Shown: positions 1 through 64,000 of the stretch, one piece after another
How positions within the stretch are numbered: position 1 is the first letter of the stretch
Layout of the letters: each line of letters opens with the position of its first letter
Assembly: GCF_003334765.1 (NCBI RefSeq)
Contig: NZ_QOWT01000008.1
Length of the DNA stretch: 64,000 bases
Reading direction: 5' to 3' (one strand)
Source: Escherichia coli
Lineage (GTDB): Bacteria; Pseudomonadota; Gammaproteobacteria; Enterobacterales; Enterobacteriaceae
Notes under the pieces: model-generated
Seen by the model: only the letters and a program-made list of their open reading frames with translations
Told to the model about the DNA's origin: nothing
The model's database searches: none
Translations under genes and position numbers: made by a program

Positions 1-357
1 TGGGATGTTGTGCGACAAAACGTTCTGCCGCCACCACCATCGCCGCCAGCGAGCCTTTCATATCTGCCGCACCGCGCCCGAATAACATGCCGTCACGAAT
101 GGTGGGTTCAAACGGGGGATTGATCCAACGATCGGCGTCGCCAGGCGGCACCACGTCGGTATGCCCGGCAAAGGCTAACGTTTCACCCTGCCCACGCCAT
201 GCCCAAAAATTCTGCGTATCGGCAAAGTCCATGCGTTCAACGGTAAAACCGATCGCCTGCAAACGTTCAATCAACAAAGCCTGGCATCCTGCATCATCAG
301 GACTCAGGGAAGGGCGGCGAATAAGCTGTTGTGTCAGCTCAATAACCGGGCACGACA
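1..357 (-). CDS. dapE: succinyl-diaminopimelate desuccinylase, N-terminal part (gene runs off window start)
   Basis: Reverse-strand ATG at 355-357 translates [22 protein letters not shown]..., recognised as DapE N-terminus; not in ORF track because truncated. Confidence 0.85.
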
Positions 358-361
358 TAGA

Positions 362-736
<375 letters not shown>

Positions 737-1044
737 TTATGAGAATAAATACTCATTTAAGGGTGAAAACATTTTGCCTGCAAATGATTATCAGGAAATA
801 TAACATTATCGAAGTATTCAAATTAACAACTATTAAATAATATTAAACATTTTTAACGTAAACATTAAGAATATTCATCTTGTTATCTGTCTGTATTTTA
901 ACCAGAATTAAATCAGTATTAGATGCCGTATGAATATCTCGAAATGTTGCTGTGTATCACATACAAATCATCACCGCAGGACCATAGTATTTACATAAGA
1001 TTTGTCCCCCGGAGGTAGTCATCGCAGCAATCGAGTAAATTAGC

Positions 1045-1073
1045 TTCACCACGGTATATTGTTTCCGTAGAAT
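1045..1073 (+). promoter_or_regulatory. candidate sigma70 promoter for ypfM (-35 TTCACC, 17-nt spacer, -10 TAGAAT)
   Basis: Hexamers read directly in the AT-rich yffB-ypfM intergenic region about 25 nt upstream of the ypfM ATG. Confidence 0.35.
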
Positions 1074-1097
1074 ACCCATAATTATAAGAGAGGTTGT

Positions 1098-1157
1098 TAT
1101 GATTGAACGTGAACTGGGGAACTGGAAAGACTTTATCGAAGTTATGCTTCGTAAGTA
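1098..1157 (+). CDS. ypfM: 19-aa small protein YpfM (MIERELGNWKDFIEVMLRK)
   Basis: ATG at 1098 preceded by AGAGAGG; below ORF-track size cutoff; sequence matches my recollection of YpfM. Confidence 0.6.
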
Positions 1158-1223
1158 ATTCCTGAGACAAAGTACAAACAGCAAGAACCCGCTGAGCAGG
1201 TTCTTAATCGGAAAGTTGAAAAA

Positions 1224-1252
1224 GGCGACACATTGGCATGTCGCCTTTTTTA
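1224..1252. terminator. bidirectional intrinsic terminator (GGCGACA...TGTCGCC hairpin flanked by A-run and T-run)
   Basis: Hairpin 1224-1245 plus T-tract 1246-1252; sits between ypfM (+) and the acrD stop (-). Confidence 0.6.
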
Positions 1253-1256
1253 TTGC

Positions 1257-4200
1257 TTATTCCGGGCGCGGCTTCAGCGGGAAGCGGCGGCGCACCAGCA
1301 CAAAGAACAGCGGCACGAAGTAAATAGCCAGAATAGTGGCCGAAATCATCCCGCCCATTACGCCAGTACCCACCGCATGCTGACCACCGGAACCGGCACC
1401 CGTGCTGGTTGCCATTGGCAATACGCCGAAGATAAATGCCAGCGAGGTCATCAGAATCGGGCGTAAACGCTGACGGCAGGCGTGGAGCGTCGCTTCAAAC
1501 AGGTCGTGGCCTTTTTGGTTCATCTCGTTAGCAAACTCGACGATCAGGATGGCGTTTTTCGCCGATAAACCAATGACCGTTAACAGGCCCACCTGGAAGT
1601 AAACGTCGTTTTCCAGCCCGCGCATCCAGGTTGCCAGCAGCGCGCCGATTACCCCCAGCGGCACGACCAGCATTACCGAGAACGGCACCGACCAGCTTTC
1701 ATACAACGCAGCCAGACACAGGAATACCACCAGCAAGGAAATGGCGTACAGCGCCGGAGCCTGCGCGCCGGAAAGCCGCTCCTGATACGACATCGCCGTC
1801 CACTCCAGACCAAAGCCGTTTGGCAGCTGCTTCACTAACGATTCCATAATATCCATCGCCGTACCGGTACTGACCCCCGGTGCGGCTTCCCCAACAATCT
1901 CAACCGCAGAATAACCGTTATAGCGTTCCAGACGCGGCGAGCCTGTTTCCCAGCGTGAGGTCGCGAAAGCAGAGAAGGGCACCATGCCGCCATCTTTATT
2001 TCGGACATACCAGAGATTGATGTCATCTGGCAGCATGCGATACGGCGCAGCTGCCTGCACATAGACTTTCTTCACGCGACCGCGATCCATAAAGTCATTC
2101 ACATAGCTCGAACCCCAGGCGGTTTGCAGTGTGTCGTTAATATCGTCGATAGCAACGCCCAGCGCCTGAGCTTTACGCTGGTCGATATCAATCTGCAACT
2201 GCGGACTGTCGTCGAGGCCGTTATGGCGCACACGGGTTAGCTCCGGGTTTTCCGCCGCCAGCGCCAGCAACTGATTACTTGCTGCCATCAGCGCATCGTG
2301 ACCCGCTCCAGCGTGGTCCTGCAACTCCATATCAAAACCTGCAGAACTACCAAGACCGCTAATTGCTGGCGGGCTGCTGGCGATAACGCGAGCTTCTTTA
2401 ATTTGGTTAAACGCCTTCGTTGCACGCTCGATAATGGCAAACGAGGTGCCGGTCTTACTGTCGCGTTCGCTCCAGTCTTTCAGGCGGATAAACATTCGCG
2501 CCACGTTTTGCCCGTTACCCCCAGGGCCAGAACCAACGGTGGCAAACACCGACATGATGTTGTCTTTTTCATGGGTGAAGTAGTATTTCTCGATTTGCTC
2601 AACGACTTTCAGGGTCTGTTGTTGCGTTGAACCGCTGGGCAACTGTACCGAGGTAGTAAACATGCCACGGTCTTCCAGCGGTAAGAACGACGTCGGCAAA
2701 CGCAGGAACAGGAACACCATGCCGCCAAGCAGCAGGACATAAATCACAATCCAGCGCAGGCTACGGTGGAGAATTTTCGCCACCCCTTTTTCGTAGCGTT
2801 CGGCGTTGCGGTTAAACATCTGGTTAAACCAGGCAAAAAAGCCTTTTTGCCCATGATGCTCACCTTTTTTCAGTGGCTTAAGTAGTGTGGCACACAGAGC
2901 CGGAGTGAGGATCATCGCTACCAGTACTGACAGCACCATCGCCGCAACAATGGTAATAGAGAACTGGCGATAGATGGCACCGGTGGTGCCGCCGAAGAAG
3001 GCCATTGGTACAAATACCGCCGAAAGAACCATCGCAATCCCGACCAGTGCCCCCTGGATCTGCCCCATCGATTTACGTGTGGCTTCGCGAGGAGTGAGTC
3101 CTTCCTCACTCATAATACGTTCGACGTTTTCCACCACCACGATGGCGTCATCCACCAGCAGACCGATCGCCAGCACCATCGCGAACATGGTTAAGGTGTT
3201 GACGCTGTAACCGAAGGCGTAAAGTACGGAGAAGGTTCCCATCAACACCACCGGCACGGCGATAGTGGGTATCAGCGTGGCGCGGAAGTTTTGCAGGAAC
3301 AGATACATAACGAGGAAAACCAGAGCGATAGCTTCCAGCAGCGTTTTCACCACGTCTTCAATGGAGGCTTTAACAAACGAGGTGGTTTCATACGCCACCT
3401 TGTATTCCAGTCCATGCGGGAAATACTGCGCCAGCTCGTCGAGACGATTGAGCACCAGCTCCGCTGTCGCCATTTCGTTAGCGCCGGAGGCCAGTTTTAC
3501 CCCCAGCCCGGAGGCTGGCTTACCATTGAAGCGGCTAAGATAATCGTATTTCTCCGCCCCCATTTCGACGGTGGCGACATCGCCCAGCCTTACCTCTGAG
3601 CCGTCCTGATTGACCCGCAAGGTGATATCGCGGAACTGTTCTGGTGTTTGCAGCAGTGACTGGGCGTTAATGGTGGCGTTGAGCGCCTGCTTATCGACGG
3701 AAGGTGTACCACCAAGTTGCCCAACCGCAATCTGCGCGTTCTGTGACTCAATGGCATCAGTGACATCTTTAGCCGTCATCTGGAAACTGTTGAGTTTCGC
3801 CGGGTCCAGCCAGATACGCATGGAATATTGCGAACCATAGGCATCGATATCCCCGACGCCATTCACGCGGCTTAACGGGTCCTGAATATTACTGGCAACA
3901 TAATCAGCAATATCCTGTTTATCCATCGAACCATCGGTAGAGACGAAGGCAATGGTCAGAATGTTGGTATCGCCGGTTTTACGCACCGTCACGCCCTGAT
4001 TTTGCACCGCCTGCGGTAACTTTCGCATGGCTGATTGCAGCTGGTTTTGTACTTGCTGCACGGCTTCGTCCGGATCGGTGCCTGCTTTAAAACTTAAAGT
4101 GACAGATGCCTGACCGGTGCCACTGCTCTGAGATGACATATACATGAGATTATCGAGGCCGGTCATATTTTGCTCGATAACCTGGGTCACGGTGTTTTCC

Positions 4201-4370
4201 AGCGTCTGGGCCGATGCGCCGGGATAGTTAGCGGTCACTCGCACATTCGGTGGCGCGAGATCGGGGTATTGTTCAACGGGCAATGAAAAAATCGCCAGGG
4301 TACCTGTCAGACACAACAGGATTGCCAGCACCCAGGCAAAAATGGGGCGATCAATAAAGAAATTCGCCAT
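1257..4370 (-). CDS. acrD: RND-family aminoglycoside efflux pump AcrD
   Basis: 1037-aa ORF, 12-TM RND transporter recognised as AcrD; ATG at 4368-4370. Confidence 0.96.
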
Positions 4371-4533
4371 TAAAAGAGGACCTCGTGTTTCTGCGTATCG
4401 TTGTAGGCTTGACTTGCTTCACTGTAGCGGCAAGGTACGAGCCAATCGTGGAGAAAAAAAGGAGTTAATGTAAATTATCATGCCCTTTTATACTGAACCT
4501 TAAGTGCAAGTATTCTTTGGTCAGTAGGAGGCA

Positions 4534-6234
4534 TTACATTAACTGACTTTCCTCACCCTCCGCAGAGCGAAAGCTAATACTCACTAACGTGCCGCCGCCG
4601 GAAGGTTGTGAAAAAGTCAGCGTCCCACCTAGCCGTTCCGCGCGTTCGCGCATGATATTCAGACCATAATGACCTTCGGGTTCTTTCGGTTCACCGATAC
4701 CAATCCCGTTATCACGGATATAAACCGTGTGATTGCCGTCCGGCGCGGTGACGCAACTGACGGCGATTTCGCTGGCGTTGGCGTGCTTCATCGCATTCAG
4801 CACCGCTTCGCGAATAATTTGCAACAAATGCACCTGCATTTGCGCATCCAGTGCCAGGGTTGGCAGACGGCAGTCGAGGGTCAGTTTGGCGCTGGTTTGA
4901 TTTTGTAACGTATCCAGCATTTCCCTCAATGCGGAGGGGAGATCCGCCTGCTGCAGCGTCAGGCGGAAAGTAGTCAACAGCTCGCGTAACTGCCGATAAG
5001 CATCATTCAACGCCTGGGAAAAATCGGCCATGATACTTTGTGCGGTGGCGTTATCTTCCGGTATCGAACGCTTCAGTAACGTCAACTGGATACGTAAGTA
5101 AGAAAGTACCTGAGCCAGCGAGTCGTGCAATTCGCGGGCGATGGTCGCACGTTCTTCCATCAACAATAATTGCTGAAAATGCTTCTGCGCCTGATTAAAG
5201 TACAAACCGCGTCCCAGCATCGACGAAACGCTGTTAAGCAGCGGTTCTGATGATGAAACGTGACTATTTTGCCAGTGCAGTTCGCCGTAAACCGTCTCTT
5301 GCATTGTCACCGGTAAAATCTGCATCGGCAATTCCGGGTTTGGTTGCCCTTCGCTAATCCGCCAGTTTTCACCGACATTTAACTCCAGATATTCAGCCGC
5401 TTCATTGTCGCGAACAATCTGCAAAATATGGCGGAAACAATGCACATCAATCTGGCTAGTGTTCAGCGCCTGCGAACACTGATACAACACCTCCAGACGA
5501 CGCTTGGCCTCGTGGAGATCGCGGGTCTTTTCTTCTACTGACGCTTCCAGCGAACGGTACAATTTATGCAGCTCGCTCGACATCTGGTTAAAGGTTTTTG
5601 CAAGCAGACCAAGCTCATTCGGCAGGTTGGTATCCAGCGGCGGCGAGTCGAACTGCCCGTGTTCAATACGCTGACTGGCGGTAACCAGCTGATTCAGCGG
5701 GGCAACCACCTGATGGCGTATGCGGCGCAAAGTAAAAAAGACCAGCGTGAAAATACCGATGCCGCCAGCCAGGGAAATCGCCACCACCAGCAGCATTTTG
5801 CGTTCAGCGTAGTGCTGTAAAGCCAGTACGAACAGGTCTATCTGATTAACATAATTATTAATATTGGCCTGATACCACGGCAAATCGCCCTTGCTGAGCC
5901 GATTATTCATCTCCAGCCAGTTGGCATTCAGATGCGCATAGCGAGTTTTTACTGCTTCTGGCACATACCAGACGTTGAGGTTGGTTAATACCGGTGAATG
6001 CAGTGCCTGCTGAAATAACTGGCGATGTGCATTGAGTTGTGGACTGCCACTTTGCAAGTCGTAGCCCAGGCGGTAACTCTGCATACGCAGCGATCCGGCA
6101 ATATTGATAGCCTCAGCGTCGCGCAAACTGCTCGCCAGAGTTAGCAGAGCGATACCCGTGGAAAGAATCGACAGCAGCACAATGTAAAAAAAGGCCCGGG
6201 CCAGACTGGCCGAGACGGGTCGTTTAACAATCAC
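4534..6234 (-). CDS. narQ: nitrate/nitrite sensor histidine kinase NarQ
   Basis: ORF-track protein minus 5 N-terminal residues; inferred GTG start at 6234 gives 566 aa beginning (M)IVKRPVSASLARAFF; C-terminal HATPase domain. Confidence 0.92.
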   Translation of the reverse strand: MIVKRPVSASLARAFFYIVLLSILSTGIALLTLASSLRDAEAINIAGSLRMQSYRLGYDLQSGSPQLNAHRQLFQQALHSPVLTNLNVWYVPEAVKTRYAHLNANWLEMNNRLSKGDLPWYQANINNYVNQIDLFVLALQHYAERKMLLVVAISLAGGIGIFTLVFFTLRRIRHQVVAPLNQLVTASQRIEHGQFDSPPLDTNLPNELGLLAKTFNQMSSELHKLYRSLEASVEEKTRDLHEAKRRLEVLYQCSQALNTSQIDVHCFRHILQIVRDNEAAEYLELNVGENWRISEGQPNPELPMQILPVTMQETVYGELHWQNSHVSSSEPLLNSVSSMLGRGLYFNQAQKHFQQLLLMEERATIARELHDSLAQVLSYLRIQLTLLKRSIPEDNATAQSIMADFSQALNDAYRQLRELLTTFRLTLQQADLPSALREMLDTLQNQTSAKLTLDCRLPTLALDAQMQVHLLQIIREAVLNAMKHANASEIAVSCVTAPDGNHTVYIRDNGIGIGEPKEPEGHYGLNIMRERAERLGGTLTFSQPSGGGTLVSISFRSAEGEESQLM

Positions 6235-6439
6235 ACGCGTCTTCTCCACAAAAAATCATTAATGTTCCAGTTCGCTGAAACGCAATTTAGTCAGTGATGG
6301 GATTATTTGATCTGCCACAGTTTATAGCGAAATAGTTACTTATTCTGGGCACATGAACATTGCCGATTCCCCTGTAAGTCGGGTAATAACAACACTCATA
6401 TAAAGAATAAGGTTTTTACAACCAAAAAAGAAGGTCGTT

Positions 6440-8419
6440 ATGAATCGTTTTATTATGGCCAACAGTCAGCAATGTCTGGGTTGTCATGCTTGTGAAATCG
6501 CCTGTGTCATGGCTCACAATGATGAGCAACATGTCCTGAGCCAACACCATTTTCATCCCCGAATTACGGTTATCAAACATCAACAGCAACGTAGTGCAGT
6601 GACCTGTCACCATTGTGAAGATGCGCCCTGCGCCCGTAGCTGCCCTAATGGCGCAATCAGCCACGTTGATGACAGCATTCAGGTCAATCAGCAAAAGTGT
6701 ATTGGCTGTAAATCCTGCGTGGTGGCCTGTCCTTTTGGTACGATGCAAATCGTCCTGACACCCGTCGCGGCAGGAAAAGTAAAAGCCACGGCGCATAAAT
6801 GCGACCTTTGTGCGGGGCGCGAAAACGGTCCTGCCTGTGTTGAGAATTGCCCGGCGGACGCGCTGCAACTGGTCACTGACGTCGCACTCTCCGGCATGGC
6901 GAAATCCCGCCGCTTGCGCACCGCGCGTCAGGAACATCAACCGTGGCATGCCAGTACCGCGGCGCAAGAAATGCCGGTAATGAGTAAAGTCGAACAAATG
7001 CAGGCAACGCCCGCGCGTGGCGAGCCGGATAAACTGGCGATTGAAGCGCGCAAAACCGGTTTTGATGAAATTTATCTGCCATTTCGCGCCGACCAGGCAC
7101 AACGGGAAGCCTCGCGCTGCCTTAAGTGCGGCGAGCACAGCGTTTGTGAATGGACCTGCCCGCTGCATAACCATATACCGCAGTGGATTGAACTGGTGAA
7201 AGCCGGAAACATCGACGCCGCCGTCGAGCTTTCTCACCAGACCAACACCCTGCCGGAAATTACCGGACGCGTTTGTCCGCAAGACCGTTTGTGTGAAGGT
7301 GCCTGTACTATTCGCGATGAGCACGGCGCGGTAACTATCGGCAACATTGAACGCTACATTTCAGATCAGGCGTTGGCGAAAGGTTGGCGTCCTGACTTAA
7401 GCCATGTCACCAAAGTGGACAAGCGGGTGGCGATTATCGGTGCAGGTCCGGCAGGGCTGGCCTGTGCGGATGTTCTGACCCGCAATGGCGTGGGGGTGAC
7501 GGTGTACGATCGCCATCCAGAAATCGGTGGCTTGCTCACTTTCGGCATTCCTTCTTTCAAACTGGATAAATCCCTGCTGGCACGCCGTCGGGAAATCTTC
7601 AGCGCGATGGGGATTCACTTCGAACTCAATTGTGAAGTGGGTAAAGATGTCTCTTTGGATTCGCTTTTGGAACAATACGACGCGGTCTTCGTTGGCGTAG
7701 GCACTTACCGTTCCATGAAAGCGGGTTTACCCAATGAAGATGCGCCGGGCGTTTATGACGCGCTGCCGTTCCTCATTGCCAACACTAAACAGGTGATGGG
7801 GCTCGAAGAGCTACCGGAAGAGCCGTTTATCAATACCGCCGGACTTAACGTCGTGGTACTGGGCGGCGGCGACACCGCGATGGACTGTGTGCGTACCGCA
7901 CTGCGCCACGGCGCGAGTAACGTCACCTGCGCTTATCGTCGTGATGAAGCTAACATGCCAGGCTCGAAGAAAGAAGTGAAGAACGCCCGCGAAGAGGGGG
8001 CCAACTTCGAATTTAACGTCCAGCCGGTGGCGCTTGAGCTGAATGAACAAGGTCACGTCTGCGGGATTCGTTTCCTGCGCACGCGTCTTGGAGAGCCGGA
8101 TGCCCAGGGGCGTCGGCGTCCAGTGCCGGTGGAAGGCAGTGAATTTGTCATGCCAGCCGACGCGGTGATTATGGCGTTTGGCTTCAATCCGCACGGGATG
8201 CCGTGGCTGGAGTCGCACGGTGTAACGGTAGACAAATGGGGCCGCATCATCGCGGATGTGGAAAGCCAGTACCGTTACCAGACCACCAATCCGAAAATCT
8301 TCGCTGGTGGTGACGCCGTGCGTGGTGCGGATCTGGTGGTTACCGCAATGGCAGAAGGACGTCATGCGGCACAGGGGATTATTGACTGGCTGGGGGTAAA
8401 ATCAGTCAAATCTCACTGA
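6440..8419 (+). CDS. aegA: Fe-S oxidoreductase AegA (ferredoxin-like N-terminus fused to GltD-like NAD(P)/FAD domain)
   Basis: 659 aa; four CxxCxxCxxxCP motifs and a VAIIGAGPAGLA dinucleotide-binding motif visible; AAGAAGG RBS before ATG 6440. Confidence 0.93.
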   Translation: MNRFIMANSQQCLGCHACEIACVMAHNDEQHVLSQHHFHPRITVIKHQQQRSAVTCHHCEDAPCARSCPNGAISHVDDSIQVNQQKCIGCKSCVVACPFGTMQIVLTPVAAGKVKATAHKCDLCAGRENGPACVENCPADALQLVTDVALSGMAKSRRLRTARQEHQPWHASTAAQEMPVMSKVEQMQATPARGEPDKLAIEARKTGFDEIYLPFRADQAQREASRCLKCGEHSVCEWTCPLHNHIPQWIELVKAGNIDAAVELSHQTNTLPEITGRVCPQDRLCEGACTIRDEHGAVTIGNIERYISDQALAKGWRPDLSHVTKVDKRVAIIGAGPAGLACADVLTRNGVGVTVYDRHPEIGGLLTFGIPSFKLDKSLLARRREIFSAMGIHFELNCEVGKDVSLDSLLEQYDAVFVGVGTYRSMKAGLPNEDAPGVYDALPFLIANTKQVMGLEELPEEPFINTAGLNVVVLGGGDTAMDCVRTALRHGASNVTCAYRRDEANMPGSKKEVKNAREEGANFEFNVQPVALELNEQGHVCGIRFLRTRLGEPDAQGRRRPVPVEGSEFVMPADAVIMAFGFNPHGMPWLESHGVTVDKWGRIIADVESQYRYQTTNPKIFAGGDAVRGADLVVTAMAEGRHAAQGIIDWLGVKSVKSH

Positions 8420-8486
8420 TAGCCTGCGCAGACAAACCCGACTTCACAGCGTAAGATAATTGTTCATTTCGCGCTGTGGAGTCGGT

Positions 8487-9062
8487 ATGACGCAACAAAT
8501 CACCCTCATTAAAGACAAAATTCTCTCCGATAACTATTTCACCCTGCACAACATTACTTACGATCTCACGCGCAAAGACGGCGAAGTTATCCGCCATAAA
8601 CGTGAAGTGTACGATCGCGGCAATGGTGCGACGATCCTCCTGTACAACACGAAGAAAAAGACCGTGGTTCTGATTCGTCAGTTCCGTGTCGCTACCTGGG
8701 TTAATGGCAATGAAAGCGGGCAGCTGATTGAAAGCTGCGCCGGGCTGCTGGATAACGACGAACCGGAAGTGTGTATTCGCAAAGAAGCGATTGAAGAGAC
8801 GGGCTATGAAGTGGGTGAAGTGCGCAAATTATTTGAACTGTATATGTCGCCAGGCGGTGTGACTGAGCTAATCCACTTTTTTATCGCCGAATACAGTGAC
8901 AATCAGCGCGCTAACGCCGGTGGCGGTGTCGAAGATGAAGATATTGAAGTGCTCGAGCTGCCGTTCAGCCAGGCGCTGGAGATGATCAAAACCGGCGAGA
9001 TACGTGACGGTAAGACGGTGTTATTGCTTAACTATTTGCAAACGTCACATTTAATGGACTGA
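8487..9062 (+). CDS. nudK: Nudix hydrolase NudK (GDP-mannose pyrophosphatase)
   Basis: Internal start [11 protein letters not shown] gives 191 aa; ORF-track start 8460 is an upstream extension. Confidence 0.9.
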
Positions 9063-9187
9063 AAAATAACAATAATATTTCGTTGTTTATTATTGGCTCA
9101 ATCCGACAAATCCGATTGAGCCGCGCTACCTGCGCAACGAAGATACGACTTGTGCTGTTTGTTTGAACTTCTGGGGTCGTACCGTCC

Positions 9188-10231
9188 ATGCGCTATCGCA
9201 TTTTCCTTCTCTTTTTTTTCGCTTTGTTGCCGACGTCTTTGGTGTGGGCGGCACCAGCGCAACGGGCGTTTTCCGACTGGCAGGTCACCTGTAATAACCA
9301 AAATTTCTGCGTGGCGCGTAATACGGGCGATCATAATGGACTGGTGATGACCCTGAGCCGCAGCGCCGGGGCGCATACCGATGCCGTTTTACGTATTGAG
9401 CGCGGCGGATTGAAGTCGCCGGAGGCGTCAGAAGGGGAGATAGCGCCACGGCTGCTGTTAGATGGCGAGCCGTTGGCGTTAAGTGGTGACAAGTGGCGGA
9501 TTTCACCATGGTTATTAGTAACCGATGATACGGCAACCATCACCGCGTTTTTGCAGATGATTCAGGAAGGGAAGGCAATCACCTTACGCGATGGCGATCA
9601 GACCATTTCTCTGAGTGGCTTAAAAGCAGCGTTGTTGTTTATTGATGCTCAGCAAAAGCGCGTTGGCAGTGAAACCGCGTGGATCAAGAAAGGGGACGAA
9701 CCGCCGCTCAGCGTACCGCCCGCGCCTGCGCTGAAAGAGGTCGCGGTGGTTAACCCAACGCCGACGCCACTCTCACTCGAAGAACGCAACGATTTGCTGG
9801 ATTATGGAAACTGGCGGATGAATGGTCTGCGCTGCTCGCTTGATCCATTGCGTCGTGAGGTGAATGTCACTGCGCTGACTGATGATAAAGCGCTGATGAT
9901 GATTAGCTGTGAGGCAGGGGCCTATAACACCATTGATTTGGCATGGATTGTGTCGCGTAAAAAGCCACTAGCTTCGCGCCCGGTTCGGTTGCGTTTGCCG
10001 TTCAACAACGGTCAGGAGACGAATGAACTGGAACTGATGAACGCAACATTTGATGAGAAATCGCGTGAACTGGTGACCTTAGCGAAAGGGCGCGGATTAA
10101 GCGATTGTGGCATTCAGGCGCGCTGGCGCTTTGACGGTCAGCGTTTTCGCCTGGTGCGTTACGCCGCAGAACCCACCTGCGATAACTGGCATGGGCCAGA
10201 CGCCTGGCCCACGTTGTGGATCACCCGTTAA
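9188..10231 (+). CDS. ypfG: uncharacterised exported protein YpfG (DUF1176-type)
   Basis: 347 aa with N-terminal signal peptide MRYRIFLLFFFALLPTSLVWAAP. Confidence 0.85.
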   Translation: MRYRIFLLFFFALLPTSLVWAAPAQRAFSDWQVTCNNQNFCVARNTGDHNGLVMTLSRSAGAHTDAVLRIERGGLKSPEASEGEIAPRLLLDGEPLALSGDKWRISPWLLVTDDTATITAFLQMIQEGKAITLRDGDQTISLSGLKAALLFIDAQQKRVGSETAWIKKGDEPPLSVPPAPALKEVAVVNPTPTPLSLEERNDLLDYGNWRMNGLRCSLDPLRREVNVTALTDDKALMMISCEAGAYNTIDLAWIVSRKKPLASRPVRLRLPFNNGQETNELELMNATFDEKSRELVTLAKGRGLSDCGIQARWRFDGQRFRLVRYAAEPTCDNWHGPDAWPTLWITR

Positions 10232-10235
10232 ACAA

Positions 10236-10325
10236 AATGGCGGGACATGTAGGCCGGATAAGACGCTGTAGGCCGGATAAGACGCGTCAGCGTCGCATCC
10301 GGCAATCAGCATCCGGCAATCACCA
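10236..10325. repeat. REP cluster (tandem GTAGGCCGGATAAGACGC units plus GCATCCGGCAATC units)
   Basis: Imperfect palindromic REP motifs read directly between convergent ypfG and tktB. Confidence 0.7.
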
Positions 10326-12329
10326 TCAGGCACCTTTCACTCCCAGCACCTTATGCGCTTTTGCCACAATATTCTCGGCGGTAAAGCCAAAGAACGGGAA
10401 CAGCTTATCCGCCGGAGCAGATTCCCCGTAACCCGTCATCCCGACAATTGCCCCTTTCAGACCAACATACTTGTACCAGTAATCGGCAATACCTGCTTCC
10501 ACCGCCACGCGAGCCGCAACGTTAGAAGGCAACACCGACTCCCGATATTCCTCATCCTGGGCGTCGAAAATATCGGTCGAGGGCAGGGAAACTACGCGTA
10601 CATTGCGACCTTCTCCTGCTAATTTCTCTGCCGCTTGCAGGGTAATTTCCATCTCTGAACCGGTGGCAATCAGAATAATATCTGGCTTACCGCCGCTGTC
10701 TTTCAGCACATAACCGCCACGAGCAATCTCTTTAACCTGATCCGGCGTACGTTCCACCTGGGCCAGATTCTGCCTTGAGAGGATCAGTGCCGTCGGTCCG
10801 TTGTGGCGCTCAACCGCCAGCTTCCAGCCCACCGCCGCTTCCACCTGATCGCACGGTCGCCAGGTGCTGAAATTTGGCGTTAAGCGCAGGCTGGCCAGTT
10901 GCTCAACAGCCTGGTGCGTCGGACCATCTTCGCCCAGGCCAATTGAGTCGTGGGTATAAACCATAATCTGCCGCGCTTTCATCAGTGCCGCCATCCGCGC
11001 GGCGTTACGGGCGTATTCAACAAACATCAGGAACGTCGCGGTATACGGCACAAAGCCGCCGTGGTGCGCGATGCCGTTGGCGATAGCGGTCATGCCAAAT
11101 TCACGCACCCCGTAGTGAATGTAGTTGCCCGCTGGATCTTCCTTCAGCGAAACAGAACCTTTCCAGATGGTCAGGTTGCTGGGAGCCAGATCCGCCGAAC
11201 CGCCGAGCAACTCAGGCAGCATCGGCCCGTAAGCGTTAAGCGTATTTTGCGAAGCCTTACGGGTAGCGATTTTCGCCGGATTTGCCTGTAACTCATTGAT
11301 ATATTTCTGAGTCGTTTTCTCCCAGTCCTTCGGTAAACCACCGCTCATCCGTCGGGTAAACTCTTCTGCCAGTTGCGGATGAGCCTTTTTATAGGCGGCA
11401 AACTTCTCATTCCAGCTCTGCTGCGCTTTTTCGCCTTTTTCACGGGCATCCCAGGCGTGATAAATCTCTTTAGGGATCTCAAATGGCGGATGGTGCCAGC
11501 CCAGTTTTTGCCGTGCCAGCGCCACTTCTTCTTCCCCCAGTGGTGCGCCGTGCGCCTCTTCCTTACCTGCTTTATTCGGCGAACCAAAGCCAATCACCGT
11601 ACGGCAGATAATCAGCGACGGCTTATCTTTCACGCTTTGCGCTTCAAGGATCGCTTCCTTCACCGCCTGCGGATCGTGACCGTCGATTTCATGGATCACA
11701 TGCCAGTGATAGGCTTCAAAACGTTTTGCCGTATCGTCGGTAAACCAGCCTTCTGTTTCACCGTCGATGGAAATACCGTTGTGATCGTAAAAACCAATCA
11801 GCTTGCCCAGTCCCAGCGTGCCTGCCAGCGAACAGACTTCGTGGGAAATACCTTCCATCAGGCAGCCGTCGCCCATAAACACATAGGTGAAGTGATCGAC
11901 GATCTCATGGTCTGGCTGGTTAAACTGCGCCGCCAGTGTACGCTCTGCTATCGCCAGCCCGACGGCGTTCGCCAAACCTTGTCCAAGCGGGCCGGTGGTG
12001 GTTTCAACGCCTGGCGTATAGCCAATCTCCGGGTGGCCTGGGGTTTTCGAATGCAACTGACGGAAGTTCTTCAGTTCTTCCAGCGGCAGGTCGTAACCGG
12101 TCAGATGTAGCAAACTGTAGAGCAGCATCGACGCGTGACCGTTGGAAAGAATAAAGCGGTCGCGATCATACCAGGTTGGGTCGGTAGGGTTATGTTTAAG
12201 AAAATCGTTCCACAGCACTTCGGCAATATCAGCCATGCCCATCGGCGCGCCGGGATGACCAGAGTTGGCTTTTTGTACCGCATCCATACTGAGTGCGCGA
12301 ATCGCATTGGCAAGGTCTTTTCGGGACAT
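10326..12329 (-). CDS. tktB: transketolase 2
   Basis: Internal start [21 protein letters not shown] gives 667 aa; ORF-track start 12392 is an extension. Confidence 0.95.
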
Positions 12330-12348
12330 ATAACACTCCGTGGCTGGT

Positions 12349-13299
12349 TTATAGTTTGGCGGCAAGAAGATCTTCCAGTTTGCGTTGATCAACGGCGAAC
12401 AGACGAATGCCTTCAGACAGTTTTTCTACCGCCATCGCATCCTGATTGTGCTCCCAACGGAACTCCGCTTCGCTCATGGGAGCTGGGCGTGGGAACGTCT
12501 GAGAAGGTGGGATTAATTTACGTACCACTGGCGAAACTTTTTCCTGCAGCTCCTTCAGTAAATTCGGTGCGATAGTCAGTCGATCGCAGCCGGTTAAGGC
12601 GAGGATTTGTTCGGTGCGACGGAAGCTCGCGCCCATCACAATGGTTTCATAGTGGTGTTGCTTATAGTAGTCGTAGATATTGCGCACCGATTTAACGCCC
12701 GGATCTTCTTCCACCACATACGGGTCCATCGGCTTGCGTGCCTGATACCAGTCATAAATACGCCCGACAAACGGCGAAATCAGAAAAACGCCTGCTTCCG
12801 CACAGGCCCGTGCCTGTGCAAAAGAAAACAGCAGCGTCAGGTTGCAGTTAATACCTTCTTTTTCCAGCTCTTCTGCCGCGCGAATTCCTTCCCAGGTCGA
12901 AGCCAGCTTGATCAGAATGCGTGATTTCTCAACGCCTTGTTGCTGATACAAGTCCACCAGATGGCGCGCCTTCTCAATACTCTTTTCTTTATCAAAAGAG
13001 AGGCGTGCATCAACTTCTGTTGACACGCGACCGGGTACGATTTTGAGGATTTCAGCACCGAAATTGACCGCCAGTTTGTCACACGCTGCGACCACCTGTT
13101 GTTCCTGGGTCTTGCCATTTTTTTTACCCCAGGCGATAGCATCGTCTATTAAATGCTCATATTGTGATAATCCGGCAGCTTTGAGTAACAGCGAAGGATT
13201 GGTGGTGGCATCCTGGGGATGATAATGGCGAATGGACTCAATATCGCCGCTGTCTGCCACGACAGTGGTGAACTGTTTGATGCCGTCTAACTCGTTCAT
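12349..13299 (-). CDS. talA: transaldolase A
   Basis: 316 aa recognised as TalA; 19-nt gap to tktB start, so a talA-tktB operon. Confidence 0.95.
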
Positions 13300-13587
13300 A
13301 GGAAATACTCCTTGAAAAGTAAAGTGTTAGATGAGTGCGTTAATTCACACTTCTGAGAAATTTCGCTAAACGCATCAAAAAAGCATAGCAGACAGGCATG
13401 GTATTGCTGGATTAAGCAGGTAACATCAGTGTTATAGGATTATTACCAAAACATTATATTAATGGTGAGAGTTTGGACTTGCTCAAAGTCTGTAGACTCC
13501 GGCAGGGTAATAATGTGCGCCACGTTGTGGGCAGGGGCTGTTGCCCACACACTTTATTTGTGAACGTTACGTGAAAGGAACAACCAA

Positions 13588-15867
13588 ATGGATGACCAGT
13601 TAAAACAAAGTGCACTTGATTTCCATGAATTTCCAGTTCCAGGGAAAATCCAGGTTTCTCCAACCAAGCCTCTGGCAACACAGCGCGATCTGGCGCTGGC
13701 CTACTCACCAGGCGTTGCCGCACCTTGTCTTGAAATCGAAAAAGACCCGTTAAAAGCCTACAAATATACCGCCCGCGGTAACCTGGTGGCGGTGATCTCT
13801 AACGGTACGGCGGTGCTGGGGTTAGGCAACATTGGCGCGCTGGCAGGCAAACCGGTGATGGAAGGCAAGGGCGTTCTGTTTAAGAAATTCGCCGGGATTG
13901 ATGTATTTGACATTGAAGTTGACGAACTCGACCCGGACAAATTTATTGAAGTTGTCGCCGCGCTCGAACCAACCTTCGGCGGCATCAACCTCGAAGACAT
14001 TAAAGCGCCAGAATGTTTCTATATTGAACAGAAACTGCGCGAGCGGATGAATATTCCGGTATTCCACGACGATCAGCACGGCACGGCAATTATCAGCACT
14101 GCCGCCATCCTCAACGGCTTGCGCGTGGTGGAGAAAAACATCTCCGACGTGCGGATGGTGGTTTCCGGCGCGGGTGCCGCAGCAATCGCCTGTATGAACC
14201 TGCTGGTAGCGCTGGGTCTGCAAAAACATAACATCGTGGTTTGCGATTCAAAAGGCGTTATCTATCAGGGCCGTGAGCCAAACATGGCGGAAACCAAAGC
14301 CGCATATGCGGTGGTGGATGACGGCAAACGTACCCTCGATGATGTGATTGAAGGCGCGGATATTTTCCTGGGCTGTTCCGGCCCGAAAGTGCTGACCCAG
14401 GAAATGGTGAAGAAAATGGCTCGTGCGCCAATGATCCTGGCGCTGGCGAACCCGGAACCGGAAATTCTGCCGCCGCTGGCGAAAGAAGTGCGTCCGGATG
14501 CCATCATTTGCACCGGTCGTTCTGACTATCCGAACCAGGTGAACAACGTCCTGTGCTTCCCGTTCATCTTCCGTGGCGCGCTGGACGTTGGCGCAACCGC
14601 CATCAACGAAGAGATGAAACTGGCGGCGGTACGTGCGATTGCAGAACTCGCCCATGCGGAACAGAGCGAAGTGGTGGCTTCAGCGTATGGCGATCAGGAT
14701 CTGAGCTTTGGTCCGGAATACATCATTCCAAAACCGTTTGATCCGCGCTTGATCGTTAAGATCGCTCCTGCGGTCGCTAAAGCCGCGATGGAGTCGGGCG
14801 TGGCGACTCGTCCGATTGCTGATTTCGACGTCTACATCGACAAGCTGACTGAGTTCGTTTACAAAACCAACCTGTTTATGAAGCCGATTTTCTCCCAGGC
14901 TCGCAAAGCGCCGAAGCGCGTTGTTCTGCCGGAAGGGGAAGAGGCGCGCGTTCTGCATGCCACTCAGGAACTGGTAACGCTGGGACTGGCGAAACCGATC
15001 CTTATCGGTCGTCCGAACGTGATCGAAATGCGCATTCAGAAACTGGGCTTGCAGATCAAAGCGGGCGTTGATTTTGAGATCGTCAATAACGAATCCGATC
15101 CGCGCTTTAAAGAGTACTGGACCGAATACTTCCAGATCATGAAGCGTCGCGGCGTCACTCAGGAACAGGCGCAGCGGGCGCTGATCAGTAACCCGACAGT
15201 GATCGGCGCGATCATGGTTCAGCGTGGGGAAGCCGATGCAATGATTTGCGGTACGGTGGGTGATTATCATGAACATTTTAGCGTGGTGAAAAATGTCTTT
15301 GGTTATCGCGATGGCGTTCACACCGCAGGTGCCATGAACGCGCTGCTGCTGCCGAGTGGTAACACCTTTATTGCCGATACATATGTTAATGATGAACCGG
15401 ATGCAGAAGAGCTGGCGGAGATCACCTTGATGGCGGCAGAAACTGTCCGTCGTTTTGGTATTGAGCCGCGCGTTGCTTTGTTGTCGCACTCCAACTTTGG
15501 TTCTTCTGACTGCCCGTCGTCGAGCAAAATGCGTCAGGCGCTGGAACTGGTCAGGGAACGTGCACCAGAACTGATGATTGATGGTGAAATGCACGGCGAT
15601 GCAGCGCTGGTGGAAGCGATTCGCAACGACCGTATGCCGGACAGCTCTTTGAAAGGTTCCGCCAATATTCTGGTGATGCCGAACATGGAAGCTGCCCGCA
15701 TTAGTTACAACTTACTGCGTGTTTCCAGCTCGGAAGGTGTGACTGTCGGCCCGGTGCTGATGGGTGTGGCGAAACCGGTTCACGTGTTAACGCCGATCGC
15801 ATCGGTGCGTCGTATCGTCAACATGGTGGCGCTGGCCGTGGTAGAAGCGCAAACCCAACCGCTGTAA
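13588..15867 (+). CDS. maeB: NADP-dependent malic enzyme (malic enzyme domain plus C-terminal PTA-like domain)
   Basis: 759 aa recognised as MaeB. Confidence 0.96.
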
Positions 15868-15883
15868 TTTTTTTAACTCTCAC

Positions 15884-15909
15884 GCTTACCCTGAATATTC
15901 AGGGTAAGC
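15884..15909. terminator. perfect 26-bp palindrome GCTTACCCTGAATATTCAGGGTAAGC; possible maeB terminator or protein-binding site
   Basis: Read directly 17 nt after the maeB stop; downstream U-tract is weak, so function is uncertain. Confidence 0.35.
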
Positions 15910-16158
15910 AGTTTAGCTGCAATATATTAGTAAAGCTTATTACTGAGTTTGCGAATAATAAAAAAAAGCAGTCTATATAATATCTCGATATTATTTTATT
16001 TATATTCATGCGTTGCATATGAAAGTTTATGCACCACAGCGAATATCTCTCCATTCTTAGTGATCTACCTCACCTTTTAAACGCGCTTGCCGAATTTTGT
16101 TATTTACTCTGACGAAAAATTGTCACGATACACGAAAGTTTTTCACAGGCGGCGACTC
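15910..16158 (+). promoter_or_regulatory. eut operon upstream control region (main promoter, EutR-responsive)
   Basis: AT-rich 250-bp region directly upstream of eutS; region-level call only, sites not mapped. Confidence 0.4.
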
Positions 16159-16494
16159 ATGGATAAAGAACGCATCATTCAGGAATTTGTGCCCGGCAAA
16201 CAGGTCACACTGGCGCATCTCATCGCGCATCCCGGTGAGGAACTGGCGAAGAAAATCGGCGTTCCGGATGCGGGCGCAATTGGCATTATGACGCTAACTC
16301 CCGGCGAAACGGCGATGATCGCCGGTGATTTAGCGCTGAAAGCCGCTGATGTGCATATCGGTTTTCTCGACCGATTCAGCGGTGCATTGGTGATTTATGG
16401 CTCGGTGGGCGCAGTAGAAGAAGCGTTATCACAAACCGTCAGCGGTTTAGGTCGCTTATTAAATTATACGCTTTGTGAAATGACCAAAAGTTAA
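16159..16494 (+). CDS. eutS: microcompartment shell protein EutS
   Basis: Internal ATG 16159 gives 111 aa starting [10 protein letters not shown]; ORF-track start is an extension. Confidence 0.93.
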
Positions 16495-16506
16495 TACGAG
16501 GCATTC

Positions 16507-16986
16507 ATGAAACGAATTGCGTTTGTGGGTAGCGTCGGGGCAGGAAAAACAACGTTATTTAATGCGTTGCAGGGGAATTATACCCTCGCCAGAAAAACAC
16601 AGGCCGTGGAATTTAATGATAAGGGCGATATTGATACGCCGGGTGAATATTTTAACCATCCCCGCTGGTATCACGCCTTAATTACCACGCTACAGGATGT
16701 AGACATGCTGATCTATGTCCATGGCGCAAATGACCCGGAAAGTCGGTTGCCTGCCGGGTTGCTGGATATTGGCGTCAGCAAACGGCAAATCGCCGTCATC
16801 AGTAAAACGGACATGCCAGATGCTGACGTCGCCGCAACGCGAAAGTTATTGCTTGAGACGGGCTTCGAAGAGCCGATTTTCGAGCTAAACAGCCACGACC
16901 CGCAAAGCGTGCAGCAACTGGTGGATTATCTGGCATCTCTCACCAAACAGGAGGAAGCAGGTGAAAAAACTCATCACAGCGAATGA
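16507..16986 (+). CDS. eutP: EutP, P-loop GTPase/ATPase-like protein
   Basis: 159 aa; Walker A GSVGAGKTTL. Confidence 0.93.
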   Translation: MKRIAFVGSVGAGKTTLFNALQGNYTLARKTQAVEFNDKGDIDTPGEYFNHPRWYHALITTLQDVDMLIYVHGANDPESRLPAGLLDIGVSKRQIAVISKTDMPDADVAATRKLLLETGFEEPIFELNSHDPQSVQQLVDYLASLTKQEEAGEKTHHSE

Positions 16987-17662
16987 TATTCGTGAAGCAC
17001 ACGCGCGCGGCGAACAGGCAATGTCCGTGGTTCTGCGCGCCAGCATTATTACCCCGGAAGCCCGTGAAGTGGCGGATCTACTGGGTTTTACCATCACCGA
17101 ATGTGATGAATCGATCCCGGTAACGGCGTCCGTGCCCGCCAGCGTGCCAGCCGACAAAACCGAAAGCCAGCGCATCCGCGAAACCATCATTGCCCAGCTG
17201 CCGGAAGGCCAGTTTACCGAAAGCCTGGTCGCACAGCTGATGGAAAAAGTGATGAAGGAAAAACAGTCGCTGGAGCAGGGCGCAATGCAGCCGAGCTTCA
17301 AATCGGTGACCGGCAAAGGCGGCATCAAAGTGATTGATGGCAGTAGCGTCAAGTTTGGTCGTTTCGACGGCGCAGAGCCGCATTGCGTGGGCTTGACTGA
17401 TCTTGTGACCGGAGACGACGGCAGCAGCATGGCCGCCGGTTTTATGCAGTGGGAGAACGCATTCTTCCCGTGGACCCTGAACTACGACGAAATCGACATG
17501 GTGCTGGAAGGGGAGCTGCATGTTCGCCACGAAGGCCAAACCATGATCGCCAAAGCAGGCGACGTGATGTTTATCCCGAAAGGCTCCAGCATCGAATTTG
17601 GTACGACATCCAGCGTGAAATTCCTGTATGTCGCCTGGCCGGCTAACTGGCAATCCCTATGA
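16961..17662 (+). CDS. eutQ: EutQ, cupin-fold protein
   Basis: 233 aa; overlaps eutP by 26 nt. Confidence 0.92.
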   Translation: MKKLITANDIREAHARGEQAMSVVLRASIITPEAREVADLLGFTITECDESIPVTASVPASVPADKTESQRIRETIIAQLPEGQFTESLVAQLMEKVMKEKQSLEQGAMQPSFKSVTGKGGIKVIDGSSVKFGRFDGAEPHCVGLTDLVTGDDGSSMAAGFMQWENAFFPWTLNYDEIDMVLEGELHVRHEGQTMIAKAGDVMFIPKGSSIEFGTTSSVKFLYVAWPANWQSL

Positions 17663-18462
17663 AAGATTTCATCACCGAAGCATGGCTAAGAGCGAACCAT
17701 ACGCTCAGCGAAGGCGCAGAGATCCATCTCCCTGCGGACAGTCGCCTGACGCCCTCTGCCCGGGAGTTGCTGGAAAGCCGCCATCTGCGCATCAAGTTTA
17801 TTGACGAGCAGGGCCGCCTGTTTGTTGACGATGAACAGCAGCAGCCGCAGCCCGTTCATGGGCTGACCAGTAGCGATGAACATCCGCAGGCGTGCTGCGA
17901 ACTGTGTCGCCAGCCGGTGGCAAAAAAGCCGGATACGCTGACTCACCTGTCGGCGGAAAAAATGGTCGCCAAAAGCGATCCGCGTCTGGGTTTTCGCGCG
18001 GTTCTCGACAGCACCATTGCGCTGGCAGTGTGGCTGCAAATTGAACTGGCGGAACCGTGGCAGCCGTGGCTGGCGGATATCCGTTCGCGTCTTGGCAACA
18101 TTATGCGCGCCGATGCGCTGGGGGAACCGCTGGGCTGCCAGGCGATTGTCGGGCTTTCTGACGAAGATCTGCATCGGCTTTCTCATCAGCCGCTGCGCTA
18201 TCTCGACCACGATCATCTGGTGCCGGAAGCCAGCCACGGGCGCGATGCTGCGTTGCTCAATCTGCTACGCACCAAAGTGCGGGAAACCGAAACCGTAGCG
18301 GCGCAGGTCTTTATCACCCGCAGCTTTGAAGTATTACGCCCGGACATTTTGCAGGCGCTGAACCGCCTTTCGAGCACGGTCTACGTGATGATGATCCTGA
18401 GCGTAACGAAGCAGCCGCTAACGGTGAAGCAGATCCAACAACGACTGGGGGAAACGCAATGA
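17659..18462 (+). CDS. eutT: EutT, cob(I)alamin adenosyltransferase
   Basis: 267 aa; 4-nt overlap with eutQ. Confidence 0.92.
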
Positions 18463-19475
18463 TTATTGAACGTTGTCGTGAACTGGCGTTGCGAGCGCCC
18501 GCCAGAGTGGTTTTTCCGGATGCGTTAGACCAACGTGTGCTGAAAGCCGCGCAATATTTACATCAACAAGGTCTGGCAACGCCCATTCTGGTCGCCAATC
18601 CGTTTGAACTTCGTCAGTTTGCGCTCAGTCACGGCGTGGCGATGGACGGGCTACAGGTGATTGATCCGCATGGCAACCTCGCAATGCGGGAAGAATTTGC
18701 TCATCGCTGGCTGGCCCGCGCGGGCGAAAAAACGCCGCCGGATGCGCTGGAAAAACTTACCGACCCTCTGATGTTCGCCGCAGCAATGGTCAGCGCCGGT
18801 AAAGCGGATGTCTGTATCGCGGGCAACCTCTCTTCCACGGCAAATGTGCTGCGTGCCGGATTACGCATTATCGGCTTGCAGCCAGGCTGTAAAACGCTCT
18901 CTTCCATTTTCCTGATGTTGCCACAGTACAGCGGCCCGGCGTTGGGCTTTGCCGATTGCAGCGTGGTGCCACAGCCGACGGCGGCGCAGCTGGCGGATAT
19001 CGCGCTTGCCAGTGCCGAAACCTGGCGCGCCATCACCGGAGAAGAGCCGCGCGTGGCGATGCTGTCGTTTTCCAGCAATGGTAGCGCCCGTCACCCCTGT
19101 GTTGCTAACGTCCAGCAGGCGACAGAAATCGTCCGTGAGCGCGCACCAAAGCTGGTGGTGGATGGCGAGTTACAGTTTGACGCCGCCTTCGTGCCGGAAG
19201 TGGCGGCGCAAAAAGCGCCTGCCAGCCCGCTACAGGGCAAGGCCAATGTGATGGTTTTTCCGTCGCTGGAAGCCGGAAATATTGGTTACAAAATCGCACA
19301 ACGACTCGGCGGATATCGTGCCGTCGGGCCACTGATACAAGGACTTGCCGCGCCGATGCACGATCTCTCTCGTGGTTGTAGCGTGCAGGAAATTATCGAG
19401 CTGGCGCTGGTGGCAGCTGTGCCGCGTCAGACAGAAGTGAACCGCGAAAGCAGTTTACAAACACTGGTTGAATGA
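18459..19475 (+). CDS. eutD: EutD, phosphotransacetylase
   Basis: 338 aa PTA-family protein; 4-nt overlap with eutT. Confidence 0.93.
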
Positions 19476-19513
19476 ACGGTCCCGTTCTGGACCCTGATAA
19501 AGAGGAAAGCACA

Positions 19514-19807
19514 ATGGAAGCATTAGGAATGATCGAAACCCGGGGCCTGGTTGCACTGATTGAGGCTTCTGACGCGATGGTGAAAGCTGCGCGCGTCAAG
19601 CTGGTTGGTGTTAAGCAGATTGGCGGCGGCCTGTGTACTGCCATGGTTCGTGGTGATGTTGCAGCCTGTAAAGCCGCGACCGATGCAGGTGCCGCAGCGG
19701 CACAGCGTATCGGCGAGCTGGTATCTGTACACGTTATCCCGCGTCCGCACGGCGACCTGGAAGAAGTCTTCCCGATCGGCCTGAAAGGCGATAGCAGCAA
19801 CCTGTAA
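19514..19807 (+). CDS. eutM: EutM, BMC-domain hexameric shell protein
   Basis: Internal ATG 19514 after AGAGGAAAG gives 97 aa starting [15 protein letters not shown]. Confidence 0.93.
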
Positions 19808-19913
19808 TCACCCTGTGTGACGTCGATTCGGGCGTCACGCTCTCTCCTTTTTCATTTTACCTTCTGCGGAGGGTAGGGGGAGCTTTTACCTGAAATACGC
19901 CACGGAGGCGGGT

Positions 19914-20201
19914 ATGAAACTGGCAGTCGTCACTGGACAAATTGTTTGTACCGTACGCCATCACGGACTGGCGCATGACAAATTGCTGATGGTGGAAATG
20001 ATTGATCCACAAGGTAATCCTGACGGGCAATGCGCCGTCGCCATCGACAATATTGGCGCGGGAACCGGGGAGTGGGTGTTACTGGTGAGTGGCAGTTCCG
20101 CCCGCCAGGCGCATAAAAGCGAAACGTCACCGGTCGATCTGTGCGTGATTGGCATTGTCGATGAGGTGGTGTCTGGCGGTCAGGTAATTTTCCACAAATA
20201 A
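19914..20201 (+). CDS. eutN: EutN, pentameric vertex shell protein
   Basis: 95 aa; GGAGG RBS upstream. Confidence 0.93.
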   Translation: MKLAVVTGQIVCTVRHHGLAHDKLLMVEMIDPQGNPDGQCAVAIDNIGAGTGEWVLLVSGSSARQAHKSETSPVDLCVIGIVDEVVSGGQVIFHK

Positions 20202-20212
20202 GGCAGAACATC

Positions 20213-21616
20213 ATGAATCAACAGGATATTGAACAGGTGGTGAAAGCGGTACTGCTGAAAATGCAAAGCAGTGACACGCCGTCCGCCGCCGTTCATGAGA
20301 TGGGCGTTTTCGCGTCCCTGGATGACGCCGTTGCGGCAGCCAAAGTCGCCCAGCAAGGGTTAAAAAGCGTGGCAATGCGCCAGTTAGCCATTGCTGCCAT
20401 TCGTGAAGCAGGCGAAAAACACGCCAGAGATTTAGCGGAACTTGCCGTCAGTGAAACCGGCATGGGGCGCGTTGAAGATAAATTTGCAAAAAACGTCGCT
20501 CAGGCGCGCGGCACACCAGGCGTTGAGTGCCTCTCTCCGCAAGTGCTGACTGGCGACAACGGCCTGACCCTAATTGAAAACGCACCCTGGGGCGTGGTGG
20601 CTTCGGTGACGCCTTCCACTAACCCGGCGGCAACCGTAATTAACAACGCCATCAGCCTGATTGCCGCGGGCAACAGCGTCATTTTTGCCCCGCATCCGGC
20701 GGCGAAAAAAGTCTCCCAGCGGGCGATTACGCTGCTCAACCAGGCGATTGTTGCCGCAGGTGGGCCGGAAAACTTACTGGTTACTGTGGCAAATCCGGAT
20801 ATCGAAACCGCGCAACGCTTGTTCAAGTTTCCGGGTATCGGCCTGCTGGTGGTAACCGGCGGCGAAGCGGTAGTAGAAGCGGCGCGTAAACACACCAATA
20901 AACGTCTGATTGCCGCAGGCGCTGGCAACCCGCCGGTAGTGGTGGATGAAACCGCCGACCTCGCCCGTGCCGCTCAGTCCATCGTCAAAGGCGCTTCTTT
21001 CGATAACAACATCATTTGTGCCGACGAAAAGGTACTGATTGTTGTTGATAGCGTAGCCGATGAACTGATGCGTCTGATGGAAGGCCAGCACGCGGTGAAA
21101 CTGACCGCAGAACAGGCGCAGCAGCTGCAACCGGTGTTGCTGAAAAATATCGACGAGCGCGGAAAAGGCACCGTCAGCCGTGACTGGGTTGGTCGCGACG
21201 CAGGCAAAATCGCGGCGGCAATCGGCCTTAAAGTTCCGCAAGAAACGCGCCTGCTGTTTGTGGAAACCACCGCAGAACATCCGTTTGCCGTGACTGAACT
21301 GATGATGCCGGTGTTGCCCGTCGTGCGCGTCGCCAACGTGGCGGATGCCATTGCGCTAGCGGTGAAACTGGAAGGCGGTTGCCACCACACGGCGGCAATG
21401 CACTCGCGCAACATCGAAAACATGAACCAGATGGCGAATGCTATTGATACCAGCATTTTCGTTAAGAACGGACCGTGCATTGCCGGGCTGGGGCTGGGCG
21501 GGGAAGGCTGGACCACCATGACCATCACCACGCCAACCGGTGAAGGGGTAACCAGCGCGCGTACGTTTGTCCGTCTGCGTCGCTGTGTATTAGTCGATGC
21601 GTTTCGCATTGTTTAA
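20213..21616 (+). CDS. eutE: EutE, CoA-acylating acetaldehyde dehydrogenase
   Basis: 467 aa aldehyde dehydrogenase family. Confidence 0.95.
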   Translation: MNQQDIEQVVKAVLLKMQSSDTPSAAVHEMGVFASLDDAVAAAKVAQQGLKSVAMRQLAIAAIREAGEKHARDLAELAVSETGMGRVEDKFAKNVAQARGTPGVECLSPQVLTGDNGLTLIENAPWGVVASVTPSTNPAATVINNAISLIAAGNSVIFAPHPAAKKVSQRAITLLNQAIVAAGGPENLLVTVANPDIETAQRLFKFPGIGLLVVTGGEAVVEAARKHTNKRLIAAGAGNPPVVVDETADLARAAQSIVKGASFDNNIICADEKVLIVVDSVADELMRLMEGQHAVKLTAEQAQQLQPVLLKNIDERGKGTVSRDWVGRDAGKIAAAIGLKVPQETRLLFVETTAEHPFAVTELMMPVLPVVRVANVADAIALAVKLEGGCHHTAAMHSRNIENMNQMANAIDTSIFVKNGPCIAGLGLGGEGWTTMTITTPTGEGVTSARTFVRLRRCVLVDAFRIV

Positions 21617-21626
21617 GGAGTAACAG

Positions 21627-22463
21627 ATGGCGCACGACGAACAATGGCTCACCCCACGTCTGCAAACGGCGGCAACGCTGTGTAACCAGACGCCCGCCGC
21701 GACGGAATCTCCGCTGTGGCTGGGGGTGGATCTGGGCACCTGCGATGTGGTGTCGATGGTTGTCGACCGCGACGGTCAGCCAGTGGCGGTATGCCTCGAC
21801 TGGGCCGATGTGGTTCGCGACGGCATCGTCTGGGATTTCTTCGGCGCTGTCACCATTGTTCGTCGCCATCTCGACACGCTCGAGCAGCAATTCGGTCGTC
21901 GTTTTAGCCATGCGGCGACTTCATTTCCTCCAGGTACGGACCCGCGTATTTCCATCAACGTGCTGGAATCTGCCGGACTGGAAGTGAGCCATGTGCTGGA
22001 TGAGCCAACCGCAGTTGCGGATCTGCTGCAACTGGACAACGCCGGTGTAGTGGATATCGGCGGCGGCACTACCGGCATTGCCATCGTGAAAAAGGGCAAG
22101 GTGACGTACTCGGCGGATGAAGCCACCGGCGGACATCACATCTCTCTGACTCTCGCCGGAAATCGCCGTATTTCGCTGGAAGAGGCGGAGCAGTACAAGC
22201 GCGGTCACGGTGAAGAGATTTGGCCTGCGGTGAAACCGGTGTACGAAAAAATGGCGGACATTGTCGCCCGGCATATTGAAGGGCAGGGCATTACTGATTT
22301 ATGGCTGGCGGGCGGCTCTTGTATGCAACCGGGCGTGGCGGAACTGTTTCGCAAACAATTCCCGGCGTTACAGGTGCATTTACCGCAGCACAGTTTGTTT
22401 ATGACCCCGCTGGCGATCGCCAGTAGTGGGCGAGAGAAAGCGGAGGGGCTATATGCAAAATGA
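21627..22463 (+). CDS. eutJ: EutJ, actin/Hsp70-fold chaperone-like ATPase
   Basis: 278 aa; DIGGGTTGIAIV motif. Confidence 0.92.
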   Translation: MAHDEQWLTPRLQTAATLCNQTPAATESPLWLGVDLGTCDVVSMVVDRDGQPVAVCLDWADVVRDGIVWDFFGAVTIVRRHLDTLEQQFGRRFSHAATSFPPGTDPRISINVLESAGLEVSHVLDEPTAVADLLQLDNAGVVDIGGGTTGIAIVKKGKVTYSADEATGGHHISLTLAGNRRISLEEAEQYKRGHGEEIWPAVKPVYEKMADIVARHIEGQGITDLWLAGGSCMQPGVAELFRKQFPALQVHLPQHSLFMTPLAIASSGREKAEGLYAK

Positions 22464-23640
22464 ATTGCAGACCGCGCTCTTTCAGGCGTTCGATACCCTG
22501 AATCTGCAACGGGTAAAAACATTTAGCGTTCCACCGGTGACGCTTTGCGGTCCGGGCTCGGTGAGCAGTTGCGGACAGCAAGCGCAAACGCGTGGGCTGA
22601 AACATCTGTTCGTGATGGCAGACAGCTTTTTGCATCAGGCAGGGATGACCGCCGGGCTGACGCGTAGCCTGACCGTTAAAGGTATCGCCATGACGCTCTG
22701 GCCATGTCCGGTGGGCGAACCGTGCATTACCGACGTGTGTGCAGCCGTGGCGCAGTTGCGTGAGTCAGGCTGTGATGGGGTGATCGCGTTTGGCGGCGGC
22801 TCGGTGCTGGATGCGGCGAAAGCCGTGACGTTGCTGGTGACGAACCCGGATAGCACGCTGGCAGAGATGTCAGAAACCAGCGTTCTGCAACCGCGCTTGC
22901 CGCTGATTGCCATTCCAACTACCGCCGGAACCGGCTCTGAAACCACCAATGTAACGGTGATTATCGACGCGGTGAGCGGGCGCAAGCAGGTGTTAGCCCA
23001 TGCCTCGCTGATGCCGGATGTGGCGATCCTCGACGCCGCATTGACCGAAGGTGTGCCGTCGCATGTCACGGCGATGACCGGCATTGATGCGTTAACCCAT
23101 GCCATTGAAGCATACAGCGCCCTGAACGCTACACCGTTTACCGACAGTCTGGCGATTGGTGCCATTGCGATGATTGGCAAATCGCTGCCGAAAGCGGTGG
23201 GCTACGGTCACGACCTTGCCGCGCGCGAGAGCATGTTGCTGGCTTCATGTATGGCGGGAATGGCGTTTTCCAGTGCGGGTCTTGGGTTGTGCCACGCGAT
23301 GGCGCATCAGCCGGGCGCGGCGCTGCATATTCCGCACGGTCTCGCGAACGCCATGTTGCTGCCAACGGTGATGGAATTTAACCGGATGGTTTGTCGTGAA
23401 CGCTTTAGTCAGATTGGTCGGGCACTGCGAACTAAAAAATCCGACGATCGTGACGCTATTAACGCGGTAAGTGAGCTGATTGCGGAAGTTGGGATTGGTA
23501 AACGACTGGGCGATGTTGGTGCGACATCTGCGCATTACGGCGCATGGGCGCAGGCCGCGCTGGAAGATATTTGTCTGCGCAGTAACCCGCGTACCGCCAG
23601 CCTGGAGCAGATTGTCGGCCTGTACGCAGCGGCGCAATAA
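22453..23640 (+). CDS. eutG: EutG, iron-containing alcohol dehydrogenase
   Basis: Internal ATG 22453 after GGAGGGG gives 395 aa starting MQNELQTALFQ; ORF-track start 22426 is GTG. Confidence 0.9.
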   Translation: MQNELQTALFQAFDTLNLQRVKTFSVPPVTLCGPGSVSSCGQQAQTRGLKHLFVMADSFLHQAGMTAGLTRSLTVKGIAMTLWPCPVGEPCITDVCAAVAQLRESGCDGVIAFGGGSVLDAAKAVTLLVTNPDSTLAEMSETSVLQPRLPLIAIPTTAGTGSETTNVTVIIDAVSGRKQVLAHASLMPDVAILDAALTEGVPSHVTAMTGIDALTHAIEAYSALNATPFTDSLAIGAIAMIGKSLPKAVGYGHDLAARESMLLASCMAGMAFSSAGLGLCHAMAHQPGAALHIPHGLANAMLLPTVMEFNRMVCRERFSQIGRALRTKKSDDRDAINAVSELIAEVGIGKRLGDVGATSAHYGAWAQAALEDICLRSNPRTASLEQIVGLYAAAQ

Positions 23641-23642
23641 AT

Positions 23643-23826
<184 letters not shown>

Positions 23827-23856
23827 ATAAATAACAACTAACAGGGAGTAAAGGCG

Positions 23857-25083
23857 ATGGGAATTAACGAAATCATCATGTACATCATGATGTTCTTTAT
23901 GCTGATAGCTGCCGTAGACAGGATCCTGTCGCAGTTCGGCGGTTCTGCTCGTTTCCTCGGTAAGTTCGGTAAAAGTATCGAAGGATCAGGCGGTCAGTTC
24001 GAAGAAGGCTTTATGGCAATGGGCGCACTGGGCCTGGCGATGGTCGGTATGACCGCGCTGGCACCGGTACTGGCTCACGTTCTCGGGCCGGTAATTATTC
24101 CGGTTTACGAAATGCTCGGCGCTAACCCATCGATGTTCGCCGGAACACTGCTGGCGTGCGATATGGGCGGCTTCTTCCTCGCCAAAGAGCTGGCGGGCGG
24201 CGACGTAGCCGCGTGGCTATACTCTGGGTTAATTCTCGGGTCGATGATGGGGCCAACGATTGTGTTTTCCATTCCGGTGGCGCTCGGCATTATCGAACCT
24301 TCTGACCGTCGTTATCTGGCGCTCGGCGTGCTGGCGGGCATTGTGACCATTCCGATTGGTTGTATCGCTGGTGGTCTGGTTGCTATGTACTCCGGTGTGC
24401 AGATCAACGGCCAGCCGGTGGAATTCACTTTCGCCCTGATCCTGATGAACATGATCCCGGTGATCATTGTTGCGATTCTGGTGGCGCTGGGGCTGAAATT
24501 CATCCCGGAAAAAATGATCAACGGCTTCCAGATCTTCGCCAAATTCCTCGTTGCATTGATCACCCTCGGTCTTGCCGCTGCGGTAGTGAAATTCCTGCTT
24601 GGCTGGGAACTGATCCCCGGTCTGGATCCTATCTTTATGGCCCCTGGCGATAAACCCGGTGAGGTGATGCGCGCCATTGAAGTTATCGGTTCTATCTCCT
24701 GCGTTCTGTTAGGGGCGTATCCGATGGTGCTGCTGCTGACTCGCTGGTTTGAAAAACCGCTGATGAGCGTCGGTAAAGTACTGAATATGAACAACATCGC
24801 GGCAGCCGGCATGGTGGCAACGCTTGCCAACAACATCCCGATGTTCGGCATGATGAAGCAGATGGATACCCGCGGCAAAGTCATCAACTGCGCCTTCGCC
24901 GTTTCCGCTGCTTTCGCCCTGGGCGACCACTTAGGCTTCGCCGCTGCCAACATGAACGCCATGATCTTCCCGATGATTGTCGGCAAGTTGATCGGCGGCG
25001 TAACGGCGATTGGCGTGGCGATGATGCTGGTGCCAAAAGAAGACGCGACCGCGACTAAAACCGAAGCGGAGGCACAATCGTGA
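23857..25083 (+). CDS. eutH: EutH, ethanolamine permease
   Basis: 408 aa polytopic membrane protein. Confidence 0.95.
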   Translation: MGINEIIMYIMMFFMLIAAVDRILSQFGGSARFLGKFGKSIEGSGGQFEEGFMAMGALGLAMVGMTALAPVLAHVLGPVIIPVYEMLGANPSMFAGTLLACDMGGFFLAKELAGGDVAAWLYSGLILGSMMGPTIVFSIPVALGIIEPSDRRYLALGVLAGIVTIPIGCIAGGLVAMYSGVQINGQPVEFTFALILMNMIPVIIVAILVALGLKFIPEKMINGFQIFAKFLVALITLGLAAAVVKFLLGWELIPGLDPIFMAPGDKPGEVMRAIEVIGSISCVLLGAYPMVLLLTRWFEKPLMSVGKVLNMNNIAAAGMVATLANNIPMFGMMKQMDTRGKVINCAFAVSAAFALGDHLGFAAANMNAMIFPMIVGKLIGGVTAIGVAMMLVPKEDATATKTEAEAQS

Positions 25084-26483
25084 ACACTCGCCAGCTATTG
25101 AGCGTCGGTATCGATATCGGCACCACCACCACCCAGGTGATTTTCTCCCGGCTGGAGCTGGTTAACCGTGCGGCGGTGTCGCAGGTGCCGCGCTACGAAT
25201 TCATTAAACGCGAAATTAGCTGGCAAAGTCCGGTGTTCTTTACCCCTGTCGATAAACAGGGCGGTTTAAAAGAAGCGGAACTGAAAACCTTAATACTCGA
25301 GCAATATCATGCTGCGGGTATTGAGCCGGAAAGCGTTGATTCTGGTGCCATCATCATCACCGGTGAAAGCGCGAAAACCCGCAATGCTCGCCCGGCGGTG
25401 ATGGCGCTCTCTCAGTCGCTGGGCGATTTTGTCGTTGCCAGCGCCGGGCCGCACCTCGAATCCGTGATCGCCGGTCACGGAGCCGGGGCACAAACCCTTT
25501 CTGAACAACGGCTGTGTCGGGTACTGAATATCGACATCGGCGGTGGCACCGCGAACTACGCCCTGTTCGATGCCGGAAAAATCAGCGGCACTGCCTGCCT
25601 CAACGTCGGTGGTCGCCTGCTGGAAACCGACAGCCACGGGCGCGTGGTTTACGCTCATAAACCGGGGCAGATGATTGTGGATGAGTGCTTCGGTGCAGGC
25701 ACCGACGCCCGTTCGCTGACCGGCGCGCAGCTGGTGCAGGTGACCCGGCGGATGGCAGAACTGATTGTCGAAGTGATTGACGGAACGCTCTCACCGCTCG
25801 CGCAGGCATTGATGCAAACCGGTTTGCTGCCCGCAGGTGTTACGCCCGAAATCATTACGCTTTCTGGCGGCGTGGGCGAATGTTATCGCCACCAGCCCGC
25901 CGACCCGTTCTGTTTTGCCGATATTGGCCCGCTGCTGGCAACTGCGCTGCATGACCATCCGCGCCTGCGTGAGATGAACGTACAGTTTCCGGCGCAAACC
26001 GTGCGCGCCACGGTGATTGGCGCGGGCGCGCATGCCCTTTCGCTCTCTGGCAGCACAATCTGGCTTGAGGGCGTACAACTGCCGCTGCGCAATTTGCCGG
26101 TGGCGATCCCGATTGATGAAACGGATCTGGTGGGGGCCTGGCAACAGGCGCTGATTCAGCTGGATCTTGATCCCAAAACTGACGCGTACGTGCTGGCGCT
26201 TCCCGCCTCGCTGCCTGTGCGTTACGCCGCGGTACTGACGGTCATCAACGCGTTGGTCGATTTCGTCGCGCGTTTTCCGAATCCGCATCCCCTGCTGGTG
26301 GTGGCCGGGCAGGACTTTGGTAAAGCTCTGGGCATGTTGTTGCGCCCACAGCTACAACAACTCCCGTTGGCAGTCATTGACGAAGTGATTGTCCGCGCGG
26401 GGGACTATATCGACATTGGTACGCCTCTTTTTGGCGGATCGGTTGTGCCGGTGACGGTGAAATCACTCGCATTTCCTTCCTGA
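25080..26483 (+). CDS. eutA: EutA, ethanolamine ammonia-lyase reactivase
   Basis: 467 aa; 4-nt overlap with eutH. Confidence 0.95.
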   Translation: MNTRQLLSVGIDIGTTTTQVIFSRLELVNRAAVSQVPRYEFIKREISWQSPVFFTPVDKQGGLKEAELKTLILEQYHAAGIEPESVDSGAIIITGESAKTRNARPAVMALSQSLGDFVVASAGPHLESVIAGHGAGAQTLSEQRLCRVLNIDIGGGTANYALFDAGKISGTACLNVGGRLLETDSHGRVVYAHKPGQMIVDECFGAGTDARSLTGAQLVQVTRRMAELIVEVIDGTLSPLAQALMQTGLLPAGVTPEIITLSGGVGECYRHQPADPFCFADIGPLLATALHDHPRLREMNVQFPAQTVRATVIGAGAHALSLSGSTIWLEGVQLPLRNLPVAIPIDETDLVGAWQQALIQLDLDPKTDAYVLALPASLPVRYAAVLTVINALVDFVARFPNPHPLLVVAGQDFGKALGMLLRPQLQQLPLAVIDEVIVRAGDYIDIGTPLFGGSVVPVTVKSLAFPS

Positions 26484-26494
26484 GGGAACGACTT

Positions 26495-27856
26495 ATGAAA
26501 CTAAAGACCACATTGTTCGGCAATGTATATCAGTTTAAGGATGTAAAAGAGGTGCTGGCTAAAGCCAACGAACTGCGTTCGGGGGATGTGCTGGCGGGCG
26601 TCGCAGCGGCAAGCTCACAGGAGCGCGTGGCGGCAAAGCAGGTGTTGTCGGAAATGACCGTAGCGGACATCCGCAATAATCCGGTGATTGCCTATGAAGA
26701 TGACTGCGTGACGCGGCTGATTCAGGACGATGTTAACGAAACGGCCTACAACCAGATTAAAAACTGGAGCATCAGCGAACTGCGTGAGTATGTGCTGAGC
26801 GATGAAACCAGCGTGGACGACATTGCCTTTACCCGCAAAGGGCTGACCTCGGAAGTGGTCGCGGCGGTAGCGAAGATTTGCTCCAACGCGGACCTGATCT
26901 ACGGCGCGAAGAAAATGCCGGTAATCAAAAAGGCCAATACCACCATCGGTATTCCGGGCACCTTTAGCGCCCGTTTGCAGCCAAATGACACCCGTGACGA
27001 CGTGCAAAGTATCGCCGCGCAAATCTACGAAGGGCTTTCCTTCGGGGTGGGCGATGCGGTGATCGGCGTTAACCCGGTGACTGACGACGTGGAAAACTTA
27101 AGCCGCGTGTTGGATACCATCTATGGCGTGATCGACAAATTCAACATCCCAACTCAGGGCTGTGTACTGGCGCACGTCACCACCCAGATCGAAGCGATCC
27201 GTCGTGGCGCACCGGGCGGGCTGATTTTCCAGAGTATCTGTGGCAGCGAAAAAGGGCTGAAAGAGTTTGGCGTGGAGCTGGCGATGCTCGACGAAGCGCG
27301 CGCAGTGGGCGCGGAGTTCAACCGTATCGCCGGGGAAAACTGCCTCTACTTCGAAACCGGACAAGGCTCTGCGCTATCCGCTGGCGCTAACTTCGGCGCA
27401 GACCAGGTAACGATGGAAGCACGTAACTACGGGCTGGCGCGTCATTACGATCCGTTTATCGTCAACACCGTGGTCGGCTTTATTGGGCCGGAGTATCTCT
27501 ACAACGACCGCCAGATTATCCGTGCTGGCTTAGAAGATCACTTTATGGGCAAGCTGAGCGGCATCTCTATGGGCTGTGACTGCTGTTATACCAACCACGC
27601 TGACGCTGACCAGAACCTCAACGAAAACCTGATGATCCTGCTCGCCACCGCAGGCTGCAACTACATCATGGGGATGCCGCTGGGTGATGACATCATGCTC
27701 AACTACCAGACCACCGCATTCCACGATACCGCCACTGTGCGTCAGTTACTCAACCTGCGCCCGTCACCGGAGTTTGAACGCTGGCTGGAAAGCATGGGCA
27801 TTATGGCAAACGGTCGCCTGACCAAACGGGCGGGCGATCCGTCACTGTTCTTCTGA
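26495..27856 (+). CDS. eutB: EutB, ethanolamine ammonia-lyase large subunit
   Basis: 453 aa; GAGGGAA RBS; only 11 nt after eutA. Confidence 0.97.
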   Translation: MKLKTTLFGNVYQFKDVKEVLAKANELRSGDVLAGVAAASSQERVAAKQVLSEMTVADIRNNPVIAYEDDCVTRLIQDDVNETAYNQIKNWSISELREYVLSDETSVDDIAFTRKGLTSEVVAAVAKICSNADLIYGAKKMPVIKKANTTIGIPGTFSARLQPNDTRDDVQSIAAQIYEGLSFGVGDAVIGVNPVTDDVENLSRVLDTIYGVIDKFNIPTQGCVLAHVTTQIEAIRRGAPGGLIFQSICGSEKGLKEFGVELAMLDEARAVGAEFNRIAGENCLYFETGQGSALSAGANFGADQVTMEARNYGLARHYDPFIVNTVVGFIGPEYLYNDRQIIRAGLEDHFMGKLSGISMGCDCCYTNHADADQNLNENLMILLATAGCNYIMGMPLGDDIMLNYQTTAFHDTATVRQLLNLRPSPEFERWLESMGIMANGRLTKRAGDPSLFF

Positions 27857-27876
27857 TGACGCGGAGATAACATATC

Positions 27877-28764
27877 ATGGATCAAAAACAGATTGAAGAA
27901 ATTGTACGCAGCGTGATGGCGTCAATGGGACAAGCGGCCCCCGCGCCGTCAGAAGCAAAGTGCGCCACCACCAACTGTGCGGCACCGGTGACCTCGGAAA
28001 GCTGTGCGCTGGATTTAGGTTCCGCTGAAGCAAAAGCGTGGATTGGTGTTGAAAATCCGCATCGCGCAGACGTATTAACAGAACTGCGCCGCAGCACCGT
28101 GGCCCGCGTTTGTACCGGTCGTGCCGGTCCGCGTCCACGTACGCAGGCGCTGCTGCGTTTCCTGGCCGATCACTCTCGTTCGAAAGATACCGTACTGAAA
28201 GAAGTGCCGGAAGAGTGGGTGAAAGCGCAGGGCTTGCTGGAAGTACGCTCTGAAATTAGCGACAAAAATCTCTACCTGACTCGCCCGGATATGGGCCGCC
28301 GCCTGTGTGCAGAAGCTGTTGAAGCGCTGAAAGCGCAGTGTGTTGCCAATCCGGACGTACAGGTCGTTATTTCTGATGGCCTGTCAACTGATGCGATCAC
28401 CGTGAACTACGAAGAGATCCTGCCACCGCTGATGGCGGGCCTGAAACAGGCCGGGCTGAAAGTCGGTACACCATTCTTTGTTCGTTATGGTCGCGTGAAG
28501 ATTGAAGATCAGATCGGTGAGATCCTCGGCGCGAAAGTAGTGATCCTGCTGGTGGGCGAACGTCCGGGGTTGGGTCAGTCAGAAAGCCTCTCCTGCTACG
28601 CCGTTTACTCGCCGCGTATGGCGACCACCGTTGAGGCCGATCGCACCTGTATCTCTAACATTCACCAGGGCGGCACGCCGCCGGTTGAAGCCGCAGCCGT
28701 CATTGTGGATTTGGCGAAACGTATGCTGGAGCAGAAAGCATCCGGCATCAACATGACCCGATAA
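27877..28764 (+). CDS. eutC: EutC, ethanolamine ammonia-lyase small subunit
   Basis: 295 aa. Confidence 0.96.
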
Positions 28765-28773
28765 GGAGGCATC

Positions 28774-29433
28774 ATGCCAGCTTTAGATTTGATTCGACCG
28801 TCTGTCACCGCTATGCGGGTGATTGCCTCCGTTAACGCCGATTTTGCGCGTGAACTGAAATTGCCGCCGCATATTCGTAGCCTCGGTCTGATTTCTGCCG
28901 ACTCCGATGACGTCACCTACATTGCCGCTGATGAAGCGACCAAGCAGGCGATGGTGGAAGTGGTGTATGGCCGCTCGCTATATGCGGGCGCTGCACACGG
29001 CCCGTCACCGACTGCCGGTGAAGTGCTGATTATGCTTGGTGGGCCAAACCCGGCGGAAGTGCGTGCAGGTCTGGATGCGATGATTGCGCATATTGAAAAT
29101 GGCGCAGCTTTCCAGTGGGCTAATGACGCGCAAGATACGGCATTCCTGGCACATGTAGTTTCGCGTACCGGTTCTTATCTCTCATCAACCGCCGGGATCA
29201 CGCTTGGCGATCCGATGGCGTATCTGGTGGCACCGCCGCTGGAAGCGACCTATGGCATTGATGCAGCCCTGAAGTCTGCCGACGTACAGCTGGCGACCTA
29301 TGTCCCGCCACCGTCTGAAACCAACTACTCGGCAGCATTTTTAACCGGTAGCCAGGCAGCGTGTAAAGCAGCCTGTAACGCCTTTACCGATGCAGTGCTG
29401 GAAATCGCGCGTAATCCAATCCAGCGTGCGTAA
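28774..29433 (+). CDS. eutL: EutL, tandem-BMC-domain shell protein
   Basis: 219 aa. Confidence 0.95.
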
Positions 29434-29445
29434 CGGAGGTTGCCG

Positions 29446-29946
29446 ATGATCAATGCACTGGGATTGCTGGAAGTGGACGGCATGGTCGCCGCGATAGATG
29501 CAGCGGATGCCATGCTCAAAGCAGCTAACGTTCGTCTGCTCAGTCACGAAGTGCTTGACCCTGGTCGCTTAACGCTGGTGGTGGAAGGCGATCTGGCGGC
29601 GTGTCGTGCGGCGCTGGACGCAGGTTGTGCTGCCGCGATGCGTACCGGGCGTGTCATCAGCCGCAAGGAGATCGGTCGGCCAGACGATGACACCCAGTGG
29701 CTGGTTACTGGCTTTAACCGCCAGCCGAAGCAACCCGTAAGGGAACCCGACGCGCCAGTTATCGTCGCGGAATCTGCTGACGAGTTGTTGGCGCTGTTAA
29801 CATCAGTACGTCAGGGAATGACGGCAGGAGAAGTGGCTGCCCACTTTGGCTGGCCGCTGGAAAAAGCCAGAAATGCGCTCGAACAGCTCTTTTCTGCCGG
29901 GACGTTACGTAAACGCAGTAGTCGTTATCGTCTCAAGCCCCATTAA
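29446..29946 (+). CDS. eutK: EutK, BMC shell protein with C-terminal helix-turn-helix-like extension
   Basis: ATG 29446 after GGAGG gives 166 aa starting MINALGLLEV; ORF-track start 29440 is TTG. Confidence 0.9.
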   Translation: MINALGLLEVDGMVAAIDAADAMLKAANVRLLSHEVLDPGRLTLVVEGDLAACRAALDAGCAAAMRTGRVISRKEIGRPDDDTQWLVTGFNRQPKQPVREPDAPVIVAESADELLALLTSVRQGMTAGEVAAHFGWPLEKARNALEQLFSAGTLRKRSSRYRLKPH

Positions 29947-29991
29947 CCTGTCGGAGGTGCCGGGTGTCCTACAACACCCGGCATTAACATC

Positions 29992-31044
29992 ATGAAAAAG
30001 ACCCGTACAGCCAATTTGCACCATCTTTATCATGAACCCTTACCCGAAAACCTGAAGCTCACGCCGAAGGTCGAAGTGGATAATGTTCATCAACGACAGA
30101 CAACGGATGTCTATGAACATGCTTTAACGATTACCGCCTGGCAGCAGATTTACGATCAGCTGCATCCGGGCAAGTTTCATGGTGAATTTACGGAAATTCT
30201 ACTCGATGATATTCAGGTTTTTCGTGAATACACCGGTCTGGCGCTGCGTCAGTCGTGCCTGGTCTGGCCGAACTCGTTCTGGTTTGGCATTCCGGCGACG
30301 CGCGGTGAGCAGGGATTTATCGGTTCGCAATGTCTGGGAAGCGCGGAAATCGCCACCCGCCCTGGTGGCACTGAATTTGAACTGAGCACGCCGGATGATT
30401 ACACGATCCTGGGCGTGGTGCTTTCTGAAGATGTCATCACCCGGCAGGCTAACTTTTTGCATAACCCGGATCGGGTATTACATATGTTGCGTAACCAGTC
30501 GGCGCTGGAAGTGAAAGAGCAGCATAAAGCCGCGCTGTGGGGCTTTGTCCAACAGGCGCTGGCGACGTTTTGCGAGAATCCGGAAAATCTCCATCAGCCT
30601 GCAGTGCGAAAAGTGCTGGGGGATAATTTGCTAATGGCGATGGGGGCCATGCTGGAAGAAGCGCAACCAATGGTGACGGCGGAAAGCATCAGTCATCAGA
30701 GTTACCGTCGATTGCTTTCCCGCGCCCGTGAATATGTGCTGGAAAACATGTCCGAACCGGTGACGGTGCTGGATTTGTGTAATCAACTGCATGTCAGCCG
30801 CCGCACGCTACAAAACGCGTTTCACGCTATTTTAGGCATTGGCCCGAACGCGTGGCTGAAACGCATTCGCCTGAACGCCGTACGCCGCGAACTGATAAGT
30901 CCGTGGTCGCAAAGTATGACGGTAAAAGACGCCGCCATGCAGTGGGGATTCTGGCATCTGGGGCAATTTGCCACGGATTACCAGCAGCTGTTTTCCGAGA
31001 AGCCGTCACTGACGCTGCATCAGCGGATGCGGGAGTGGGGGTGA
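29992..31044 (+). CDS. eutR: EutR, AraC-family activator of the eut operon
   Basis: 350 aa; C-terminal AraC-type HTH. Confidence 0.93.
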
Positions 31045-31049
31045 GGGAG

Positions 31050-31952
<903 letters not shown>

Positions 31953-32822
31953 TTATCGCTTTTTCGAATGTGCTTTCTGGTTGTCGAACCAGTGGAAATA
32001 ACTGATCACGCCTTCAGCAATCGCTGTGGCGATTTTCTGACGAAACGCCGCCGTGCCTAACAGCCGTTCTTCTTCCGGGTTGGTGATAAACGAGGTTTCC
32101 ACCAGCACCGAAGGAACCGACGGTGATTTCAACACCACAAATGCCGCTTGTTCGGTGTTGCGGCTGTGCAGTTTATGCACCGGCTTAATCTTCTTCAGAA
32201 TATGCGAGCCGAGCGTCAGACTATTTTTAATGGTATCTGTTTGCACCAGATCAAACAGCACTTGTTGCAATAGGTGATCCTTGTCAGTCGCCTTTTTACC
32301 GGCAACTTCATCGGCGCGGTTTTCGCGTTCAGACAGGTATTTCGCCATTGCGCTACTTGCCCCACGGTTAGAGAGGGCAAATACCGAAGCACCGGCAGCT
32401 TTCGGGTTGGTAAAGCCATCGGCATGAATTGACATAAACAGATCTGCGCCATGTTTATGGGCGATTTCAACGCGATCGTAAAGTGGGATAAACGTATCGC
32501 CAGAACGCGTTAAACGCGCATCAATCCCATGATTACGCAAAATGGAACGGACGTTTTTAGCAATCGCCAGCACCACATGTTTTTCTTTCGAACCGTTGCG
32601 TCCGATCGCTCCGGTATCAATTCCGCCGTGACCTGGATCGAGAACAACGACACGTTTGCCGCCAGATTTTTTGGCTTTCGGCTTGCTGTGTCCGTTGCTG
32701 GTTTTTAAAAGTTCGTCTTTGGCGATGGCTTGCGACATTCCTGACAACGTCAGGGCAGCCAAACCGGCTTTCAGCACCTGGCGGCGCGAAGTGAGTGTTT
32801 TTAGTGGTTTAAAAGTGCTCAT
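31953..32822 (-). CDS. amiA: N-acetylmuramoyl-L-alanine amidase AmiA (Tat-exported)
   Basis: 289 aa; twin-arginine signal TSRRQVLKAG; 3-nt gap to hemF. Confidence 0.95.
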   Translation of the reverse strand: MSTFKPLKTLTSRRQVLKAGLAALTLSGMSQAIAKDELLKTSNGHSKPKAKKSGGKRVVVLDPGHGGIDTGAIGRNGSKEKHVVLAIAKNVRSILRNHGIDARLTRSGDTFIPLYDRVEIAHKHGADLFMSIHADGFTNPKAAGASVFALSNRGASSAMAKYLSERENRADEVAGKKATDKDHLLQQVLFDLVQTDTIKNSLTLGSHILKKIKPVHKLHSRNTEQAAFVVLKSPSVPSVLVETSFITNPEEERLLGTAAFRQKIATAIAEGVISYFHWFDNQKAHSKKR

Positions 32823-33035
32823 ACGGCCTGAGTTGTAATAATAAAGTTCCAGATGTTATATCGTATCGCGTAATCCGTTACGACGGTTTGCTGTTGAGAA
32901 TTGTTTTACTTTTCATTTCAATAGTTGACAACTCCCCATTATGCCACTTTTTCAACCGATTTTCGTCAGATATTGGCTAATTCGACCGTTCACGCCATAA
33001 TCAGCCTTTTAACCCGCAAAAAGGTAACGAATACC

Positions 33036-33461
33036 ATGGAGATACGCGTATTTCGCCAGGAAGATTTCGAAGAGGTCATCACCCTTTGGGAGCGTTGCGA
33101 CTTGCTGCGTCCGTGGAACGATCCGGAAATGGACATCGAGCGTAAGATGAACCATGACGTCAGTTTGTTTTTGGTCGCTGAGGTAAACGGTGACGTGGTC
33201 GGAACGGTGATGGGCGGTTATGACGGGCATCGCGGGTCTGCTTATTATCTTGGCGTGCATCCAGAGTTTCGTGGGCGTGGGATTGCCAATGCGTTGCTTA
33301 ATCGGCTGGAGAAAAAGCTGATTGCTCGTGGCTGCCCGAAAATTCAGATCAATGTGCCGGAAGATAACGACATGGTGCTCGGAATGTATGAACGCCTGGG
33401 ATATGAACACGCCGACGTGCTGAGTCTGGGTAAGCGTTTGATTGAAGATGAAGAGTACTGA
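33036..33461 (+). CDS. ypeA: GNAT acetyltransferase YpeA
   Basis: Internal ATG 33036 gives 141 aa starting [13 protein letters not shown]; ORF-track start is an extension. Confidence 0.88.
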
Positions 33462-33897
33462 GTTTCATCCTGTCCATTATGATGCGCACGGTCGCCTGCG
33501 TTTACCCTTGCTCTTCTGGCTTGTGCTATTGCTTCAGGCGCGAACCTGGGTGCTGTTTGTCATTGCCGGTGCGTCGCGCGAGCAGGGTACTGCGCTGCTA
33601 AATCTGTTTTATCCCGATCACGATAATTTCTGGCTGGGGCTGATTCCTGGCATTCCGGCGGTGCTGGCGTTTTTGTTGAGCGGTCGGCGGGCTACGTTTC
33701 CTCGCACCTGGCGTGTACTCTATTTTCTGTTGCTGTTGGCGCAGGTGGTTTTACTTTGCTGGCAACCGTGGCTGTGGCTGAACGGTGAATCCGTTAGCGG
33801 TATCGGTCTGGCGCTGGTAGTGGCGGATATTGTGGCGTTAATCTGGCTGCTGACCAATCGACGTTTACGCGCTTGTTTTAATGAAGTAAAAGAATAA
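33448..33897 (+). CDS. yfeZ: inner-membrane protein YfeZ
   Basis: About 149 aa, hydrophobic; overlaps ypeA 3' end; exact start (33442 or 33448) uncertain. Confidence 0.8.
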
Positions 33898-33957
33898 CGG
33901 CACTTTTTGGTGAATTTGCACTCCAAGCAACGTTATTGAATAACCAAAGGAAGTGAC

Positions 33958-34533
33958 ATGAAATCGCTGCGTTTAATGTTATGCGCTATGCCATTGATGC
34001 TGACCGGCTGTTCCACGATGTCGTCAGTTAACTGGTCTGCCGCTAACCCGTGGAACTGGTTTGGGTCGTCCACCAAAGTGAGCGAGCAGGGCGTGGGTGA
34101 ATTAACGGCGTCCACACCACTGCAAGAACAAGCCATTGCCGATGCGCTTGATGGCGATTATCGCCTGCGCAGCGGAATGAAAACCGCGAACGGCAACGTG
34201 GTGCGCTTTTTTGAAGTGATGAAGGGCGACAACGTGGCGATGGTGATTAACGGCGATCAAGGCACGATCAGTCGCATTGACGTGCTGGATAGCGATATTC
34301 CTGCTGACACCGGTGTTAAAATCGGTACACCGTTTAGCGACCTTTACAGCAAAGCATTTGGCAATTGCCAAAAAGCTGATGGTGATGATAATCGTGCCGT
34401 CGAATGTAAAGCCGAAGGCAGTCAACATATTAGCTACCAGTTCAGCGGGGAATGGCGTGGTCCTGAAGGGTTAATGCCTTCGGACGATACCCTGAAAAAC
34501 TGGAAAGTCAGTAAAATTATCTGGCGGCGTTAA
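33958..34533 (+). CDS. yfeY: lipoprotein YfeY
   Basis: 191 aa; lipobox LTGC after a signal peptide. Confidence 0.85.
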   Translation: MKSLRLMLCAMPLMLTGCSTMSSVNWSAANPWNWFGSSTKVSEQGVGELTASTPLQEQAIADALDGDYRLRSGMKTANGNVVRFFEVMKGDNVAMVINGDQGTISRIDVLDSDIPADTGVKIGTPFSDLYSKAFGNCQKADGDDNRAVECKAEGSQHISYQFSGEWRGPEGLMPSDDTLKNWKVSKIIWRR

Positions 34534-34544
34534 TTTGCGTCTGA

Positions 34545-35528
<984 letters not shown>

Positions 35529-35610
35529 GCGTTTCTGATTCATTGATTAAAGGCCAGGCAGTAACATTACTGACTGGCCTCAGATTGTTGACCAAGTGCG
35601 CGTTGTACAC

Positions 35611-35708
35611 GCCGGATGCGGCGTGAACGCCTTATCCGGCCTACGAAATCGTGCTAATTCAATATATTGTGGGCTCCACGTAGGCCTGATAAGCGTAGCG
35701 CATCAGGC
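35611..35708. repeat. BIME (two inverted REP palindromes around a spacer)
   Basis: GCCGGATGCGGCGTGAACGCCTTATCCGGCCTAC ... GTAGGCCTGATAAGCGTAGCGCATCAGGC; same element type recurs inverted at 46542-46639. Confidence 0.75.
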
Positions 35709-35767
35709 AGTTTTGCGTTTGTCAGCACTCTCAGACCAGCCAGTAACATTACTGACTGGCCTTTTTA

Positions 35768-37072
35768 TTACTTCTGCTTTAACGCCGCATACACCTGATC
35801 AACTACCCAACCATAAGTTGCAATCGGCAACTGACCGCTTTCGAACATATTGGGATTCTTTTGCGGATCGGCAACCGGCGAATGTGGCTTGTTGCTTAAC
35901 ATCACAATCGTCATATGATTCACCGGATCGATAACGGTCACCGTTCCGGTCCAGCCAGTGTGACCGTAGGTTTGCGGGCTTGCCAGCGTGCCAAACGTCG
36001 GCGTCATGGTGGCATTACCATTCACGCGCCAGCCGAGGCCAAAAGTGGCATCTTCCTTAGAGCTGGTGGTGAACATCTTCACCGTTTCCGCATTGAACAG
36101 CTGCACATCACCATAGCCCCCGCCGTTCAGCATCGTTTGCATTAACACCGCAATATCGCCGGTATTGGAAAACAAACCTGCGTGCCCGGAAACGCCGCCC
36201 ATCGAATAAAAGGCTTTTTCATCGTGCACCTGACCCCAGAGAGTGGAGGTGCGGATATTCGGGAAATGGATCACGCCATCGCGGGTATTGCCGTTCAATT
36301 CCGTGGCGGCAATTTGTTGCGGTTTAAAGCCTTTCAGCAGCGGGTTAAATACCGTATGTGTCAGGCCGAGCGGGCGATAAATCGACTCTTCAACATAGCG
36401 GTCAAGCGGCTGACCGGTAACCGACTCGACGATAAATCCAAGCAGCATATAATCGACATCGCTGTAGATATGTTTGCTGCCGGGCTGATATTCCAGCGGC
36501 GTGCGCTTGATCATCTCCAGCGTCTGGCCTTTATCCTGGGAATATAACGCGCCCGCGACCGCTTTATTCGGGTATTGCGGATCTGCCGGGAAACCGCCGC
36601 TGTGATGCAGCAGGTCAGAAATCCGCAGGGTGTTTTTGCCTTTAATGGTGTCATTTGGACTATCGGCAAACCCCGGAATATATTTCGCAATCCGATCGTC
36701 AGGATGCAGTTTGCCTTCGCTCATCAGCTTTTGCAGGGCGAAGTTCGTGGCGTACATTTTGGTGTTTGAGGCCAGGTCATACAGCGTCCCGGTGGTGGCT
36801 TTGACAGGCTGTTCCATCAACACGCTGCCATCGTACTTTTTCGCCGCTCCCCAGGCTTTGCGATACACAATCTGATTATCTTTAATGATCAGCAGGTTTA
36901 CGCTGGGATAACCGACATCAACTTGCTGGCTAATCCAGCGATCCATCTGGTTAAGCCGTTCGACGTTAAACCCTGCTTTCTCTGGCGAGCTTTCTGTCAG
37001 AACAGGGTATTTTGCGGCGCTGACGCTACAACTAACAGCCAGCAGAGAAAGATAGAGCATTGTCCGTTTCAT
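35768..37072 (-). CDS. yfeW: penicillin-binding protein 4B (class C beta-lactamase-like DD-peptidase)
   Basis: Internal start MKRTMLYLSLLAVSCSVSA gives 434 aa with signal peptide; start choice moderately certain. Confidence 0.85.
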   Translation of the reverse strand: MKRTMLYLSLLAVSCSVSAAKYPVLTESSPEKAGFNVERLNQMDRWISQQVDVGYPSVNLLIIKDNQIVYRKAWGAAKKYDGSVLMEQPVKATTGTLYDLASNTKMYATNFALQKLMSEGKLHPDDRIAKYIPGFADSPNDTIKGKNTLRISDLLHHSGGFPADPQYPNKAVAGALYSQDKGQTLEMIKRTPLEYQPGSKHIYSDVDYMLLGFIVESVTGQPLDRYVEESIYRPLGLTHTVFNPLLKGFKPQQIAATELNGNTRDGVIHFPNIRTSTLWGQVHDEKAFYSMGGVSGHAGLFSNTGDIAVLMQTMLNGGGYGDVQLFNAETVKMFTTSSKEDATFGLGWRVNGNATMTPTFGTLASPQTYGHTGWTGTVTVIDPVNHMTIVMLSNKPHSPVADPQKNPNMFESGQLPIATYGWVVDQVYAALKQK

Positions 37073-37076
37073 GATA

Positions 37077-38501
<1,425 letters not shown>

Positions 38502-38504
38502 GGG

Positions 38505-39401
38505 TTATTCCTTGTCTAAAACCTGACGAATAAAGCCGCCGTGTTGATCCAGGCGTTTTTTAGCTTCTGCGGCATCGAGATTTTTCAGCACCATCACAAT
38601 GGCCGTTTTACAGTTGCGCTCGCAAGCAATTAACGCCGCTTCCGCTTGCTCTGCGCTACATCCGGTGGCGTTTTTAACAATATTGACCTGTCGCACATGC
38701 AGTTTTTCGTTGGTGGCGACCACATCGACCATCAGGTTGCCGAACACTTTGCCGGATTTAATCATCAGCCCGGTGGAAAGCATATTGAGCACCAGTTTCT
38801 GCGCTGTACCTGCTTTCATCCGCGAAGAACCGGTAACAACTTCGGCACCTACAATCGGTGTAATGGCAAACTCAGCGGTGGTTGAAACGGCGCTCCCCGG
38901 ATTACAGGAAATTCCCACTGTGCGGCAGCCGAGCTGGCGTGCGTATTCCAGTCCGGCAATCACATACGGCGTGCGACCGCTGGCAGCAATGCCAACCACC
39001 ACATCCTGTGCCGTTAAATTAATATTTTTCAGATCATTAACACCGCCTTCCCGGCTATCTTCCGCGCCTTCCACCGCGTGCTGAATGGCATATTCGCCGC
39101 CAGCAATCAAACCAACCACCAGACCCGGTTTCACGCCGTAGGTGGGCGGACATTCGCTGGCATCCAGAATCCCCAGACGACCGGATGTTCCCGCACCGAG
39201 GTAAATCAGACGCCCGCCGCCGCTTACCTGGGCGTGGATAACATCGATCGCCGCGGCGATATCCGGCAGTACGCGCTCAACGGCAAGCGGTACGGTTTTA
39301 TCTTCATCGTTGATAATCCGGCACATTTCCAGCGTCGATACGCGGTCAATTTCAGCCGAGGCGGTGTTCGAGCCTTCAGTAATCATCTTTTCAAATTGCA
39401 T
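38505..39401 (-). CDS. murQ: N-acetylmuramic acid 6-phosphate etherase (SIS domain)
   Basis: 298 aa. Confidence 0.95.
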
Positions 39402-39564
39402 CGGTGGTGACCTTACTATTTACGATCAAATAATTGCAGATGTATGGAATCATATATCCCGAATTGACAGGCTTAAAGGAATCATTGAGTCTACACTCGC
39501 AGAGTGTGAAGAGCGTCATAAGAACTTAAGCGGAATTTATGCTGCCAGCCCAGGAGAGTGGAAG
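39402..39564. promoter_or_regulatory. divergent murQ/murR control region
   Basis: AT-rich 163-bp intergenic region between divergent genes; contains palindrome ACACTC-GCA-GAGTGT at 39493-39507. Confidence 0.4.
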
Positions 39565-40422
39565 ATGTTGTACCTGACGAAAATAAGCAATGCGGGGAGT
39601 GAATTCACCGAAAACGAGCAAAAAATCGCTGACTTTCTGCAGGCCAACGTGAGTGAGCTGCAATCCGTTTCTTCACGGCAGATGGCGAAACAGCTCGGCA
39701 TTAGCCAGTCGAGCATAGTGAAATTTGCCCAAAAACTCGGCGCGCAAGGATTTACTGAATTGCGTATGGCGTTAATAGGCGAATACAGTGCCAGCCGGGA
39801 GAAAACGAATGCCACGGCACTGCACCTGCACAGTTCGATTACCAGTGATGATTCGCTGGAAGTGATCGCGCGCAAACTGAATCGCGAAAAAGAGCTGGCG
39901 CTGGAGCAAACCTGCGCGTTGCTCGATTACGCGCGGCTGCAAAAAATCATTGAGGTCATCAGTAAAGCACCGTTTATCCAGATAACGGGCCTGGGCGGAT
40001 CGGCGCTGGTGGGGCGCGATCTGTCGTTCAAACTGATGAAAATTGGCTATCGCGTGGCCTGCGAAGCCGACACGCACGTACAAGCCACCGTTTCCCAGGC
40101 GTTGAAAAAAGGCGATGTACAAATCGCTATCTCTTACAGCGGCAGTAAAAAAGAGATTGTCTTGTGCGCAGAAGCGGCACGAAAGCAGGGGGCAACGGTG
40201 ATTGCCATTACTTCTCTGACTGACTCTCCGCTGCGGCGGCTGGCGCATTTCACCCTCGATACCGTTTCCGGAGAAACCGAATGGCGTAGCTCGTCGATGT
40301 CTACCCGCACGGCGCAAAATTCTGTTACCGATTTACTGTTTGTTGGCCTTGTGCAACTCAATGATGTGGAGTCATTGAAAATGATTCAGCGCAGCAGTGA
40401 GCTAACACAACGCCTGAAATGA
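39565..40422 (+). CDS. murR: RpiR-family repressor MurR (HTH plus SIS domain)
   Basis: Internal ATG 39565 after GGAGAG gives 285 aa starting [14 protein letters not shown]. Confidence 0.9.
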
Positions 40423-40550
40423 TGCATAAAGCAGCGACTGGATTGAGATTTTCCTGAATTAGTGAGCTGATCCGCAGCAATATTTTGTTTATCCTGTATT
40501 TTCAGAGGGAATGGAGTGTAACGCTCTGTATTAACAAGGAGAGCATTAAA

Positions 40551-41342
40551 ATGGGTAAACTCACGGGCAAGACAGCACTGATTACGGGCGCATTGCAGGG
40601 AATTGGCGAAGGAATTGCCAGAACTTTTGCACGTCATGGCGCGAACCTAATCTTGCTGGATATCTCCCCTGAGATCGAAAAGCTGGCGGACGAACTGTGT
40701 GGTCGTGGTCATCGCTGTACGGCGGTTGTCGCCGATGTGCGTGACCCGGCGTCGGTAGCCGCAGCTATCAAACGCGCGAAGGAAAAAGAAGGGCGCATTG
40801 ATATCCTGGTGAATAACGCAGGCGTTTGTCGTCTGGGCAGTTTCCTCGATATGAGCGATGACGATCGCGATTTCCATATTGACATCAATATTAAAGGCGT
40901 ATGGAACGTCACGAAGGCGGTGCTGCCGGAGATGATTGCCCGCAAAGATGGTCGCATTGTGATGATGTCTTCAGTCACTGGTGATATGGTGGCCGATCCT
41001 GGCGAAACGGCGTACGCCTTAACGAAAGCGGCGATTGTTGGCCTGACAAAATCGCTGGCGGTGGAGTACGCGCAGTCTGGTATTCGCGTTAACGCCATTT
41101 GCCCGGGATACGTGCGCACACCAATGGCGGAAAGCATTGCCCGCCAGTCGAACCCGGAAGATCCAGAGTCGGTGCTGACTGAAATGGCGAAAGCAATCCC
41201 GATGCGTCGCCTCGCCGATCCGCTGGAAGTCGGCGAACTGGCGGCCTTCCTCGCATCGGATGAATCCAGCTATTTAACTGGTACACAGAATGTGATTGAT
41301 GGCGGCAGCACACTGCCGGAGACGGTTAGCGTCGGTATCTGA
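40551..41342 (+). CDS. ucpA: short-chain dehydrogenase/reductase UcpA
   Basis: ATG 40551 after AAGGAGAG gives 263 aa; TGALQGIGEGIA Rossmann motif. Confidence 0.88.
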   Translation: MGKLTGKTALITGALQGIGEGIARTFARHGANLILLDISPEIEKLADELCGRGHRCTAVVADVRDPASVAAAIKRAKEKEGRIDILVNNAGVCRLGSFLDMSDDDRDFHIDINIKGVWNVTKAVLPEMIARKDGRIVMMSSVTGDMVADPGETAYALTKAAIVGLTKSLAVEYAQSGIRVNAICPGYVRTPMAESIARQSNPEDPESVLTEMAKAIPMRRLADPLEVGELAAFLASDESSYLTGTQNVIDGGSTLPETVSVGI

Positions 41343-41378
41343 TTCACCTCTGTTTCCTCCCTGCATTTGTGGGGAGGA

Positions 41379-41645
41379 TTTCGTCTTGAACTAAGTTCAC
41401 CAGGCTATTTTATTTGTCATTTTGGCCCCGGGCAGTGCTCGAAATCCTCACGTACTATGTGTACGCTCCGGTTTCTCCGCGCTGTTCGTGTCCAAACTGA
41501 CTGCAACAATTACGCCTGTTGAACCAAGTTCTTATTCCCTTTTCAACTTCCAAATCACCAAACGGTATATAAAACCGTTACTCCTTTCACGTCCGTTATA
41601 AATATGATGGCTATTAGAAAGTCATTAAATTTATAAGGGTGCGCA
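41379..41645 (+). promoter_or_regulatory. cysP upstream control region (expected CysB-dependent promoter)
   Basis: Region-level call from position upstream of cysPUWAM; contains IR AACGGT-N7-ACCGTT at 41559-41577. Confidence 0.4.
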
Positions 41646-42662
41646 ATGGCCGTTAACTTACTGAAAAAGAACTCACTCGCGCTGGTCGCTTCTCTGCTGC
41701 TGGCGGGCCATGTACAGGCAACGGAACTGCTGAACAGTTCTTATGACGTCTCCCGCGAGCTGTTTGCCGCCCTGAATCCGCCGTTTGAGCAACAATGGGC
41801 AAAAGATAACGGCGGCGACAAACTGACGATAAAACAATCTCATGCCGGGTCATCAAAACAGGCGCTGGCGATTTTACAGGGCTTAAAAGCCGACGTTGTC
41901 ACTTATAACCAGGTGACCGACGTACAAATCCTGCACGATAAAGGCAAGCTGATCCCGGCCGACTGGCAGTCGCGCCTGCCGAATAATAGCTCGCCGTTCT
42001 ACTCCACCATGGGCTTCCTGGTGCGTAAGGGTAACCCGAAGAATATCCACGATTGGAACGACCTGGTGCGCTCCGACGTGAAGCTGATTTTCCCGAACCC
42101 GAAAACGTCGGGTAACGCGCGTTATACCTATCTGGCGGCATGGGGCGCAGCGGATAAAGCTGACGGTGGTGACAAAGGCAAAACCGAACAGTTTATGACC
42201 CAGTTCCTGAAAAACGTTGAAGTGTTCGATACTGGCGGTCGTGGCGCGACCACCACTTTTGCCGAGCGCGGCCTGGGCGATGTGCTGATTAGCTTCGAAT
42301 CGGAAGTGAACAACATCCGTAAACAGTATGAAGCGCAGGGCTTTGAAGTGGTGATTCCGAAAACCAACATTCTGGCGGAATTCCCGGTGGCGTGGGTTGA
42401 TAAAAACGTGCAGGCCAACGGTACGGAAAAAGCCGCCAAAGCCTATCTGAACTGGCTCTATAGCCCGCAGGCGCAAACCATCATCACCGACTATTACTAC
42501 CGCGTGAATAACCCGGAGGTGATGGACAAACTGAAAGACAAATTCCCGCAGACCGAGCTGTTCCGCGTGGAAGACAAATTTGGCTCCTGGCCGGAAGTGA
42601 TGAAAACCCACTTCACCAGCGGCGGCGAGTTAGACAAGCTGTTAGCGGCGGGGCGTAACTGA
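41646..42662 (+). CDS. cysP: thiosulfate/sulfate periplasmic binding protein
   Basis: 338 aa with signal peptide. Confidence 0.96.
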
Positions 42663-43495
42663 TGTTTGCTGTCTCCTCCAGACGCGTGCTGCCGGGCTTT
42701 ACCTTAAGCCTCGGCACCAGTCTGCTGTTTGTGTGCCTGATTTTGCTGCTGCCGCTCTCCGCGCTGGTGATGCAACTGGCCCAGATGAGCTGGGCGCAGT
42801 ACTGGGAGGTGATCACCAACCCGCAGGTGGTCGCGGCCTACAAAGTAACGCTGCTGTCGGCGTTTGTGGCATCGATTTTTAACGGCGTTTTCGGTCTGCT
42901 GATGGCGTGGATCCTAACCCGCTATCGCTTCCCAGGCCGCACGCTGCTTGATGCGCTGATGGATTTACCCTTTGCGCTGCCAACGGCTGTCGCCGGTTTA
43001 ACGCTGGCCTCGCTCTTTTCCGTAAACGGTTTTTACGGTGAATGGCTGGCGAAGTTTGATATCAAAGTCACCTATACATGGCTGGGGATTGCGGTGGCTA
43101 TGGCCTTTACCAGCATTCCGTTTGTGGTGCGTACCGTGCAGCCGGTGCTGGAAGAGTTAGGCCCGGAATATGAAGAAGCGGCGGAAACGCTTGGTGCAAC
43201 GCGCTGGCAGAGTTTCTGCAAAGTGGTGCTGCCGGAGCTTTCTCCGGCGCTGGTGGCGGGCGTGGCGCTGTCGTTTACCCGTAGTCTTGGTGAATTTGGC
43301 GCGGTGATTTTTATCGCCGGAAATATCGCGTGGAAGACGGAAGTGACGTCGCTGATGATTTTTGTGCGCTTACAGGAGTTTGATTACCCGGCAGCGAGCG
43401 CGATTGCTTCGGTGATCCTCGCGGCATCTCTGCTGCTGCTGTTCTCAATTAACACTCTGCAAAGTCGCTTTGGTCGGCGTGTGGTAGGTCATTAA
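42662..43495 (+). CDS. cysU: sulfate/thiosulfate ABC permease CysU (CysT)
   Basis: 277 aa; 1-nt overlap with cysP. Confidence 0.96.
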   Translation: MFAVSSRRVLPGFTLSLGTSLLFVCLILLLPLSALVMQLAQMSWAQYWEVITNPQVVAAYKVTLLSAFVASIFNGVFGLLMAWILTRYRFPGRTLLDALMDLPFALPTAVAGLTLASLFSVNGFYGEWLAKFDIKVTYTWLGIAVAMAFTSIPFVVRTVQPVLEELGPEYEEAAETLGATRWQSFCKVVLPELSPALVAGVALSFTRSLGEFGAVIFIAGNIAWKTEVTSLMIFVRLQEFDYPAASAIASVILAASLLLLFSINTLQSRFGRRVVGH

Positions 43496-44370
43496 TGGCG
43501 GAAGTTACCCAATTGAAGCGTTATGACGCGCGCCCGATTAACTGGGGCAAATGGTTTCTGATTGGCATCGGGATGCTGGTTTCGGCGTTCATCCTGCTGG
43601 TGCCGATGATTTACATCTTCGTGCAGGCATTCAGCAAGGGGCTGATGCCGGTTTTACAGAATCTGGCCGATCCGGACATGCTGCACGCCATCTGGCTGAC
43701 GGTGATGATCGCGCTGATTGCCGTACCGGTAAACCTGGTGTTCGGCATTCTGCTGGCCTGGCTGGTGACGCGCTTTAACTTCCCTGGACGCCAGTTACTG
43801 CTGACGCTACTGGACATTCCGTTTGCCGTATCGCCGGTGGTTGCCGGTCTGGTGTATTTGCTGTTCTACGGCTCTAACGGCCCGCTCGGCGGTTGGCTCG
43901 ACGAGCATAACCTGCAAATTATGTTCTCCTGGCCGGGAATGGTGCTGGTCACCATCTTCGTGACGTGTCCGTTTGTGGTGCGCGAACTGGTGCCGGTGAT
44001 GTTAAGCCAGGGCAGCCAGGAAGACGAAGCGGCGATTTTGCTTGGCGCGTCCGGCTGGCAGATGTTCCGTCGCGTCACATTACCGAACATCCGCTGGGCG
44101 CTGCTTTATGGCGTGGTGTTGACCAACGCCCGCGCAATTGGCGAGTTTGGCGCGGTGTCGGTGGTTTCCGGCTCGATTCGCGGCGAAACCCTGTCGCTGC
44201 CGTTACAGATTGAATTGCTGGAGCAGGACTACAACACCGTCGGCTCCTTTACCGCTGCGGCGCTGTTAACGCTGATGGCGATTATCACCCTGTTTTTAAA
44301 AAGTATGTTGCAGTGGCGCCTGGAGAATCAGGAAAAACGCGCACAGCAGGAGGAACATCATGAGCATTGA
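43495..44370 (+). CDS. cysW: sulfate/thiosulfate ABC permease CysW
   Basis: 291 aa; 1-nt overlap with cysU. Confidence 0.96.
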
Positions 44371-45457
44371 GATTGCCAATATTAAGAAGTCGTTTGGTCG
44401 CACCCAGGTGCTGAACGATATCTCACTGGATATTCCTTCAGGTCAGATGGTCGCGTTGCTGGGGCCGTCCGGTTCCGGGAAAACCACGCTGCTGCGCATT
44501 ATCGCCGGGCTGGAGCATCAAACCAGCGGGCATATTCGCTTCCACGGCACCGACGTGAGCCGCCTGCACGCACGTGATCGTAAAGTCGGTTTCGTGTTCC
44601 AGCATTACGCGCTGTTCCGCCATATGACGGTGTTCGACAATATCGCTTTTGGCCTGACGGTGCTGCCGCGTCGCGAGCGCCCGAATGCCGCAGCCATCAA
44701 AGCGAAAGTGACAAAATTGCTGGAAATGGTCCAGCTTGCCCATCTGGCGGATCGTTATCCGGCGCAGCTTTCCGGCGGCCAGAAACAGCGCGTGGCGCTG
44801 GCGCGCGCGCTGGCTGTGGAACCGCAAATTCTGCTGCTTGATGAACCGTTTGGCGCGCTGGATGCGCAGGTGCGTAAAGAGCTGCGTCGCTGGCTGCGTC
44901 AACTCCATGAAGAACTAAAATTCACCAGCGTTTTTGTGACCCACGATCAGGAAGAAGCGACCGAAGTAGCTGATCGTGTAGTTGTGATGAGCCAGGGCAA
45001 TATTGAACAGGCTGACGCGCCGGATCAGGTATGGCGCGAACCGGCGACCCGTTTTGTGCTCGAATTTATGGGCGAAGTGAACCGCCTGCAGGGAACCATT
45101 CGCGGCGGGCAGTTCCATGTTGGCGCGCATCGCTGGCCGCTGGGCTACACACCTGCGTATCAGGGGCCGGTGGATCTCTTCCTGCGCCCTTGGGAAGTGG
45201 ATATCAGCCGCCGTACCAGCCTCGATTCGCCGCTGCCGGTACAGGTACTGGAAGCCAGCCCGAAAGGTCACTACACCCAATTAGTGGTGCAGCCGCTGGG
45301 GTGGTACAACGAACCGCTGACGGTCGTGATGCATGGCGACGATGCCCCGCAGCGTGGCGAGCGTTTATTCGTTGGTCTGCAACATGCGCGGCTGTATAAC
45401 GGCGACGAGCGTATCGAAACCCGCGATGAGGAACTTGCTCTCGCACAAAGCGCCTGA
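44360..45457 (+). CDS. cysA: sulfate/thiosulfate ABC ATPase CysA
   Basis: 365 aa; Walker [10 protein letters not shown] and signature [15 protein letters not shown]. Confidence 0.96.
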
Positions 45458-45478
45458 TAGGTTGAGTGAATGTTAAAC

Positions 45479-45511
45479 GCCCGGAGGCGCTTCCCGCGAT
45501 CCGGGCTTTTT
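45479..45511 (+). terminator. candidate hairpin plus T-tract after cysA (possible attenuator before cysM)
   Basis: GCCCGGA...TCCGGGC stem followed by TTTTT. Confidence 0.45.
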
Positions 45512-45531
45512 AATGGCAAGGTTTGTAACCT

Positions 45532-45567
45532 GTAGACCTGATAAGACGCGCAAGCGTCGCATCAGGC
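45532..45567. repeat. REP element
   Basis: GTAGACCTGATAAGACGCGCAAGCGTCGCATCAGGC palindrome. Confidence 0.7.
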
Positions 45568-45590
45568 AACACCACGTATGGATAGAGATC

Positions 45591-46502
45591 GTGAGTACAT
45601 TAGAACAAACAATAGGCAATACGCCTCTGGTGAAGTTGCAGCGAATGGGGCCGGATAACGGCAGTGAAGTGTGGTTAAAACTGGAAGGCAATAACCCGGC
45701 AGGTTCGGTGAAAGATCGTGCGGCACTTTCGATGATCGTCGAGGCGGAAAAGCGCGGGGAAATTAAACCGGGTGATGTCTTAATCGAAGCCACCAGTGGT
45801 AACACCGGCATTGCGCTGGCAATGATTGCCGCGCTGAAAGGCTATCGCATGAAATTGCTGATGCCCGACAACATGAGCCAGGAACGCCGTGCGGCGATGC
45901 GTGCTTATGGTGCGGAACTGATTCTTGTCACCAAAGAGCAGGGCATGGAAGGTGCGCGCGATCTGGCGCTGGAGATGGCGAATCGTGGCGAAGGAAAGCT
46001 GCTCGATCAGTTCAATAATCCCGATAACCCTTATGCGCATTACACCACCACTGGGCCGGAAATCTGGCAGCAAACCGGCGGGCGCATCACTCATTTTGTC
46101 TCCAGCATGGGGACGACCGGCACTATCACCGGCGTCTCACGCTTTATGCGCGAACAATCCAAACCGGTGACCATTGTCGGCCTGCAACCGGAAGAGGGCA
46201 GCAGCATTCCCGGCATTCGCCGCTGGCCTACGGAATATCTGCCGGGGATTTTCAACGCTTCTCTGGTGGATGAGGTGCTGGATATTCATCAGCGCGATGC
46301 GGAAAACACCATGCGCGAACTGGCGGTGCGGGAAGGAATATTCTGTGGCGTCAGCTCCGGCGGCGCGGTTGCCGGAGCACTGCGGGTGGCAAAAGCTAAC
46401 CCTGACGCGGTGGTGGTGGCGATCATCTGCGATCGTGGCGATCGCTACCTTTCTACCGGGGTGTTTGGGGAAGAGCATTTTAGCCAGGGGGCGGGGATTT
46501 AA
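45591..46502 (+). CDS. cysM: cysteine synthase B (O-acetylserine sulfhydrylase B)
   Basis: GTG start 45591 gives 303 aa starting (M)STLEQTIGNTPLVKLQRM; PLP lysine motif SVKDR. Confidence 0.92.
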   Translation: MSTLEQTIGNTPLVKLQRMGPDNGSEVWLKLEGNNPAGSVKDRAALSMIVEAEKRGEIKPGDVLIEATSGNTGIALAMIAALKGYRMKLLMPDNMSQERRAAMRAYGAELILVTKEQGMEGARDLALEMANRGEGKLLDQFNNPDNPYAHYTTTGPEIWQQTGGRITHFVSSMGTTGTITGVSRFMREQSKPVTIVGLQPEEGSSIPGIRRWPTEYLPGIFNASLVDEVLDIHQRDAENTMRELAVREGIFCGVSSGGAVAGALRVAKANPDAVVVAIICDRGDRYLSTGVFGEEHFSQGAGI

Positions 46503-46541
46503 GGATTAATAGCATCGGAGACTGATGACAAACGCAAAACT

Positions 46542-46639
<98 letters not shown>

Positions 46640-46690
46640 ATAAACAAAGCGCACTTTTTTAACAGTTGTTGCTGCCGACAAATGCAGTAT

Positions 46691-47425
46691 TTAATTTTCG
46701 TGAGGAAACGCCGTAAGGTCATCAATCATTTTTTGAAGTATTGGTGAGTCCTGACCGTCACCCCATTGAAGAATTTTTGCGGTAAGCTGATGACGCGCTA
46801 GTGCATTGAGTCCCATCTTTTTAAGTTTATGGGAGATTTTACCCATGACTTTAATCTGACCGAATGCAGTTGCGTAGGTAATCATATTGCTCTGGATAGT
46901 GCTCATTTCATCGACTAGTAATTGCGCACGAACATCCTCTTCAAGAATACTGTCCATAGCGATGTATTTCATACCCCACATAGTTTCAATTAACATTTGA
47001 GGGAAATCAGCACAGTCCAGATCCGGCTCTTTACGGAGGCTATTTTCAAGAACGTTTAGAGCATCAGCACCTTCATCGCTGCCAAAAGGAGATTCTTCAT
47101 CCCAGCAACACATATAAAGTGGATCAGTAAAATGGCACTGGAAGTTTGGGTGTGACGTTTTAACATGTAACCCAATTTCTTCATCATCAAAATAGTAGCG
47201 ATCCATGAAGTTAAACTTTGGATCTTCTTGATAGCCTTTCTTCATTTTTGCGGCAATCAATTTACTGGCTTCTTTCAGACACTGTTCTTCATTATCGAAC
47301 TCTTTTGTCTGGAATTTACCAATACTACCTACCTTGCCATAGTTGACAGCTAAACTATCCCCTTCGTAATCTATCCACCAAAATTTATTCGATTTTTCAT
47401 CGTGATAAATAAAGCGTTTTTTCAT
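46691..47425 (-). CDS. yfeS: WGR-domain protein YfeS (function unknown)
   Basis: 244 aa; N-terminal WGR-like region (KFWWIDYEGDSLAVNYGKVGSIGK...KGY); coding sequence visibly AT-rich. Confidence 0.85.
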   Translation of the reverse strand: MKKRFIYHDEKSNKFWWIDYEGDSLAVNYGKVGSIGKFQTKEFDNEEQCLKEASKLIAAKMKKGYQEDPKFNFMDRYYFDDEEIGLHVKTSHPNFQCHFTDPLYMCCWDEESPFGSDEGADALNVLENSLRKEPDLDCADFPQMLIETMWGMKYIAMDSILEEDVRAQLLVDEMSTIQSNMITYATAFGQIKVMGKISHKLKKMGLNALARHQLTAKILQWGDGQDSPILQKMIDDLTAFPHEN

Positions 47426-47457
47426 GTTACCTCCTGTAAATGCCTTCCCAAAGCGGA

Positions 47458-47832
47458 TTAATTTCCTTCCGCAGGCACCGTTTTATCCGTCTGCGCAATT
47501 AACGCATGTAAAAAAGGCTGTGCGTTCTCATCGCTCTTACCGGGGATCTTCACAATATACGGCTTCCCAGTAATCGATGACGACGAAGCAACCTTATCAA
47601 TAAACTGCTCGGCAGTGTCAATGCGGTTACGGGTATTGCCGAGCTTCAGACGCAGATGAGAAACCGCTTCATAGCAGGTATGTTCATCACCGTTGCGCAC
47701 AAATATCAAATCCTTTTTCTGTGCTAATCCCTCCAGCATGGCGTTGATGCGGGCTTCTTCATGGGCAGTTAACTTCGCGTAAACGGGGAGTGTCATTAGT
47801 AGTGTAATGACCAGACAAATGATTTTCTTCAT
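47458..47832 (-). CDS. yfeK: small exported protein YfeK (function unknown)
   Basis: 124 aa; signal peptide [19 protein letters not shown]; 32 nt upstream of yfeS on the same strand. Confidence 0.8.
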
Positions 47833-47857
47833 TGAATTACCTTATCCTTGTTTTGTG

Positions 47858-47900
<43 letters not shown>

Positions 47901-47936
47901 TTACGATGAGGATCATCGGCAAGGAGAAAAAATTAA

Positions 47937-62497: not shown

Positions 62498-62656
62498 GTG
62501 AAAGATATTTTATTTTCTTCCGGCGTTGGTTTTGGTATTGGTGCTTTGTTTACAATCGTGCGCTTGCCTATTCCTGTACCAAATGTATTACCGGGTATAT
62601 TATCCATTGTGTTTATGTATGTCGGATATCTGGTGGTGAAATACTTTATGCCATGA
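62498..62656 (+). CDS. candidate 52-aa hydrophobic small protein (unverified)
   Basis: GTG start with weak AAGG upstream; translation VKDILFSSGVGFGIGALFTIVRLPIPVPNVLPGILSIVFMYVGYLVVKYFMP; below ORF-track cutoff; AT-rich with rare codons. Confidence 0.2.
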   Translation: MKDILFSSGVGFGIGALFTIVRLPIPVPNVLPGILSIVFMYVGYLVVKYFMP

Positions 62657-62696
62657 TAATTTAATACGATGTATTTATTATATGGAGCACTTAATT

Positions 62697-63581
62697 ATGG
62701 AACGCGTATACAGAACAGATCTTAAGTTGCTCCGTTATTTTCTTGCCGTAGCGGAAGAGTTGCATTTTGGCCGCGCAGCAGCGCGTTTAAATATGTCTCA
62801 GCCTCCGCTCAGCATTCATATTAAAGAGCTGGAAAATCAACTCGGCACGCAGCTTTTTATTCGCCATTCGCGCAGCGTCGTACTGACACACGCGGGCAAA
62901 ATCTTGATGGAAGAATCGCGTCGATTGCTGGTGAATGCTAATAATGTATTGGCTCGGATTGAACAAATAGGTCGGGGAGAAGCAGGGCGGATTGAACTCG
63001 GCGTAGTGGGAACGGCAATGTGGGGACGGATGCGCCCGGTTATGCGGCGATTCCTCAGGGAAAATCCTAACGTTGACGTTCTTTTTCGCGAAAAGATGCC
63101 CGCGATGCAAATGGCCTTGCTGGAACGCCGCGAACTTGATGCCGGGATCTGGCGAATGGCGACAGAACCACCGACTGGTTTTACCAGCTTACGGTTGCAT
63201 GAATCGGCGTTTCTGGTGGCGATGCCTGAAGAGCATCATCTCTCATCATTTTCCACCGTCCCGCTGGAAGCGCTACGTGACGAGTATTTTGTTACAATGC
63301 CGCCCGTTTACACTGACTGGGATTTTTTGCAGCGAGTTTGCCAGCAGGTGGGATTTTCACCGGTTGTTATTCGCGAAGTTAATGAACCGCAAACGGTACT
63401 CGCTATGGTCAGTATGGGCATTGGTATCACATTGATAGCGGACAGCTACGCACAAATGAACTGGCCAGGTGTCATTTTCCGTCCGCTCAAACAGCGCATC
63501 CCTGCAGATTTATATATTGTTTATGAAACACAGCAGGTGACGCCCGCGATGGTTAAGCTGTTGGCTGCATTGACACAGTAG
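62697..63581 (+). CDS. xapR: LysR-family activator XapR
   Basis: Internal ATG 62697 gives 294 aa starting MERVYRTDLKLLRYF. Confidence 0.9.
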   Translation: MERVYRTDLKLLRYFLAVAEELHFGRAAARLNMSQPPLSIHIKELENQLGTQLFIRHSRSVVLTHAGKILMEESRRLLVNANNVLARIEQIGRGEAGRIELGVVGTAMWGRMRPVMRRFLRENPNVDVLFREKMPAMQMALLERRELDAGIWRMATEPPTGFTSLRLHESAFLVAMPEEHHLSSFSTVPLEALRDEYFVTMPPVYTDWDFLQRVCQQVGFSPVVIREVNEPQTVLAMVSMGIGITLIADSYAQMNWPGVIFRPLKQRIPADLYIVYETQQVTPAMVKLLAALTQ

Positions 63582-63646
63582 GTGAGGAGACAGGAATTGC
63601 CGGAAATAGTAGTCTGCTAAGTGAAGCGCATCAGGCAATTTCGCAA

Positions 63647-63707
63647 ATCGCAGATAGCAAAAAAGCGCCTTTAGGGCGCTTTTTTACATTGGTGGGTCGT
63701 GCAGGAT
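63647..63707. repeat. 61-bp direct repeat, copy 1: terminator hairpin plus 3'-terminal 18 nt of tRNA-Lys (copy 2 at 63803-63863 runs into intact lysV)
   Basis: ATCGCAGATAG(C/T)AAAAAAGCGCCTTTAGGGCGCTTTTTTACATTGGTGGGTCGTGCAGGAT occurs twice, 156-bp period, one mismatch. Confidence 0.8.
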
Positions 63708-63845
63708 GACTCGCTTCGCTCGCCCTTCGGGCCGTCGCCGCGAGCGGCTCCGTTGTTTCGCTGCGCTCAACTCAAACCTGCTGCAGGTTCGAATCTTTGA
63801 GTATCGCAGATAGTAAAAAAGCGCCTTTAGGGCGCTTTTTTACAT

Positions 63846-63921
63846 TGGTGGGTCGTGCAGGATTCGAACCTGCGACCAATTGATTAAAAGTCAACTGCTC
63901 TACCAACTGAGCTAACGACCC
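63846..63921 (-). tRNA. lysV: tRNA-Lys (anticodon UUU)
   Basis: Reverse complement gives a 76-nt tRNA with anticodon loop CTTTTAA and CCA end. Confidence 0.95.
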
Positions 63922-63925
63922 GAAG

Positions 63926-64000
63926 TGGTGGGTGATGACGGGATCGAACCGCCGACCCCCTCCTTGTAAGGGAGGTGCTCTCCCAGCTGAGCTAATCACC
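63926..64000 (-). tRNA. valY: tRNA-Val (anticodon UAC), lacking only its 5'-terminal nucleotide at the window edge
   Basis: Reverse complement gives GGTGATTAGCTCAGCTGGGAGAGCACCTCCCTTACAAGGAGG...CACCCACCA; which val gene of the cluster is assigned by position. Confidence 0.9.

Follow-up and report, generated by a model that had tools for sequence, protein, structure and literature searches.

The interval between yffB and acrD in Escherichia coli raises the question whether the short stretch next to acrD holds a small-protein gene, a regulatory RNA or both. A preliminary description, made from the letters of a stretch of 64,000 nucleotides of E. coli DNA (in the following the window), had proposed a self-contained transcription unit at this place, ypfM, with a promoter, a good ribosome-binding site, a 19-codon ORF and a bidirectional terminator, and had considered that its transcript might also act as a regulatory RNA near the 3' end of acrD. 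Our analysis identifies the feature as the already annotated ypfM, a monocistronic small-protein gene that is fully known. We estimate a probability of about 93% that the whole explanation of the locus is a gene that runs from a sigma-70 promoter over the ORF to a shared terminator and whose mRNA is a target of the sRNA ArcZ. The features of the locus are compiled in Table 1.

Table 1. Features of the ypfM locus, in positions of the window; a dot stands for features without a single strand.
Feature	Position	Strand	Characteristics and evidence
yffB (ArsC-family reductase), divergent upstream neighbour	362-718	-	118-aa ORF; b2471 in MG1655
AT-rich divergent intergenic region, yffB to ypfM promoter	719-1044	.	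326 bp; 30.4% GC compared to 52.8% in the whole window
Sigma-70 promoter	1045-1073	+	-35 TTCACC (1045-1050), 17-nt spacer, -10 TAGAAT (1068-1073); 9/12 consensus matches; consensus scan
5' leader with Shine-Dalgarno AAGAGAGG (1086-1093; GAGG 1090-1093)	1080-1098	+	5-nt spacer to ATG; identity 0.8-0.99 across Enterobacterales
ypfM CDS, 19 codons and TAA, MIERELGNWKDFIEVMLRK	1099-1158	+	Translation; b4606; NF033843; conservation; mass spectrometry
ArcZ pairing core ACUGGGGAA (pairs with ArcZ UUCCCUGGU, ArcZ 67-75)	1113-1121	+	+15 to +23, codons 5-8; CLASH, RIL-seq, duplex scan
Small hairpin GAAGUUAUGCUUC over the last ypfM codons	1138-1150	+	Helix 1 of the STnc250 model (Rfam); RNA fold
Variable 3'UTR including the extra hairpin 1183-1205	1159-1216	+	Conservation mostly 0-0.4
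Predicted bidirectional intrinsic terminator, ypfM (+) and acrD (-)	1217-1252	.	A5-GGCGACA...UGUCGCC-U6, 14 pairs
acrD (RND efflux permease), convergent downstream neighbour	1257-4370	-	1037-aa ORF; b2470

The ypfM gene and its expression signals

The first 5 kb of the window match E. coli K-12 MG1655 near 2.59 Mb in the opposite orientation, position p of the window corresponding to MG1655 position 2591965 - p. In this part, the minus strand carries the end of dapE, yffB, acrD and narQ in this order. MG1655 annotates ypfM (b4606, 'uncharacterized protein YpfM') exactly on the 19-codon ORF, and a comparison with this gene and with the NCBIfam family NF033843 revealed no difference, since the window contains the identical ORF, peptide, flanking yffB and acrD genes, promoter hexamers and terminator. 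The 601-bp ypfM region was found with at least 95% identity in all of the 5426 complete E. coli genomes searched, where PGAP labels the product 'protein YpfM'. The ORF had been regarded as easily missed, but RefSeq/PGAP annotates it routinely. Extended by one N-terminal residue, as queries must have at least 20 aa, the peptide matched the equivalog model NF033843 (small_YpfM) over profile positions 1-19 of 19 with 59.2 bits (E 2.4e-16, cutoff 33).

Taken by themselves, the pattern matches of the ypfM unit are not above chance level: one promoter-like site was found, compared to 2.2 in shuffled sequences, and the first 5 kb contain 72 ORFs with 20 aa or more. The unit stands above chance because it is conserved in 72 of 80 Enterobacterales species and because published experiments support it. 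For the comparison, we collected yffB neighbourhoods from the 80 species and identified ypfM ORFs by tblastn; in each of the 72 loci the ORF is divergent from yffB, and among the eight loci without a match, two (L048 and L070) have too little upstream sequence to judge. The gene lies between a divergent yffB and a convergent acrD in the window, in MG1655 and in the loci of these 72 species, with acrD missing from the neighbourhood only in two Dickeya species. The ORF has 19 codons in 68 loci and 20-30 codons in the other four, and the consensus of the peptide is M-[IV]-[ED]-x-E-[LMV]-[GND]-x-W-K-[DES]-F-I-[ED]-x-M-L-R-K. In 58 distinct ORF sequences, column entropy averaged 0.24, 0.25 and 0.72 at codon positions 1, 2 and 3, and such a peak at the third position is to be expected if ypfM is translated and under purifying selection. 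In a proteomics study from 2025, YpfM was detected intact by top-down mass spectrometry with 100% coverage and a formylated initiator methionine, and additionally by DIA and PRM; the same study cites an earlier detection by Schmidt et al. (PMC12529367). Hence the proposal of a self-contained unit corresponding to ypfM is borne out by the b4606 annotation, the NF033843 match, a published promoter and the experimental detection of both transcript and protein. In the predicted amphipathic helix of YpfM, the hydrophobic residues 2, 6, 9, 13 and 16 lie on one face, with a hydrophobic moment of 0.546 that was reached in 3.3% of shuffled sequences. From this helix model, YpfM may act by binding a partner protein via its hydrophobic face.

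The promoter, ribosome-binding site, ORF and terminator of the preliminary description were all recovered at the positions given in Table 1, and the AT-rich region of about 330 bp in front of them measures 326 bp. Shimada et al. (2014; PMC3946193) had assigned the same hexamers, TTCACC and TAGAAT at a distance of 17 nt, to the ypfM promoter, which lies under a peak of RpoD-holoenzyme SELEX in the spacer between ypfM and yffB, and located an H-NS site in this spacer as well. In the Enterobacterales alignment, CTTCAC of the -35 element and gTAGAAT of the -10 element form a footprint with 0.7-0.9 identity around an unconserved spacer. The promoter would place the transcription start near 1080. 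The Cappable-seq supplements contain no entry near MG1655 position 2590885 (2588907 in older coordinates), nor do the transcript-assembly supplements list ypfM. A transcript of about 150 nt had been expected; transcription from approximately 1080 to 1252 would yield a slightly longer RNA of about 175 nt.

The AT-rich region is most extreme in its core (719-950, 25.4% GC). Upstream of the promoter, three non-coding blocks are conserved across genera at 0.8-0.9 (52 distinct sequences), namely 935-962 (TTTCAAAATATTGCnGTnnGTCACAT), 983-990 (CCATAGT) and 1019-1030 (AATCACAGCAAT), and the first and third of them hold an imperfect inverted repeat in E. coli (ATTGCTGTG / CGCAGCAAT). None of the three blocks could be matched to a promoter or to the site of a known regulator. 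We considered the block 935-962 as a CRP-like site or a site for another regulator and rejected this because the half-site spacing does not fit. In some E. coli strains, IS1 is inserted at 919-928, with the same junction in 42 of the 5426 complete genomes; the insertion site borders the AT-rich core and falls within the spacer of the putative yffB promoter of Shimada et al. (2014). A single CLASH chimera of ChiX, labelled 'ypfM 5UTR', maps to 915-944 on the plus strand, about 130 nt upstream of the -35 element, and hints that the AT-rich region is to some extent transcribed on the plus strand or that an upstream start exists. In Salmonella Typhimurium, ChIP of MarA was reported to give a peak between ypfM and yffB (2594769-2594825) that contains a weak marbox (ACCCAATTTGATAAA; PMC10268841).

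Pairing of ArcZ with the ypfM coding sequence

Physical contacts between ArcZ and ypfM mRNA were recorded independently by CLASH and by RIL-seq. Hfq CLASH yielded 13 arcZ-ypfM hybrids in exponential and transition phase, with a minimum folding energy of -17.6 kcal/mol, an mRNA fragment (TATGATTGAACGTGAACTGGGGAACTGG) that corresponds to 1098-1125 of the window, and a flag for presence of the pair in RIL-seq as well (PMC7213987). According to the feature table of Bar et al. (2021), compiled from the RIL-seq data of Melamed 2016, 'ypfM CDS' is represented by 2829 chimeric fragments with a single partner, a SIC score of -0.69, which describes a mostly first, target-like member of the chimeras, and an sRNA score of 0.009 (PMC8175672). 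We read this partner as ArcZ, as its features (96 interactions, SIC 0.921422) equal those of the arcZ row exactly; ypfM then accounts for 2829 of the 28271 ArcZ chimeras, or approximately 10%, in exponential-phase RIL-seq. The separate entry 'ypfM.5UTR' has 140 chimeras, and its partner features match the row of the uhpT 3'UTR (PMC8175672). The supplements of the EPEC RIL-seq study do not list ypfM. One further CLASH chimera joins ypfM 1098-1133 to an RNA labelled 'pphA 5UTR', which is the sequence of the sRNA SdsR/RyeB (GCCAUUUCCCUGGACCGAAUACAGG...); SdsR/RyeB has the motif UUUCCCUGG in common with ArcZ.

When the duplex scan was restricted to the ArcZ seed, the best duplex fell on the pairing core in codons 5-8, the same place as in CLASH. 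Its energy is no better than that of random genomic segments, 97% of the background being as good, and the case for pairing therefore rests on the chimeras and on the codon pattern. A duplex calculated with the whole processed ArcZ was discarded as an artefact, as it paired terminator with terminator. Synonymous sites in codons 5-10 (1111-1128) are less variable than those in the rest of the ORF. The Gly7 codon is nearly always GGG, GGA in five sequences and never GGC or GGT. All of the Leu6 codons CTG, CTA, TTA and TTG maintain the pairing with ArcZ, with CTA turning a G.U wobble into an A-U pair, and CTC occurs only in Dickeya, where the ArcZ site is absent altogether. This synonymous-codon usage, seen in few and related sequences, is suggestive of selection on the contact between ArcZ and ypfM, but not more than that.

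Small RNAs can act within the first few codons of an mRNA. Since the ArcZ site is located at the downstream edge of the footprint of an initiating ribosome, binding of ArcZ would be expected to lower translation of ypfM, stability of its mRNA, or both. In the literature searched, we found no report of the regulatory outcome of ArcZ on ypfM.

A rival reading is that ypfM mRNA, besides or instead of being regulated, mainly sequesters ArcZ, and perhaps SdsR, in the manner of a sponge or decoy. We consider this improbable, although several observations point in its direction: a tenth of the ArcZ chimeras in exponential phase belong to a transcript that is short, abundant and stable, synonymous sites are constrained at the pairing site, and the SdsR chimera falls on the same site in ypfM. 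Given this share of chimeras and the synonymous constraint across genera, ypfM mRNA could act as an abundant, conserved decoy controlling how much free ArcZ (and SdsR) is available. However, an abundant ordinary target would give rise to equally high chimera counts, no effect of ypfM dosage on ArcZ activity has been reported, and the strong purifying selection on the peptide marks coding clearly as a primary function.

The predicted shared terminator and the relation to STnc250

Between the ypfM stop codon and acrD, conservation is confined to the terminator. The terminator hairpin, flanked by A5 and T6, is separated by 4 nt from the acrD stop codon (1257-1259, minus strand) and appears as a strong hairpin in folds of both strands, with a hairpin followed by UUUUU on the minus strand; the fold of the whole ypfM transcript has a z-score of -3.3. 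It lies between ypfM and acrD in various genera; its stems are 0.8-0.99 identical in the Enterobacterales alignment and occur, among others, in the variants GGCGAC/GTCGCC, GGCGGC/GCCGCC, GGCAGC/GCTGCC and AGCGAC/GTCGCT. When 45 distinct terminator sequences were aligned, 95% of the cells were paired, a value inflated by the selection of the sequences with a hairpin finder. The compensatory changes at homologous positions are still informative: they were found for 9 of 12 pairs, and none of 500 shuffles reached the observed values. The two Dickeya species without an adjacent acrD have kept ypfM with a terminator of its own, in which the upstream A-tract is reduced to AAA, and this would fit a function of the A-tract in termination of acrD.

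The length of the 3'UTR varies between 33 and 88 nt among species. In E. coli it contains the stable hairpin 1183-1205, which Salmonella and Citrobacter lack. On the minus strand this hairpin is terminator-like as well, so that two tandem hairpins follow acrD.

The terminator region also connects the E. coli gene to STnc250 of Salmonella. Sittka et al. (2008; PMC2515195) equated STnc250 with the small ypfM mRNA that Wassarman et al. (2001) had predicted and observed a weak, 4-fold enrichment in Hfq co-immunoprecipitation and a northern band of about 220 nt, the abundance of which depended on the growth phase. In RNA-seq of S. Typhi, STnc250 was the most abundant among the mapped Hfq-associated RNAs of this set (PMC2704369). 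The proximal promoter and the terminator of the Salmonella locus (L058, 1956-2049) predict a transcript of about 146 nt, and in view of the band at about 220 nt, a second, upstream start may therefore exist. We tried to place such a promoter on the conserved CCATAGTAT block (985-990, with a start near 997), but neither strand offers an acceptable -35 element at a distance of 16-19 nt, and no site is called there by the scan.

The full Rfam model RF01409 (STnc250, 'Hfq binding RNA') aligns to 1138-1257 with 37.5 bits (E 1.9e-5), below the gathering threshold of 42. At the orthologous loci, the scores were 122.2 bits in Salmonella, 81.5 and 50.1 bits in two Citrobacter species and 42.9-44.4 bits in Yokenella, E. 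albertii and Enterobacter. In E. coli, the match lies at the orthologous position, beginning in the last codons of ypfM and reaching to the terminator. It shares with the model the helix of the terminator and the first hairpin, whereas about 24 nt in the 3'UTR, including the hairpin 1183-1205, are additional. By its position, the E. coli copy is a diverged orthologue of STnc250, although it formally remains below threshold. The Rfam label 'sRNA' for STnc250 is outdated, given that its first description already speaks of a small mRNA (PMC2515195). Unrelated Rfam matches were obtained in Dickeya for a fluoride riboswitch and for a cspA thermoregulator, both close to ypfM (L074, 694-755 and 1223-1588), and for a REP-like naRNA4 element in E. 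albertii (L004, 4266-4346). YpfM differs from MgtS, a membrane protein with a role in Mg2+ homeostasis, in that it is not hydrophobic (mean Eisenberg hydrophobicity -0.12). The genes themselves resemble each other, as yneM/mgtS (STnc570), like ypfM, is a short intergenic unit of an orphan promoter and its terminator that came out of sRNA screens and Hfq co-immunoprecipitation and turned out later to encode a very small protein (PMC2515195).

Following the suggestion of a regulatory RNA in the preliminary description, we considered that the ypfM transcript might additionally be a base-pairing or antisense regulator, with the convergent acrD mRNA as one conceivable target. For such a role speak the Rfam entry of the Salmonella orthologue as an Hfq-binding RNA with its match in the window, the enrichment of the Salmonella RNA with Hfq, the sRNA-like end composed of a GC hairpin and U6, a U-tail of the kind that can bind the proximal face of Hfq, and the sharing of the terminator with acrD, by which the 3' ends of the two RNAs are complementary over about 35 nt. 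However, outside the terminator the 3'UTR (1160-1216) is as variable as indicated in Table 1 and offers no conserved seed, and the only conserved non-coding parts of the transcript are the leader with the ribosome-binding site and the terminator stems. The overlap with the acrD transcript is limited to the hairpin, which is self-paired in both RNAs, and Dickeya retains ypfM and its terminator without acrD alongside. The target prediction against acrD mRNA that had been suggested, run on the acrD start region, revealed no special complementarity: the interaction reached -20.5 kcal/mol compared to -24.8 +/- 3.7 kcal/mol for 44 other gene starts and was thus worse than most in the window. The RIL-seq features with a single partner are those of a target and not of an sRNA (PMC8175672), and it was Sittka et al. 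themselves who moved STnc250 to the small mRNAs (PMC2515195). SgrS/SgrT, a dual-function sRNA, is comparable in being short, associated with Hfq, ended by an intrinsic terminator and provided with a small ORF. However, SgrS has many targets and, beyond its ORF, a conserved seed, whereas no conserved seed exists in the non-coding parts of ypfM RNA, whose behaviour in RIL-seq is that of a target. The suggested action as a regulatory RNA near the acrD 3' end hence receives no support, ypfM RNA being a target of sRNAs and not a regulator, and we regard an additional antisense function as very unlikely. That the 19-codon ORF is a chance frame inside a non-coding Hfq-binding sRNA, as the frequency of short ORFs in the first 5 kb and the Rfam entry type might suggest, is refuted and has next to no probability in view of the third-position variation, the maintenance of ORF length and sequence across Enterobacterales families, the strong and conserved ribosome-binding site, the curated NF033843 equivalog and the detection of the intact formylated peptide by mass spectrometry (PMC12529367).

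Expression and significance of ypfM

The gene, its transcript and protein, its conservation, the structure of the terminator and the physical chimeras of ArcZ and ypfM are established by the present analysis or by the literature. With ypfM as a small-protein gene and sRNA target, expression can be pictured as follows. The sigma-70 promoter would drive synthesis of a monocistronic mRNA of about 175 nt, with a leader that carries a strong Shine-Dalgarno sequence, and the 19-codon ORF is translated into the conserved peptide. Transcription would end at the hairpin between the A- and U-tracts, which would also terminate the convergent acrD transcript. The mRNA is bound by Hfq and targeted by Hfq-dependent sRNAs, chiefly ArcZ, and pairing of the conserved ArcZ seed with codons 5-8 would reduce translation, mRNA stability or both, the direction of this effect being deduced from the position of the site.

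The recovery of ypfM demonstrates that reading a sequence alone can bring to light a genuine gene of 19 codons. It adds nothing new to the knowledge of ypfM itself, which was annotated, had been detected as transcript and protein and has a published promoter. A modest new point is that the synonymous codons at the ArcZ site preserve the pairing across genera. If ypfM mRNA were indeed a decoy for ArcZ, expression of ypfM would be linked to the RpoS and ArcB circuitry, and a coding mRNA would have a second role as a sponge.

Follow-up and report, generated by a model that had tools for sequence, protein, structure and literature searches.

The binding site of RcsB has been defined structurally and by EMSA as a 14-bp pseudo-palindrome, the RcsB box, with the consensus TN(G/A)GAN4TC(T/C)NA (PMC7913699). 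At the rprA promoter, the sequence of which we fetched from MG1655, the box TGAGACGAATCTGA is followed by the -35 hexamer TCGACG, 17 bp, the -10 hexamer TACTAT and, 6 nt further on, the annotated start. A box with a -35-like hexamer directly behind it likewise occurs at ivy (TTGGAAATATCTGA, then TTTGCA), at osmB p1 (TAAGATGATTCCTG, then GTTGAT) and at osmC/bdm (TAAGATTAGTCCTG, then GTTGAT), the boxes of osmB and osmC/bdm each scoring 7/8.

Published expression data place ypfG near this group of genes. With a LolCDE inhibitor, ypfG was up 37.7- and 44.2-fold and was among the top induced genes, and the genes induced with it were osmB, ycfJ, bdm, wcaE, wza, wzb, ypeC, yaiY, ygaC, rcsA and ivy (PMC5105897). 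According to the authors, the Rcs phosphorelay accounts for the induction of osmB, rcsA, the colanic-acid genes and ivy; the Cpx and sigma-S responses are set off by LolCDE inhibition as well (PMC5105897). Disruption of rcsB in an O157:H7 isolate went along with a 4.58-fold decrease of ypfG, and ycfJ and ypeC changed by -25 and -24 (PMC5343319). In ExPEC, ypfG, ycfJ and ygaC were reported as complement-specific induced genes of unknown function (PMC4145685). Expression of ypfG correlates with both Rcs activation and loss of rcsB, a correlation that falls short of proof of direct regulation. Among the papers searched, we found none that describes an RcsB site or a promoter for ypfG.

A hairpin in the nudK-ypfG spacer

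We analyzed a 64-kb stretch of E. coli K-12 sequence (the window). It matches MG1655-type genomes at 100% identity and runs in the reverse direction, so that subtracting a window position from 2591965 gives the MG1655 position. The genes around the spacer between nudK and ypfG, and the inverted repeat within it, are as follows.

6440-8419, plus strand: aegA
8487-9062, plus strand: nudK (GDP-mannose hydrolase), the upstream neighbour of the element, which is not tied to it
9095-9122, no strand: inverted repeat or potential hairpin with 12-nt arms, one mismatch and a CAAA loop; its full-length form is specific to the Escherichia lineage
9188-10231, plus strand: ypfG (DUF1176, signal-peptide protein), the gene served by the element
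from 10326, convergent with ypfG: tktB

A preliminary description of this DNA had placed a hairpin with an 8-bp stem at 9096-9123. The sequence GGCTCAATCCGACAAATCCGATTGAGCC is present, one base further to the left at 9095-9122, and the stem is real and longer than described, with 11 pairs. Its arms, GGCTCAATCCGA and TCCGATTGAGCC, are 12 nt each and 92% complementary, and they form nine contiguous pairs, a C9104·C9113 mismatch and two further pairs below the CAAA tetraloop (MFE of -15.7 kcal/mol in a 32-nt context of E. coli). The nudK stop codon occupies 9060-9062 and the ypfG start codon ATG is at 9188. The hairpin lies 3' of nudK, as described, starting 32 nt past the stop codon and ending 65 nt before the ATG. 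We also confirmed that it lacks a U-tract: neither strand has a T-run behind the stem, and a terminator scan gave no match at 9095-9130, so that it does not qualify as a classical terminator.

Hairpins with 12-nt arms, at most one mismatch and a loop of 3-12 nt are expected 1.4 times per 64 kb according to dinucleotide shuffles, which corresponds to ∼0.003 for a single 125-bp spacer, and the hairpin between nudK and ypfG exceeds chance. The window contains 11 distinct hairpins with 12-nt arms and at most one mismatch, versus 1.4 expected; further ones are located at positions 1217, 15883, 34584, 35551, 48788, 51743, 63657 and 63812, and these other hairpins may be terminators or REP elements. 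A REP-type palindromic element is present at 10271-10313 between the convergent genes ypfG and tktB and gave a partial match to naRNA4 in Rfam (37.5 bits, below the gathering threshold). A plus-strand 3' end listed for MG1655 2581778 (PMC7815308) is antisense to the 3' end of ypfG and may be the end of the tktB transcript.

The spacer hairpin itself occurs once in the window (one match when up to 3 mismatches were allowed) and once per genome in 5,426 complete E. coli genomes (median one place). It is invariant within E. coli. Reading of the alleles showed that the common variant of the 38-nt query, A9092G, falls just outside the hairpin, and two or more differences from the query were found in only 15 of the 5,426 genomes. 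Scanning 8400-10400 against Rfam at a permissive threshold returned nothing relevant, with a chance match of MIR171 to the palindrome (E = 6.9).

The sequence is conserved and the pairing is not

A scan for NudK in species-representative genomes yielded 80 loci from Enterobacteriaceae, 77 of which keep ypfG downstream of nudK, usually after a spacer of ∼125 bp. We aligned these 77 loci with the window in a gap-free anchored alignment of 78 sequences. The right arm and the loop of the hairpin are almost invariant in the 78 orthologous spacers, whereas the outer left arm (9095-9098) holds only about 0.5-0.8 bits. Covariation was absent on the stem of the preliminary description (score of 0.033 versus a shuffled mean of 0.045 in the 78 orthologues), and bases on that stem paired in 67.2% of the cells compared with 69.0% after shuffling of the partners. 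Of the six outer pairs, four are disrupted in 37-60 of the 68 distinct rows. Only Escherichia has an intact outer stem (7/7 or 6/7 pairs), Kluyvera coming close (5-6/7), and in most other genera the predicted MFE of the hairpin is weaker than about -4 kcal/mol. The features of a conserved structured RNA, pairing that is kept and compensatory changes, were not found across the 78 orthologues. Hence, because the arms are unequally conserved and do not covary, it is a one-sided sequence rather than the pairing that evolution conserves.

A box and a predicted promoter overlie the hairpin

The conserved block consists of TCCGAYAAATCYGA, TTGAG(C/T), an unconserved spacer of 17 bp and GAAGAT, in which we recognized the following features.

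9102-9115, plus strand: RcsB-box-like 14-mer TCCGACAAATCCGA, occupying the inner stem and the loop of the hairpin
9116-9121, plus strand: predicted -35 hexamer TTGAGC of the ypfG promoter, comprising most of the right arm of the hairpin
9139-9144, plus strand: predicted weak -10 hexamer GAAGAT, 17 bp downstream of the -35 hexamer
9148-9152, plus strand: predicted zone of the ypfG transcription start, near 9151, deduced from a distance of 6-8 nt past the -10 hexamer and by analogy with rprA

Within this block, G9105, A9106, A9109, T9111, C9112, A9115, T9116, T9117 and G9118 are identical in all 78 sequences, and T9102, A9119 and G9120 are each kept in 77 of them. The 14-mer TCCGACAAATCCGA fits the RcsB consensus at 7 of the 8 specified positions. 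The mismatch is at position 3 of the box (9104): the consensus calls for G or A here, 77/78 orthologues have C or T, and the strict pattern is not matched. Variation is found mainly at the degenerate sites of the consensus: at position 12 the orthologues have C or T only, at position 13 they have G or T, and in the box spacer all but one of the four sites vary. Every left half-site reads TC[C/T]GA, with a pyrimidine at the R position, and the opposite half is canonical on the other strand; this asymmetry persists even in YpfG homologues with 33-50% identity. Taken alone, the match to the RcsB box is statistically weak. A relaxed box followed by TTGA, a pattern that was defined post hoc, occurs once in the window versus 0.08 occurrences expected.

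The box at 9102-9115 directly adjoins the -35 hexamer, and this arrangement is kept in the 78 orthologues and in four distant homologues, the hexamers being predicted ones. At the fixed 17-bp register, 71 of the 78 orthologues have a hexamer of the form N-A-N-N-A-T, which is GAAGAT in 58, and by inspection the remaining seven fit a -10 hexamer at 16 or 18 bp. The A at position 2 and the T at position 6 are the best-kept bases of the -10 hexamer, and the sequence of the 17-bp spacer is not conserved (0.1-0.7 bits). Together, the -35 hexamer at 9116-9121, the -10 hexamer at 9139-9144 and a start near 9151 would make up the signature of a sigma-70 promoter.

We considered two other readings of this region and rejected both. 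A promoter scan also matched ATAACA (at 9066) as a -35 and TATTAT (9088-9093) as a -10 hexamer on the plus strand, in an AT-rich stretch that is not conserved between genera; this promoter would place the box at +2 to +15, a position for repression, whereas ypfG is activated when Rcs is on. The box can also be read as a direct repeat of TCCGA with a period of 9 bp, but a dyad fits the invariant GA...TC core better. Further downstream, a predicted helix pairs ∼9144-9151 with ∼9174-9182 and covers the GGGG Shine-Dalgarno sequence of ypfG. This helix could form only in RNA reading through from nudK and not in transcripts that start near 9151, in which case it would favour translation from the stress-induced promoter.

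The element belongs to ypfG

Loci in which nudK and ypfG are separated were informative about the gene to which the element belongs. Escherichia albertii keeps nudK and lacks ypfG, and the motif has decayed through a 9-bp deletion and substitutions. In the remnant spacer of this species (positions 3075-3260 of locus L005), the flanks TTGGCTCA and CCTGCGCAA are still recognizable, suggesting a recent loss of ypfG, and REP-like sequences follow. Both the motif and ypfG are absent from two loci of Pluralibacter gergoviae that keep nudK. In Klebsiella and Raoultella the spacer is short and the left half of the box lies inside the 3' coding end of nudK, with the motif intact; some of these species use the TGA of GATTGAG as the stop codon of nudK. 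E. coli strain G5 carries IS1A right after the nudK stop codon, and the box and the promoter are intact beside ypfG. The sequence GAAAAATA flanking this IS1A (positions 1030-1800 of locus L092) is duplicated.

Distant homologues of YpfG were obtained by an exhaustive search of representatives, as the search for homologous proteins gave close relatives only. A Mangrovibacter-type locus (50% identity) has TCCGACAAATCTTA, TTGAGC, 17 bp and GAAGAT. An Erwinia-type locus (47% identity) has TCCGATAAATCTGA, TTGAGG, 17 bp and CATGAT, with the motif ∼500 bp past nudK and 113 nt ahead of ypfG. Upstream of a homologue with 44% identity, whose upstream neighbours are not nudK, we found TCCGATAAATCTTA, TTGAGT, 18 bp and CAGGAT, and upstream of one with 33% identity TCCGAAGATTCTGA, TTGAGC, 17 bp and GATGAT. 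The left flank that forms the hairpin is missing in the Erwinia-type locus and at the 33%-identical homologue. The motif is not universal among DUF1176 genes, because two lineages lack it: it is missing upstream of ypfG in Rouxiella/Serratia sp. M24T3 and in a taxon with a gap of 15 nt between nudK and ypfG. Overall, these loci agree that the element belongs to ypfG and not to nudK, since the motif is lost together with ypfG, lies inside nudK in Klebsiella and is kept in other gene contexts.

A probable RcsB-activated promoter as the best explanation

We propose that an RcsB-activated promoter of ypfG, apparently unannotated, overlies the hairpin. We put the probability of this reading at about 0.68, with RcsB as the binder, both hexamers and the start deduced from the sequence. 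That the element acts as promoter or operator DNA of ypfG rather than as RNA is the safer part of the proposal and, to us, very probable. In this model, 9102-9115 would be a pseudo-palindromic operator of the RcsB-box type adjoining the -35 hexamer. Under envelope stress, phosphorylated RcsB would bind the box beside RNA polymerase. It would thereby activate a promoter of little strength by itself, and the periplasmic DUF1176 protein YpfG would be induced. The inner pairs of the hairpin would be a consequence of the dyad symmetry of the operator, and the outer pairs would have arisen where the unconstrained left flank of Escherichia happens to complement the constrained -35 region, by chance or by quasi-palindrome correction. 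The 78 orthologues gave no sign of selection on the extension of the outer stem as a structure. The hairpin shape looks incidental, a by-product rather than a functional unit, because the inner pairs would stem from the operator dyad and the outer pairs from an unconstrained flank. The preliminary description had suggested a protein-binding site separating nudK from ypfG; a protein site is the direction in which our analysis also points, as an operator and -35 element of ypfG and not as a separator.

Some features do not sit well with this model. Besides the pyrimidine at position 3, the CC at positions 2-3 and the AAA of the box spacer are more conserved than the N of the consensus predicts, which could reflect an auxiliary partner or a different regulator, and TTGAG is more invariant than a typical -35 hexamer. 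The same promoter might therefore be served by a heterodimer of RcsB with an auxiliary partner or by an unrelated dimeric factor, with an indirect correlation to Rcs. Besides the conserved CC and AAA, the constant TC[C/T]GA in place of TN[G/A]GA and the unmatched strict consensus speak for another regulator, as does the conservation of the symmetric flanks C9099 and A9101 within Enterobacteriaceae. However, the conservation of these flanks is lost in distant homologues, where the 14-mer and TTGAG persist. The invariant positions fit the RcsB consensus at 7/8, the right half is TCYGA as at rprA, ivy and ycfJ, and in each of two independent data sets the expression of ypfG moves with that of the core Rcs regulon that does not depend on RcsA. 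We consider a regulator other than RcsB alone unlikely.

The hairpin might instead act in nudK transcripts, as a 3' stabilizer after Rho-dependent termination or as a processing site for RNase III or RNase E, the latter also having been raised in the preliminary description. A stem of this stability so close behind the nudK stop codon, with no intrinsic terminator nearby, would suit such a role, as would its invariance within E. coli and the folding of the whole nudK-ypfG spacer, which is better than that of shuffled sequences (z = -3.96). The comparison between genera argues against it: the stem is absent in most of them, with neither covariation nor compensatory changes in the 78 orthologues; the conserved half is part of the nudK coding sequence in Klebsiella and Raoultella; and the motif disappears where ypfG is lost and nudK remains, and is found far from nudK or without it in distant taxa. 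The 3' end of the hairpin would correspond to MG1655 2582843 on the minus strand, and among the entries listed in one Term-seq table there is no 3' end between 2581778 (plus) and 2597799 (minus) (PMC7815308). This negative is weak because nudK is probably poorly expressed; nudK is not named among the entries of that table. We did not retain the RNase processing site, and regard any role of the hairpin in nudK RNA as improbable. The intergenic regions of E. coli are rich in palindromic repeats, and with a REP element nearby at 10271-10313 the hairpin could be taken for a dispersed REP- or BIME-like repeat, the remnant of a miniature mobile element or a functionless chance palindrome. A repeat is effectively refuted by copy number and conservation, as the hairpin occurs once in the window and once in each E. 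coli genome and has no match in Rfam, and neutrality is ruled out by the deep conservation of half of the hairpin sequence across families; we give this explanation next to no weight.

A promoter scan also matched the opposite strand of the hairpin region.

9072-9101, minus strand: speculative mirror promoter in which an RcsB-like box is followed by the -35 hexamer TTGAGC (9101-9096), an 18-bp spacer and the -10 hexamer TATTAT (9077-9072)

This match is created by the left arm specific to Escherichia and, by inspection, is seen only within this genus. It might make the RcsB-dependent promoter bidirectional, with a leftward RNA antisense to the 3' end of nudK, which we regard as a long shot. 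GDP-mannose, which NudK hydrolyses, is the precursor for the colanic-acid capsule, and this capsule is turned on by Rcs. If true, envelope-stress signalling would be linked to precursor supply through an antisense RNA that is induced by Rcs and reduces NudK.

The uncharacterized gene ypfG encodes a widely conserved periplasmic DUF1176 protein and is among the genes most induced by lipoprotein-trafficking stress. If the operator is truly of the RcsB type, ypfG would be a probable direct member of the core Rcs envelope-stress regulon, and its promoter would provide a compact reporter and aid annotation of the Rcs regulon. As a natural variant, the invariant pyrimidine at the R position could shed light on the way in which RcsB recognizes asymmetric sites. 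The locus also holds a caution for genome scanning, in that a strong hairpin behind a stop codon can be the shadow of the palindromic operator and -35 element of the next gene.

Comparison with known systems

The hairpin resembles a Rho-independent terminator or a protective stem-loop of a 3'-UTR in having a stem with G+C pairs shortly past a stop codon. Unlike in these elements, there is no U-tract, the pairing is not conserved and the conserved part is a sequence. A Fur box has been predicted upstream of ypfG (PMC4145685). This prediction concerns the same spacer and falls outside the hairpin, in the AT-rich sequence (9062-9094) that immediately precedes it. Counted simply, the best match to GATAATGATAATCATTATC is 11/19 at 9062-9083, a level reached 423 times in the window, in a stretch poorly conserved between genera. 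A second inverted repeat, CAATAATA/TATTATTG (9070-9077 and 9088-9095), lies in the AT-rich region 9062-9095 and overlaps the predicted Fur box, and the A9092G polymorphism, common in E. coli, falls within the same region, which could act in the manner of an UP element. The region upstream of ypeC in MG1655 contains GATGATACGG (about 5925-5965 of locus L084), which resembles the -10 region of ypfG, GAAGATACG; no box scoring at least 7/8 was found in the 200 nt upstream of ypeC.

The layout of the ypfG element is identical to that of rprA. Both have a 14-bp pseudo-palindrome with a GA-N4-TC core that ends in TCYGA, directly adjoins the -35 hexamer and is followed by a 17-bp spacer; in both, the box spans about -49 to -36 and the downstream gene is induced with the Rcs regulon. 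They differ in the left half of the box, which is TCCGA in ypfG and TGAGA in rprA, with a pyrimidine at position 3 in ypfG, and in the -10 hexamer, GAAGAT being much weaker than TACTAT; the start and the binding of RcsB are predicted for ypfG. The boxes of ivy, osmB and osmC/bdm score 7-8 of 8 and, as in ypfG, have a -35 hexamer of the TTGxxx type within 0-1 nt. These sites deviate from the consensus at outer positions of the box (e.g. the final A), whereas the ypfG site deviates at the R position, and ypfG shares with all of them its place in one list of genes induced by the LolCDE inhibitor.

Follow-up and report, generated by a model that had tools for sequence, protein, structure and literature searches.

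The window, the whole 64-kb stretch of E. coli DNA that was analysed, contains maeB and eut genes. The gene order in RefSeq, at the same locus in E. coli 504239 and K-12, is maeB, an intergenic region and eutS-eutP-eutQ-eutT, with talA divergent. maeB (13588–15867, + strand) encodes an NADP-dependent malic enzyme of 759 aa, as assigned from the ORF list, an NCBIfam match (NF009501, E = 0) and RefSeq. Its stop codon, TAA, lies at 15865–15867 and is followed by a U-rich spacer of 16 nt (TTTTTTTAACTCTCAC, 15868–15883, + strand), which was delimited by sequence and alignment. A palindrome of 26 nt occupies 15884–15909. It is followed on the + strand by a short tail, AGUUUA (15910–15915), an AT-rich spacer (15916–16053) and a block kept across genera (16054–16158). 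eutS, gene 1 of the eut operon, lies at 16159–16494 on the + strand (NCBIfam NF012012, E = 1.6e-74; RefSeq), with its start codon 250 nt from the palindrome.

The palindrome reads GCTTACCCTGAATATTCAGGGTAAGC. An earlier description made from the letters alone (the sequence-only reading) had reported a perfect 26-bp palindrome with 13-bp arms, 17 nt after the maeB stop. Both statements were confirmed: the two 13-nt arms show 100% complementarity with a 0-nt spacer, and the palindrome begins at the 17th nucleotide past the stop codon. It is the longest zero-spacer perfect palindrome of the window, the runner-up having 8-nt arms. In the palindrome control, arms of 13 nt were reached in 0 of 200 shuffles, and by our own arithmetic the chance expectation is about 0.001 per window (64000 × 4^-13). 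The K-12 annotation carries no feature on the palindrome and no repeat feature. An Rfam scan of 15000–17000 gave two chance-level matches, neither on the palindrome, and nothing near the gathering score. A literature search for the palindrome sequence found no paper.

Folded as + strand RNA, the palindrome formed an 11-bp stem (15884–15894 with 15899–15909) and an AUAU loop (15895–15898). The ΔG was −18 kcal/mol and the z score against shuffles was −6.7, so the earlier claim of a very stable RNA hairpin was borne out. Six of the 11 pairs are G-C. In the 28-bp form with G at 15910, a C15883–G15910 pair extends the stem to 12 bp and the ΔG is −20.4. The maeB-sense tail after the stem (AGTTTAGCTG / AGUUUAGCUG) contains only a short U run (UUU). 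A U-tract of about five or more U in the 8 nt directly after the stem was not present in the tail AGUUUAGC, and the sequence has no upstream A-tract. A consensus promoter/terminator scan of 15500–16500 called neither a terminator nor a promoter in E. coli. This silence is compatible with a weak U-tract; the scan does not distinguish the mechanism. The tail score was 2.8 (E. coli range 2.0–3.2) versus 5.3–5.6 for canonical orthologous terminators. The sequence-only reading was therefore right that a clear U-tract is missing. Its further judgement, that this is not a textbook terminator, holds for E. coli but not for E. whittamii, in which the same hairpin carries a proper U-tract. A terminator on the minus strand, or a bidirectional one, was considered and rejected: a U-tract is missing from the minus-strand tail (GUGAGAGUUAAAAAAA), and folding of the variants is poorer there.

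Full-length primary transcripts of E. coli K-12 have been sequenced by SMRT-Cappable-seq (Yan et al. 2018, PMC6131387), and maeB (b2463, reverse strand) is among them. In M9 medium, Supplementary Data 1 lists its TTS at 2576050 and its TSS at 2578498, with 52 reads at the TSS, 11 at the TTS, 0 passing and 12 ending ≤50 bp downstream. In rich medium, the TTS is at 2576049 for two TSSs. The transcript from 2578443 has 62 reads at the TSS, 37 at the TTS, 3 passing and 2 ending ≤50 bp downstream, with a median read-through of 135 nt. The transcript from 2578531 has 62, 21, 4 and 7 reads, respectively, with a median read-through of 86 nt. All maeB ends were typed 'novelTTS', meaning that they did not coincide with a previously known terminator. 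In Supplementary Data 3 of the same study, the RegulonDB operon b2463 was extended to b2463, b2462 and b2461, which is a maeB-eutS-eutP read-through.

We mapped the hairpin to K-12 positions 2576080–2576055 and the tail A-G-U-U-U-A to 2576054–2576049. K-12 position 2576050 corresponds to 15914 of the window and 2576049 to 15915. These coordinates place the maeB ends 5–6 nt past the stem, at the close of the sole U run and within the tail. The one-base difference between M9 and rich medium is an A and may be unresolvable, as the method adds a poly(A) tail. The reads reaching the site stopped exactly there in 48%, 88% and 66% of cases, respectively (own arithmetic on small numbers, with the three read classes treated as exclusive). 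The read counts are small and come from a single data set, and a 3'-end method cannot separate termination from processing. This was the only 3'-end data set found that lists the maeB site. The Term-seq supplements searched had no maeB entry; they are possibly incomplete, so this is not evidence of absence.

The sequence-only reading had proposed 3'-end mapping of maeB transcripts as a check, and ends precisely after the hairpin, with no effect on eut expression, would have made it a plain terminator. The published ends agree with the first of these two points and so point to a plain terminator. Its view of the element as an RNA hairpin and an insulator between maeB and eut is supported, with a minority of reads on record as running on into eutS-eutP. 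The maeB 3' end was thus already in a public K-12 catalogue, and it appears never to have been discussed individually.

The palindrome was then followed through complete E. coli genomes. Of 5426 genomes, 5410 have it at one locus according to searches with 38-nt and 31-nt queries; each genome gave two matches because the palindrome matches on both strands. With one locus per genome, it is not a dispersed repeat. The 38-nt query matched 1198 records fully and 4197 with one mismatch. In the sequences read, that mismatch was A15910 to G, and G is present in about three quarters of E. coli genomes, the window and K-12 carrying the minority A allele. G15910 pairs with C15883, which makes the palindrome a perfect one of 28 bp. 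About 97% of E. coli records have an unchanged 26-nt core, and one-mismatch versions of the core occur in 159 records. The tail is polymorphic within E. coli: GTTTAG, GTTTGG, GTTTTC and GTCCAG were seen, the last in locus L088. In E. coli B (strain C3029, L098 61–89), the 5' arm is GCTTATCCTG, with a C to T change by which a C-G pair becomes U·G on the maeB-sense strand. As a separate observation, E. coli LCP30S3_I3 carries an IS4-like ISVsa5 (IS10-type) at the maeB-side edge of the hairpin (L103 2528–3880). This insertion parts maeB from its hairpin, which remains on the eut side.

A search with the MaeB C-terminus allowed the equivalent position to be compared in 80 Enterobacteriaceae species. 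Among them, a hairpin of the E. coli type was found in Escherichia lineages only. The hairpin is CGCTTACTCTGGATTATTCGGGGTAAGCG in Escherichia sp. MOD1, CGCTTACCCTGAGTAATTCGGGGTAAGCG in E. whittamii and CGCTTACCCTGTTTATTCGGGGTAAGCG in E. coli MSB1_4I; 'E. coli' SCPM-O-B-8794 has the majority E. coli form. In the alignment, the arms are conserved across the lineages while the flanks diverge, and the loop varies from 3 to 6 nt. The centre is longer by 1 nt in Escherichia sp. MOD1 and E. whittamii and is rewritten in MSB1_4I. With this extra nucleotide, the distance between the half-sites differs among lineages.

On the + strand, five substitutions in the stem produce G·U pairs; on the − strand, the same changes would produce A·C. 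The outermost pair alone, with the A15910 allele of K-12 and the window, favours the − strand, so that the strand asymmetry is only 5 to 1. In three variant lineages, the + strand fold is 4–9 kcal/mol more stable than the − strand fold, and 96.7% of the cells to be paired are paired on the + strand versus 91.2% on the − strand. No compensatory change on both sides of one pair was found among the seven distinct sequences, and shuffle controls are uninformative with seven sequences. Covariation by itself is therefore weak evidence. The variable centre and loop, the sense-strand G·U pattern and the more stable + strand fold nevertheless fit an RNA hairpin and not a dimer site of fixed spacing.

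In E. whittamii, ATTTTTATAT comes after the hairpin, and the scan that was silent in E. coli called a + strand terminator there. In MSB1_4I, a glycosyltransferase gene and an IS1 part maeB from eut, and the hairpin still adjoins maeB. At this locus (L096 6036–9150), a glycosyltransferase family 4 gene lies on the opposite strand between the maeB hairpin and eutS, and the IS1 lies between eutS and eutP. A metagenome scan yielded three contigs (L100–L102), all with the MSB1_4I hairpin variant and the same downstream flank and arrangement; no hairpin variants beyond the MSB1_4I type were found in it.

Almost all of the 80 species have a stable stem-loop after the maeB stop. In relatives whose next gene is eutS, about 160 nt away, a canonical terminator is present 18–21 nt past the maeB stop. 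This form, a GC stem with a U-tract, was found in Citrobacter, the Klebsiella oxytoca group, Pseudocitrobacter and Yokenella; its common version is GGCGCGGG-loop-CCCGCGCC followed by TTTTTATTT. Its U-tract abuts the block equivalent to 16054–16158 of the window. Salmonella arizonae and diarizonae have an analogous GC-stem/U-tract terminator at the same offset after maeB. In place of the canonical terminator, Escherichia has the palindrome and about 135 nt of 27%-GC sequence.

Enterobacter, Leclercia and Raoultella carry REP/BIME-type repeats after maeB, and the 9-mer CGCTTACCC is common to these repeats and the E. coli hairpin arm. In the first ~70 nt past the stop, the repeats (L036, L039, L046, L058, L076 and L081) contain CGCTTACCCGAC. 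A hairpin that looks similar, GGCCCTTATCCC-GGCA-GGGGTAAGGGCC, is present in Intestinirhabdus alba (L006). Judged by their sequences, a common origin of the E. coli arm, the REP repeats and the I. alba hairpin is possible.

The AT-rich spacer (15916–16053, about 27% GC) is found in Escherichia only and is absent from Citrobacter, Klebsiella and Yokenella. It was characterised by alignment, composition, folding and published read-through sizes. Its fold was no better than shuffles, and no secondary terminator was found in it. The published read-through transcripts mostly end within it (median extension 86–135 nt). Fifty-six nt of this spacer are missing in SCPM-O-B-8794 (L005). In the cross-genus alignment, Escherichia shares the block at 16054–16158 (TTCTTAGTGATCTACCTCACCTTTTAAAC...TTGCCGAATTTTGTTATTTACTC...AAAAATTGTCACGAT) with Citrobacter, Klebsiella and Yokenella; this conserved block is presumably the eut promoter and leader. 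Within it, AGTGA-N6-TCACC at 16059–16074 looks like a CRP site when compared with the consensus TGTGA-N6-TCACA. A transcription start site of eutS in Salmonella was not found in the paper checked.

Other hairpins were observed elsewhere in the window. A perfect 10-bp-stem hairpin without a U-tract (TGCCGGGTGTCCTACAACACCCGGCA, 29958–29983) lies in a 45-nt gap between a 168-aa ORF, probably eutK, and a 350-aa ORF starting at 29992, probably eutR. A role as an attenuator or stabiliser within the operon is possible. Another U-less 3' hairpin with a 10-bp stem (TACTGCCGGGAGCCCCGGCAGTA, 59255–59277), without U or A tracts, lies between the convergent ORFs 58318–59244 (+) and 59283–60047 (−). Two copies of a terminator-like hairpin, AAAAAAGCGCCTTTAGGGCGCTTTTTT, are at 63659–63685 and 63813–63843, 154 nt apart. 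Next to them, at the edge of the window (63846–64000), lie − strand genes for tRNA-Lys and tRNA-Val.

The palindrome is most probably the terminator or 3'-end RNA hairpin of maeB, with a weak, degraded U-tract, somewhat leaky, and also protecting the mRNA. Sequence, fold, conservation pattern, positional equivalence to the canonical terminators, and mapped ends with read-through all support this assignment. Two features of intrinsic terminators were found, a sense stem-loop near the stop codon and 3' ends in a U run. The counter-evidence includes the poor U-tract and the polymorphism of the UUU run within E. coli. According to this explanation, polymerase would pass the maeB stop codon, and the next 26–28 nt of + strand RNA would fold into a hairpin of 11–12 bp. 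Most maeB transcripts end 5–6 nt later, in AGUUU/A. The element would act as an intrinsic terminator with a weak U-tract, and the hairpin would also shield the finished mRNA from 3' exonucleases. It is leaky, with some transcripts extending 90–135 nt into the AT-rich spacer and a few reaching eutS-eutP. By our estimate, a hairpin 16 nt past the stop codon presumably lies just outside the footprint of a terminating ribosome. As an element it is of a textbook kind, an ordinary terminator or 3'-end hairpin.

The release step can also be explained in another way. Transcription could run past the hairpin and stop later, either through Rho or at weak sites in the AT-rich spacer. The RNA could then be trimmed by 3'-5' exonucleases back to the hairpin, which would be only a protective cap. 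Dar and Sorek (2018, PMC6061677) described precise E. coli 3' ends past stable stem-loops that lack a U-rich tail or an upstream A-tract, with rut sites placed immediately downstream. The U-poor tail and the missing A-tract here match the sequence features of that class. The variability of the UUU run within E. coli points the same way, as do the 12 of 23 M9 reads reaching the site that end ≤50 nt downstream and a C/G ratio of 1.8–1.9 from 15996 to 16115. However, the first 80–100 nt past the 3' end are C-poor (C/G 0.8, only 3 YC dimers). The mapped ends also lie exactly at the end of the sole U run, as intrinsic release predicts, and a sister species, E. whittamii, has a true U-tract on the same hairpin. 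A literature search for Rho or bicyclomycin results on the maeB site found nothing specific. We consider trimming from a downstream site rather unlikely and infer that unaided RNA polymerase is released at the hairpin. Trimming competes with intrinsic release on this step alone. That the element is the 3'-end hairpin of maeB is common to both.

The leakiness of the terminator might itself be functional. The decayed U-tract could make it a tuned, condition-dependent partial terminator that lets a set fraction of maeB transcripts into eutS-eutP, possibly modulated by a partner. If so, partial termination would keep the first eut genes expressed at a basal level independently of EutR and would couple malic-enzyme and ethanolamine metabolism. 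The putative partner would be a specific protein or RNA that acts on the palindrome. The maeB promoter is reported to be acetate-induced, and in proteomics the MaeB level was unchanged on ethanolamine induction (PMC11334477), which is consistent with separate regulation of maeB and eut. Such tuning is improbable in our judgement.

The symmetry of the palindrome had also suggested a binding site for a dimeric protein to the sequence-only reading, and this was not borne out. As a DNA operator for a dimeric transcription factor of eut or maeB, possibly also transcribed, it would have two-fold symmetric half-sites, which the perfect 13-nt arms in E. coli do provide. The symmetry includes the centre and extends over 26 bp (28 bp in most strains), and the 26-nt core is nearly invariant in E. 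coli, as described above. The inner CCTGAA/TTCAGG resembles what we take to be half-sites of the NarL/UhpA type, but this is only a lead. Across Escherichia, however, neither spacing nor symmetry is conserved: the half-sites are 1 nt further apart in Escherichia sp. MOD1 and E. whittamii, the MSB1_4I centre is rewritten, and substitutions break the DNA symmetry yet keep pairing in the + strand RNA. A search of the window for the half-site GCTTACCCTGAAT returned the two arms and one match with 2 mismatches, within chance, and the whole element occurs at one locus per genome. The element comes after maeB, and the conserved eut promoter block begins about 145 nt beyond it; relatives that share this block lack the palindrome. 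The palindrome is probably not a docking site for a protein, and an operator function is very unlikely. Two sets of motifs were compared with it and judged not to fit. A UhpA-type site was considered on the pattern CCTGRR, but uhpT itself carries TCCAGG-N5-CCTGGA, which has the opposite arrangement and spacing. For the NarL 7-2-7 heptamers and the RcsB box, the spacing here is 7-6-7 and the GA-N4-TC core alone matches.

A very unlikely explanation is a functionless relic (a REP-like or mobile-element remnant, or a template-switching palindrome) that came to lie after maeB by chance; it would account for the 9-mer shared with the REP-type repeats, the Escherichia-specific surrounding segment and the insertions right beside the hairpin (ISVsa5 in LCP30S3_I3, the glycosyltransferase gene in MSB1_4I), but a single-copy element is no repeat family, maeB transcripts end at it, and its arms are kept across Escherichia while the flanks diverge. 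Moreover, a stable stem-loop of some kind occupies that position in almost all of the Enterobacteriaceae species sampled.

As the 3'-end hairpin of maeB, the palindrome is a mostly negative result: a striking palindrome beside a regulated operon is an ordinary hairpin of the upstream gene. It illustrates, in a natural setting, that a U-poor hairpin can nonetheless set a precise 3' end. Its leakiness yields maeB-eutS-eutP transcripts, which could add to basal eut expression. The comparison across genera shows terminator turnover, in which Escherichia has swapped the canonical maeB terminator of its relatives for an unrelated hairpin, whose U-tract has since decayed in E. coli.

Compared with known systems, the element shares with the operators of LacI/GalR and NarL/UhpA a two-fold DNA symmetry over 26–28 bp in E. 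coli. Unlike dimeric operators, it has no conserved spacing or symmetry and no further copies, and it lies outside a promoter. Like REP/BIME repeats, it is a palindromic RNA hairpin directly past the maeB stop and has the 9-mer in common with them; unlike them, it is a single-copy, perfect palindrome without a REP-like bulge or a GTAG/CTAC tail. It resembles the class of Dar and Sorek in being a stable hairpin without a U-rich tail or A-tract and with a precise steady-state 3' end just downstream. It differs from that class in that the enrichment of C over G starts about 80 nt downstream and that orthologues have real U-tracts. From the Citrobacter-type terminators, the E. coli element differs in its polymorphic U-tract of just UUU with the lower tail score and in its longer, less GC-rich stem of unrelated sequence. 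Like the canonical maeB terminators of Citrobacter and Klebsiella, it is a sense stem-loop 16–21 nt past the stop codon with a stability of −16 to −20 kcal/mol, and it shares with intrinsic terminators RNA 3' ends that lie a few nt past the stem, in a U run.

Follow-up and report, generated by a model that had tools for sequence, protein, structure and literature searches.

How can one operon supply two shell proteins in very different amounts? The microcompartment shell is built from thousands of EutM hexamers as against about 60 EutN subunits. We know of no documented account for eut of how one operon delivers this EutM:EutN ratio. In Escherichia coli, the two genes are neighbours (both are named in the RefSeq annotation of identical E. 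coli DNA) and the sequence between them is a natural place to look. An earlier, sequence-only reading of this DNA had noticed here a hairpin and a U-rich tract directly after eutM and had taken them for a partial terminator. We have followed up this proposal in the context of the whole 64,000-nucleotide stretch of E. coli chromosomal DNA that was analysed (the window), of related genomes and of published expression data.

The eutM–eutN spacer and its hairpins

The features of the junction, including those predicted from RNA folding, are as follows.

19514–19807, + strand: eutM coding sequence (major hexameric shell protein), stop codon TAA at 19805–19807
19808–19913, + strand: eutM–eutN spacer, 106 nt, without RefSeq annotation
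19815–19840, + strand: hairpin H1, 10 bp with a 6-nt loop, identified on the basis of free energy, z-score and conservation
19841–19857, + strand: pyrimidine-rich tract UCUCUCCUUUUUCAUUU, the 'U tract' of the sequence-only reading
19842–19848 with 19876–19882, + strand: predicted helix P2, CUCUCCU paired with GGGGGAG in the minimum free energy (MFE) structures
19858–19875, + strand: hairpin H2, UACCUUC-UGCG-GAGGGUA, 7 bp with a UNCG-type loop, predicted in every context folded
19876–19882, + strand: G-run GGGGGAG, predicted 3′ strand of P2, invariant across Escherichia and Citrobacter; site of the SNP G19880C
19883–19897, + strand: A/U-rich stretch CUUUUACCUGAAAUA, single-stranded, predicted unpaired
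19898–19910, + strand: hairpin H3, CGCC-ACGGA-GGCG, which holds the eutN Shine-Dalgarno sequence GGAGG (19904–19908)
19914–20201, + strand: eutN coding sequence (pentameric vertex protein)

The spacer had been called unusually long, and correctly so: it measures 106 nt, whereas the remaining eut junctions are overlaps or gaps of 10–38 nt, the one exception being the 216-nt eutG–eutH gap, which is filled by four copies of REPs. The 301-nt surroundings of the site are found in 5408 of 5426 complete genomes, with 100% identity in many E. coli strains, and the spacer is single-copy, with a median of one place per E. coli genome (5408/5426 genomes). Rfam gave no match at the site at the gathering threshold in a search of the whole window, nor on either strand of 19750–19960 at E values up to 10. 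A promoter search of both strands of the spacer likewise gave no match, the nearest on the + strand lying at 19975, inside eutN. Searches of the literature on eutM/eutN terminators, sRNA or CsrA turned up nothing specific.

H1 begins 7 nt past the eutM stop codon in E. coli and pairs a 5′ arm, GTGTGACGTC (19815–19824), with a 3′ arm, GGCGTCACGC (19831–19840), around the loop GATTCG (19825–19830); its ten pairs include six G–C and two G–U. Its free energy is −16.2 kcal/mol alone and −17.4 kcal/mol in a 49-nt co-transcriptional context, in which it makes up 98% of the ensemble and has a z-score of −4.39, none of 200 shuffled sequences being as stable. It is kept in both the MFE and the centroid structures of 121-, 137- and 201-nt contexts. 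The motif GTGACG-N4-30-CGTCAC is found once in the window, with 0.05 occurrences expected. On the other hand, about 25 thirty-nt windows of the + strand reach −17 kcal/mol or lower in the 64 kb, which amounts to a chance of about 4% for any given 106-nt spacer; hairpins as stable as H1 occur about once per 2.5 kb of the window, and a generic terminator scan of the window returned 23 sites versus 23.3 in shuffled sequence. By itself, H1 is only modestly beyond chance. It is judged to be real because it is conserved between species, and not because of its stability alone. As far as the hairpin is concerned, the sequence-only reading holds: H1 folds as described (z = −4.4) and its stem is conserved across genera.

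Because the two G–U pairs of H1 become A–C mismatches on the opposite strand, the structure reads as one of the sense-strand RNA. A bidirectional or antisense terminator was rejected on the same mismatches and on the lack of a U-tract after the hairpin on the minus strand. H1 is not a REP/BIME or any other repeat either: the spacer is single-copy, there is one H1 motif in the window, and the GCCGGATG...CTTATCCGGCCTAC palindrome is missing. Matches to naRNA4 are absent from the eutM–eutN spacer and present at 23695–23776 of the window. In Firmicute eut operons, the target of ANTAR (EutV-type) proteins consists of two hexaloop hairpins with A at position 1 and G at position 4 of the loop, the second of which overlaps a terminator. 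Such an antiterminator target was rejected here on the H1 loop, whose length ranges over 4–20 nt and whose sequence differs between species, and on H2, whose loop is a tetraloop.

The elements downstream of H1 differ in how well they are supported. H2 is predicted in every context folded and has compensatory changes (see below), and H3 follows directly upstream of eutN. Helix P2, which would bring the pyrimidine tract and the G-run together, is lost in a longer folding context, and two SNPs within E. coli (C19847A, in EDL933, and G19880C) break P2 pairs without compensation; an analogous arrangement is found in Entomohabitans, and we treat P2 as an unproven model. Three SD-like sequences of this RNA stand opposite the anti-SD-like CUCUCC tract as partners: GGAGGG, GGGGGAG and the true Shine-Dalgarno sequence GGAGG. 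In the A/U-rich stretch, GC|UUU (19883/19884) is a candidate RNase E site, judged by its resemblance to the motif RN|WUU (quoted in PMC5927463).

Conservation and replacement of the spacer elements

For a comparison across species, every eutM–eutN spacer was extracted from 48 loci encoding EutN relatives in GTDB species genomes. The spacer is long (52–211 nt) in all Enterobacteriaceae of the set, in a Pseudomonas and in two Rhodocyclaceae; in Pseudomonas and the Rhodocyclaceae it is structured and has no U-tract. Within the Enterobacteriaceae, two types of spacer can be told apart. The H1-type is found in Escherichia, the C. freundii complex, two other Citrobacter lineages, K. spallanzanii, Buttiauxella, Entomohabitans and Yokenella. 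The REP-type, with one or two REPs, is found in Salmonella, K. pneumoniae, the K. oxytoca group, C. koseri, C. amalonaticus, Pseudocitrobacter and Pluralibacter; these spacers carry the GCCGGATAAG...CTTATCCGGCCTAC motif, like the REPs of the window at 10273, 23696 and 35611, and their naRNA4/REP matches are sub-threshold. REPs also insert into spacers without any function, and their presence at orthologous spacers is only suggestive.

In the H1-type spacers, the conserved core of the hairpin is GUGACGYC (19817–19824) paired with GRCGUCAC (19831–19838). The eight core pairs are present in 21 of 22 aligned sequences, the remaining one being Yokenella, whose AUGACGCCA/UGGCGUCAU arms were misplaced by the aligner. 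Seven of the eight pairs are invariant and one varies between C–G, U–G and U–A. The distance from the stop codon to H1 is steady at 5–9 nt, while the loop differs in length (4–20 nt) and sequence among orthologues. The arms are identical to those of E. coli at 15–16 of 16 positions in Escherichia, Citrobacter, K. spallanzanii, Buttiauxella and Entomohabitans, versus 45–66% identity at the 4-fold sites of eutM and eutN over the same comparison. At the greatest of these distances, between E. coli and Buttiauxella or Entomohabitans, 4-fold sites are 45–53% identical, the nine bases before H1 match at 3–4 positions and the six loop bases at 0–2. SNPs sampled within E. coli lie at 19813, 19847, 19855, 19865 and 19880, none of them in the H1 or H2 stems. 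Judged from these substitution patterns, H1 is under selection and is maintained in six genera.

It is important to point out that conservation extends beyond H1. Without the loop, the spacer is 81–88% identical between E. coli and Citrobacter or Klebsiella, versus 55–66% at 4-fold sites, and the conserved part includes UUUUACCUGAAAUA (19884–19897) and the small hairpin with the eutN Shine-Dalgarno sequence. Within the A/U-rich stretch, ACCUGAA is conserved in all hairpin-type spacers. H2 still pairs in Citrobacter R56, Citrobacter NCU1 and K. spallanzanii (loci L008, L009 and L041), where compensatory changes have altered both partners of a pair, and four of its six pairs show changes on both sides; in H3, 98.9% of cells of the alignment are paired and the changes are one-sided only. 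Taken together, H1, H2 and H3 have 98.1% of cells paired as named, versus 30–65% when the partners are slid, and their covariation score of 0.223 was reached by none of 500 shuffled alignments (0.136 in shuffles). H2 lies downstream of any release point that depends on H1 and is nevertheless kept by compensatory changes; its function therefore lies in RNA that has been read through.

Beyond the sampled genomes, a metagenome scan for GTGACGTCA-N3-14-GACGTCAC gave at least 120 matches. Among those listed, one adjoins eutM/eutN and is essentially identical to B. agrestis, and the H1 palindrome is common in unrelated contigs.

Abundance and possible mechanisms at the junction

The sequence-only reading had placed H1 at a step in the demand for shell proteins, and published proteomics bears this out. 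In E. coli W3110 with the eut operon, and with EutQ set to 100, EutM stands at 96 as the most abundant shell protein and EutN at 1 as the least abundant (the iBAQ value of this 95-aa protein is imprecise), with EutE at 27, EutB at 37 and EutL at 39 (PMC11334477). RNA-seq of strain LF82 in minimal medium and in bile salts, respectively, gives RPKM values of 108 and 357 for eutD, 55 and 177 for eutM, 5 and 62 for eutN, 14 and 149 for eutE, 13 and 147 for eutJ, and 35 and 168 for eutG (PMC6379400). From these values, the eutM/eutN ratio is 11 uninduced and 2.9 induced, and the eutM/eutE ratio is 3.9 uninduced and 1.2 induced. There is, in other words, an mRNA discontinuity at the eutM/eutN junction, and hairpins that are selected sit at a boundary of both protein and mRNA abundance. 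The lasting step-down of the downstream transcript that the partial-terminator proposal implied is not borne out: in bile salts eutE, eutJ and eutG reach 147–168 RPKM, close to the 177 of eutM. The return of genes beyond eutN to the level of eutM on induction argues against an efficient terminator; nor can the fall of the eutM/eutE ratio from 3.9 to 1.2 be put down simply to a stability difference that is fixed.

Our preferred reading, which we hold tentatively and with less than even confidence, is that H1 is the first stem-loop of a conserved structured RNA module of about 100 nt, made up of H1, H2 with its flanking helix, the A/U-rich strand and the Shine-Dalgarno hairpin, and that this module is a boundary element of the malE–malF or puf type that acts after transcription. 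The long eut mRNA would be cut in the unstructured A/U-rich stretch 3′ of the hairpins, perhaps at the putative site near 19883/19884; the stem-loops would then halt 3′-to-5′ exonucleases and leave a longer-lived upstream segment that ends just past eutM, and the poorly translated eutN segment would decay faster. Since H1 lies 5–9 nt after the eutM stop codon, it may also break translational coupling, in which case eutN would have an initiation of its own, at a ribosome binding site of moderate structure. Termination in the C-interrupted pyrimidine tail could make a small added contribution. What has been found at the junction, a stable RNA structure that is conserved between species and closes the more abundant segment on its 3′ side, is one of the features that define protective 3′ structures. 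Several points tell against this reading. Any stable stem would suffice to block exonucleases, which leaves the near-invariant sequence of H1 and the pyrimidine tail in five of six genera unexplained, and a eutM/eutE ratio that is 3.9 uninduced and 1.2 induced is not what a constant stability difference would predict. The uncompensated SNPs in P2, the occurrence of REPs without function in other spacers and the lack of a sense-strand 3′ end in the Term-seq lists described below (eut uninduced) count against it as well.

The partial intrinsic terminator of the sequence-only reading is the alternative that has to be weighed most carefully. According to this proposal, H1 forms behind the polymerase and a fraction of transcripts is released in the pyrimidine tract (around 19846–19852), which yields more eutS–eutM transcript than downstream transcript. 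The stem would serve: its dimensions fall within those of intrinsic terminators (about 5–14 bp with a 3–8-nt loop), its strength of 0.62 kcal/mol per nt equals that of the trp and T7 terminators, and in the generic scan H1, passing the lenient criterion only, is the top-ranked terminator-like site in 14–33 kb. The conserved hairpin at an abundance boundary also stands, and in uninduced LF82 the drop from eutM (55 RPKM) to eutN, eutE and eutJ (5–14 RPKM) is of the kind expected. The tail is the difficulty. A U-containing sequence, TCTCTCCTTTTTCATTTT at 19841–19858, does follow the hairpin as described, but it is not a canonical U-tract, which would be 7–9 nt long and proximally U-rich: its first eight bases, UCUCUCCU, alternate four U with four C, no two U are consecutive before position 8, and the run of five U begins only 8 nt beyond the stem. 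The RNA–DNA hybrid would then contain four rC:dG pairs, which disfavours release in intrinsic termination. The weighted T score of the E. coli tail is 2.0 versus 2.9–5.1 for classic terminators, and on a d'Aubenton-Carafa-type score (its formula calibrated on five classic terminators) H1 reaches −20, below the five classic terminators (+7 to +36) and four terminators of the window (+10 to +28; those at 1220 and 54950, with A–U pairs running into the U-tract, were left out). Orthologues are all negative on this type of score with the exception of one Buttiauxella at +4.5. The tail directly after H1 is pyrimidine- or U-rich in five of six genera, and those of Buttiauxella (UUUCUUUAAC, CUUCUUUUACC) come nearer to a true U-tract, which favours termination; Yokenella, however, has the hairpin without a U-rich tail, the REP-type spacers also lack a U-tract, and the conserved H2 downstream is left unexplained. 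Nor do the products of the downstream genes suggest release on a large scale, with EutE, EutB and EutL still abundant and the induced transcripts recovered. In the E. coli Term-seq lists of Adams 2021, for which eut was uninduced, there is no sense-strand 3′ end at the site, but eutM contains one on the antisense strand; eut is absent from the TRS and SMRT-Cappable-seq supplements. A Rho loading site is unlikely by inspection, the C-rich, G-poor stretch being only about 25 nt long and set between stable hairpins, with the ribosome binding site to follow. Partial termination keeps some probability, as a minority view; a weak terminator is unlikely to be the whole or even the main story, and the tail of H1 is perhaps a weak, possibly ancestral, terminator. 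The boundary module is preferred over a simple terminator because of the REP substitution in sister genera, the tail-less hairpin of Yokenella and the conserved H2.

The large protein ratio invites a different explanation, in which the spacer is a purely translational device that keeps EutN synthesis low by uncoupling, by a hidden ribosome binding site or by a translational repressor, with the mRNA unaffected. The roughly 100-fold ratio of EutM to EutN protein far exceeds the 3- to 11-fold mRNA ratio (the imprecise EutN value weakens this point); the spacer is long in every lineage examined, H1 is conserved close to the stop codon, and H3 with its Shine-Dalgarno sequence has been kept. To open the ribosome binding site is predicted to cost 13.5 kcal/mol for eutN and 5.3 kcal/mol, the lowest value, for eutM, and these modelled costs fit the protein data. 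The occlusion of the eutN site is, however, entirely local, with a cost of 13.3 kcal/mol when only −20 to +40 is folded, and natural upstream spacers occlude it less than shuffled spacers in 21 of 27 loci; H1 and H2 are therefore self-contained and do not hide the eutN start, and their sequestering the eutN ribosome binding site was rejected. They can have a translational role in uncoupling eutN from the heavy ribosome traffic of eutM, but uncoupling requires distance rather than conserved hairpins. CsrA might be proposed as the repressor, since GGA motifs occur at 19868–19870, 19879–19881 and 19904–19906 (in the H3 loop); no link between CsrA and eutN was found in the literature. Overall, an exclusively translational explanation strikes us as unlikely.

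The near-invariance of H1 could also mean that a protein or nuclease binds the GUGACGYC/GRCGUCAC stem, as RNA or DNA, in which case the module would be switched in a regulated way instead of blocking passively. Seven of the eight stem pairs have stayed invariant where neutral sites are saturated, and the CUCUCC tract with its three SD-like partners would suit a switch. The arm spacing of 4–20 nt argues against a dimeric DNA-binding site, CRP-like or other, and we have ruled this out; furthermore, Rfam gives no match even at E = 10, the palindrome recurs in unrelated metagenome contigs, and many lineages that have kept the use of ethanolamine carry REPs in place of the element, which they have lost. 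Sequence-specific recognition of H1 is accordingly held to be very improbable. A broader variant, in which the whole spacer with its invariant H1 stem, CUCUCC tract, H2, UUUUACCUGAAAUA and Shine-Dalgarno hairpin is a dedicated cis-regulatory RNA domain, read by a trans-acting factor or condition to tune the EutM:EutN ratio, seems to us quite doubtful; if it were true, the ratio of facet (EutM) to vertex (EutN) protein would bear on the size or closure of the microcompartment. Least probable of all is that the spacer is a tolerated, functionless remnant of an old insertion or terminator. The replaceability of its content by REPs in sister lineages, the tolerated SNPs in P2 and the frequency of equally stable hairpins in the window speak for a remnant; the identity of the loop-less spacer well above that of 4-fold sites, the compensatory changes in H2 and the H1 arms, unchanged at 15–16 of 16 positions at the distance of Buttiauxella where adjacent bases have diverged, speak against it.

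The boundary module that acts after transcription, in short, remains the reading we prefer, and H1 looks like an ordinary between-gene boundary element that protects or ends the upstream message, and not like a canonical terminator. Part of the ratio control could lie in this conserved RNA boundary element at the eutM/eutN junction, a concrete candidate open to experiment, whose place REPs take in sister genera. In the cloning or refactoring of eut shells, keeping or dropping the spacer could alter shell-protein ratios.

Comparison with known boundary elements

The E. coli element itself is unannotated and without an Rfam family, but its kind is familiar, and it adds one more case of intergenic stem-loops shaping operon stoichiometry without opening a new class. 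One close precedent is the malE–malF REP of E. coli, the classic stabiliser of an upstream mRNA (Newbury, Smith and Higgins 1987, summarised in PMC5927463). Both junctions have stable stem-loops in the spacer after a gene that is needed in excess, a block to 3′–5′ exonucleases is proposed for both, and the likeness goes further in Salmonella, Klebsiella and several Citrobacter, where the eutM–eutN spacer actually contains REPs. The E. coli eutM–eutN element differs in being single-copy and non-REP, without the GCCGGATG/CTTATCCGGCCTAC motif. The intergenic stem-loop of the puf operon of Rhodobacter capsulatus, an 'mRNA decay terminator' (Chen, Beatty, Cohen and Belasco 1988, a reference of PMC5927463), is similar in that a unique, non-repeat hairpin is set between abundant structural subunits and scarcer downstream products; organism and sequence are different, and the function that is experimental in puf is at eutM–eutN one that we infer.

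On a genome-wide scale, Dar and Sorek 2018 reported conservation of the structures that protect 3′ ends, and fewer ribosomes on the gene of lower stability (PMC5927463). At eutM–eutN, the protein levels (EutM 96, EutN 1) and the costs of opening the two ribosome binding sites (5.3 and 13.5 kcal/mol) go the same way. The junction resembles these cases in having a conserved hairpin, with enhanced sequence conservation, between a segment that is, as proposed here, stable and translated well and one that is unstable and translated poorly. Their structures lie mostly inside the downstream coding sequence, whereas the eutM–eutN one lies in the spacer, and eut has no mention among their expressed operons (PMC5927463).

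Internal leaky terminators can also set subunit stoichiometry, one case being the rplL–rpoB attenuator. Leaky intrinsic terminators do so in clostridial ABC importers (PMC9045158), and the eutM–eutN junction shares with such systems a GC-rich hairpin and a pyrimidine/U-rich stretch after a gene needed in excess; it departs from them in a tail with C at four of its first eight positions, in a score below those of known terminators and in downstream mRNA that recovers on induction. Finally, selective RNA processing and stabilisation operate in the cip-cel cellulosome operon (PMC4423207, PMC10311766) and in the papBA/cfaAB pilin operons (cited in PMC5927463). These operons, like eut, combine stem-loops at a gene junction with an assembly whose major structural subunit is required in large excess; they belong to other lineages and have other sequences, and their processing sites have been mapped, whereas the one proposed at eutM–eutN is a candidate.

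Conserved and replaced parts of the eutM-eutN spacer

The stretch UUUUACCUGAAAUA (window 19884-19897) is common to all hairpin-type eutM-eutN spacers, i.e. those that carry H1, the conserved 10-bp hairpin directly after eutM (19815-19840). Its ACCUGAA part is kept even in Buttiauxella and Entomohabitans, and the spacer comparison did not find UUUUACCUGAAAUA in REP-type spacers, which hold REP elements instead of H1. The stretch looks similar to the translational enhancer of atpE, UUUUAACUGAAA. In Entomohabitans, folding predicts that the eutN Shine-Dalgarno sequence is paired with UUACCU. The Buttiauxella spacers (L036-L039) fold into a single long stem-loop 3' of H1 (z = -3.1 to -3.5), in which upstream sequence is predicted to pair with the Shine-Dalgarno and AUG region of eutN; the occlusion of the ribosome binding site is about equal with shuffled upstream sequence.

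The orthologous spacer holds REP elements in Salmonella, Klebsiella, C. koseri, C. amalonaticus, Pseudocitrobacter and Pluralibacter (REP-type loci L005, L010, L013, L014, L016, L019, L021, L025, L026, L028-L030, L034 and L035). Because both the copy number and the position of the REPs vary among lineages, sequence comparison suggests that the H1 module, the structured spacer RNA, has been replaced by REPs repeatedly and independently. The palindromic pattern GTGACGTCA-N3-14-GACGTCAC yields at least 120 matches and is frequent in unrelated metagenome contigs (L053-L172), and the H1 motif by itself therefore has no diagnostic value for the eutM-eutN element. Most of the listed matches occur on both strands, and L069 alone among them adjoins eutM/eutN.

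Reading frames and antisense transcription at eutM

The two genes share a reading frame in 23 of 44 loci (among L001-L045), and a single fused eutM/eutN ORF of 690 bp is annotated in S. Typhi (PMC3548604). In the window, eutN is out of frame with eutM, since the spacer of 106 nt is not a multiple of 3. RefSeq annotates eutM as a 97-aa form with its own Shine-Dalgarno sequence. An in-frame ATG further upstream (window 19472-19513), which overlaps the eutD stop codon (ATGA), opens a 111-aa ORF; the LF82 annotation uses this upstream ATG, giving a 335-nt eutM (PMC6379400).

Term-seq of E. coli with eut uninduced contains a weak antisense 3' end at MG1655 2572217 on the + strand (score 946; Adams et al. 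2021). It corresponds to the window minus strand opposite 19737, in the 3' part of eutM, the 60 nt upstream of it being the reverse complement of window 19737-19797; the antisense transcript therefore crosses the eutM-eutN spacer or begins nearby. A promoter search of the minus strand near the spacer gave no match.

Other junctions of the eut operon

Two further spacers in the window hold the following elements:

29956-29985, + strand: very stable 12-bp hairpin (about -21 kcal/mol) in the eutK-eutR spacer (29953-29994)
23641-23856, + strand: BIME-like cluster of four REP copies, filling the 216-nt eutG-eutH gap

No U-tract was found at the eutK-eutR hairpin. GGAGG lies immediately 5' of its stem. 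The eutR ATG (29992) is 6 nt beyond the 3' side of the stem and lacks an adjoining Shine-Dalgarno sequence; folding of the hairpin could place a 'split' Shine-Dalgarno at this start codon. The eutG-eutH spacer includes an Rfam naRNA4 match (23695-23776), and across it RNA-seq of LF82 rises from 168 RPKM (eutG, with bile salts) to 514 (eutH) (PMC6379400).

Whereas in K-12 the CPZ-55 prophage (intZ, yffL-yffS) lies between eutA and eutB, the window carries no such interruption: eutA (ends 26483) is followed directly by eutB (starts 26495), and the eut operon runs on uninterrupted (25080-27856).

Follow-up and report, generated by a model that had tools for sequence, protein, structure and literature searches.

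The window, a stretch of 64,000 nt from Escherichia coli, carries an eut operon at 16159-31044, in which 17 genes lie on one strand in the order eutSPQTDMNEJGHABCLKR. Positions 13000-37000 were 100% identical to several complete genomes, including that of E. coli strain H3, and gene coordinates were transferred from the PGAP annotation of H3 (locus coordinate + 99 = window coordinate). That annotation lists eutS, P, Q, T, pta (eutD), M, N, E, J, G, H, A, B, C, L, K and R with zero pseudogene flags. Since the two sequences are identical, all 17 eut genes of the window were taken to be intact, which agreed with the open reading frames (ORFs) and with an earlier note on this DNA that had described a complete 17-gene operon.

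The operon is on the plus strand and starts with eutS (16159-16494, placed by the H3 annotation), encoding a microcompartment shell protein. It continues with eutP (16507-16986), eutQ (16961-17662), eutT (17659-18462), eutD (pta; 18459-19475), eutM (19514-19807), eutN (19914-20201), eutE (20213-21616), eutJ (21627-22463) and eutG (22453-23640), and ends with eutL (28774-29433), eutK (29446-29946) and eutR (29992-31044), each identified by an ORF together with the H3 annotation. Between these two groups, the ethanolamine permease gene eutH (23857-25083; NCBIfam NF011665, 873.6 bits; also annotated in H3) is followed by eutA (25080-26483), which encodes the 467-aa ethanolamine ammonia-lyase reactivase (NF007991, 1066.5 bits, cut-off 799) and ends with a TGA stop codon at 26481-26483. 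The 453-aa large subunit of ethanolamine ammonia-lyase is encoded by eutB (26495-27856; NF011649, 664.7 bits, cut-off 554), and eutC (27877-28764) was supported by its ORF, NCBIfam and the H3 annotation. The signature enzyme EutBC and its reactivase EutA thus all scored above the curated NCBIfam cut-offs, and the ORFs flanking the eutA/eutB pair were those of EutH and EutC by NCBIfam.

Two 88-nt direct repeats, 97% identical and spaced 100 nt apart, were observed in the eutG-eutH intergenic region (23639-23826), and one of them overlaps an Rfam match to naRNA4 (REP/BIME-type) at 23695-23776. Elsewhere in the window, Rfam models identified the ES036/CssrF sRNA (46563-46605), an RtT element (63690-63815), a complete tRNA gene on the minus strand (63849-63921) and a further tRNA gene truncated by the end of the window (within 63690-64000). 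By their position in MG1655, the tRNAs at the window end are lysV and valY.

At the eutA-eutB junction, positions 26470-26500 read CATTTCCTTCCTGA GGGAACGACTT ATGAAA. The last eutA codons (TTC CCT TCC TGA) are followed by an 11-nt spacer, GGGAACGACTT (26484-26494, plus strand), and by the first eutB codons (ATG AAA). The sequence, the ORFs and the NCBIfam matches confirmed that eutA stops at 26483, that eutB starts at 26495 and that nothing interrupts the junction. A candidate Shine-Dalgarno sequence of eutB, GAGG, is located at 26482-26485 and overlaps the eutA stop codon; the spacer is therefore little beyond the end of the ribosome-binding site, and the statement that only such a site separates the two genes was essentially right. 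Neither promoter-like sites nor plus-strand terminators were detected by a consensus scan of 25900-27000.

In MG1655, the 'cryptic prophage CPZ-55' is annotated at 2558691-2565480 (6,790 bp), between eutB (b2441) and eutA (b2451). It comprises intZ and the yffL-yffS genes (b2442-b2450), nine in total and all oriented against the eut genes. The distance from the eutA stop codon to the eutB ATG is 6,801 nt in MG1655 versus 11 nt in the window; the two loci have the same eutA stop, spacer and eutB start, and the window is without the 6,790-bp element. The location of CPZ-55 at this junction, as given in the earlier note, was borne out by both the annotation and the junction alignment.

Alignment of the junctions demonstrated that MG1655 matches the window through the TGA on the eutA side and is divergent beyond it, and that on the eutB side it matches from CTTCCTGA on; the window thus corresponds to the left flank, one copy of the core and the right flank of the occupied genome. 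CTTCCTGA was the only stretch common to both CPZ-55 ends in K-12, and it is the same 8 bp as TCAGGAAG, described as the 8-bp duplication of CPZ-55 in a study that found the element in 8% of genomes (PMC6379469). From the junction alignments of MG1655 and strain E203449, the unoccupied attB core CTTCCTGA (8 bp, plus strand) was placed at 26476-26483, so that it takes in the final eutA bases with the stop codon. Gapped megablast extended the similarity imperfectly over 26461-26483 (plus strand), where the bacterial AATCACTCGCATTTCCTTCCTGA (23 nt) aligned with the prophage-end AATCATCGATTCTTCCTGA (19 nt) with four 1-nt gaps. The proposal that a residual att core might lie in the spacer itself (26484-26494) was rejected: K-12 has a single copy of the spacer, which remains attached to eutB, and the repeated sequence is CTTCCTGA directly upstream. 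In K-12, CPZ-55 would have recombined inside this 8-bp core (window 26476-26483). The insertion altered neither eutA with its stop codon nor the 11-nt spacer and eutB, and it placed 6.8 kb of oppositely oriented DNA between the two genes.

A second element at the same site was found in strain E203449, in which a 10.4-kb island (L006:11130-21499) with the same att core separates eutA from eutB. The integrase gene of this island shares ~87% DNA identity with K-12 intZ, and intZ adjoins eutB in both MG1655 and E203449. Both ends of the island show clear homology to the CPZ-55 ends and border the same core; its cargo consists of an HTH regulator, hypothetical genes, gadC, murI, a truncated decarboxylase gene and IS1. 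The same core, an intZ homologue and homologous ends combined with other cargo point to an attP/integrase system, and IntZ itself was identified as a tyrosine integrase by its match to phrog_1 (E = 1e-67). The junction is read, on this comparison of sequences, as the unoccupied attB for the integrase/attP system of small IntZ-type elements. From the two elements compared, we infer that integration would proceed by integrase-mediated site-specific recombination, not by transposition; the insertion of CPZ-55 has been worded as 'transposon-like' (PMC6379469). Another prophage was reported at the eutA-eutB site of a UPEC strain (PMC6652756).

Comparison of CPZ-55 with PHROGs yielded the integrase, a small-terminase-like YffO and otherwise weak matches, and CPZ-55 might be a satellite-like element, not a decayed full prophage. 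YffO (MG1655 L001:9112-9528, in CPZ-55) matched the phage small-terminase family phrog_1482 with E = 5.5e-13, and YffL weakly matched replication-initiation families. In the literature available for searching, no paper linked CPZ-55 to phage-inducible islands (PICI). With no such paper and with sparse PHROGs matches, the idea that CPZ-55 is a described phage-inducible island was dropped.

The contiguous junction was present in 4,964 of 5,426 complete E. coli genomes (91.5%), counted as those in which one BLAST place covered at least 80% of a 611-nt junction query, so that insertions shorter than ~800 bp, such as a 90-bp duplication in the AG100 record, were still scored as contiguous. Full-length CPZ-55 with both flanks was found in 213 of the 5,426, and a divergent intZ (80-95% identity) lay beside eutB in ~232 records. 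Outgroups were scanned with a degenerate EutB N-terminus pattern in one genome per species, which yielded 35 loci from Citrobacter, Klebsiella, Salmonella enterica subsp. arizonae, Yokenella, Pluralibacter, Intestinirhabdus, Pseudocitrobacter and several Escherichia. The eutA stop, an 11-nt spacer and the eutB ATG were found in 34 of them, the exception being Citrobacter koseri NCTC10786, in which no base of the last 60 nt or of the spacer differs from E. coli. The spacer was also 11 nt long in all eight further loci found via EutA (74-90% identity, including S. enterica subsp. enterica). Counted together, the 43 loci, mostly from other enterobacterial species, all had an empty site and a spacer of this length, C. 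koseri being excepted only when the distance was measured from stop to ATG. The spacer sequence was unchanged in S. enterica and throughout the 35 scan loci, and two distant loci had one change at -3. About 100 nt ahead of eutB in the C. koseri locus (L026), the eutA frame is apparently shifted, which may reflect a pseudogene or an error in sequencing.

Given this frequency in E. coli and the contiguous outgroups, the uninterrupted eutA-eutB junction is the common and ancestral state, and the window shows the ancestral, intact arrangement, as the earlier note had proposed. The empty CPZ-55 site as such was already known (PMC6379469, PMC11148124, PMC11334477).

Over the 64 kb, the window differed from MG1655 by 10 SNPs (2279, 13776, 16863, 16878, 26034, 33880, 35208, 40095, 41279 and 52109), one 1-nt indel at 15868, just past maeB, and the missing prophage, with ~99.98% identity in two collinear alignments. 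The description of the window as a non-K-12-like chromosome was thus overstated, and lineage could not be deduced from the junction as had been done. XL1-Blue, a K-12 strain, agrees with K-12 at each of the nine variant sites within the compared locus, yet its eutA and eutB are contiguous, as is also given in its genome paper (PMC11148124); one W3110 stock has been described as eut+, and BW25113 as interrupted (PMC11334477). The absence of CPZ-55 from XL1-Blue means that the element is not a reliable K-12 marker, and its presence or absence is a poor marker of lineage. The SNP at 26034 falls on a first codon position in eutA, consistent with the differing EutA protein accessions of the H3 and K-12 records.

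These comparisons bear on two other accounts of the empty site. Had the window come from a laboratory strain derived from K-12 in which CPZ-55 had been excised precisely, it would resemble XL1-Blue, which has a contiguous junction and is K-12 at every covered variant site (PMC11148124), or the eut+ stock of W3110 (PMC11334477), and its 99.98% identity to MG1655 would follow. This origin is hardly credible, because the window does not carry the K-12 alleles at the 10 SNPs, including the one in eutA at 26034, and the indel, whereas XL1-Blue is K-12 at the nine sites covered. Moreover, 13000-37000 was 100% identical to three non-K-12 isolates of human or animal origin, such as H3 and HSP425, with genomes of 4.9-5.1 Mb; the 10 SNPs and this identity to wild isolates indicate that the window is not K-12. 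The second account, in which an ancestor of this strain carried a CPZ-55-type element that was later excised cleanly, is improbable, although not to the same degree. Excision would regenerate attB without a scar, judging from the MG1655 and E203449 junction alignments, and because site-specific excision restores attB exactly, the sequence of the window fits a never-occupied and a cleanly excised site alike; that no trace of an element was seen in the window was to be expected in either case. K-12 shows loss of CPZ-55 (XL1-Blue), no more than 10 SNPs per 64 kb separate the window from a carrier lineage, and 100%-identical CPZ-55 occurs also in strains not labelled K-12, such as PJ-T13 with its 4.9-Mb genome. 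Parsimony argues against such a loss, as the site is unoccupied in 91.5% of E. coli genomes and in essentially every outgroup locus, and CPZ-55 is present in only 213 of 5,426 genomes. We conclude that 16159-31044 is almost certainly the standard intact eut operon of a wild, non-K-12 E. coli, and that its eutA-eutB junction is the empty attB of IntZ-family elements, where CPZ-55 recombined at CTTCCTGA in K-12; none of the observations spoke against this.

The eut operon of the window is presumably functional, judging from its intactness and from experiments on other strains with an intact operon (PMC11334477, PMC7617246). In BW25113, eutS and eutR responded to ethanolamine, eutB did not, and microcompartments were absent (PMC7617246); the prophage blocks eutB induction and microcompartment formation in MG1655 and BW25113 (PMC7617246, PMC11334477), and the CPZ-55 insertion has been removed scarlessly to rebuild an intact operon (PMC11334477). 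The window thus comes from a strain whose eut operon, in contrast to that of MG1655 or BW25113, is presumably functional, a point of practical value only.

The junction was further distinguished by nucleotide conservation. Thirty-five loci were mapped onto the window, and the 31 non-Escherichia loci were scored in 45-nt windows. A near-invariant block at 26403-26595 (plus strand), defined by cross-genus identity (0.99-1.00) and third codon positions, covers the last ~27 eutA codons, the spacer and the first ~33 eutB codons. Identity in 26406-26540 was 0.97-1.00 in the 31 loci, the maximum of the operon (median 0.84), and the 30 nt upstream of the eutB ATG were identical in 31 of 31; among the four Escherichia loci, E. 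whittamii was the sole exception, with one base different. In the last ~27 eutA codons, third-codon-position identity was 0.98-0.99, the top of 729 windows (operon median 0.61), and in the first 20 eutB codons it was 0.92, a value partly constrained by the search pattern. By this test, conservation of the block exceeds what the encoded proteins require. Loci found independently via EutA repeated this pattern, and S. enterica, one of them, had 2 differences between -92 and +100. The GC content of the block is 48%, compared to 57-60% in its flanks.

Raised conservation was observed at other eut gene boundaries as well. The eutB 3' end and eutC start (27785-27936) were second most conserved (identity 0.976-0.978, third-position identity 0.89-0.93), and the starts of eutM and eutE also displayed raised synonymous conservation. 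In the record of the K-12 strain AG100 (NZ_LN832404.1, L002:3223-3402), CPZ-55 is absent, and the 90 bp of window positions 26406-26495 are perfectly duplicated in tandem, for which the annotation gives a 24-aa 'EutA' fragment; the limits of the duplication nearly match the upstream half of the conserved block, and an assembly artefact is possible.

Rather than selection on function, gene conversion or a recent horizontal exchange associated with the integrative elements could also account for the invariance of the block, given that the att core lies inside the block and that IntZ-family elements occupy the site in ~8% of E. coli genomes. Exchange of this kind would hardly produce the pattern found. 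The block has the same sharp boundaries (~26403 and ~26595) in all genera, including Klebsiella, Citrobacter, Salmonella, Yokenella, Pluralibacter and Intestinirhabdus, with normally diverging flanks, and the elements hold only ~19 nt that resemble the bacterial sequence; these two observations make gene conversion unlikely. In addition, locus L048, whose EutA is 79% identical, had zero differences from -92 to -1, and its eutB side has diverged at synonymous sites. Gene conversion is therefore considered very improbable.

Two hairpins were predicted on the plus strand by the RNAalifold consensus: H1 (26397-26470; 74 nt, 27 bp with many G.U pairs, -26.5 kcal/mol) and H2 (26472-26488; 7 bp, UUUCCUU-CCU-GAGGGAA). 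In the predicted H2, the eutB Shine-Dalgarno sequence and the eutA stop codon are paired with the last eutA codons, and the att core lies inside the hairpin. The stability of H1 corresponded to z = -2.0 on the plus strand, where 9 of 200 shuffled sequences folded equally well, and no equivalent fold was found on the minus strand; for H1 and H2 together z was -1.6. Covariation in H1 was marginal (two pairs with double changes; 5-8 of 500 shuffles reached the observed scores). In H2, all seven pairs were invariant in 29 sequences, hence covariation is silent either way. The minimum-energy fold was not kept in the two most divergent loci. A search of the block against Rfam gave no match at the gathering threshold and one chance-level match at E<=10, and no description of an mRNA element at the eutA-eutB junction was found in the literature.

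Two other candidates were rejected. A global RNA structure over 201 nt was no more stable than shuffles (z = +0.5), and an antisense ORF (26374-26523, 49 aa), considered as a source of the constraint, is interrupted by stops and has lost its internal Met in the two most divergent loci.

The most economical hypothesis is an unusually strong and extended constraint on the eutB translation-initiation region, possibly coupled to eutA termination, because other eut gene boundaries (eutB-eutC and the eutM and eutE starts) are raised too. A more specific model, which we put forward tentatively and with some doubt, is that ~190 nt at the junction, above all the last 92 nt of eutA and the spacer, may form a cis-acting mRNA element setting the expression of eutB (and eutC). 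Such an element could act via the G.U-rich hairpin H1; H2, by occluding the Shine-Dalgarno sequence, could be opened by ribosomes terminating on eutA, and the A/U-rich eutB start could contribute. Alternatively, the block could stabilise a processed eutBCLKR transcript from its 5' end.

The conserved block is the sole part of the locus with a possible new direction. If it exerts translational control, this would explain why the junction is an integration site across strains, and it would add a post-transcriptional layer to an operon relevant to gut colonisation and pathogenesis. If the mRNA element is real, IntZ-family elements would have come, in evolution, to use the least variable sequence of the operon as attB, and CPZ-55 in K-12 would sever eutB both from its promoter and from this mRNA element.

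The locus was compared with known systems. Salmonella enterica reportedly has a 17-gene eut operon, as described by Kofoid et al. in 1999. The S. enterica locus has the order eutG-eutH-eutA-eutB-eutC-eutL, as in the window, and an 11-nt eutA-eutB spacer of identical sequence; it differs by ordinary sequence divergence (EutA ~90% identical), with no structural difference, and the eut gene content matches that of LT2 (PMC11334477). The predicted H2 resembles translational-coupling hairpins at cistron junctions of polycistronic mRNAs (e.g. PMC4538824), in that the downstream Shine-Dalgarno sequence is paired with the last codons and the stop of the upstream gene. Hairpins of that kind need far less than the ~190 nt of the eut block, and the eut hairpins are predicted, with weak thermodynamic and covariation support. 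The insertion can be compared with integrative elements at the 3' end of conserved genes, such as e14 at icd (PMC6379469), which, like CPZ-55, has a tyrosine integrase beside one end and spares the host protein by inserting at the extreme 3' end of its gene. However, e14 duplicates a 163-bp pseudo-icd, whereas only 8 bp are identical and ~19-23 nt loosely similar at the CPZ-55 site, and CPZ-55 splits an operon, whereas e14 sits after a monocistronic gene.

Follow-up and report, generated by a model that had tools for sequence, protein, structure and literature searches.

A conserved hairpin upstream of the eutR start codon in Escherichia coli may bridge a split ribosome binding site

INTRODUCTION

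Positive feedback in the eut operon is set by its activator, EutR, whose yield per transcript has so far been without an explanation. EutR needs to be balanced against EutBC, a competitor for the same cofactor, according to those parts of a review that recount work from the Roth laboratory (PMC5821096), and in EHEC it controls virulence genes (PMC8565329). What, then, sets the output of eutR at the level of translation?

The window, that is the whole 64,000-nt stretch of DNA analysed here, contains the E. coli eut operon, with eutB, eutC, eutL, eutK and eutR in this order, followed on the opposite strand by hemF and amiA. A strong hairpin, here called H1, lies directly before the eutR start codon. 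Many E. coli chromosomes match the 501 bases around it at 100% identity, and in the K-12 record the 45-bp gap between eutK and eutR that holds it carries no annotated feature. In the literature searched we found no description of H1 or of the second helix (H2) treated below; Kofoid 1999 and Roof and Roth 1992 might mention the hairpin. We analysed H1 by folding and by comparison with related loci, and weighed the roles that it could have in the expression of eutR.

RESULTS

The eutK–eutR junction

The features of the junction, all on the plus strand, are as follows.

29446–29946, + strand: eutK coding sequence (open reading frame list; RefSeq annotation of identical E. coli sequence)
29944–29946, + strand: eutK stop codon TAA, invariant among the aligned relatives
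29947–29952, + strand: linker CCUGUC, 6 nt from the eutK stop to the Shine–Dalgarno (SD) sequence, nearly invariant
29953–29959, + strand: distal SD sequence GGAGGUG, perfectly complementary over 7 nt to the anti-SD at the 3′ end of the 16S rRNA
29959–29982, + strand: hairpin H1, GCCGGGTGT-CCTACA-ACACCCGGC (sequence, folding, covariation)
29959–29967 and 29974–29982, + strand: arms of H1, with the loop at 29968–29973
29983–29991, + strand: A/U-rich 9-nt spacer AUUAACAUC, without an SD-like element
29990–30001, + strand: 5′ arm of H2, UCAUGA-A-AAAGA, containing the start codon (predicted fold)
29992–31044, + strand: eutR coding sequence, 350 aa, AraC-family activator of the eut operon (open reading frame list; RefSeq annotation)
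29992–29994, + strand: eutR start codon ATG, with the N-terminus MKK... kept among relatives
30024–30035, + strand: 3′ arm of H2, UCUUU-A-UCAUGA, eutR codons 11–15 (predicted fold)

An alternative eutR start further upstream was rejected, as there is no in-frame ATG, GTG or TTG from the eutK stop to 29992. For the linker, alignment A1 has C5, G7 and T8 at least 90% conserved and C9 invariant. The whole initiation region is identical in K-12, Nissle and O157, so that variation within the E. coli population is uninformative here. In one O157:H7 strain (F3113), the RefSeq eutR is 1125 nt long, against 1053 nt in K-12 and Nissle; the start is the same, so it is the 3′ end that differs in that lineage.

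A conserved RNA hairpin

H1 contains nine Watson–Crick pairs, or ten if the optional U29958–A29983 pair is counted. The window sequence bears out the initial annotation on its sequence, its position, its 9-bp stem and its end 9 nt before the eutR ATG. Folded alone, H1 has a free energy of −17.0 kcal/mol (z = −5.2 relative to shuffled sequences), and in the predicted ensemble of the −48 to +48 context its pairing probability is ∼1. By chance, ∼1.35 hits per 64 kb are expected for perfect hairpins with 9 bp or more (Markov resamplings, nested versions counted). The window holds 19 such hits at nine loci, mostly terminators, which exceeds this expectation. A single hairpin of this kind is thus weak evidence, and the comparative data carry the argument. 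A search of Rfam returned matches at chance level only (E above 3; 12–16 bits against thresholds of 37–69).

Other palindromes were observed in the window. A perfect 11-bp palindrome, GCTTACCCTGA-ATAT-TCAGGGTAAGC, lies at 15884–15909 in A/T-rich intergenic DNA with no adjacent T run, beginning 17 nt past the stop of a 759-aa open reading frame (13588–15867). Two copies of a terminator-like palindrome, AAAAAAGCGCCTTTAGGGCGCTTTTTT, are found at 63659–63685 and 63813–63843, 154 nt apart. Each copy is followed by ACATTGGTGGGTCGTGCAGGAT, resembling minus-strand tRNA 3′ ends, and the first copy diverges after this; the duplicated AAAAAAGCGCCTTTAGGGCGCTTTTTT/ACATTGGTGGGTCGTGCAGGAT unit may have arisen when a tRNA gene and its terminator were partially duplicated.

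Related junctions were collected by a scan of one genome per species, which gave 63 eutR loci, and by a DNA-pattern scan of metagenomes, which gave 41 more. A common layout was found in Escherichia, Citrobacter, Klebsiella, Salmonella, Pseudocitrobacter and a Pluralibacter MAG: the eutK TAA, 6 nt, GGAGG, 0–1 nt, the hairpin, 9–10 nt and the ATG, with 30 distinct hairpin sequences. The GGAGG core is invariant across all the hairpin-bearing relatives, and the two flanking distances (SD to stem, 0–1 nt; stem to ATG, 9–10 nt) hold in 33 of 33 distinct sequences. The hairpins of the relatives are 24–27 nt long, with 9–12 bp and free energies of −15.6 to −22.7 kcal/mol. Loops vary freely (CCUACA, AUU, GAAA, GAGA and others), as does stem length.

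Covariation was assessed with pairs counted from the stem base, because the MAFFT alignment gapped one arm only, and also on a covariance-model alignment. Stem pairs 2–5 (CCGG/CCGG) show no variation in the 30 distinct hairpins, and pairs 6, 7, 9, 10 and 11 covary with pairing kept; pair 7, for example, occurs as UA, AU, GU and CG, and pair 9 as UA, UG and CG. Over pairs 1–9 of the 30 distinct hairpins, 97.4% of combinations are canonical, compared with 89.6% when partners are shuffled, and none of 2000 shuffles reached the observed value. The covariance-model alignment gave 88% paired against 82.5%, and a covariation of 0.236 against 0.165 (0 of 500), whilst controls with the register slid on this alignment gave 35–64% paired. 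Among the metagenomic variants there are changes from wobble to Watson–Crick pairs and an A.C mismatch repaired to A–U; only one variant weakens the stem.

The stem contains ∼30 G.U cells compared with ∼5 A.C cells. Since G.U far outnumber A.C, selection is on the sense RNA. A DNA operator or cruciform, or a structure in an antisense RNA, was rejected on this count and also because the arm sequences change while remaining paired. Judged by these comparisons, H1 is a real, conserved structure that is selected as RNA.

Two explanations can be weighed on these data. The first is weak intrinsic termination or pausing at H1, with less read-through from the main promoter P1 into eutR; a G+C-rich hairpin of this stability between two genes would suit such a role, as lower transcription of the activator is reasonable there. 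However, neither strand has a U tract, the stem being followed by AUUAACAUC in E. coli and by UUAAAAGAUC in Citrobacter. A terminator scan of positions 29000–30400 found none, and the fixed distances to the SD and the ATG would be unexplained. We consider termination very improbable. The second is that H1 is the tolerated relic of a small palindromic, REP-like insertion and has no function, eutR being translated without an SD. The stem base, GCCGG...CCGGC, recalls what we take to be REP heads, which we count in favour of a relic, and insertion into an ancestral GGAGG-N9-10-ATG site would yield exactly the present layout. Against this, the compensatory and wobble-to-Watson–Crick changes and the near absence of disrupted stems indicate ongoing selection for pairing. 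The element is single-copy in each E. coli genome, and an origin by insertion is compatible with a bridging function today. A functionless relic thus seems scarcely credible.

Three other candidates at the junction were tried and rejected. A leader mini-ORF that could serve in coupling (GTG at 29964 to TAA at 29987, seven codons, 6 nt after GGAGG) is absent in 9 of 26 relatives, and its frame and length differ in the remaining ones. For a frameshift or read-through signal in eutK, an A-rich heptamer occurs in some genera only, 14 nt from the stem, and not in E. coli. A long-range pairing of CUGUCGG (29948–29954) with eutR codons 4–7 appeared in one fold and was not recovered in wider contexts or in other taxa.

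A Shine–Dalgarno sequence lies upstream of H1

The initial annotation had also reported no obvious SD for eutR. This is correct for the 9-nt spacer between the stem and the ATG, where the best duplex found in a scan of 29983–29991 was +2.0 kcal/mol, but it does not hold for the junction as a whole. The sequence GGAGGUG, whose duplex with the 16S 3′ end is worth −12.7 kcal/mol, starts 6 nt past the eutK stop and abuts the 5′ arm of H1. Only G29959 of this sequence belongs to the core stem, and the AUG follows 9 nt downstream of H1. In six sequences of the hairpin clade that were scanned for a proximal SD, none was found up to 22 nt from the ATG (best values −1.7 to −3.2 kcal/mol).

The linear distance from SD to ATG is 34 nt in E. 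coli and 34–38 nt in the relatives. With H1 folded, the computed spacing becomes 1 + 9 nt in E. coli and 9–11 nt across the 33 distinct sequences. In several predicted ensembles the last two G residues of GGAGG are weakly paired with the U residues after the stem or with other partners.

This geometry bears on the possibility that H1 is mainly an element of mRNA stability or processing. It could be a barrier to 3′–5′ exonucleases, protecting the eutS–eutK segment, or a 5′ stabilizer of a processed eutR mRNA, and either would set differing levels of the structural proteins and the activator. H1 resembles stabilizer hairpins in being intercistronic, G+C-rich and covarying with a free loop sequence, and the eutR mRNA is subject to RNase E decay (PMC8565329). 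On the other hand, a stabilizer needs neither a fixed distance to a start codon nor an SD on its 5′ side, and genes that follow such hairpins normally keep a proximal SD, which eutR lacks. It is thus unlikely that stability or processing is the main role of H1, though such a role may coexist with a bridging one.

Relatives without the hairpin

We compared 23 outgroup loci, from Yokenella, Buttiauxella, Hafnia, Morganella, Dickeya, Pectobacterium, Brenneria, Lonsdalea, Samsonia and a second Pluralibacter type. In each of the 23, an SD-like element (−3.9 to −14.5 kcal/mol) is found no more than 22 nt from the ATG, and no hairpin of the H1 type was found in the 22 loci other than Yokenella. Where the outgroups have a GGAGG, it ends 8–10 nt before the ATG, which is the folded spacing of the hairpin clade. 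The simplest history, as read from these sequences, would be that a palindrome inserted just after the SD of a GGAGG-N9-10-ATG site and has been kept folded since.

Two natural variants depart further from the common layout. In Intestinirhabdus alba (L028, 1415–1496) the hairpin is enlarged to ∼80 nt (−50 kcal/mol) and the linear SD–AUG distance is 86 nt; GGAGG, the stem base and the 9–10-nt spacer are all kept. Its inner palindrome holds GCCTGATG / GCCTGATGGC, presumably REP-head-like, as if a REP had inserted in the loop. In Yokenella regensburgei (L030, 1455–1503), a decayed hairpin and the distal GGAGG are accompanied by a new GGAGGGG 3–4 nt from the ATG, and by its sequence this site resembles a step in evolution from one type of site, split or contiguous, to the other.

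A Pseudocitrobacter-like metagenome contig (L127, ERZ772937...NODE-11320) carries a 9-nt tandem duplication, GGAGGTGCC-GGAGGTGCC, which places two SD copies before the hairpin; the stem-adjacent copy retains the usual geometry. An alternative structure at the eutR start was observed at positions ∼1475–1565 in Pectobacterium and Samsonia (L052, L062, L063), Brenneria (L041, L049) and Lonsdalea (L053–L056). In these distant homologues a conventional GGAGG is predicted to pair with CCUCC in codons ∼17–19 (Thr-Pro-Pro), sequestering the SD, and in Pectobacterium this predicted pairing extends to a long helix of UUUUUCUGGGAGG with CCUCCAGAAAAA.

The role first suggested for H1 was that of a repressor in the ribosome landing zone, which would hinder an SD-less start, keep EutR low and so damp the positive feedback. 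The stability of H1 (−17 kcal/mol) and its position from −33 to −10, within the usual 30S footprint, are in keeping with this, as is a spacer with no SD. In E. coli and Citrobacter the stem can be extended by G.U pairs onto the last G residues of GGAGG, and the eutR homologues of other families have predicted structures that sequester the SD or the AUG, so that restraint of EutR translation is maybe a general theme. However, H1 holds neither the SD core nor the AUG, and the extension onto the SD is not conserved in Klebsiella or Salmonella. Repression by H1 also leaves unexplained the invariant GGAGG on its 5′ side, the fixed flanking distances, the tolerated 80-nt version with the same base and the proximal SD of every hairpin-less relative. 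We judge it unlikely that H1 is a repressor.

A second predicted helix over the AUG

H2 is predicted beside H1 in the MFE folds of 26 of 26 relatives, and RNAalifold agrees. Folded alone it has a free energy of −8.9 kcal/mol, with a predicted pairing probability of ∼1. Its 3′ arm coincides with the longest synonymously invariant run in eutR, codons 11–15 (CAT CTT TAT CAT GAA). Only 8.8% of the degenerate codons of eutR are invariant, and codons 2–3, the partners in H2, are also among these. Another 16 metagenomic variants leave the 3′ arm unchanged. Nothing in H2 varies, so that no covariation is seen, and its pairing is suggested by complementarity and by constraint at the nucleotide level only. 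The second-lowest synonymous variation in eutR, behind codons 11–15, is found at codons 48–52 (AWQQI; window positions 30133–30147).

The start codon would thus be inside a helix in the case of H2, in its 5′ arm, and is outside in the case of H1, as is the SD core. The earlier proposal that structure keeps EutR low is therefore improbable for H1, whose stem includes neither element, and is plausible for H2. On the predicted folds, H2 rather than H1 is probably the better candidate for a brake on initiation that keeps EutR low.

DISCUSSION

The fixed position of H1 between an invariant SD and the AUG, the spacer without an SD and the contiguous SD of the hairpin-less relatives point to a bridging role. 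We lean towards the reading that H1 bridges a split (noncontiguous) ribosome binding site like those known from phage T4 genes 25 and 38. On the comparative evidence, the role of H1 is most likely to enable translation and not to block it.

The mechanism would be as follows. GGAGGUG would be the sole SD for eutR and, at 34 nt from the AUG, would be too far away in unfolded RNA; folding of H1 would cut the spacing to ∼10 nt. The 30S subunit would then pair with the distal SD, with the AUG in the P site and H1 protruding from the mRNA track. We infer both that the distal SD is used and that its use depends on a folded H1. The G+C-rich stem base, GCCGG/CCGGC, would hold the geometry, and it is conceivable that it stacks on the SD–anti-SD helix. 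A ribosome halted at the eutK TAA would reach only to ∼29956–29959, so that H1 would stay folded, and re-use of this ribosome would be possible. Initiation is probably restrained by H2, which is weaker and covers the AUG. P1 read-through and P2 transcripts alike would then give a low and fixed output of EutR.

Several points count against a split site. The folded spacing, 9–11 nt plus the width of a helix, is near the long end of the workable range, and the A/U-rich spacer could support SD-independent initiation, in which case GGAGG would owe its conservation to something else. The largest gap in the argument concerns P2, as an mRNA that starts downstream of 29953 would lack the SD. No sigma-70-like match to at least 8 of 12 positions was found for P2 within 460 nt upstream in 11 taxa. 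A Salmonella P2-eutR′-′lacZ translational fusion (−454 to +104) is expressed, and its expression is lowered by overproduction of CsrA (PMC10433801), which binds GGA and in most cases exerts its effect at SD sequences. The effect of CsrA fits, indirectly, with a functional GGA-containing SD; the fused fragment holds other GGA motifs too.

A bridged site could also be a regulated switch, in which a factor clamps or melts H1 and so turns EutR synthesis on or off. The recognition target would be the invariant stem base with its flank, CCUGUCGGAGG-GCCGG...CCGGC, and the candidate factors are the C-terminal domain of EutK, CsrA, temperature and ribosomes terminating on eutK. The invariance of stem pairs 2–5 and of the linker, beyond what base pairing needs, would favour such a target. 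We take the C-terminal domain of EutK to be nucleic-acid-binding, and eutK ends 12 nt upstream of H1; a switch through EutK would tie activator output to production of the microcompartment shell. However, Buttiauxella has eutK with no hairpin. We regard regulated switching as a long shot.

If eutR is translated from a hairpin-bridged ribosome binding site, this gives a mutable handle on EutR output. Disruption of the stem is then predicted to lower EutR, the opposite sign to that expected for H1 in the initial annotation. How such sites evolve is shown by the natural variants, in which the hairpin has grown to 80 nt, has decayed beside a new SD, or follows a duplicated SD.

Among known systems, structures that inhibit initiation (the de Smit and van Duin model; RNA thermometers) resemble H2, which places the AUG in a helix, and are unlike H1, which leaves both the SD core and the AUG outside its stem and is not known to depend on temperature or a ligand. 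The E. coli thrS gene has a split ribosome binding site (Sacerdot et al. 1998, in the accounts given by PMC3936740 and PMC7297116). As far as these accounts go, eutR would be like thrS in that the ribosome accommodates a long folded hairpin inside its binding site instead of unfolding it. The thrS hairpin, in the same accounts, parts the SD–AUG module from an upstream single-stranded segment and the thrS SD is properly spaced, whereas the eutR hairpin sits between the SD and the AUG.

The closest likeness is to phage T4, where such sites are termed noncontiguous or split (PMC7297116); the original work (Gold 1988; Nivinskas et al. 1999; Malys and Nivinskas 2009) is taken here from the summaries in PMC3014915 and PMC7297116. 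A hairpin shortens the SD–AUG spacing from 22 to 5 nt in gene 38 and from 27 to 11 nt in gene 25. Mutations that destabilize the stems reduce translation, and distant relatives are without the arrangement (PMC3014915). The eutR junction shares with these genes an SD that is too distant in the linear sequence (34 nt, against 27 and 22 nt), a hairpin that fills the gap, and a workable folded spacing (∼10 nt as predicted, against 11 and 5 nt). It is likewise intercistronic, with close relatives keeping the hairpin and distant ones having a contiguous site. It differs in belonging to a chromosomal regulatory gene and not to a phage gene, in having a longer and stronger hairpin (9–12 bp, −16 to −23 kcal/mol; ∼80 nt in one genus) and in having a second helix over the AUG. 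We found no other chromosomal example of the T4-type bridged arrangement, which is documented mainly in phage T4. On the comparison of sequences, eutR is most likely a new, cellular member of the kind of split ribosome binding site known from T4.

Follow-up and report, generated by a model that had tools for sequence, protein, structure and literature searches.

Between the convergent genes yfeX and yfeW of Escherichia coli, a BIME stands between two copies of the same short hairpin, which raises the question of whether the element duplicated the hairpin when it integrated. How REP and BIME elements spread is still termed unresolved (PMC8266576; a 2026 preprint). We analyzed this locus within a 64,000-nt stretch of E. 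coli DNA (contig NZ_QOWT01000008.1; hereafter the window), for which an earlier note had likened the paired hairpins to a target-site duplication. This likeness was borne out, as the repeats start at the element ends, empty alleles have one hairpin, and the same footprint recurs at most BIME-1 loci sampled. We conclude that one complete 152-bp BIME-1 probably integrated into a bidirectional terminator-like hairpin common to yfeX and yfeW, and that the whole 28-30 bp palindrome was copied as its target-site duplication.

Organization of the yfeX-yfeW intergenic region

The window is DNA of the K-12 type. The 541 bases around the spacer are 100% identical to E. coli MG1655 in the reverse orientation, and the BIME-1, a single unit in K-12, lies outside the genes, between the two convergent stop codons (Table 1). 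The two hairpins bracketing it have the sequences previously described: H1 reads GGCCAGGCAGTAACATTACTGACTGGCC at 35552-35579 and H2 reads CCAGCCAGTAACATTACTGACTGGCC at 35736-35761, with TTTTT directly after it. A repeat search delimited them as a 30-nt direct repeat (35551-35580 and 35733-35762) that is identical at 28/30 positions (93%) with a start-to-start spacing of 182, and 100 shuffles of the window gave an expectation of 0 matches to the 26-nt hairpin pattern. Either strand of each copy forms a hairpin (-11.3 to -20.8 kcal/mol, z -3.4 to -6.5). A simple consensus terminator scan applied to H1 and H2 flagged neither, because the stem has an internal mismatch; both are stable hairpins with T-runs, TTTTT for H2 and TTTAAT for the reverse complement of H1. 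We infer a terminator role from the hairpin, the T-run, and the position between convergent stop codons, with H1 likely serving as the candidate yfeW terminator on the minus strand and H2 likely as the candidate yfeX terminator. The Rfam search of the region returned no family matching H1 or H2.

Table 1. Features of the yfeX-yfeW locus and position of the second BIME-1 unit in the window
Feature	Position	Strand	Basis and remarks
yfeX (porphyrinogen peroxidase) CDS	34629..35528	+	stop codon 35526-35528; ORF list and RefSeq annotation of identical DNA
H1, left copy of duplicated target hairpin	35551..35580	.	TTAA before it on the + strand; TTTAAT after it on the - strand
Left terminus of BIME-1 unit, CAGATTGTTGACCAAGTGCGCGTTGTACAC	35581..35610	+	imperfect terminal inverted repeat of the right terminus; common to fepA-entD and other copies; matches YPAL terminus
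Y-type REP (palindromic unit)	35611..35644	+	pattern matches and alignment to other copies
L linker, putative IHF-type site ATTCAATATATTG	35645..35679	+	one mismatch to IHF consensus WATCAANNNNTTR, read from sequence
Z1-type REP	35680..35708	+	inverted relative to Y REP; pattern matches and alignment
Right terminus of BIME-1 unit, AGTTTTGCGTTTGTCAGCACTCTC	35709..35732	+	alignment of copies; information content; YPAL match
H2, right hairpin copy	35733..35762	.	two mismatches to H1; then TTTTT (35762-35766)
yfeW / pbp4b (PBP4B) CDS	35768..37072	-	convergent with yfeX; start inferred from 1305-nt RefSeq feature
Second BIME-1 unit	46518..46669	-	downstream of cysM; inverted relative to the first; degenerate left terminus, without flanking hairpin repeat

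We then delimited the element itself. The BIME had been placed at 35611-35708, and the REP core of Y, L, and Z1 is indeed there, but the repeated element is longer: it comprises 152 nt at 35581-35732, from CAGATTGTTGAC... to ...GTCAGCACTCTC, and its conserved flanks abut the hairpins directly. In genomes without the insert, the best match to it was the fepA-entD intergenic BIME-1, with ~90% identity across bases 1-153 of a 156-base query, so the mobile unit extends beyond the REP core. Each terminus is an imperfect inverted repeat of the other (12/16 by eye, 14/24 in the computed comparison), the L-linker motif GTGCTAATTCAATATATTG was found exactly, and H1, the element, and H2 together (212 nt) fold as one long hairpin (-54.3 kcal/mol, z -8.1). 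The REP core and its inverted copy at 46542-46639 were both present, and Y, L, and Z1 recur there in inverted form, in agreement with the claim that this second BIME has the same REP types. Compared with their counterparts at 46.5 kb, the Y and Z1 REPs show 0-1 mismatches each, and both can be aligned to the fepA-entD copies.

The only Rfam match in the region was ES036 (CssrF sRNA), located in the L linker of the 46.5-kb BIME-1 (46563-46605, minus strand; 40.9 bits against a gathering score of 37.6), and this model may simply describe a BIME-1 linker. Elsewhere in the window, two Y-like REPs 100 bp apart (23692-23825, minus strand), with 2-3 mismatches to the Y REP, make up another BIME, distinct from the BIME-1 type.

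Filled and empty alleles and the age of the insertion

We examined the locus in 5426 complete E. coli genomes. The full hairpin-BIME-hairpin arrangement was present in 1401 of them, and in the remainder either the locus was 182 bp shorter or yfeW was deleted (1272 genomes). The earlier note had proposed counting the hairpins in genomes lacking the BIME, and we found one hairpin in every allele sampled, at a locus shortened by 182 bp, the sum of the unit (152) and the second hairpin copy (30). In each of the four BIME-less alleles that were aligned (T2, 28Eco12, BL21, and Ecol_656), a single hairpin, AAAGGCCAG.CAGTA....ACTGACTGGCCTTTTT, stands directly between the two genes, and H1 is identical to the lone hairpin of strains T2 and BL21. 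Two hairpins without a BIME were not found among the genomes sampled (5426 complete genomes searched and four BIME-less alleles aligned).

The genomes with a yfeW/pbp4b deletion (1272/5426) include BL21 and strain C. In these genomes, ~45 bp of the yfeW 3' end is left beside the hairpin and yfeX adjoins murP.

The same locus is also occupied in other species, with one BIME-1 unit in E. whittamii, two in Escherichia sp. E1V33, and seven in Escherichia sp. MOD1-EC7003. In the last of these (contig NZ_PTRE01000114.1), seven tandem 182-bp units of hairpin plus BIME-1 are followed by an eighth hairpin at the end. The copies in the three species have the same orientation and share the locus-specific variants GACCAAG, GTACAC, and GTCAGCA; their identity to the K-12 element is 96.7-98%, and that of the flanking coding DNA is 91.7-97.8%. 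Given these shared variants and this level of identity, the copies have one origin, and the insertion is therefore either of long standing or passed from one lineage to another. Neither Salmonella nor Citrobacter bears on polarity, because both lack the yfeW-mur cluster; an unrelated terminator follows yfeX in both. BIME-1 is usually described as single, a description from which the tandem arrays of two and seven units at yfeX-yfeW depart.

The earlier note had implied the opposite polarity, namely that the K-12 allele arose through a recent insertion event in E. coli and that the single-hairpin alleles represent the untouched ancestral state. The long allele is in the minority (1401/5426), its insert is at least 99% identical in 1403 records, and single-hairpin alleles occur in backgrounds up to ~7% diverged, all of which would agree with a recent event. 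We nevertheless regard such an event as unlikely. The copies with common variants at the same place and in the same orientation in E. whittamii, E1V33, and MOD1-EC7003 argue against it, as does the element identity set against that of the flanks, which points to one old insertion or introgression with later losses via the 30-bp repeats; in addition, both loop variants of the hairpin occur in filled as well as empty alleles. The orthologous copies in three other Escherichia species thus suggest an old insertion followed by repeated loss via the direct repeats, and many of the single-hairpin alleles of E. coli may be such losses and not untouched sites. Whole BIME-1 elements are reportedly lost in natural isolates.

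Hairpin duplication at independent BIME-1 loci

A pattern scan of one genome per species yielded 105 loci from E. albertii, E. whittamii, two Escherichia sp., two divergent E. coli genomes, and three Pseudocitrobacter species. After the copies had been aligned on their termini and orthologues removed, 36 independent loci remained across Escherichia and Pseudocitrobacter. These 36 non-redundant copies, together with the closest paralogue at fepA-entD, set the unit as CAGATTG...GTCTC with sharp boundaries, the information content being 1.5 bits per position inside and 0.2 outside.

As a control for flanking repeats, we paired left and right flanks taken from different loci and used the 99th percentile as the cut-off. 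Flanking direct repeats exceeded this control in 24/36 loci, with a median score of 13.5 compared with 6. At 22 loci, the repeats were 15-30 nt long (median 20.5) and started exactly at the element ends. These anchored repeats are GC-rich hairpins that differ from locus to locus, the centre of most of them falls within ~1 nt of the dyad, and the sequence is T-rich downstream in 16 of the 22 and A-rich upstream in 11. Both genera contributed anchored repeats, at 12/20 loci in Escherichia and 10/16 in Pseudocitrobacter. The other 12/36 loci had no clear flanking repeat, which we assume to reflect the decay of old repeats; across the copies, identity of the element to the consensus did not correlate with repeat quality (rho 0.10, p 0.57). 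These comparisons support hairpin duplication as a likely general property of BIME-1, seen at about two thirds of the independent loci sampled.

Several observations from the survey concern the copies themselves. Pseudocitrobacter copies are 95% identical to their consensus, compared with 90% in Escherichia, and their flanking repeats are perfect in 5/10 cases, figures that suggest more recent BIME-1 activity in that genus. A BIME-1 variant with a shorter right end recurs every 162 bp, and its spacer, GGGTGAGGGATAACCTCACATCC, is another hairpin-like sequence. Escherichia sp. MOD1-EC7003 also carries a tandem array of about eight 115-bp units, each consisting of a Y REP, an L linker, and a Z1 REP but lacking both the BIME-1 termini and the hairpins; this is an amplification mode other than that of the hairpin-spaced arrays. 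Exact BIME-1 cores were also detected on very short or MAG contigs assigned to Desulfosporosinus, Methylobacterium, Bacteroides, and Collinsella, most likely as a result of enterobacterial contamination or mis-binning.

Matched empty sites were obtained at three further loci. At yhaH-yhaJ, the empty site has one hairpin and the filled allele is longer by 174 bp (152 + 22); at yvcK-uvrB, the empty site holds exactly one hairpin; and at yqjF-yqjG, the empty allele with one hairpin is in the majority, while one strain has two tandem units. BLAST searches with reconstructed empty sites for the fetched loci found only the empty sites already known, and for the E. whittamii locus near argG, which is too diverged from E. 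coli, no empty site was obtained. The proposed tie between hairpin duplication and the BIME is strengthened by these three additional empty sites, by the one-hairpin alleles at yfeX-yfeW, and by the recurrence of the arrangement with other hairpins at most BIME-1 loci.

Tandem arrays of hairpin plus element occur both at yfeX-yfeW and at other loci, and they invite an explanation in which the hairpin repeat has nothing to do with integration and a segment of hairpin plus BIME that was already in place underwent local tandem duplication or unequal recombination. Arrays of 2 to 7 identical units, as well as REPIN clusters that include flanking sequence in Pseudomonas fluorescens (PMC3116915), would be in keeping with it. 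Such a process would, however, yield two elements, and to arrive at one element between two hairpins, a further precise deletion would have to be assumed at every one of 22-24 independent loci; moreover, the repeats begin exactly at the conserved element ends, and empty sites retain one intact hairpin. We consider this origin improbable and retain duplication of the hairpin at integration as the preferred reading.

The earlier note had further proposed that the inverted BIME-1 copies at 35.6 kb and 46.5 kb act as recombination sites that invert the mur-ucpA-cys segment. The two copies are mutually inverted and ~90% identical over ~140 nt, a homology that is short and imperfect. In a search that tests fixed arrangements, the predicted junction was found at 80% query coverage or more in 0/5426 complete E. 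coli genomes, the best matches stopping at the BIME end, and 1401 of ~1403 element-carrying records were collinear across yfeX-BIME-yfeW. The inversion thus failed this search, and we judge it very improbable. A chance likeness between H1 and H2, or the convergence of two separate terminators, can be dismissed even though convergent genes often have one terminator each, since the copies agree at 28/30 positions including the asymmetric loop, no random matches are expected, and the element-less allele has a single hairpin.

Comparison with known repeat elements

In its composition, the yfeX-yfeW element belongs to BIME-1/RIP/RIB of E. coli (Gilson 1991; Oppenheim 1993; Boccard and Prentki 1993), having a Y REP, an L linker with an IHF-type site, and a Z1 REP, and lying extragenically at gene 3' ends. 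The printed sequence of the 103-nt RU-3 (Delihas 2007, PMC2759123) is the Y-L-Z1 core of BIME-1, and its target duplication has been entered as '?' (Delihas 2008, PMC2229807). Whereas the accessible BIME literature treats a REP pair plus linker as the unit, the unit found here spans 152 nt, has terminal inverted repeats, and is accompanied by a duplication the size of a hairpin.

YPAL/RU-2 of Yersinia is, like BIME-1, non-coding, strongly palindromic, and 150-170 bp long. The termini of the two also match (TGAGGTTATTGACAAAGTGC against TCAGATTGTTGACAAAGTGC and TTGTCAGCAGTCTGA against TTGTCAGCACTCTCA), with 17/20 and 13/15 positions identical when the RU-2 sequence printed in Delihas 2007 (PMC2759123) is used. 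In-register terminal matches that strong are rare among random 24-mers, occurring at a frequency of 2e-4 for at least 15/24. The interiors are unrelated, so that the termini alone align with the YPAL consensus of ~168 bp; that of BIME-1 consists of the Y and Z1 REPs and the L/IHF linker, unlike that of YPAL, and the hosts differ as well, Yersinia for YPAL and Escherichia and Pseudocitrobacter for BIME-1. Many YPAL targets are said to overlap terminator-like sequences. The target duplications of the 168-bp YPAL/RU-2, in the summary of De Gregorio 2006 given by Delihas 2008 (PMC2229807), are variable, 3-26 bp long, and span or adjoin dyad symmetries. We found the same trait in BIME-1, with variable-length duplications over a dyad that measure 30 nt at yfeX-yfeW and 15-30 nt at the 22 anchored loci, and with empty sites at four loci. 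On the sequences compared, the relationship of BIME-1 to YPAL is one of shared ends and shared behaviour, not of membership of YPAL proper.

REPINs mobilised by RAYT/TnpA_REP (Nunvar 2010; Bertels and Rainey 2011; Ton-Hoang 2012) resemble BIME-1 in being inverted REP doublets able to form a long hairpin, and both occur in tandem clusters that take in flanking sequence (PMC3116915). The IS200/IS605 transposases, a family related to TnpA_REP, are described as making no target duplications (PMC3333891). In contrast to the single-strand mechanism of that type, a duplication of 15-30 bp is the rule for BIME-1, and the duplication-free insertion expected of RAYT/IS200-IS605 elements is contradicted by hairpin-sized duplications at 22-24/36 loci. 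The accessible REP/RAYT literature reports no target duplications around REP elements; the 1990s BIME papers and the YPAL paper lie outside that scope, so an earlier description is possible.

Classical MITEs (Correia/NEMIS, ERIC, and RUP) share with BIME-1 the terminal inverted repeats, a target duplication, the non-coding character, and a location in 3' untranslated regions (PMC2229807). Some Correia elements contain an IHF site, comparable to the putative site of the L linker (PMC2229807). The duplication of Correia/NEMIS, ERIC, and RUP is a short fixed TA (PMC2229807), whereas the length of the BIME-1 duplication is set by the target hairpin.

A proposed model for integration into terminator-like hairpins

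These features could be explained if breaks fell symmetrically on the two strands, in equivalent positions and with one at each foot of the palindrome. A structure-specific enzyme would make a staggered cut in the extruded hairpin or cruciform, and the overhangs would then be filled in. Symmetric breaks at the hairpin feet would account both for the centring of the repeat on the dyad and for a repeat length that follows that of the hairpin. After insertion, the T-run-adjacent hairpin of each gene would lie on the far side of the element, so that both transcripts would read through BIME-1 and then terminate; the insertion would be tolerable because a hairpin with a T-run is kept for each direction. 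The two hairpin copies would then serve as substrates for recombination or slippage, giving alleles with 0, 1, 2, and 7 units. Integration into terminator hairpins would also explain why BIME-1 is found at gene 3' ends, and the hairpin-duplication footprint why BIME-1 loci vary in copy number between strains.

The obvious candidate for the enzyme is the REP-associated transposase TnpA_REP, whose gene tnpA_REP (yafM) is encoded in E. coli, outside the window. This protein cuts at C|T near REP hairpins in vitro. In the aligned copies and their flanking repeats, the C|T dinucleotide was not consistently present at the BIME-1 junctions, and we therefore rejected the TnpA_REP cleavage motif as a junction signature.

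The leading model of REP/BIME spread borrows the duplication-free single-strand mechanism of IS200/IS605. Judged by its flanking repeats, the BIME-1 footprint does not fit this canonical model, which argues that the model is incomplete. As a tentative proposal, BIME-1 and YPAL might form one superfamily of palindromic elements whose integration is directed by structure: an extruded terminator hairpin would be cleaved symmetrically at its two feet, and the whole hairpin would be duplicated. The reaction would be carried out either by RAYT, acting on both strands in a non-canonical way, or by an enzyme that has yet to be connected with REPs. If true, such a superfamily and hairpin-foot cleavage would add a transposition mode that has not been described for REP-type elements. 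The defined 152-bp ends, integration into a terminator hairpin, duplication of the whole hairpin, and YPAL-like termini together supply an assay, in vivo or in vitro, with a concrete target and a product to expect.

Other insertions were also observed next to this hairpin. In E. coli strain 98227, an IS200C copy lies directly after the T-run of the single yfeX/yfeW hairpin, and in another strain (F5656C1), IS1 is present in the yfeX-yfeW spacer. The yfeX/yfeW hairpin region appears to draw several kinds of insertion.

Follow-up and report, generated by a model that had tools for sequence, protein, structure and literature searches.

Do yfeS and yfeK, two adjacent genes between cysM and pdxK in Escherichia coli, form a functional pair, and if not, what is YfeS? 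Published accounts treat yfeKS as one conserved operon, and yfeS is one of the genes of K-12 whose function is still unknown. The window analyzed here, a 64,000-nucleotide stretch of E. coli DNA, holds the two as adjacent minus-strand ORFs, exactly at the coordinates claimed in an earlier note made from the sequence alone (Table 1). That note described an AT-rich two-gene module combining a cytoplasmic with an exported protein, took the AT-richness of yfeS as a hint of separate acquisition, and named a role in conflict or stress as speculation. Our results portray yfeS instead as a strain-variable cassette of very probably foreign derivation.

Table 1. Features of the cysM-pdxK interval, in window positions.
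Feature	Position	Strand	Basis
cysM (cysteine synthase B), left boundary gene	45591..46502	+	ORF; same gene annotated by RefSeq in L001/L022/L023
cysM TAA stop	46500-46502	+	ORF call
GGATTAAT, left copy of the 8-bp direct repeat at the segment edges	46503..46510	+	read directly
Presence/absence segment, 966 bp: BIME, yfeS, 32-bp spacer and last yfeK codons	46504..47469		alignments with empty-site genomes L001, L002
BIME in the cysM-yfeS spacer, two REP units, inverted orientation	46536..46647		inverted repeats I1, I2
Sequence identical to reported MarA-bound site, gcaacaactgttaaa	46658..46672	-	position match to published site
yfeS, 244 aa	46691-47425	-	ORF
YfeS C-terminal part (YfeS_C), residues 70-244	46694..47218	-	AF2 secondary structure; no Pfam/PDB match
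YfeS N-terminal WGR domain, residues 1-69	47219..47425	-	Pfam, fold and alignment matches
yfeK-yfeS spacer, 32 bp	47426..47457	-	sequence
Perfect AGGAGG Shine-Dalgarno of yfeS	47435..47430	-	sequence
yfeK, 124 aa, core enterobacterial DUF5329 protein	47458..47832	-	ORF; HMM matches
YfeK signal peptide, residues 1-19	47776-47832	-	direct inspection
Sigma-E promoter of yfeK(S), GAAACTT-N16-TCAAA	47893..47866	-	sequence; literature
pdxK, divergent right boundary gene	47937..48788	+	ORF

A strain-variable segment between cysM and yfeK

Alignments with two genomes in which the site is empty (L001 and L002) delimited a 966-bp segment, in place of which yfeS-less E. coli have 7 bp (ATTATTG). The segment edges, formed by an 8-bp direct repeat, were identical in the BL21 and AST85 alleles. 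Among 5426 complete E. coli genomes, yfeS was present in 1387 (25.6%), while the remaining 4039 had a continuous cysM/yfeK junction, with the two stop codons 2 nt apart, and yfeK only. The indel may reflect gain or loss. The C-terminus of YfeK occurs in two forms, PAEGN and PAQ. At the loci examined in Salmonella and Klebsiella, the slot between yfeK and cysM was taken by other genes, without yfeS.

The BIME that the earlier note had placed on one side of the pair was recovered next to cysM, and its REP repeat is found 39 times in the median E. coli genome. The same spacer contains the sequence of a MarA-bound site reported for the yfeS><cysM spacer in ETEC (PMC5684230, Table). On the other side, the bracketing by a divergent pdxK promoter needed amendment, as the spacer between yfeK and pdxK holds yfeK's own sigma-E promoter.

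The two genes also differed in composition. Specifically, yfeS was AT-rich (GC 0.392, GC3 0.367), set against GC values of 0.52-0.59 for cysW, cysA, cysM and pdxK and GC3 values of 0.51-0.74 for the flanking genes. The composition of yfeK (GC 0.464, GC3 0.512) was akin to that of crr (0.473 and 0.535) and ptsI (0.497 and 0.512). Unlike GC3, a local codon-adaptation index did not set yfeS (0.60) apart from pdxK (0.61) or yfeK (0.57). The AT-richness claimed for the module therefore belongs to yfeS and not to yfeK. The earlier note had also named what would speak against it, namely GC like that of the neighbors together with a housekeeping function; this combination was found in full for neither gene, the GC of yfeK being ordinary.

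We found no relatives of YfeS in other named enterobacteria, and none above 65% identity outside E. coli. The best named relatives, at 45-58% identity, came from Paenibacillus (56-58%), Clostridium and gut Bacteroidales, with Dysgonomonas at 54%; Lysinibacillus, Bacteroides, Phocaeicola and Parabacteroides were also represented. Because its GC and GC3 are low and its nearest named relatives lie in Firmicutes and Bacteroidota rather than in enterobacteria, yfeS appears to be foreign, and the relationship shows that E. coli shares genes with the anaerobes that dominate the gut. Separate acquisition, as the earlier note had suggested, is thus upheld for yfeS alone, and its presence in a minority of genomes agrees with this; yfeK proved to be vertically inherited across Enterobacteriaceae. 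A search of 2.9 M viral contigs returned no YfeS relative and a phage collection only short Listeria records, so yfeS does not appear to be phage-borne. Two candidate relatives were rejected: a protein 89% identical to YfeS (P0003) that seemed to be from another species turned out to be an E. coli yfeS allele lacking 84 bp in frame, and a 70%-identical 'plasmid' copy (NZ_CP098226.1) was a frameshift-ridden chromosomal fragment.

We envisage that a segment comprising the BIME, yfeS and the spacer would have landed between the convergent stops of yfeK, a core gene, and cysM. The adjacency of yfeK and yfeS in K-12 would then be due to the landing site of the insert.

YfeS and the gene arrays of its relatives

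The WGR-like region proposed for the YfeS N-terminus was confirmed with the family HMM (PF05406, E 1.2e-17, residues 9-71), which also matched 60/60 YfeS homologues, and it takes the WGR fold (beta-sheet plus helix) seen in PARP. In alignments, the eponymous motif corresponded to Y29-G30-K31, with Trp-Gly-Arg itself replaced by conservative substitutions; G30 was invariant and K31 nearly invariant across the family. YfeS has the fold, and the N-terminal position of the domain in a two-part protein, in common with PARP1/2/3 and bacterial WGR fusions (PF05406), and was 44% identical over the WGR domain to Bacteroides fragilis Q64V53 (PDB 2ra8, WGR+LRR), Y-G-K variant included. The partner domain differs, being YfeS_C in YfeS as opposed to LRR, DUF4132 (MolR) or the PARP catalytic domain in the others.

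The remainder of YfeS, approximately 175 residues in which the earlier note had recognized no motif, indeed had no relative by Pfam, PDB sequence or PDB fold. AF2 secondary structure predicted an extended, conserved linker leading into an all-helical domain, and the part is acidic (pI 4.6). A profile of this YfeS_C domain matched 691 clusters (at 50% identity), among them WGR fusions, standalone proteins and other fusions, including ones with DUF4253 and DUF4240. It thus represents a sizeable, previously undescribed domain family outside Pfam and, judging from these architectures, a mobile module. The motifs TSHP, PFGSDEGxD and QIKxxG were invariant in an alignment that spanned phyla at 45-58% identity. 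YfeS had no signal peptide. No Imm, SUKH or SuFu family of Pfam was matched by YfeS, in which only WGR was found; PADLOC gave no match for YfeS or YfeK, and PHROGs matched only the WGR part of YfeS. One YfeS_C fusion protein had a weakly Imm26-like N-terminus (E 0.15).

Standalone YfeS_C homologues of 184-186 aa were found in Listeria, one of them at rlmD/aroK (L026). A candidate parallel to yfeS in this genus, where standalone YfeS_C is known, is LMOf2365_0481 of Listeria monocytogenes, likewise a single-gene insert (~550 bp), present in ~55% of strains at a hypervariable hot spot (lmo0443-lmo0449; PMC5541211), although the located homologue at rlmD/aroK occupies a different locus.

We then considered the surroundings of the relatives. 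Co-directional arrays with known immunity families were present at homologue loci L003, L005-L008, L012, L014 and L019. In L005-L008, a 379-aa tyrosine recombinase (Phage_integrase/SAM-like) was followed by co-directional short genes that included Imm10, Imm19, Barstar, SUKH, Macro and DUF4304; the L005 array had a GC of 0.323, and integron-like TAACAA...CATTA repeats flanked each of its cassettes, the yfeS-like one included. Integron-like intergenic repeats were also seen in L060, L068 and L069, and co-directional runs of 9-19 genes with GC ≤41% in L060, L063, L069, L076 and L079. Paenibacillus copies adjoined Imm10, DUF2750 (= Imm16) and SUKH, a Clostridium-type copy was grouped with WapI, and the L019 copy with SUKH. 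For the metagenomic loci, a marker-protein tblastn census was too insensitive, and we used Pfam scans of the pooled neighbors (149 non-redundant ORFs lying no more than 3.5 kb from homologues), which returned Phage_integrase (6), SUKH (4-5), Imm43 (3), Imm33 (2), Tdi1 (2) and Ank (2). Solitary homologues without such an array comprised the Dysgonomonas copy inside a trp operon (L004), L017, the Listeria copy L020 and E. coli yfeS itself.

[quoted passage not shown] As far as its gene content and repeats indicate, the L005 array matches both the published rAID criteria and the polyimmunity-locus description. More generally, homologues 52-56% identical to YfeS were cassettes in arrays headed by a 5′ tyrosine recombinase, with co-directional genes of ~100-300 codons, GC ≤41%, integron-like intergenic repeats and known immunity families as neighbors; E. 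coli yfeS shares the low GC (39%), the lack of a signal peptide and the sporadic distribution. It differs in being solitary, with no recombinase, rAID-type TAACAA...CATTA repeats or neighboring immunity genes at the E. coli insert, and in unusually high conservation. Zhang et al. 2012 (PMC3482391) do not count the YfeS family among their Imm families, and WGR is mentioned neither there nor by Ross et al. (10.1101/471110).

Possible roles of YfeS

We propose, at roughly even odds (probability about 0.5), that yfeS came by lateral transfer as a single-gene cassette of orphan immunity type and is no partner of yfeK. That the gene was laterally acquired and forms no two-gene module with yfeK is highly probable; that YfeS has an immunity function is the tentative part, which we put somewhat below even odds, as the limited sampling of neighbors showed no cognate toxin and conservation is high for an immunity protein. 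The natural setting of the WGR plus YfeS_C family appears to be gut Bacteroidales, Clostridia and Paenibacillus, where its gene is one of many cassettes in arrays of short, co-directional, low-GC genes that are often headed by a tyrosine recombinase (rAID or heterogeneous polyimmunity loci); such loci stockpile orphan immunity genes against contact-delivered toxins. Since its Bacteroidales and Firmicutes relatives sit in immunity-gene arrays, yfeS is a candidate orphan immunity gene, by guilt by association, and the conflict role that had been raised as speculation thereby gains indirect support. We infer that cytoplasmic YfeS would neutralize an incoming toxin active in the cytoplasm, whose target would most plausibly be nucleic acids, as both the WGR domain and the nuclease or deaminase specificity of the neighboring immunity families suggest. 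The array context of the relatives hence yields a testable hypothesis, that yfeS protects against contact-delivered toxins. Against it stand the absence of any Imm or PADLOC match, the solitary homologues, an E. coli insert free of rAID-type repeats and recombinase, and the neutral overexpression of yfeS.

Alternatively, YfeS may be a cassette enzyme, or a binder of small ligands or nucleic acids, that serves stress tolerance and merely travels with immunity genes. Its cross-phylum conservation (45-58%) is higher than usual for immunity proteins and, together with the invariant polar motifs, could mean an enzyme or ligand binder. Moreover, the same arrays hold Macro, GrpB, NUDIX, GNAT, Cass2 and DUF4240, which are not classical immunity proteins, and no toxin genes were seen beside YfeS homologues in a limited sampling of large neighboring ORFs and Pfam neighbor lists, the large ORFs that adjoined homologues being aconitase, AlaRS, GatA, MobV relaxase and BREX BrxC. 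The sole phenotype reported for a yfeS deletion, sensitivity to boric acid, would also suit a stress-tolerance protein, although complementation was only partial (MIC raised from 45 to 65 mM, with the wild type at 100 mM; PMC11502571). We consider such a role unlikely, as YfeS resembles no enzyme in fold or sequence and bona fide immunity families are enriched among the neighbors.

Still less probable is a role for YfeS in regulation by nucleic-acid binding or in sensing DNA damage, exerted by the WGR domain as in PARP or as assumed for MolR. The WGR fold is genuine, and yfeS transcripts rose after restriction-enzyme DNA damage (PMC2685091), but activation of the upstream promoter by sigma-E accounts for that induction, and the motif is Y-G-K, not W-G-R. 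Public records do label standalone YfeS_C proteins 'MolR family transcriptional regulator'; these labels seem to be names carried over rather than the outcome of tests, and E. coli MolR (WGR plus DUF4132) matched YfeS on residues 3-74 only, that is, the WGR part alone. Additionally, YfeS showed neither an HTH nor any other DNA-binding domain, its C-terminal part is acidic, and the gene is accessory, missing from 74% of strains.

A variant of the immunity reading, which we regard as quite improbable, is that the family would provide broad-spectrum, substrate-side protection against nucleic-acid-targeting toxins and bind no specific toxin. Nucleic-acid ends that are damaged or carry modifications would be recognized by the WGR domain, as they are in PARP, and would be protected or mended at the helical domain's conserved TSHP / PFGSDEGxD site. 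Such a mechanism would account for the 45-58% identity from E. coli to Bacteroides and Paenibacillus, homologues that are always orphan and never beside a cognate toxin, and the shared travel with Macro, NUDIX and GrpB cassettes.

A reading of the E. coli gene as a hitch-hiker that is decaying and currently serves no function appears more improbable again. Shortened versions are frequent in the protein database, where YfeS clusters of 208, 184 and 155 aa held 123-155 member sequences each, against 1186 for the full-length protein; Shigella flexneri carried fragmented copies, strain LR-03 an IS1 insertion in the gene, and one allele the 84-bp in-frame deletion noted above. Overexpression of yfeS gave no phenotype (PMC2685091). 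Nevertheless, 1383 of the 1387 carriers kept at least 80% of the gene, the deletion phenotype has been reported, and dN/dS among three diverged intact E. coli alleles (dS up to 0.12) was 0.16-0.31, as compared with 0.01-0.09 for the flanks; yfeS is under purifying selection in E. coli.

yfeK and its sigma-E promoter

YfeK is a DUF5329 protein (PF17263, E 5.6e-31) that also matched NF007646 at 276.7 bits (cutoff 171). On direct inspection its N-terminus, cut before KL, reads as a Sec signal peptide, in agreement with the exported protein of the earlier note. The gene in the window is the K-12 type member of a family (NCBIfam PRK10318) that belongs to the sigma-E regulon and is a target of the MicA sRNA, and yfeK has been counted among characterized sigma-E promoters (PMC3326320). 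A yfeKS operon under yfeKp has been stated (PMC11502571), and transcripts of both genes rise together on sigma-E induction (PMC2685091, PMC6850105). The 32-bp spacer is too short for a terminator; this spacer, the sigma-E promoter upstream of yfeK and the co-induction argue that the two genes are co-transcribed. In our proposal, the insert would have supplied a strong ribosome-binding site and no promoter, and yfeS would be expressed by read-through from the sigma-E (envelope-stress) promoter of yfeK, because in K-12 no terminator lies upstream of the insert and the insert has no promoter of its own.

A functional two-gene module of an exported and a cytoplasmic component, despite the single strand, short spacer, common promoter and co-induction, and despite a superficially toxin/antidote-like growth arrest on overexpression of yfeK but not yfeS (PMC2685091), is scarcely credible, given that the genes differ in composition and have independent phyletic patterns (yfeK without yfeS in 4039/5426 E. 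coli genomes and at the loci examined from Salmonella and Klebsiella), that DUF5329 adjoined the YfeS homologue in none of the 14 loci outside E. coli for which Pfam was precomputed and was absent from the best 20 families listed for 195 metagenomic neighbors, and that yfeS-less strains keep an intact yfeK, so that YfeS is not needed to tolerate YfeK. Phenotypes of yfeK and its sigma-E regulon membership should not, with caution, be read as properties of a two-gene unit. YfeK is a periplasmic protein of the sigma-E regulon, vertically inherited and separate from YfeS, with orthologues 64-85% identical in Pseudocitrobacter, Klebsiella, Salmonella and Enterobacter.

A foreign single-gene insert in E. 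coli

The locus has the gene order of E. coli K-12 (cysPUWAM / yfeS / yfeK / pdxK / crr / ptsI), and the two minus-strand ORFs claimed by the earlier note were found at exactly its coordinates. The BIME described beside them was also present, as two inverted REP units in the cysM-yfeS spacer, and YfeK indeed starts with an apparent Sec signal peptide. The observation was thus largely real, but the reading of the pair as one AT-rich module was wrong. yfeS is carried by 1387 of 5426 complete E. coli genomes, and a probe across the yfeS-less cysM/yfeK junction was unbroken in the remaining 4039. Specifically, yfeS has a GC of 0.392 (GC3 0.367), compared with 0.52–0.59 GC for cysW/A/M and pdxK, whereas yfeK (0.464 GC, 0.512 GC3) was not distinguishable from crr and ptsI; therefore, the AT-rich unit is yfeS alone. 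Separate acquisition, as earlier proposed, holds for yfeS given its low GC, its distribution across genomes and nearest named relatives that lie outside the enterobacteria. Hence, yfeS is a strain-variable foreign single-gene insert.

Features of the yfeS-yfeK region (window coordinates)
Feature	Coordinates	Strand or location	Description
yfeS	46691-47425	minus	ORF, 244 aa
yfeK	47458-47832	minus	ORF, 124 aa
sigma-E promoter of yfeK	47893..47866	upstream of yfeK	GAAACTT-N16-TCAAA, textbook form, read from sequence

In yfeS-less genomes, the convergent cysM and yfeK stop codons are separated by 2 nt, and in alignment the occupied and empty sites differ by 966 bp versus 7 bp at window 46504-47469. 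The 966-bp segment is bounded at either side by GGATTAAT, and the empty allele is not a simple recombination product of these flanking repeats, so that the event could have been a gain or a loss. The YfeK C-terminus is dimorphic (window 47458-47475; empty site L001:1606-1620), ending ...TVPAEGN (124 aa) with yfeS and ...TVPAQ (122 aa) at empty sites. Both endings occur in Pseudocitrobacter YfeK proteins (P0098, P0107), and thus the empty site is either ancestral or a deletion.

The junctions of the K-12, BL21, and AST85 yfeS alleles are identical. Between alleles, dS was 0.06–0.12 and dN/dS 0.16–0.31, versus a dN/dS of 0.01–0.09 in flanking genes, indicating that yfeS is long-resident and constrained, but less tightly than its neighbors. 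Between K-12 and AST85 (L022:1790-5003), dS reached 0.27–0.34 in cysM, yfeK, and pdxK but only 0.06 in the intervening yfeS, a contrast that suggests exchange of the insert between diverged Escherichia backgrounds via homologous recombination.

YfeK, a DUF5329 protein whose K-12 form is the type member of NCBIfam PRK10318, has homologs in Pseudocitrobacter (85% identity), Klebsiella (77–82%), Salmonella (74%), and Enterobacter (70%) that are vertically inherited. The slot between yfeK and convergent cysM (window 46503-47457) is occupied by a small co-directional gene that differs from genus to genus: yfeS in K-12-type E. coli (none in most E. coli), a gene for a 116-aa protein without a Pfam family in Salmonella (L015:3876-4226), and one for a SnoaL-like protein in Klebsiella (L016:3898-4293). 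Genes seem to land or turn over repeatedly at the 3′ end of yfeK, which is driven by sigma-E.

The promoter sequence agrees with the reported sigma-E promoter of yfeK (PMC3326320); yfeK is also a MicA target. Only 32 bp, with an AGGAGG inside, separate yfeK from yfeS, and the two genes are co-induced (PMC2685091, PMC6850105); yfeS expression is driven by the envelope-stress promoter of yfeK. A MarA ChIP-seq site, gcaacaactgttaaa, placed in the yfeS><cysM spacer of ETEC H10407 (PMC5684230), is identical to window 46658-46672, and its sequence is missing from yfeS-less strains because it lies inside the variable segment.

The YfeS protein and its relatives

The WGR-like N-terminus noted earlier was borne out, with residues 9-71 matching Pfam WGR (E 1.2e-17), although the W-G-R motif reads Y-G-K. 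Related solved structures (2ra8, a B. fragilis WGR+LRR protein, and the PARP3 WGR domain) match this part only, which is also all that YfeS and E. coli MolR have in common. An AF2 model from 60 homologs (pLDDT 96, pTM 0.93) places the WGR domain at residues 1-62 and an entirely helical domain at 93-240, with a conserved extended stretch between them. Outside the WGR domain the protein is acidic (pI 4.6) and has the invariant motifs T90-S-H92-P, P113-F-G-S-D117-E-G-x-D121, and Q190-I-K192-x-x-G195 (window 46694-47218), polar stretches, invariant across phyla, that could belong to a catalytic or ligand site. When only residues 70-244 (YfeS_C) were used as a profile, 691 clusters at 50% identity were recovered, as WGR fusions (~240 aa), standalone forms (~170–190 aa), and fusions to DUF4253, DUF4240, or a weak Imm26-like segment. 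Foldseek recovered full-length relatives from Neisseria, Moraxella, Pseudomonas, Campylobacter, and Paraprevotella, and standalone forms mislabeled 'MolR family'.

No YfeS relative was found in named enterobacteria other than E. coli, or in viral contigs, and PADLOC has no model for YfeS. Past E. coli variants, the best match (65% identity) was on a 1.1-kb contig; the best named matches came from Paenibacillus, Dysgonomonas, Lysinibacillus, and Clostridium, and large clusters from Bacteroides, Phocaeicola, Parabacteroides, and Muribaculaceae. Two seemingly closer copies were rejected. One was an E. coli yfeS allele (L021:6001-6651) that lost 84 bp in frame between repeated GATGA(T/A)GAAGAA (DDEE / DEES) stretches, taking out the TSHP segment; YfeS clusters shortened to 155–208 aa are frequent in the protein database. 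The other, PLSDB record NZ_CP098226.1 ('plasmid pZ0117EC0005-3', L024), is an error-ridden, frameshifted copy of chromosomal cysA-cysM-yfeS-yfeK-pdxK-crr-ptsI and appears to be a chromosomal fragment from a mis-assembly or from uncorrected long reads, not a plasmid.

yfeS-like genes in immunity-gene arrays

P0026, a homolog 54% identical to YfeS, was found in four related contigs (L005-L008), in which a 379-aa tyrosine recombinase heads a long co-directional series of short genes from families including Imm10, Imm19, Barstar, SUKH, DUF4304, DUF6678, Macro, and Cys_rich_CPCC. The L005 array has a GC of 0.32, and all its cassettes, the yfeS-like one among them, are flanked by a ~50-nt TAACAA...CATTA element. 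This imperfect palindrome, ending CATTA(G/T), follows each cassette across L005:1500-12729 and is analogous to the attC sites of integrons; the cassettes at 1600-1899 and 4048-4347 have identical sequences. The array matches the defining traits of rAID-1 (recombinase-associated acquired interbacterial defence) systems (recombinase, short co-directional genes, low GC, repeats; 10.1101/471110; PMC12247911) and also those of the heterogeneous polyimmunity loci of Zhang et al. (PMC3482391).

Other copies adjoin Imm10, DUF2750 (Imm16), SUKH, and DUF1963 (Paenibacillus), WapI and Cys_rich_CPCC (Clostridium-type), or SUKH (L019). A metagenome scan yielded 65 loci outside E. coli, many with runs of 8–19 short co-directional ORFs; in Pfam scans, their non-redundant neighbors (149 + 46) included Phage_integrase (6), SUKH (4-5), Imm43 (3), DUF6707 (3), Imm33 (2), Tdi1 (2), Ank (2), and GrpB (2), with DUF4240, Cass2, GNAT, and DUF1963 in the second, more diverse batch of 46. 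Members of the yfeS family are thus mobile cassettes found in the immunity-gene arrays of gut anaerobes and Firmicutes.

YfeS would accordingly be placed as a putative cytoplasmic orphan immunity-type protein, making the conflict role once suggested for the pair plausible for yfeS, but not for yfeK. This reading is weakened because none of the neighbors examined beside YfeS homologs resembled a toxin, there is no likeness to described Imm families, and cross-phylum conservation is unusually strong with invariant polar motifs; the same points leave room for an enzymatic or substrate-side mechanism. yfeS has been described as an uncharacterised 'conserved' protein in the same operon as yfeK (PMC11502571), and we found no paper tying it to immunity arrays or remarking its accessory status. 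Overall, the findings usefully re-annotate yfeS and supply a hypothesis that can be tested; they do not describe a new kind of system.

Additional yfeS-like genes lay ~1.8 kb upstream of BREX brxC (L067:2463-8533) and ~0.7 kb downstream of the MobV relaxase of a mobilisable element (L061:5338-8088). Solitary inserts occurred at L017/L018, in Dysgonomonas, where the gene separates an MFS gene from trpC inside a trp operon (L004:6001-6732), and in Listeria monocytogenes, where a standalone 184-aa YfeS_C homolog sits between rlmD and shikimate kinase (L026:4986-5540). The latter may have a paralog in LMOf2365_0481, a comparable single-gene hot-spot insert that is present in ~55% of Listeria strains and whose DUF is described as 'often associated with WGR' (PMC5541211).
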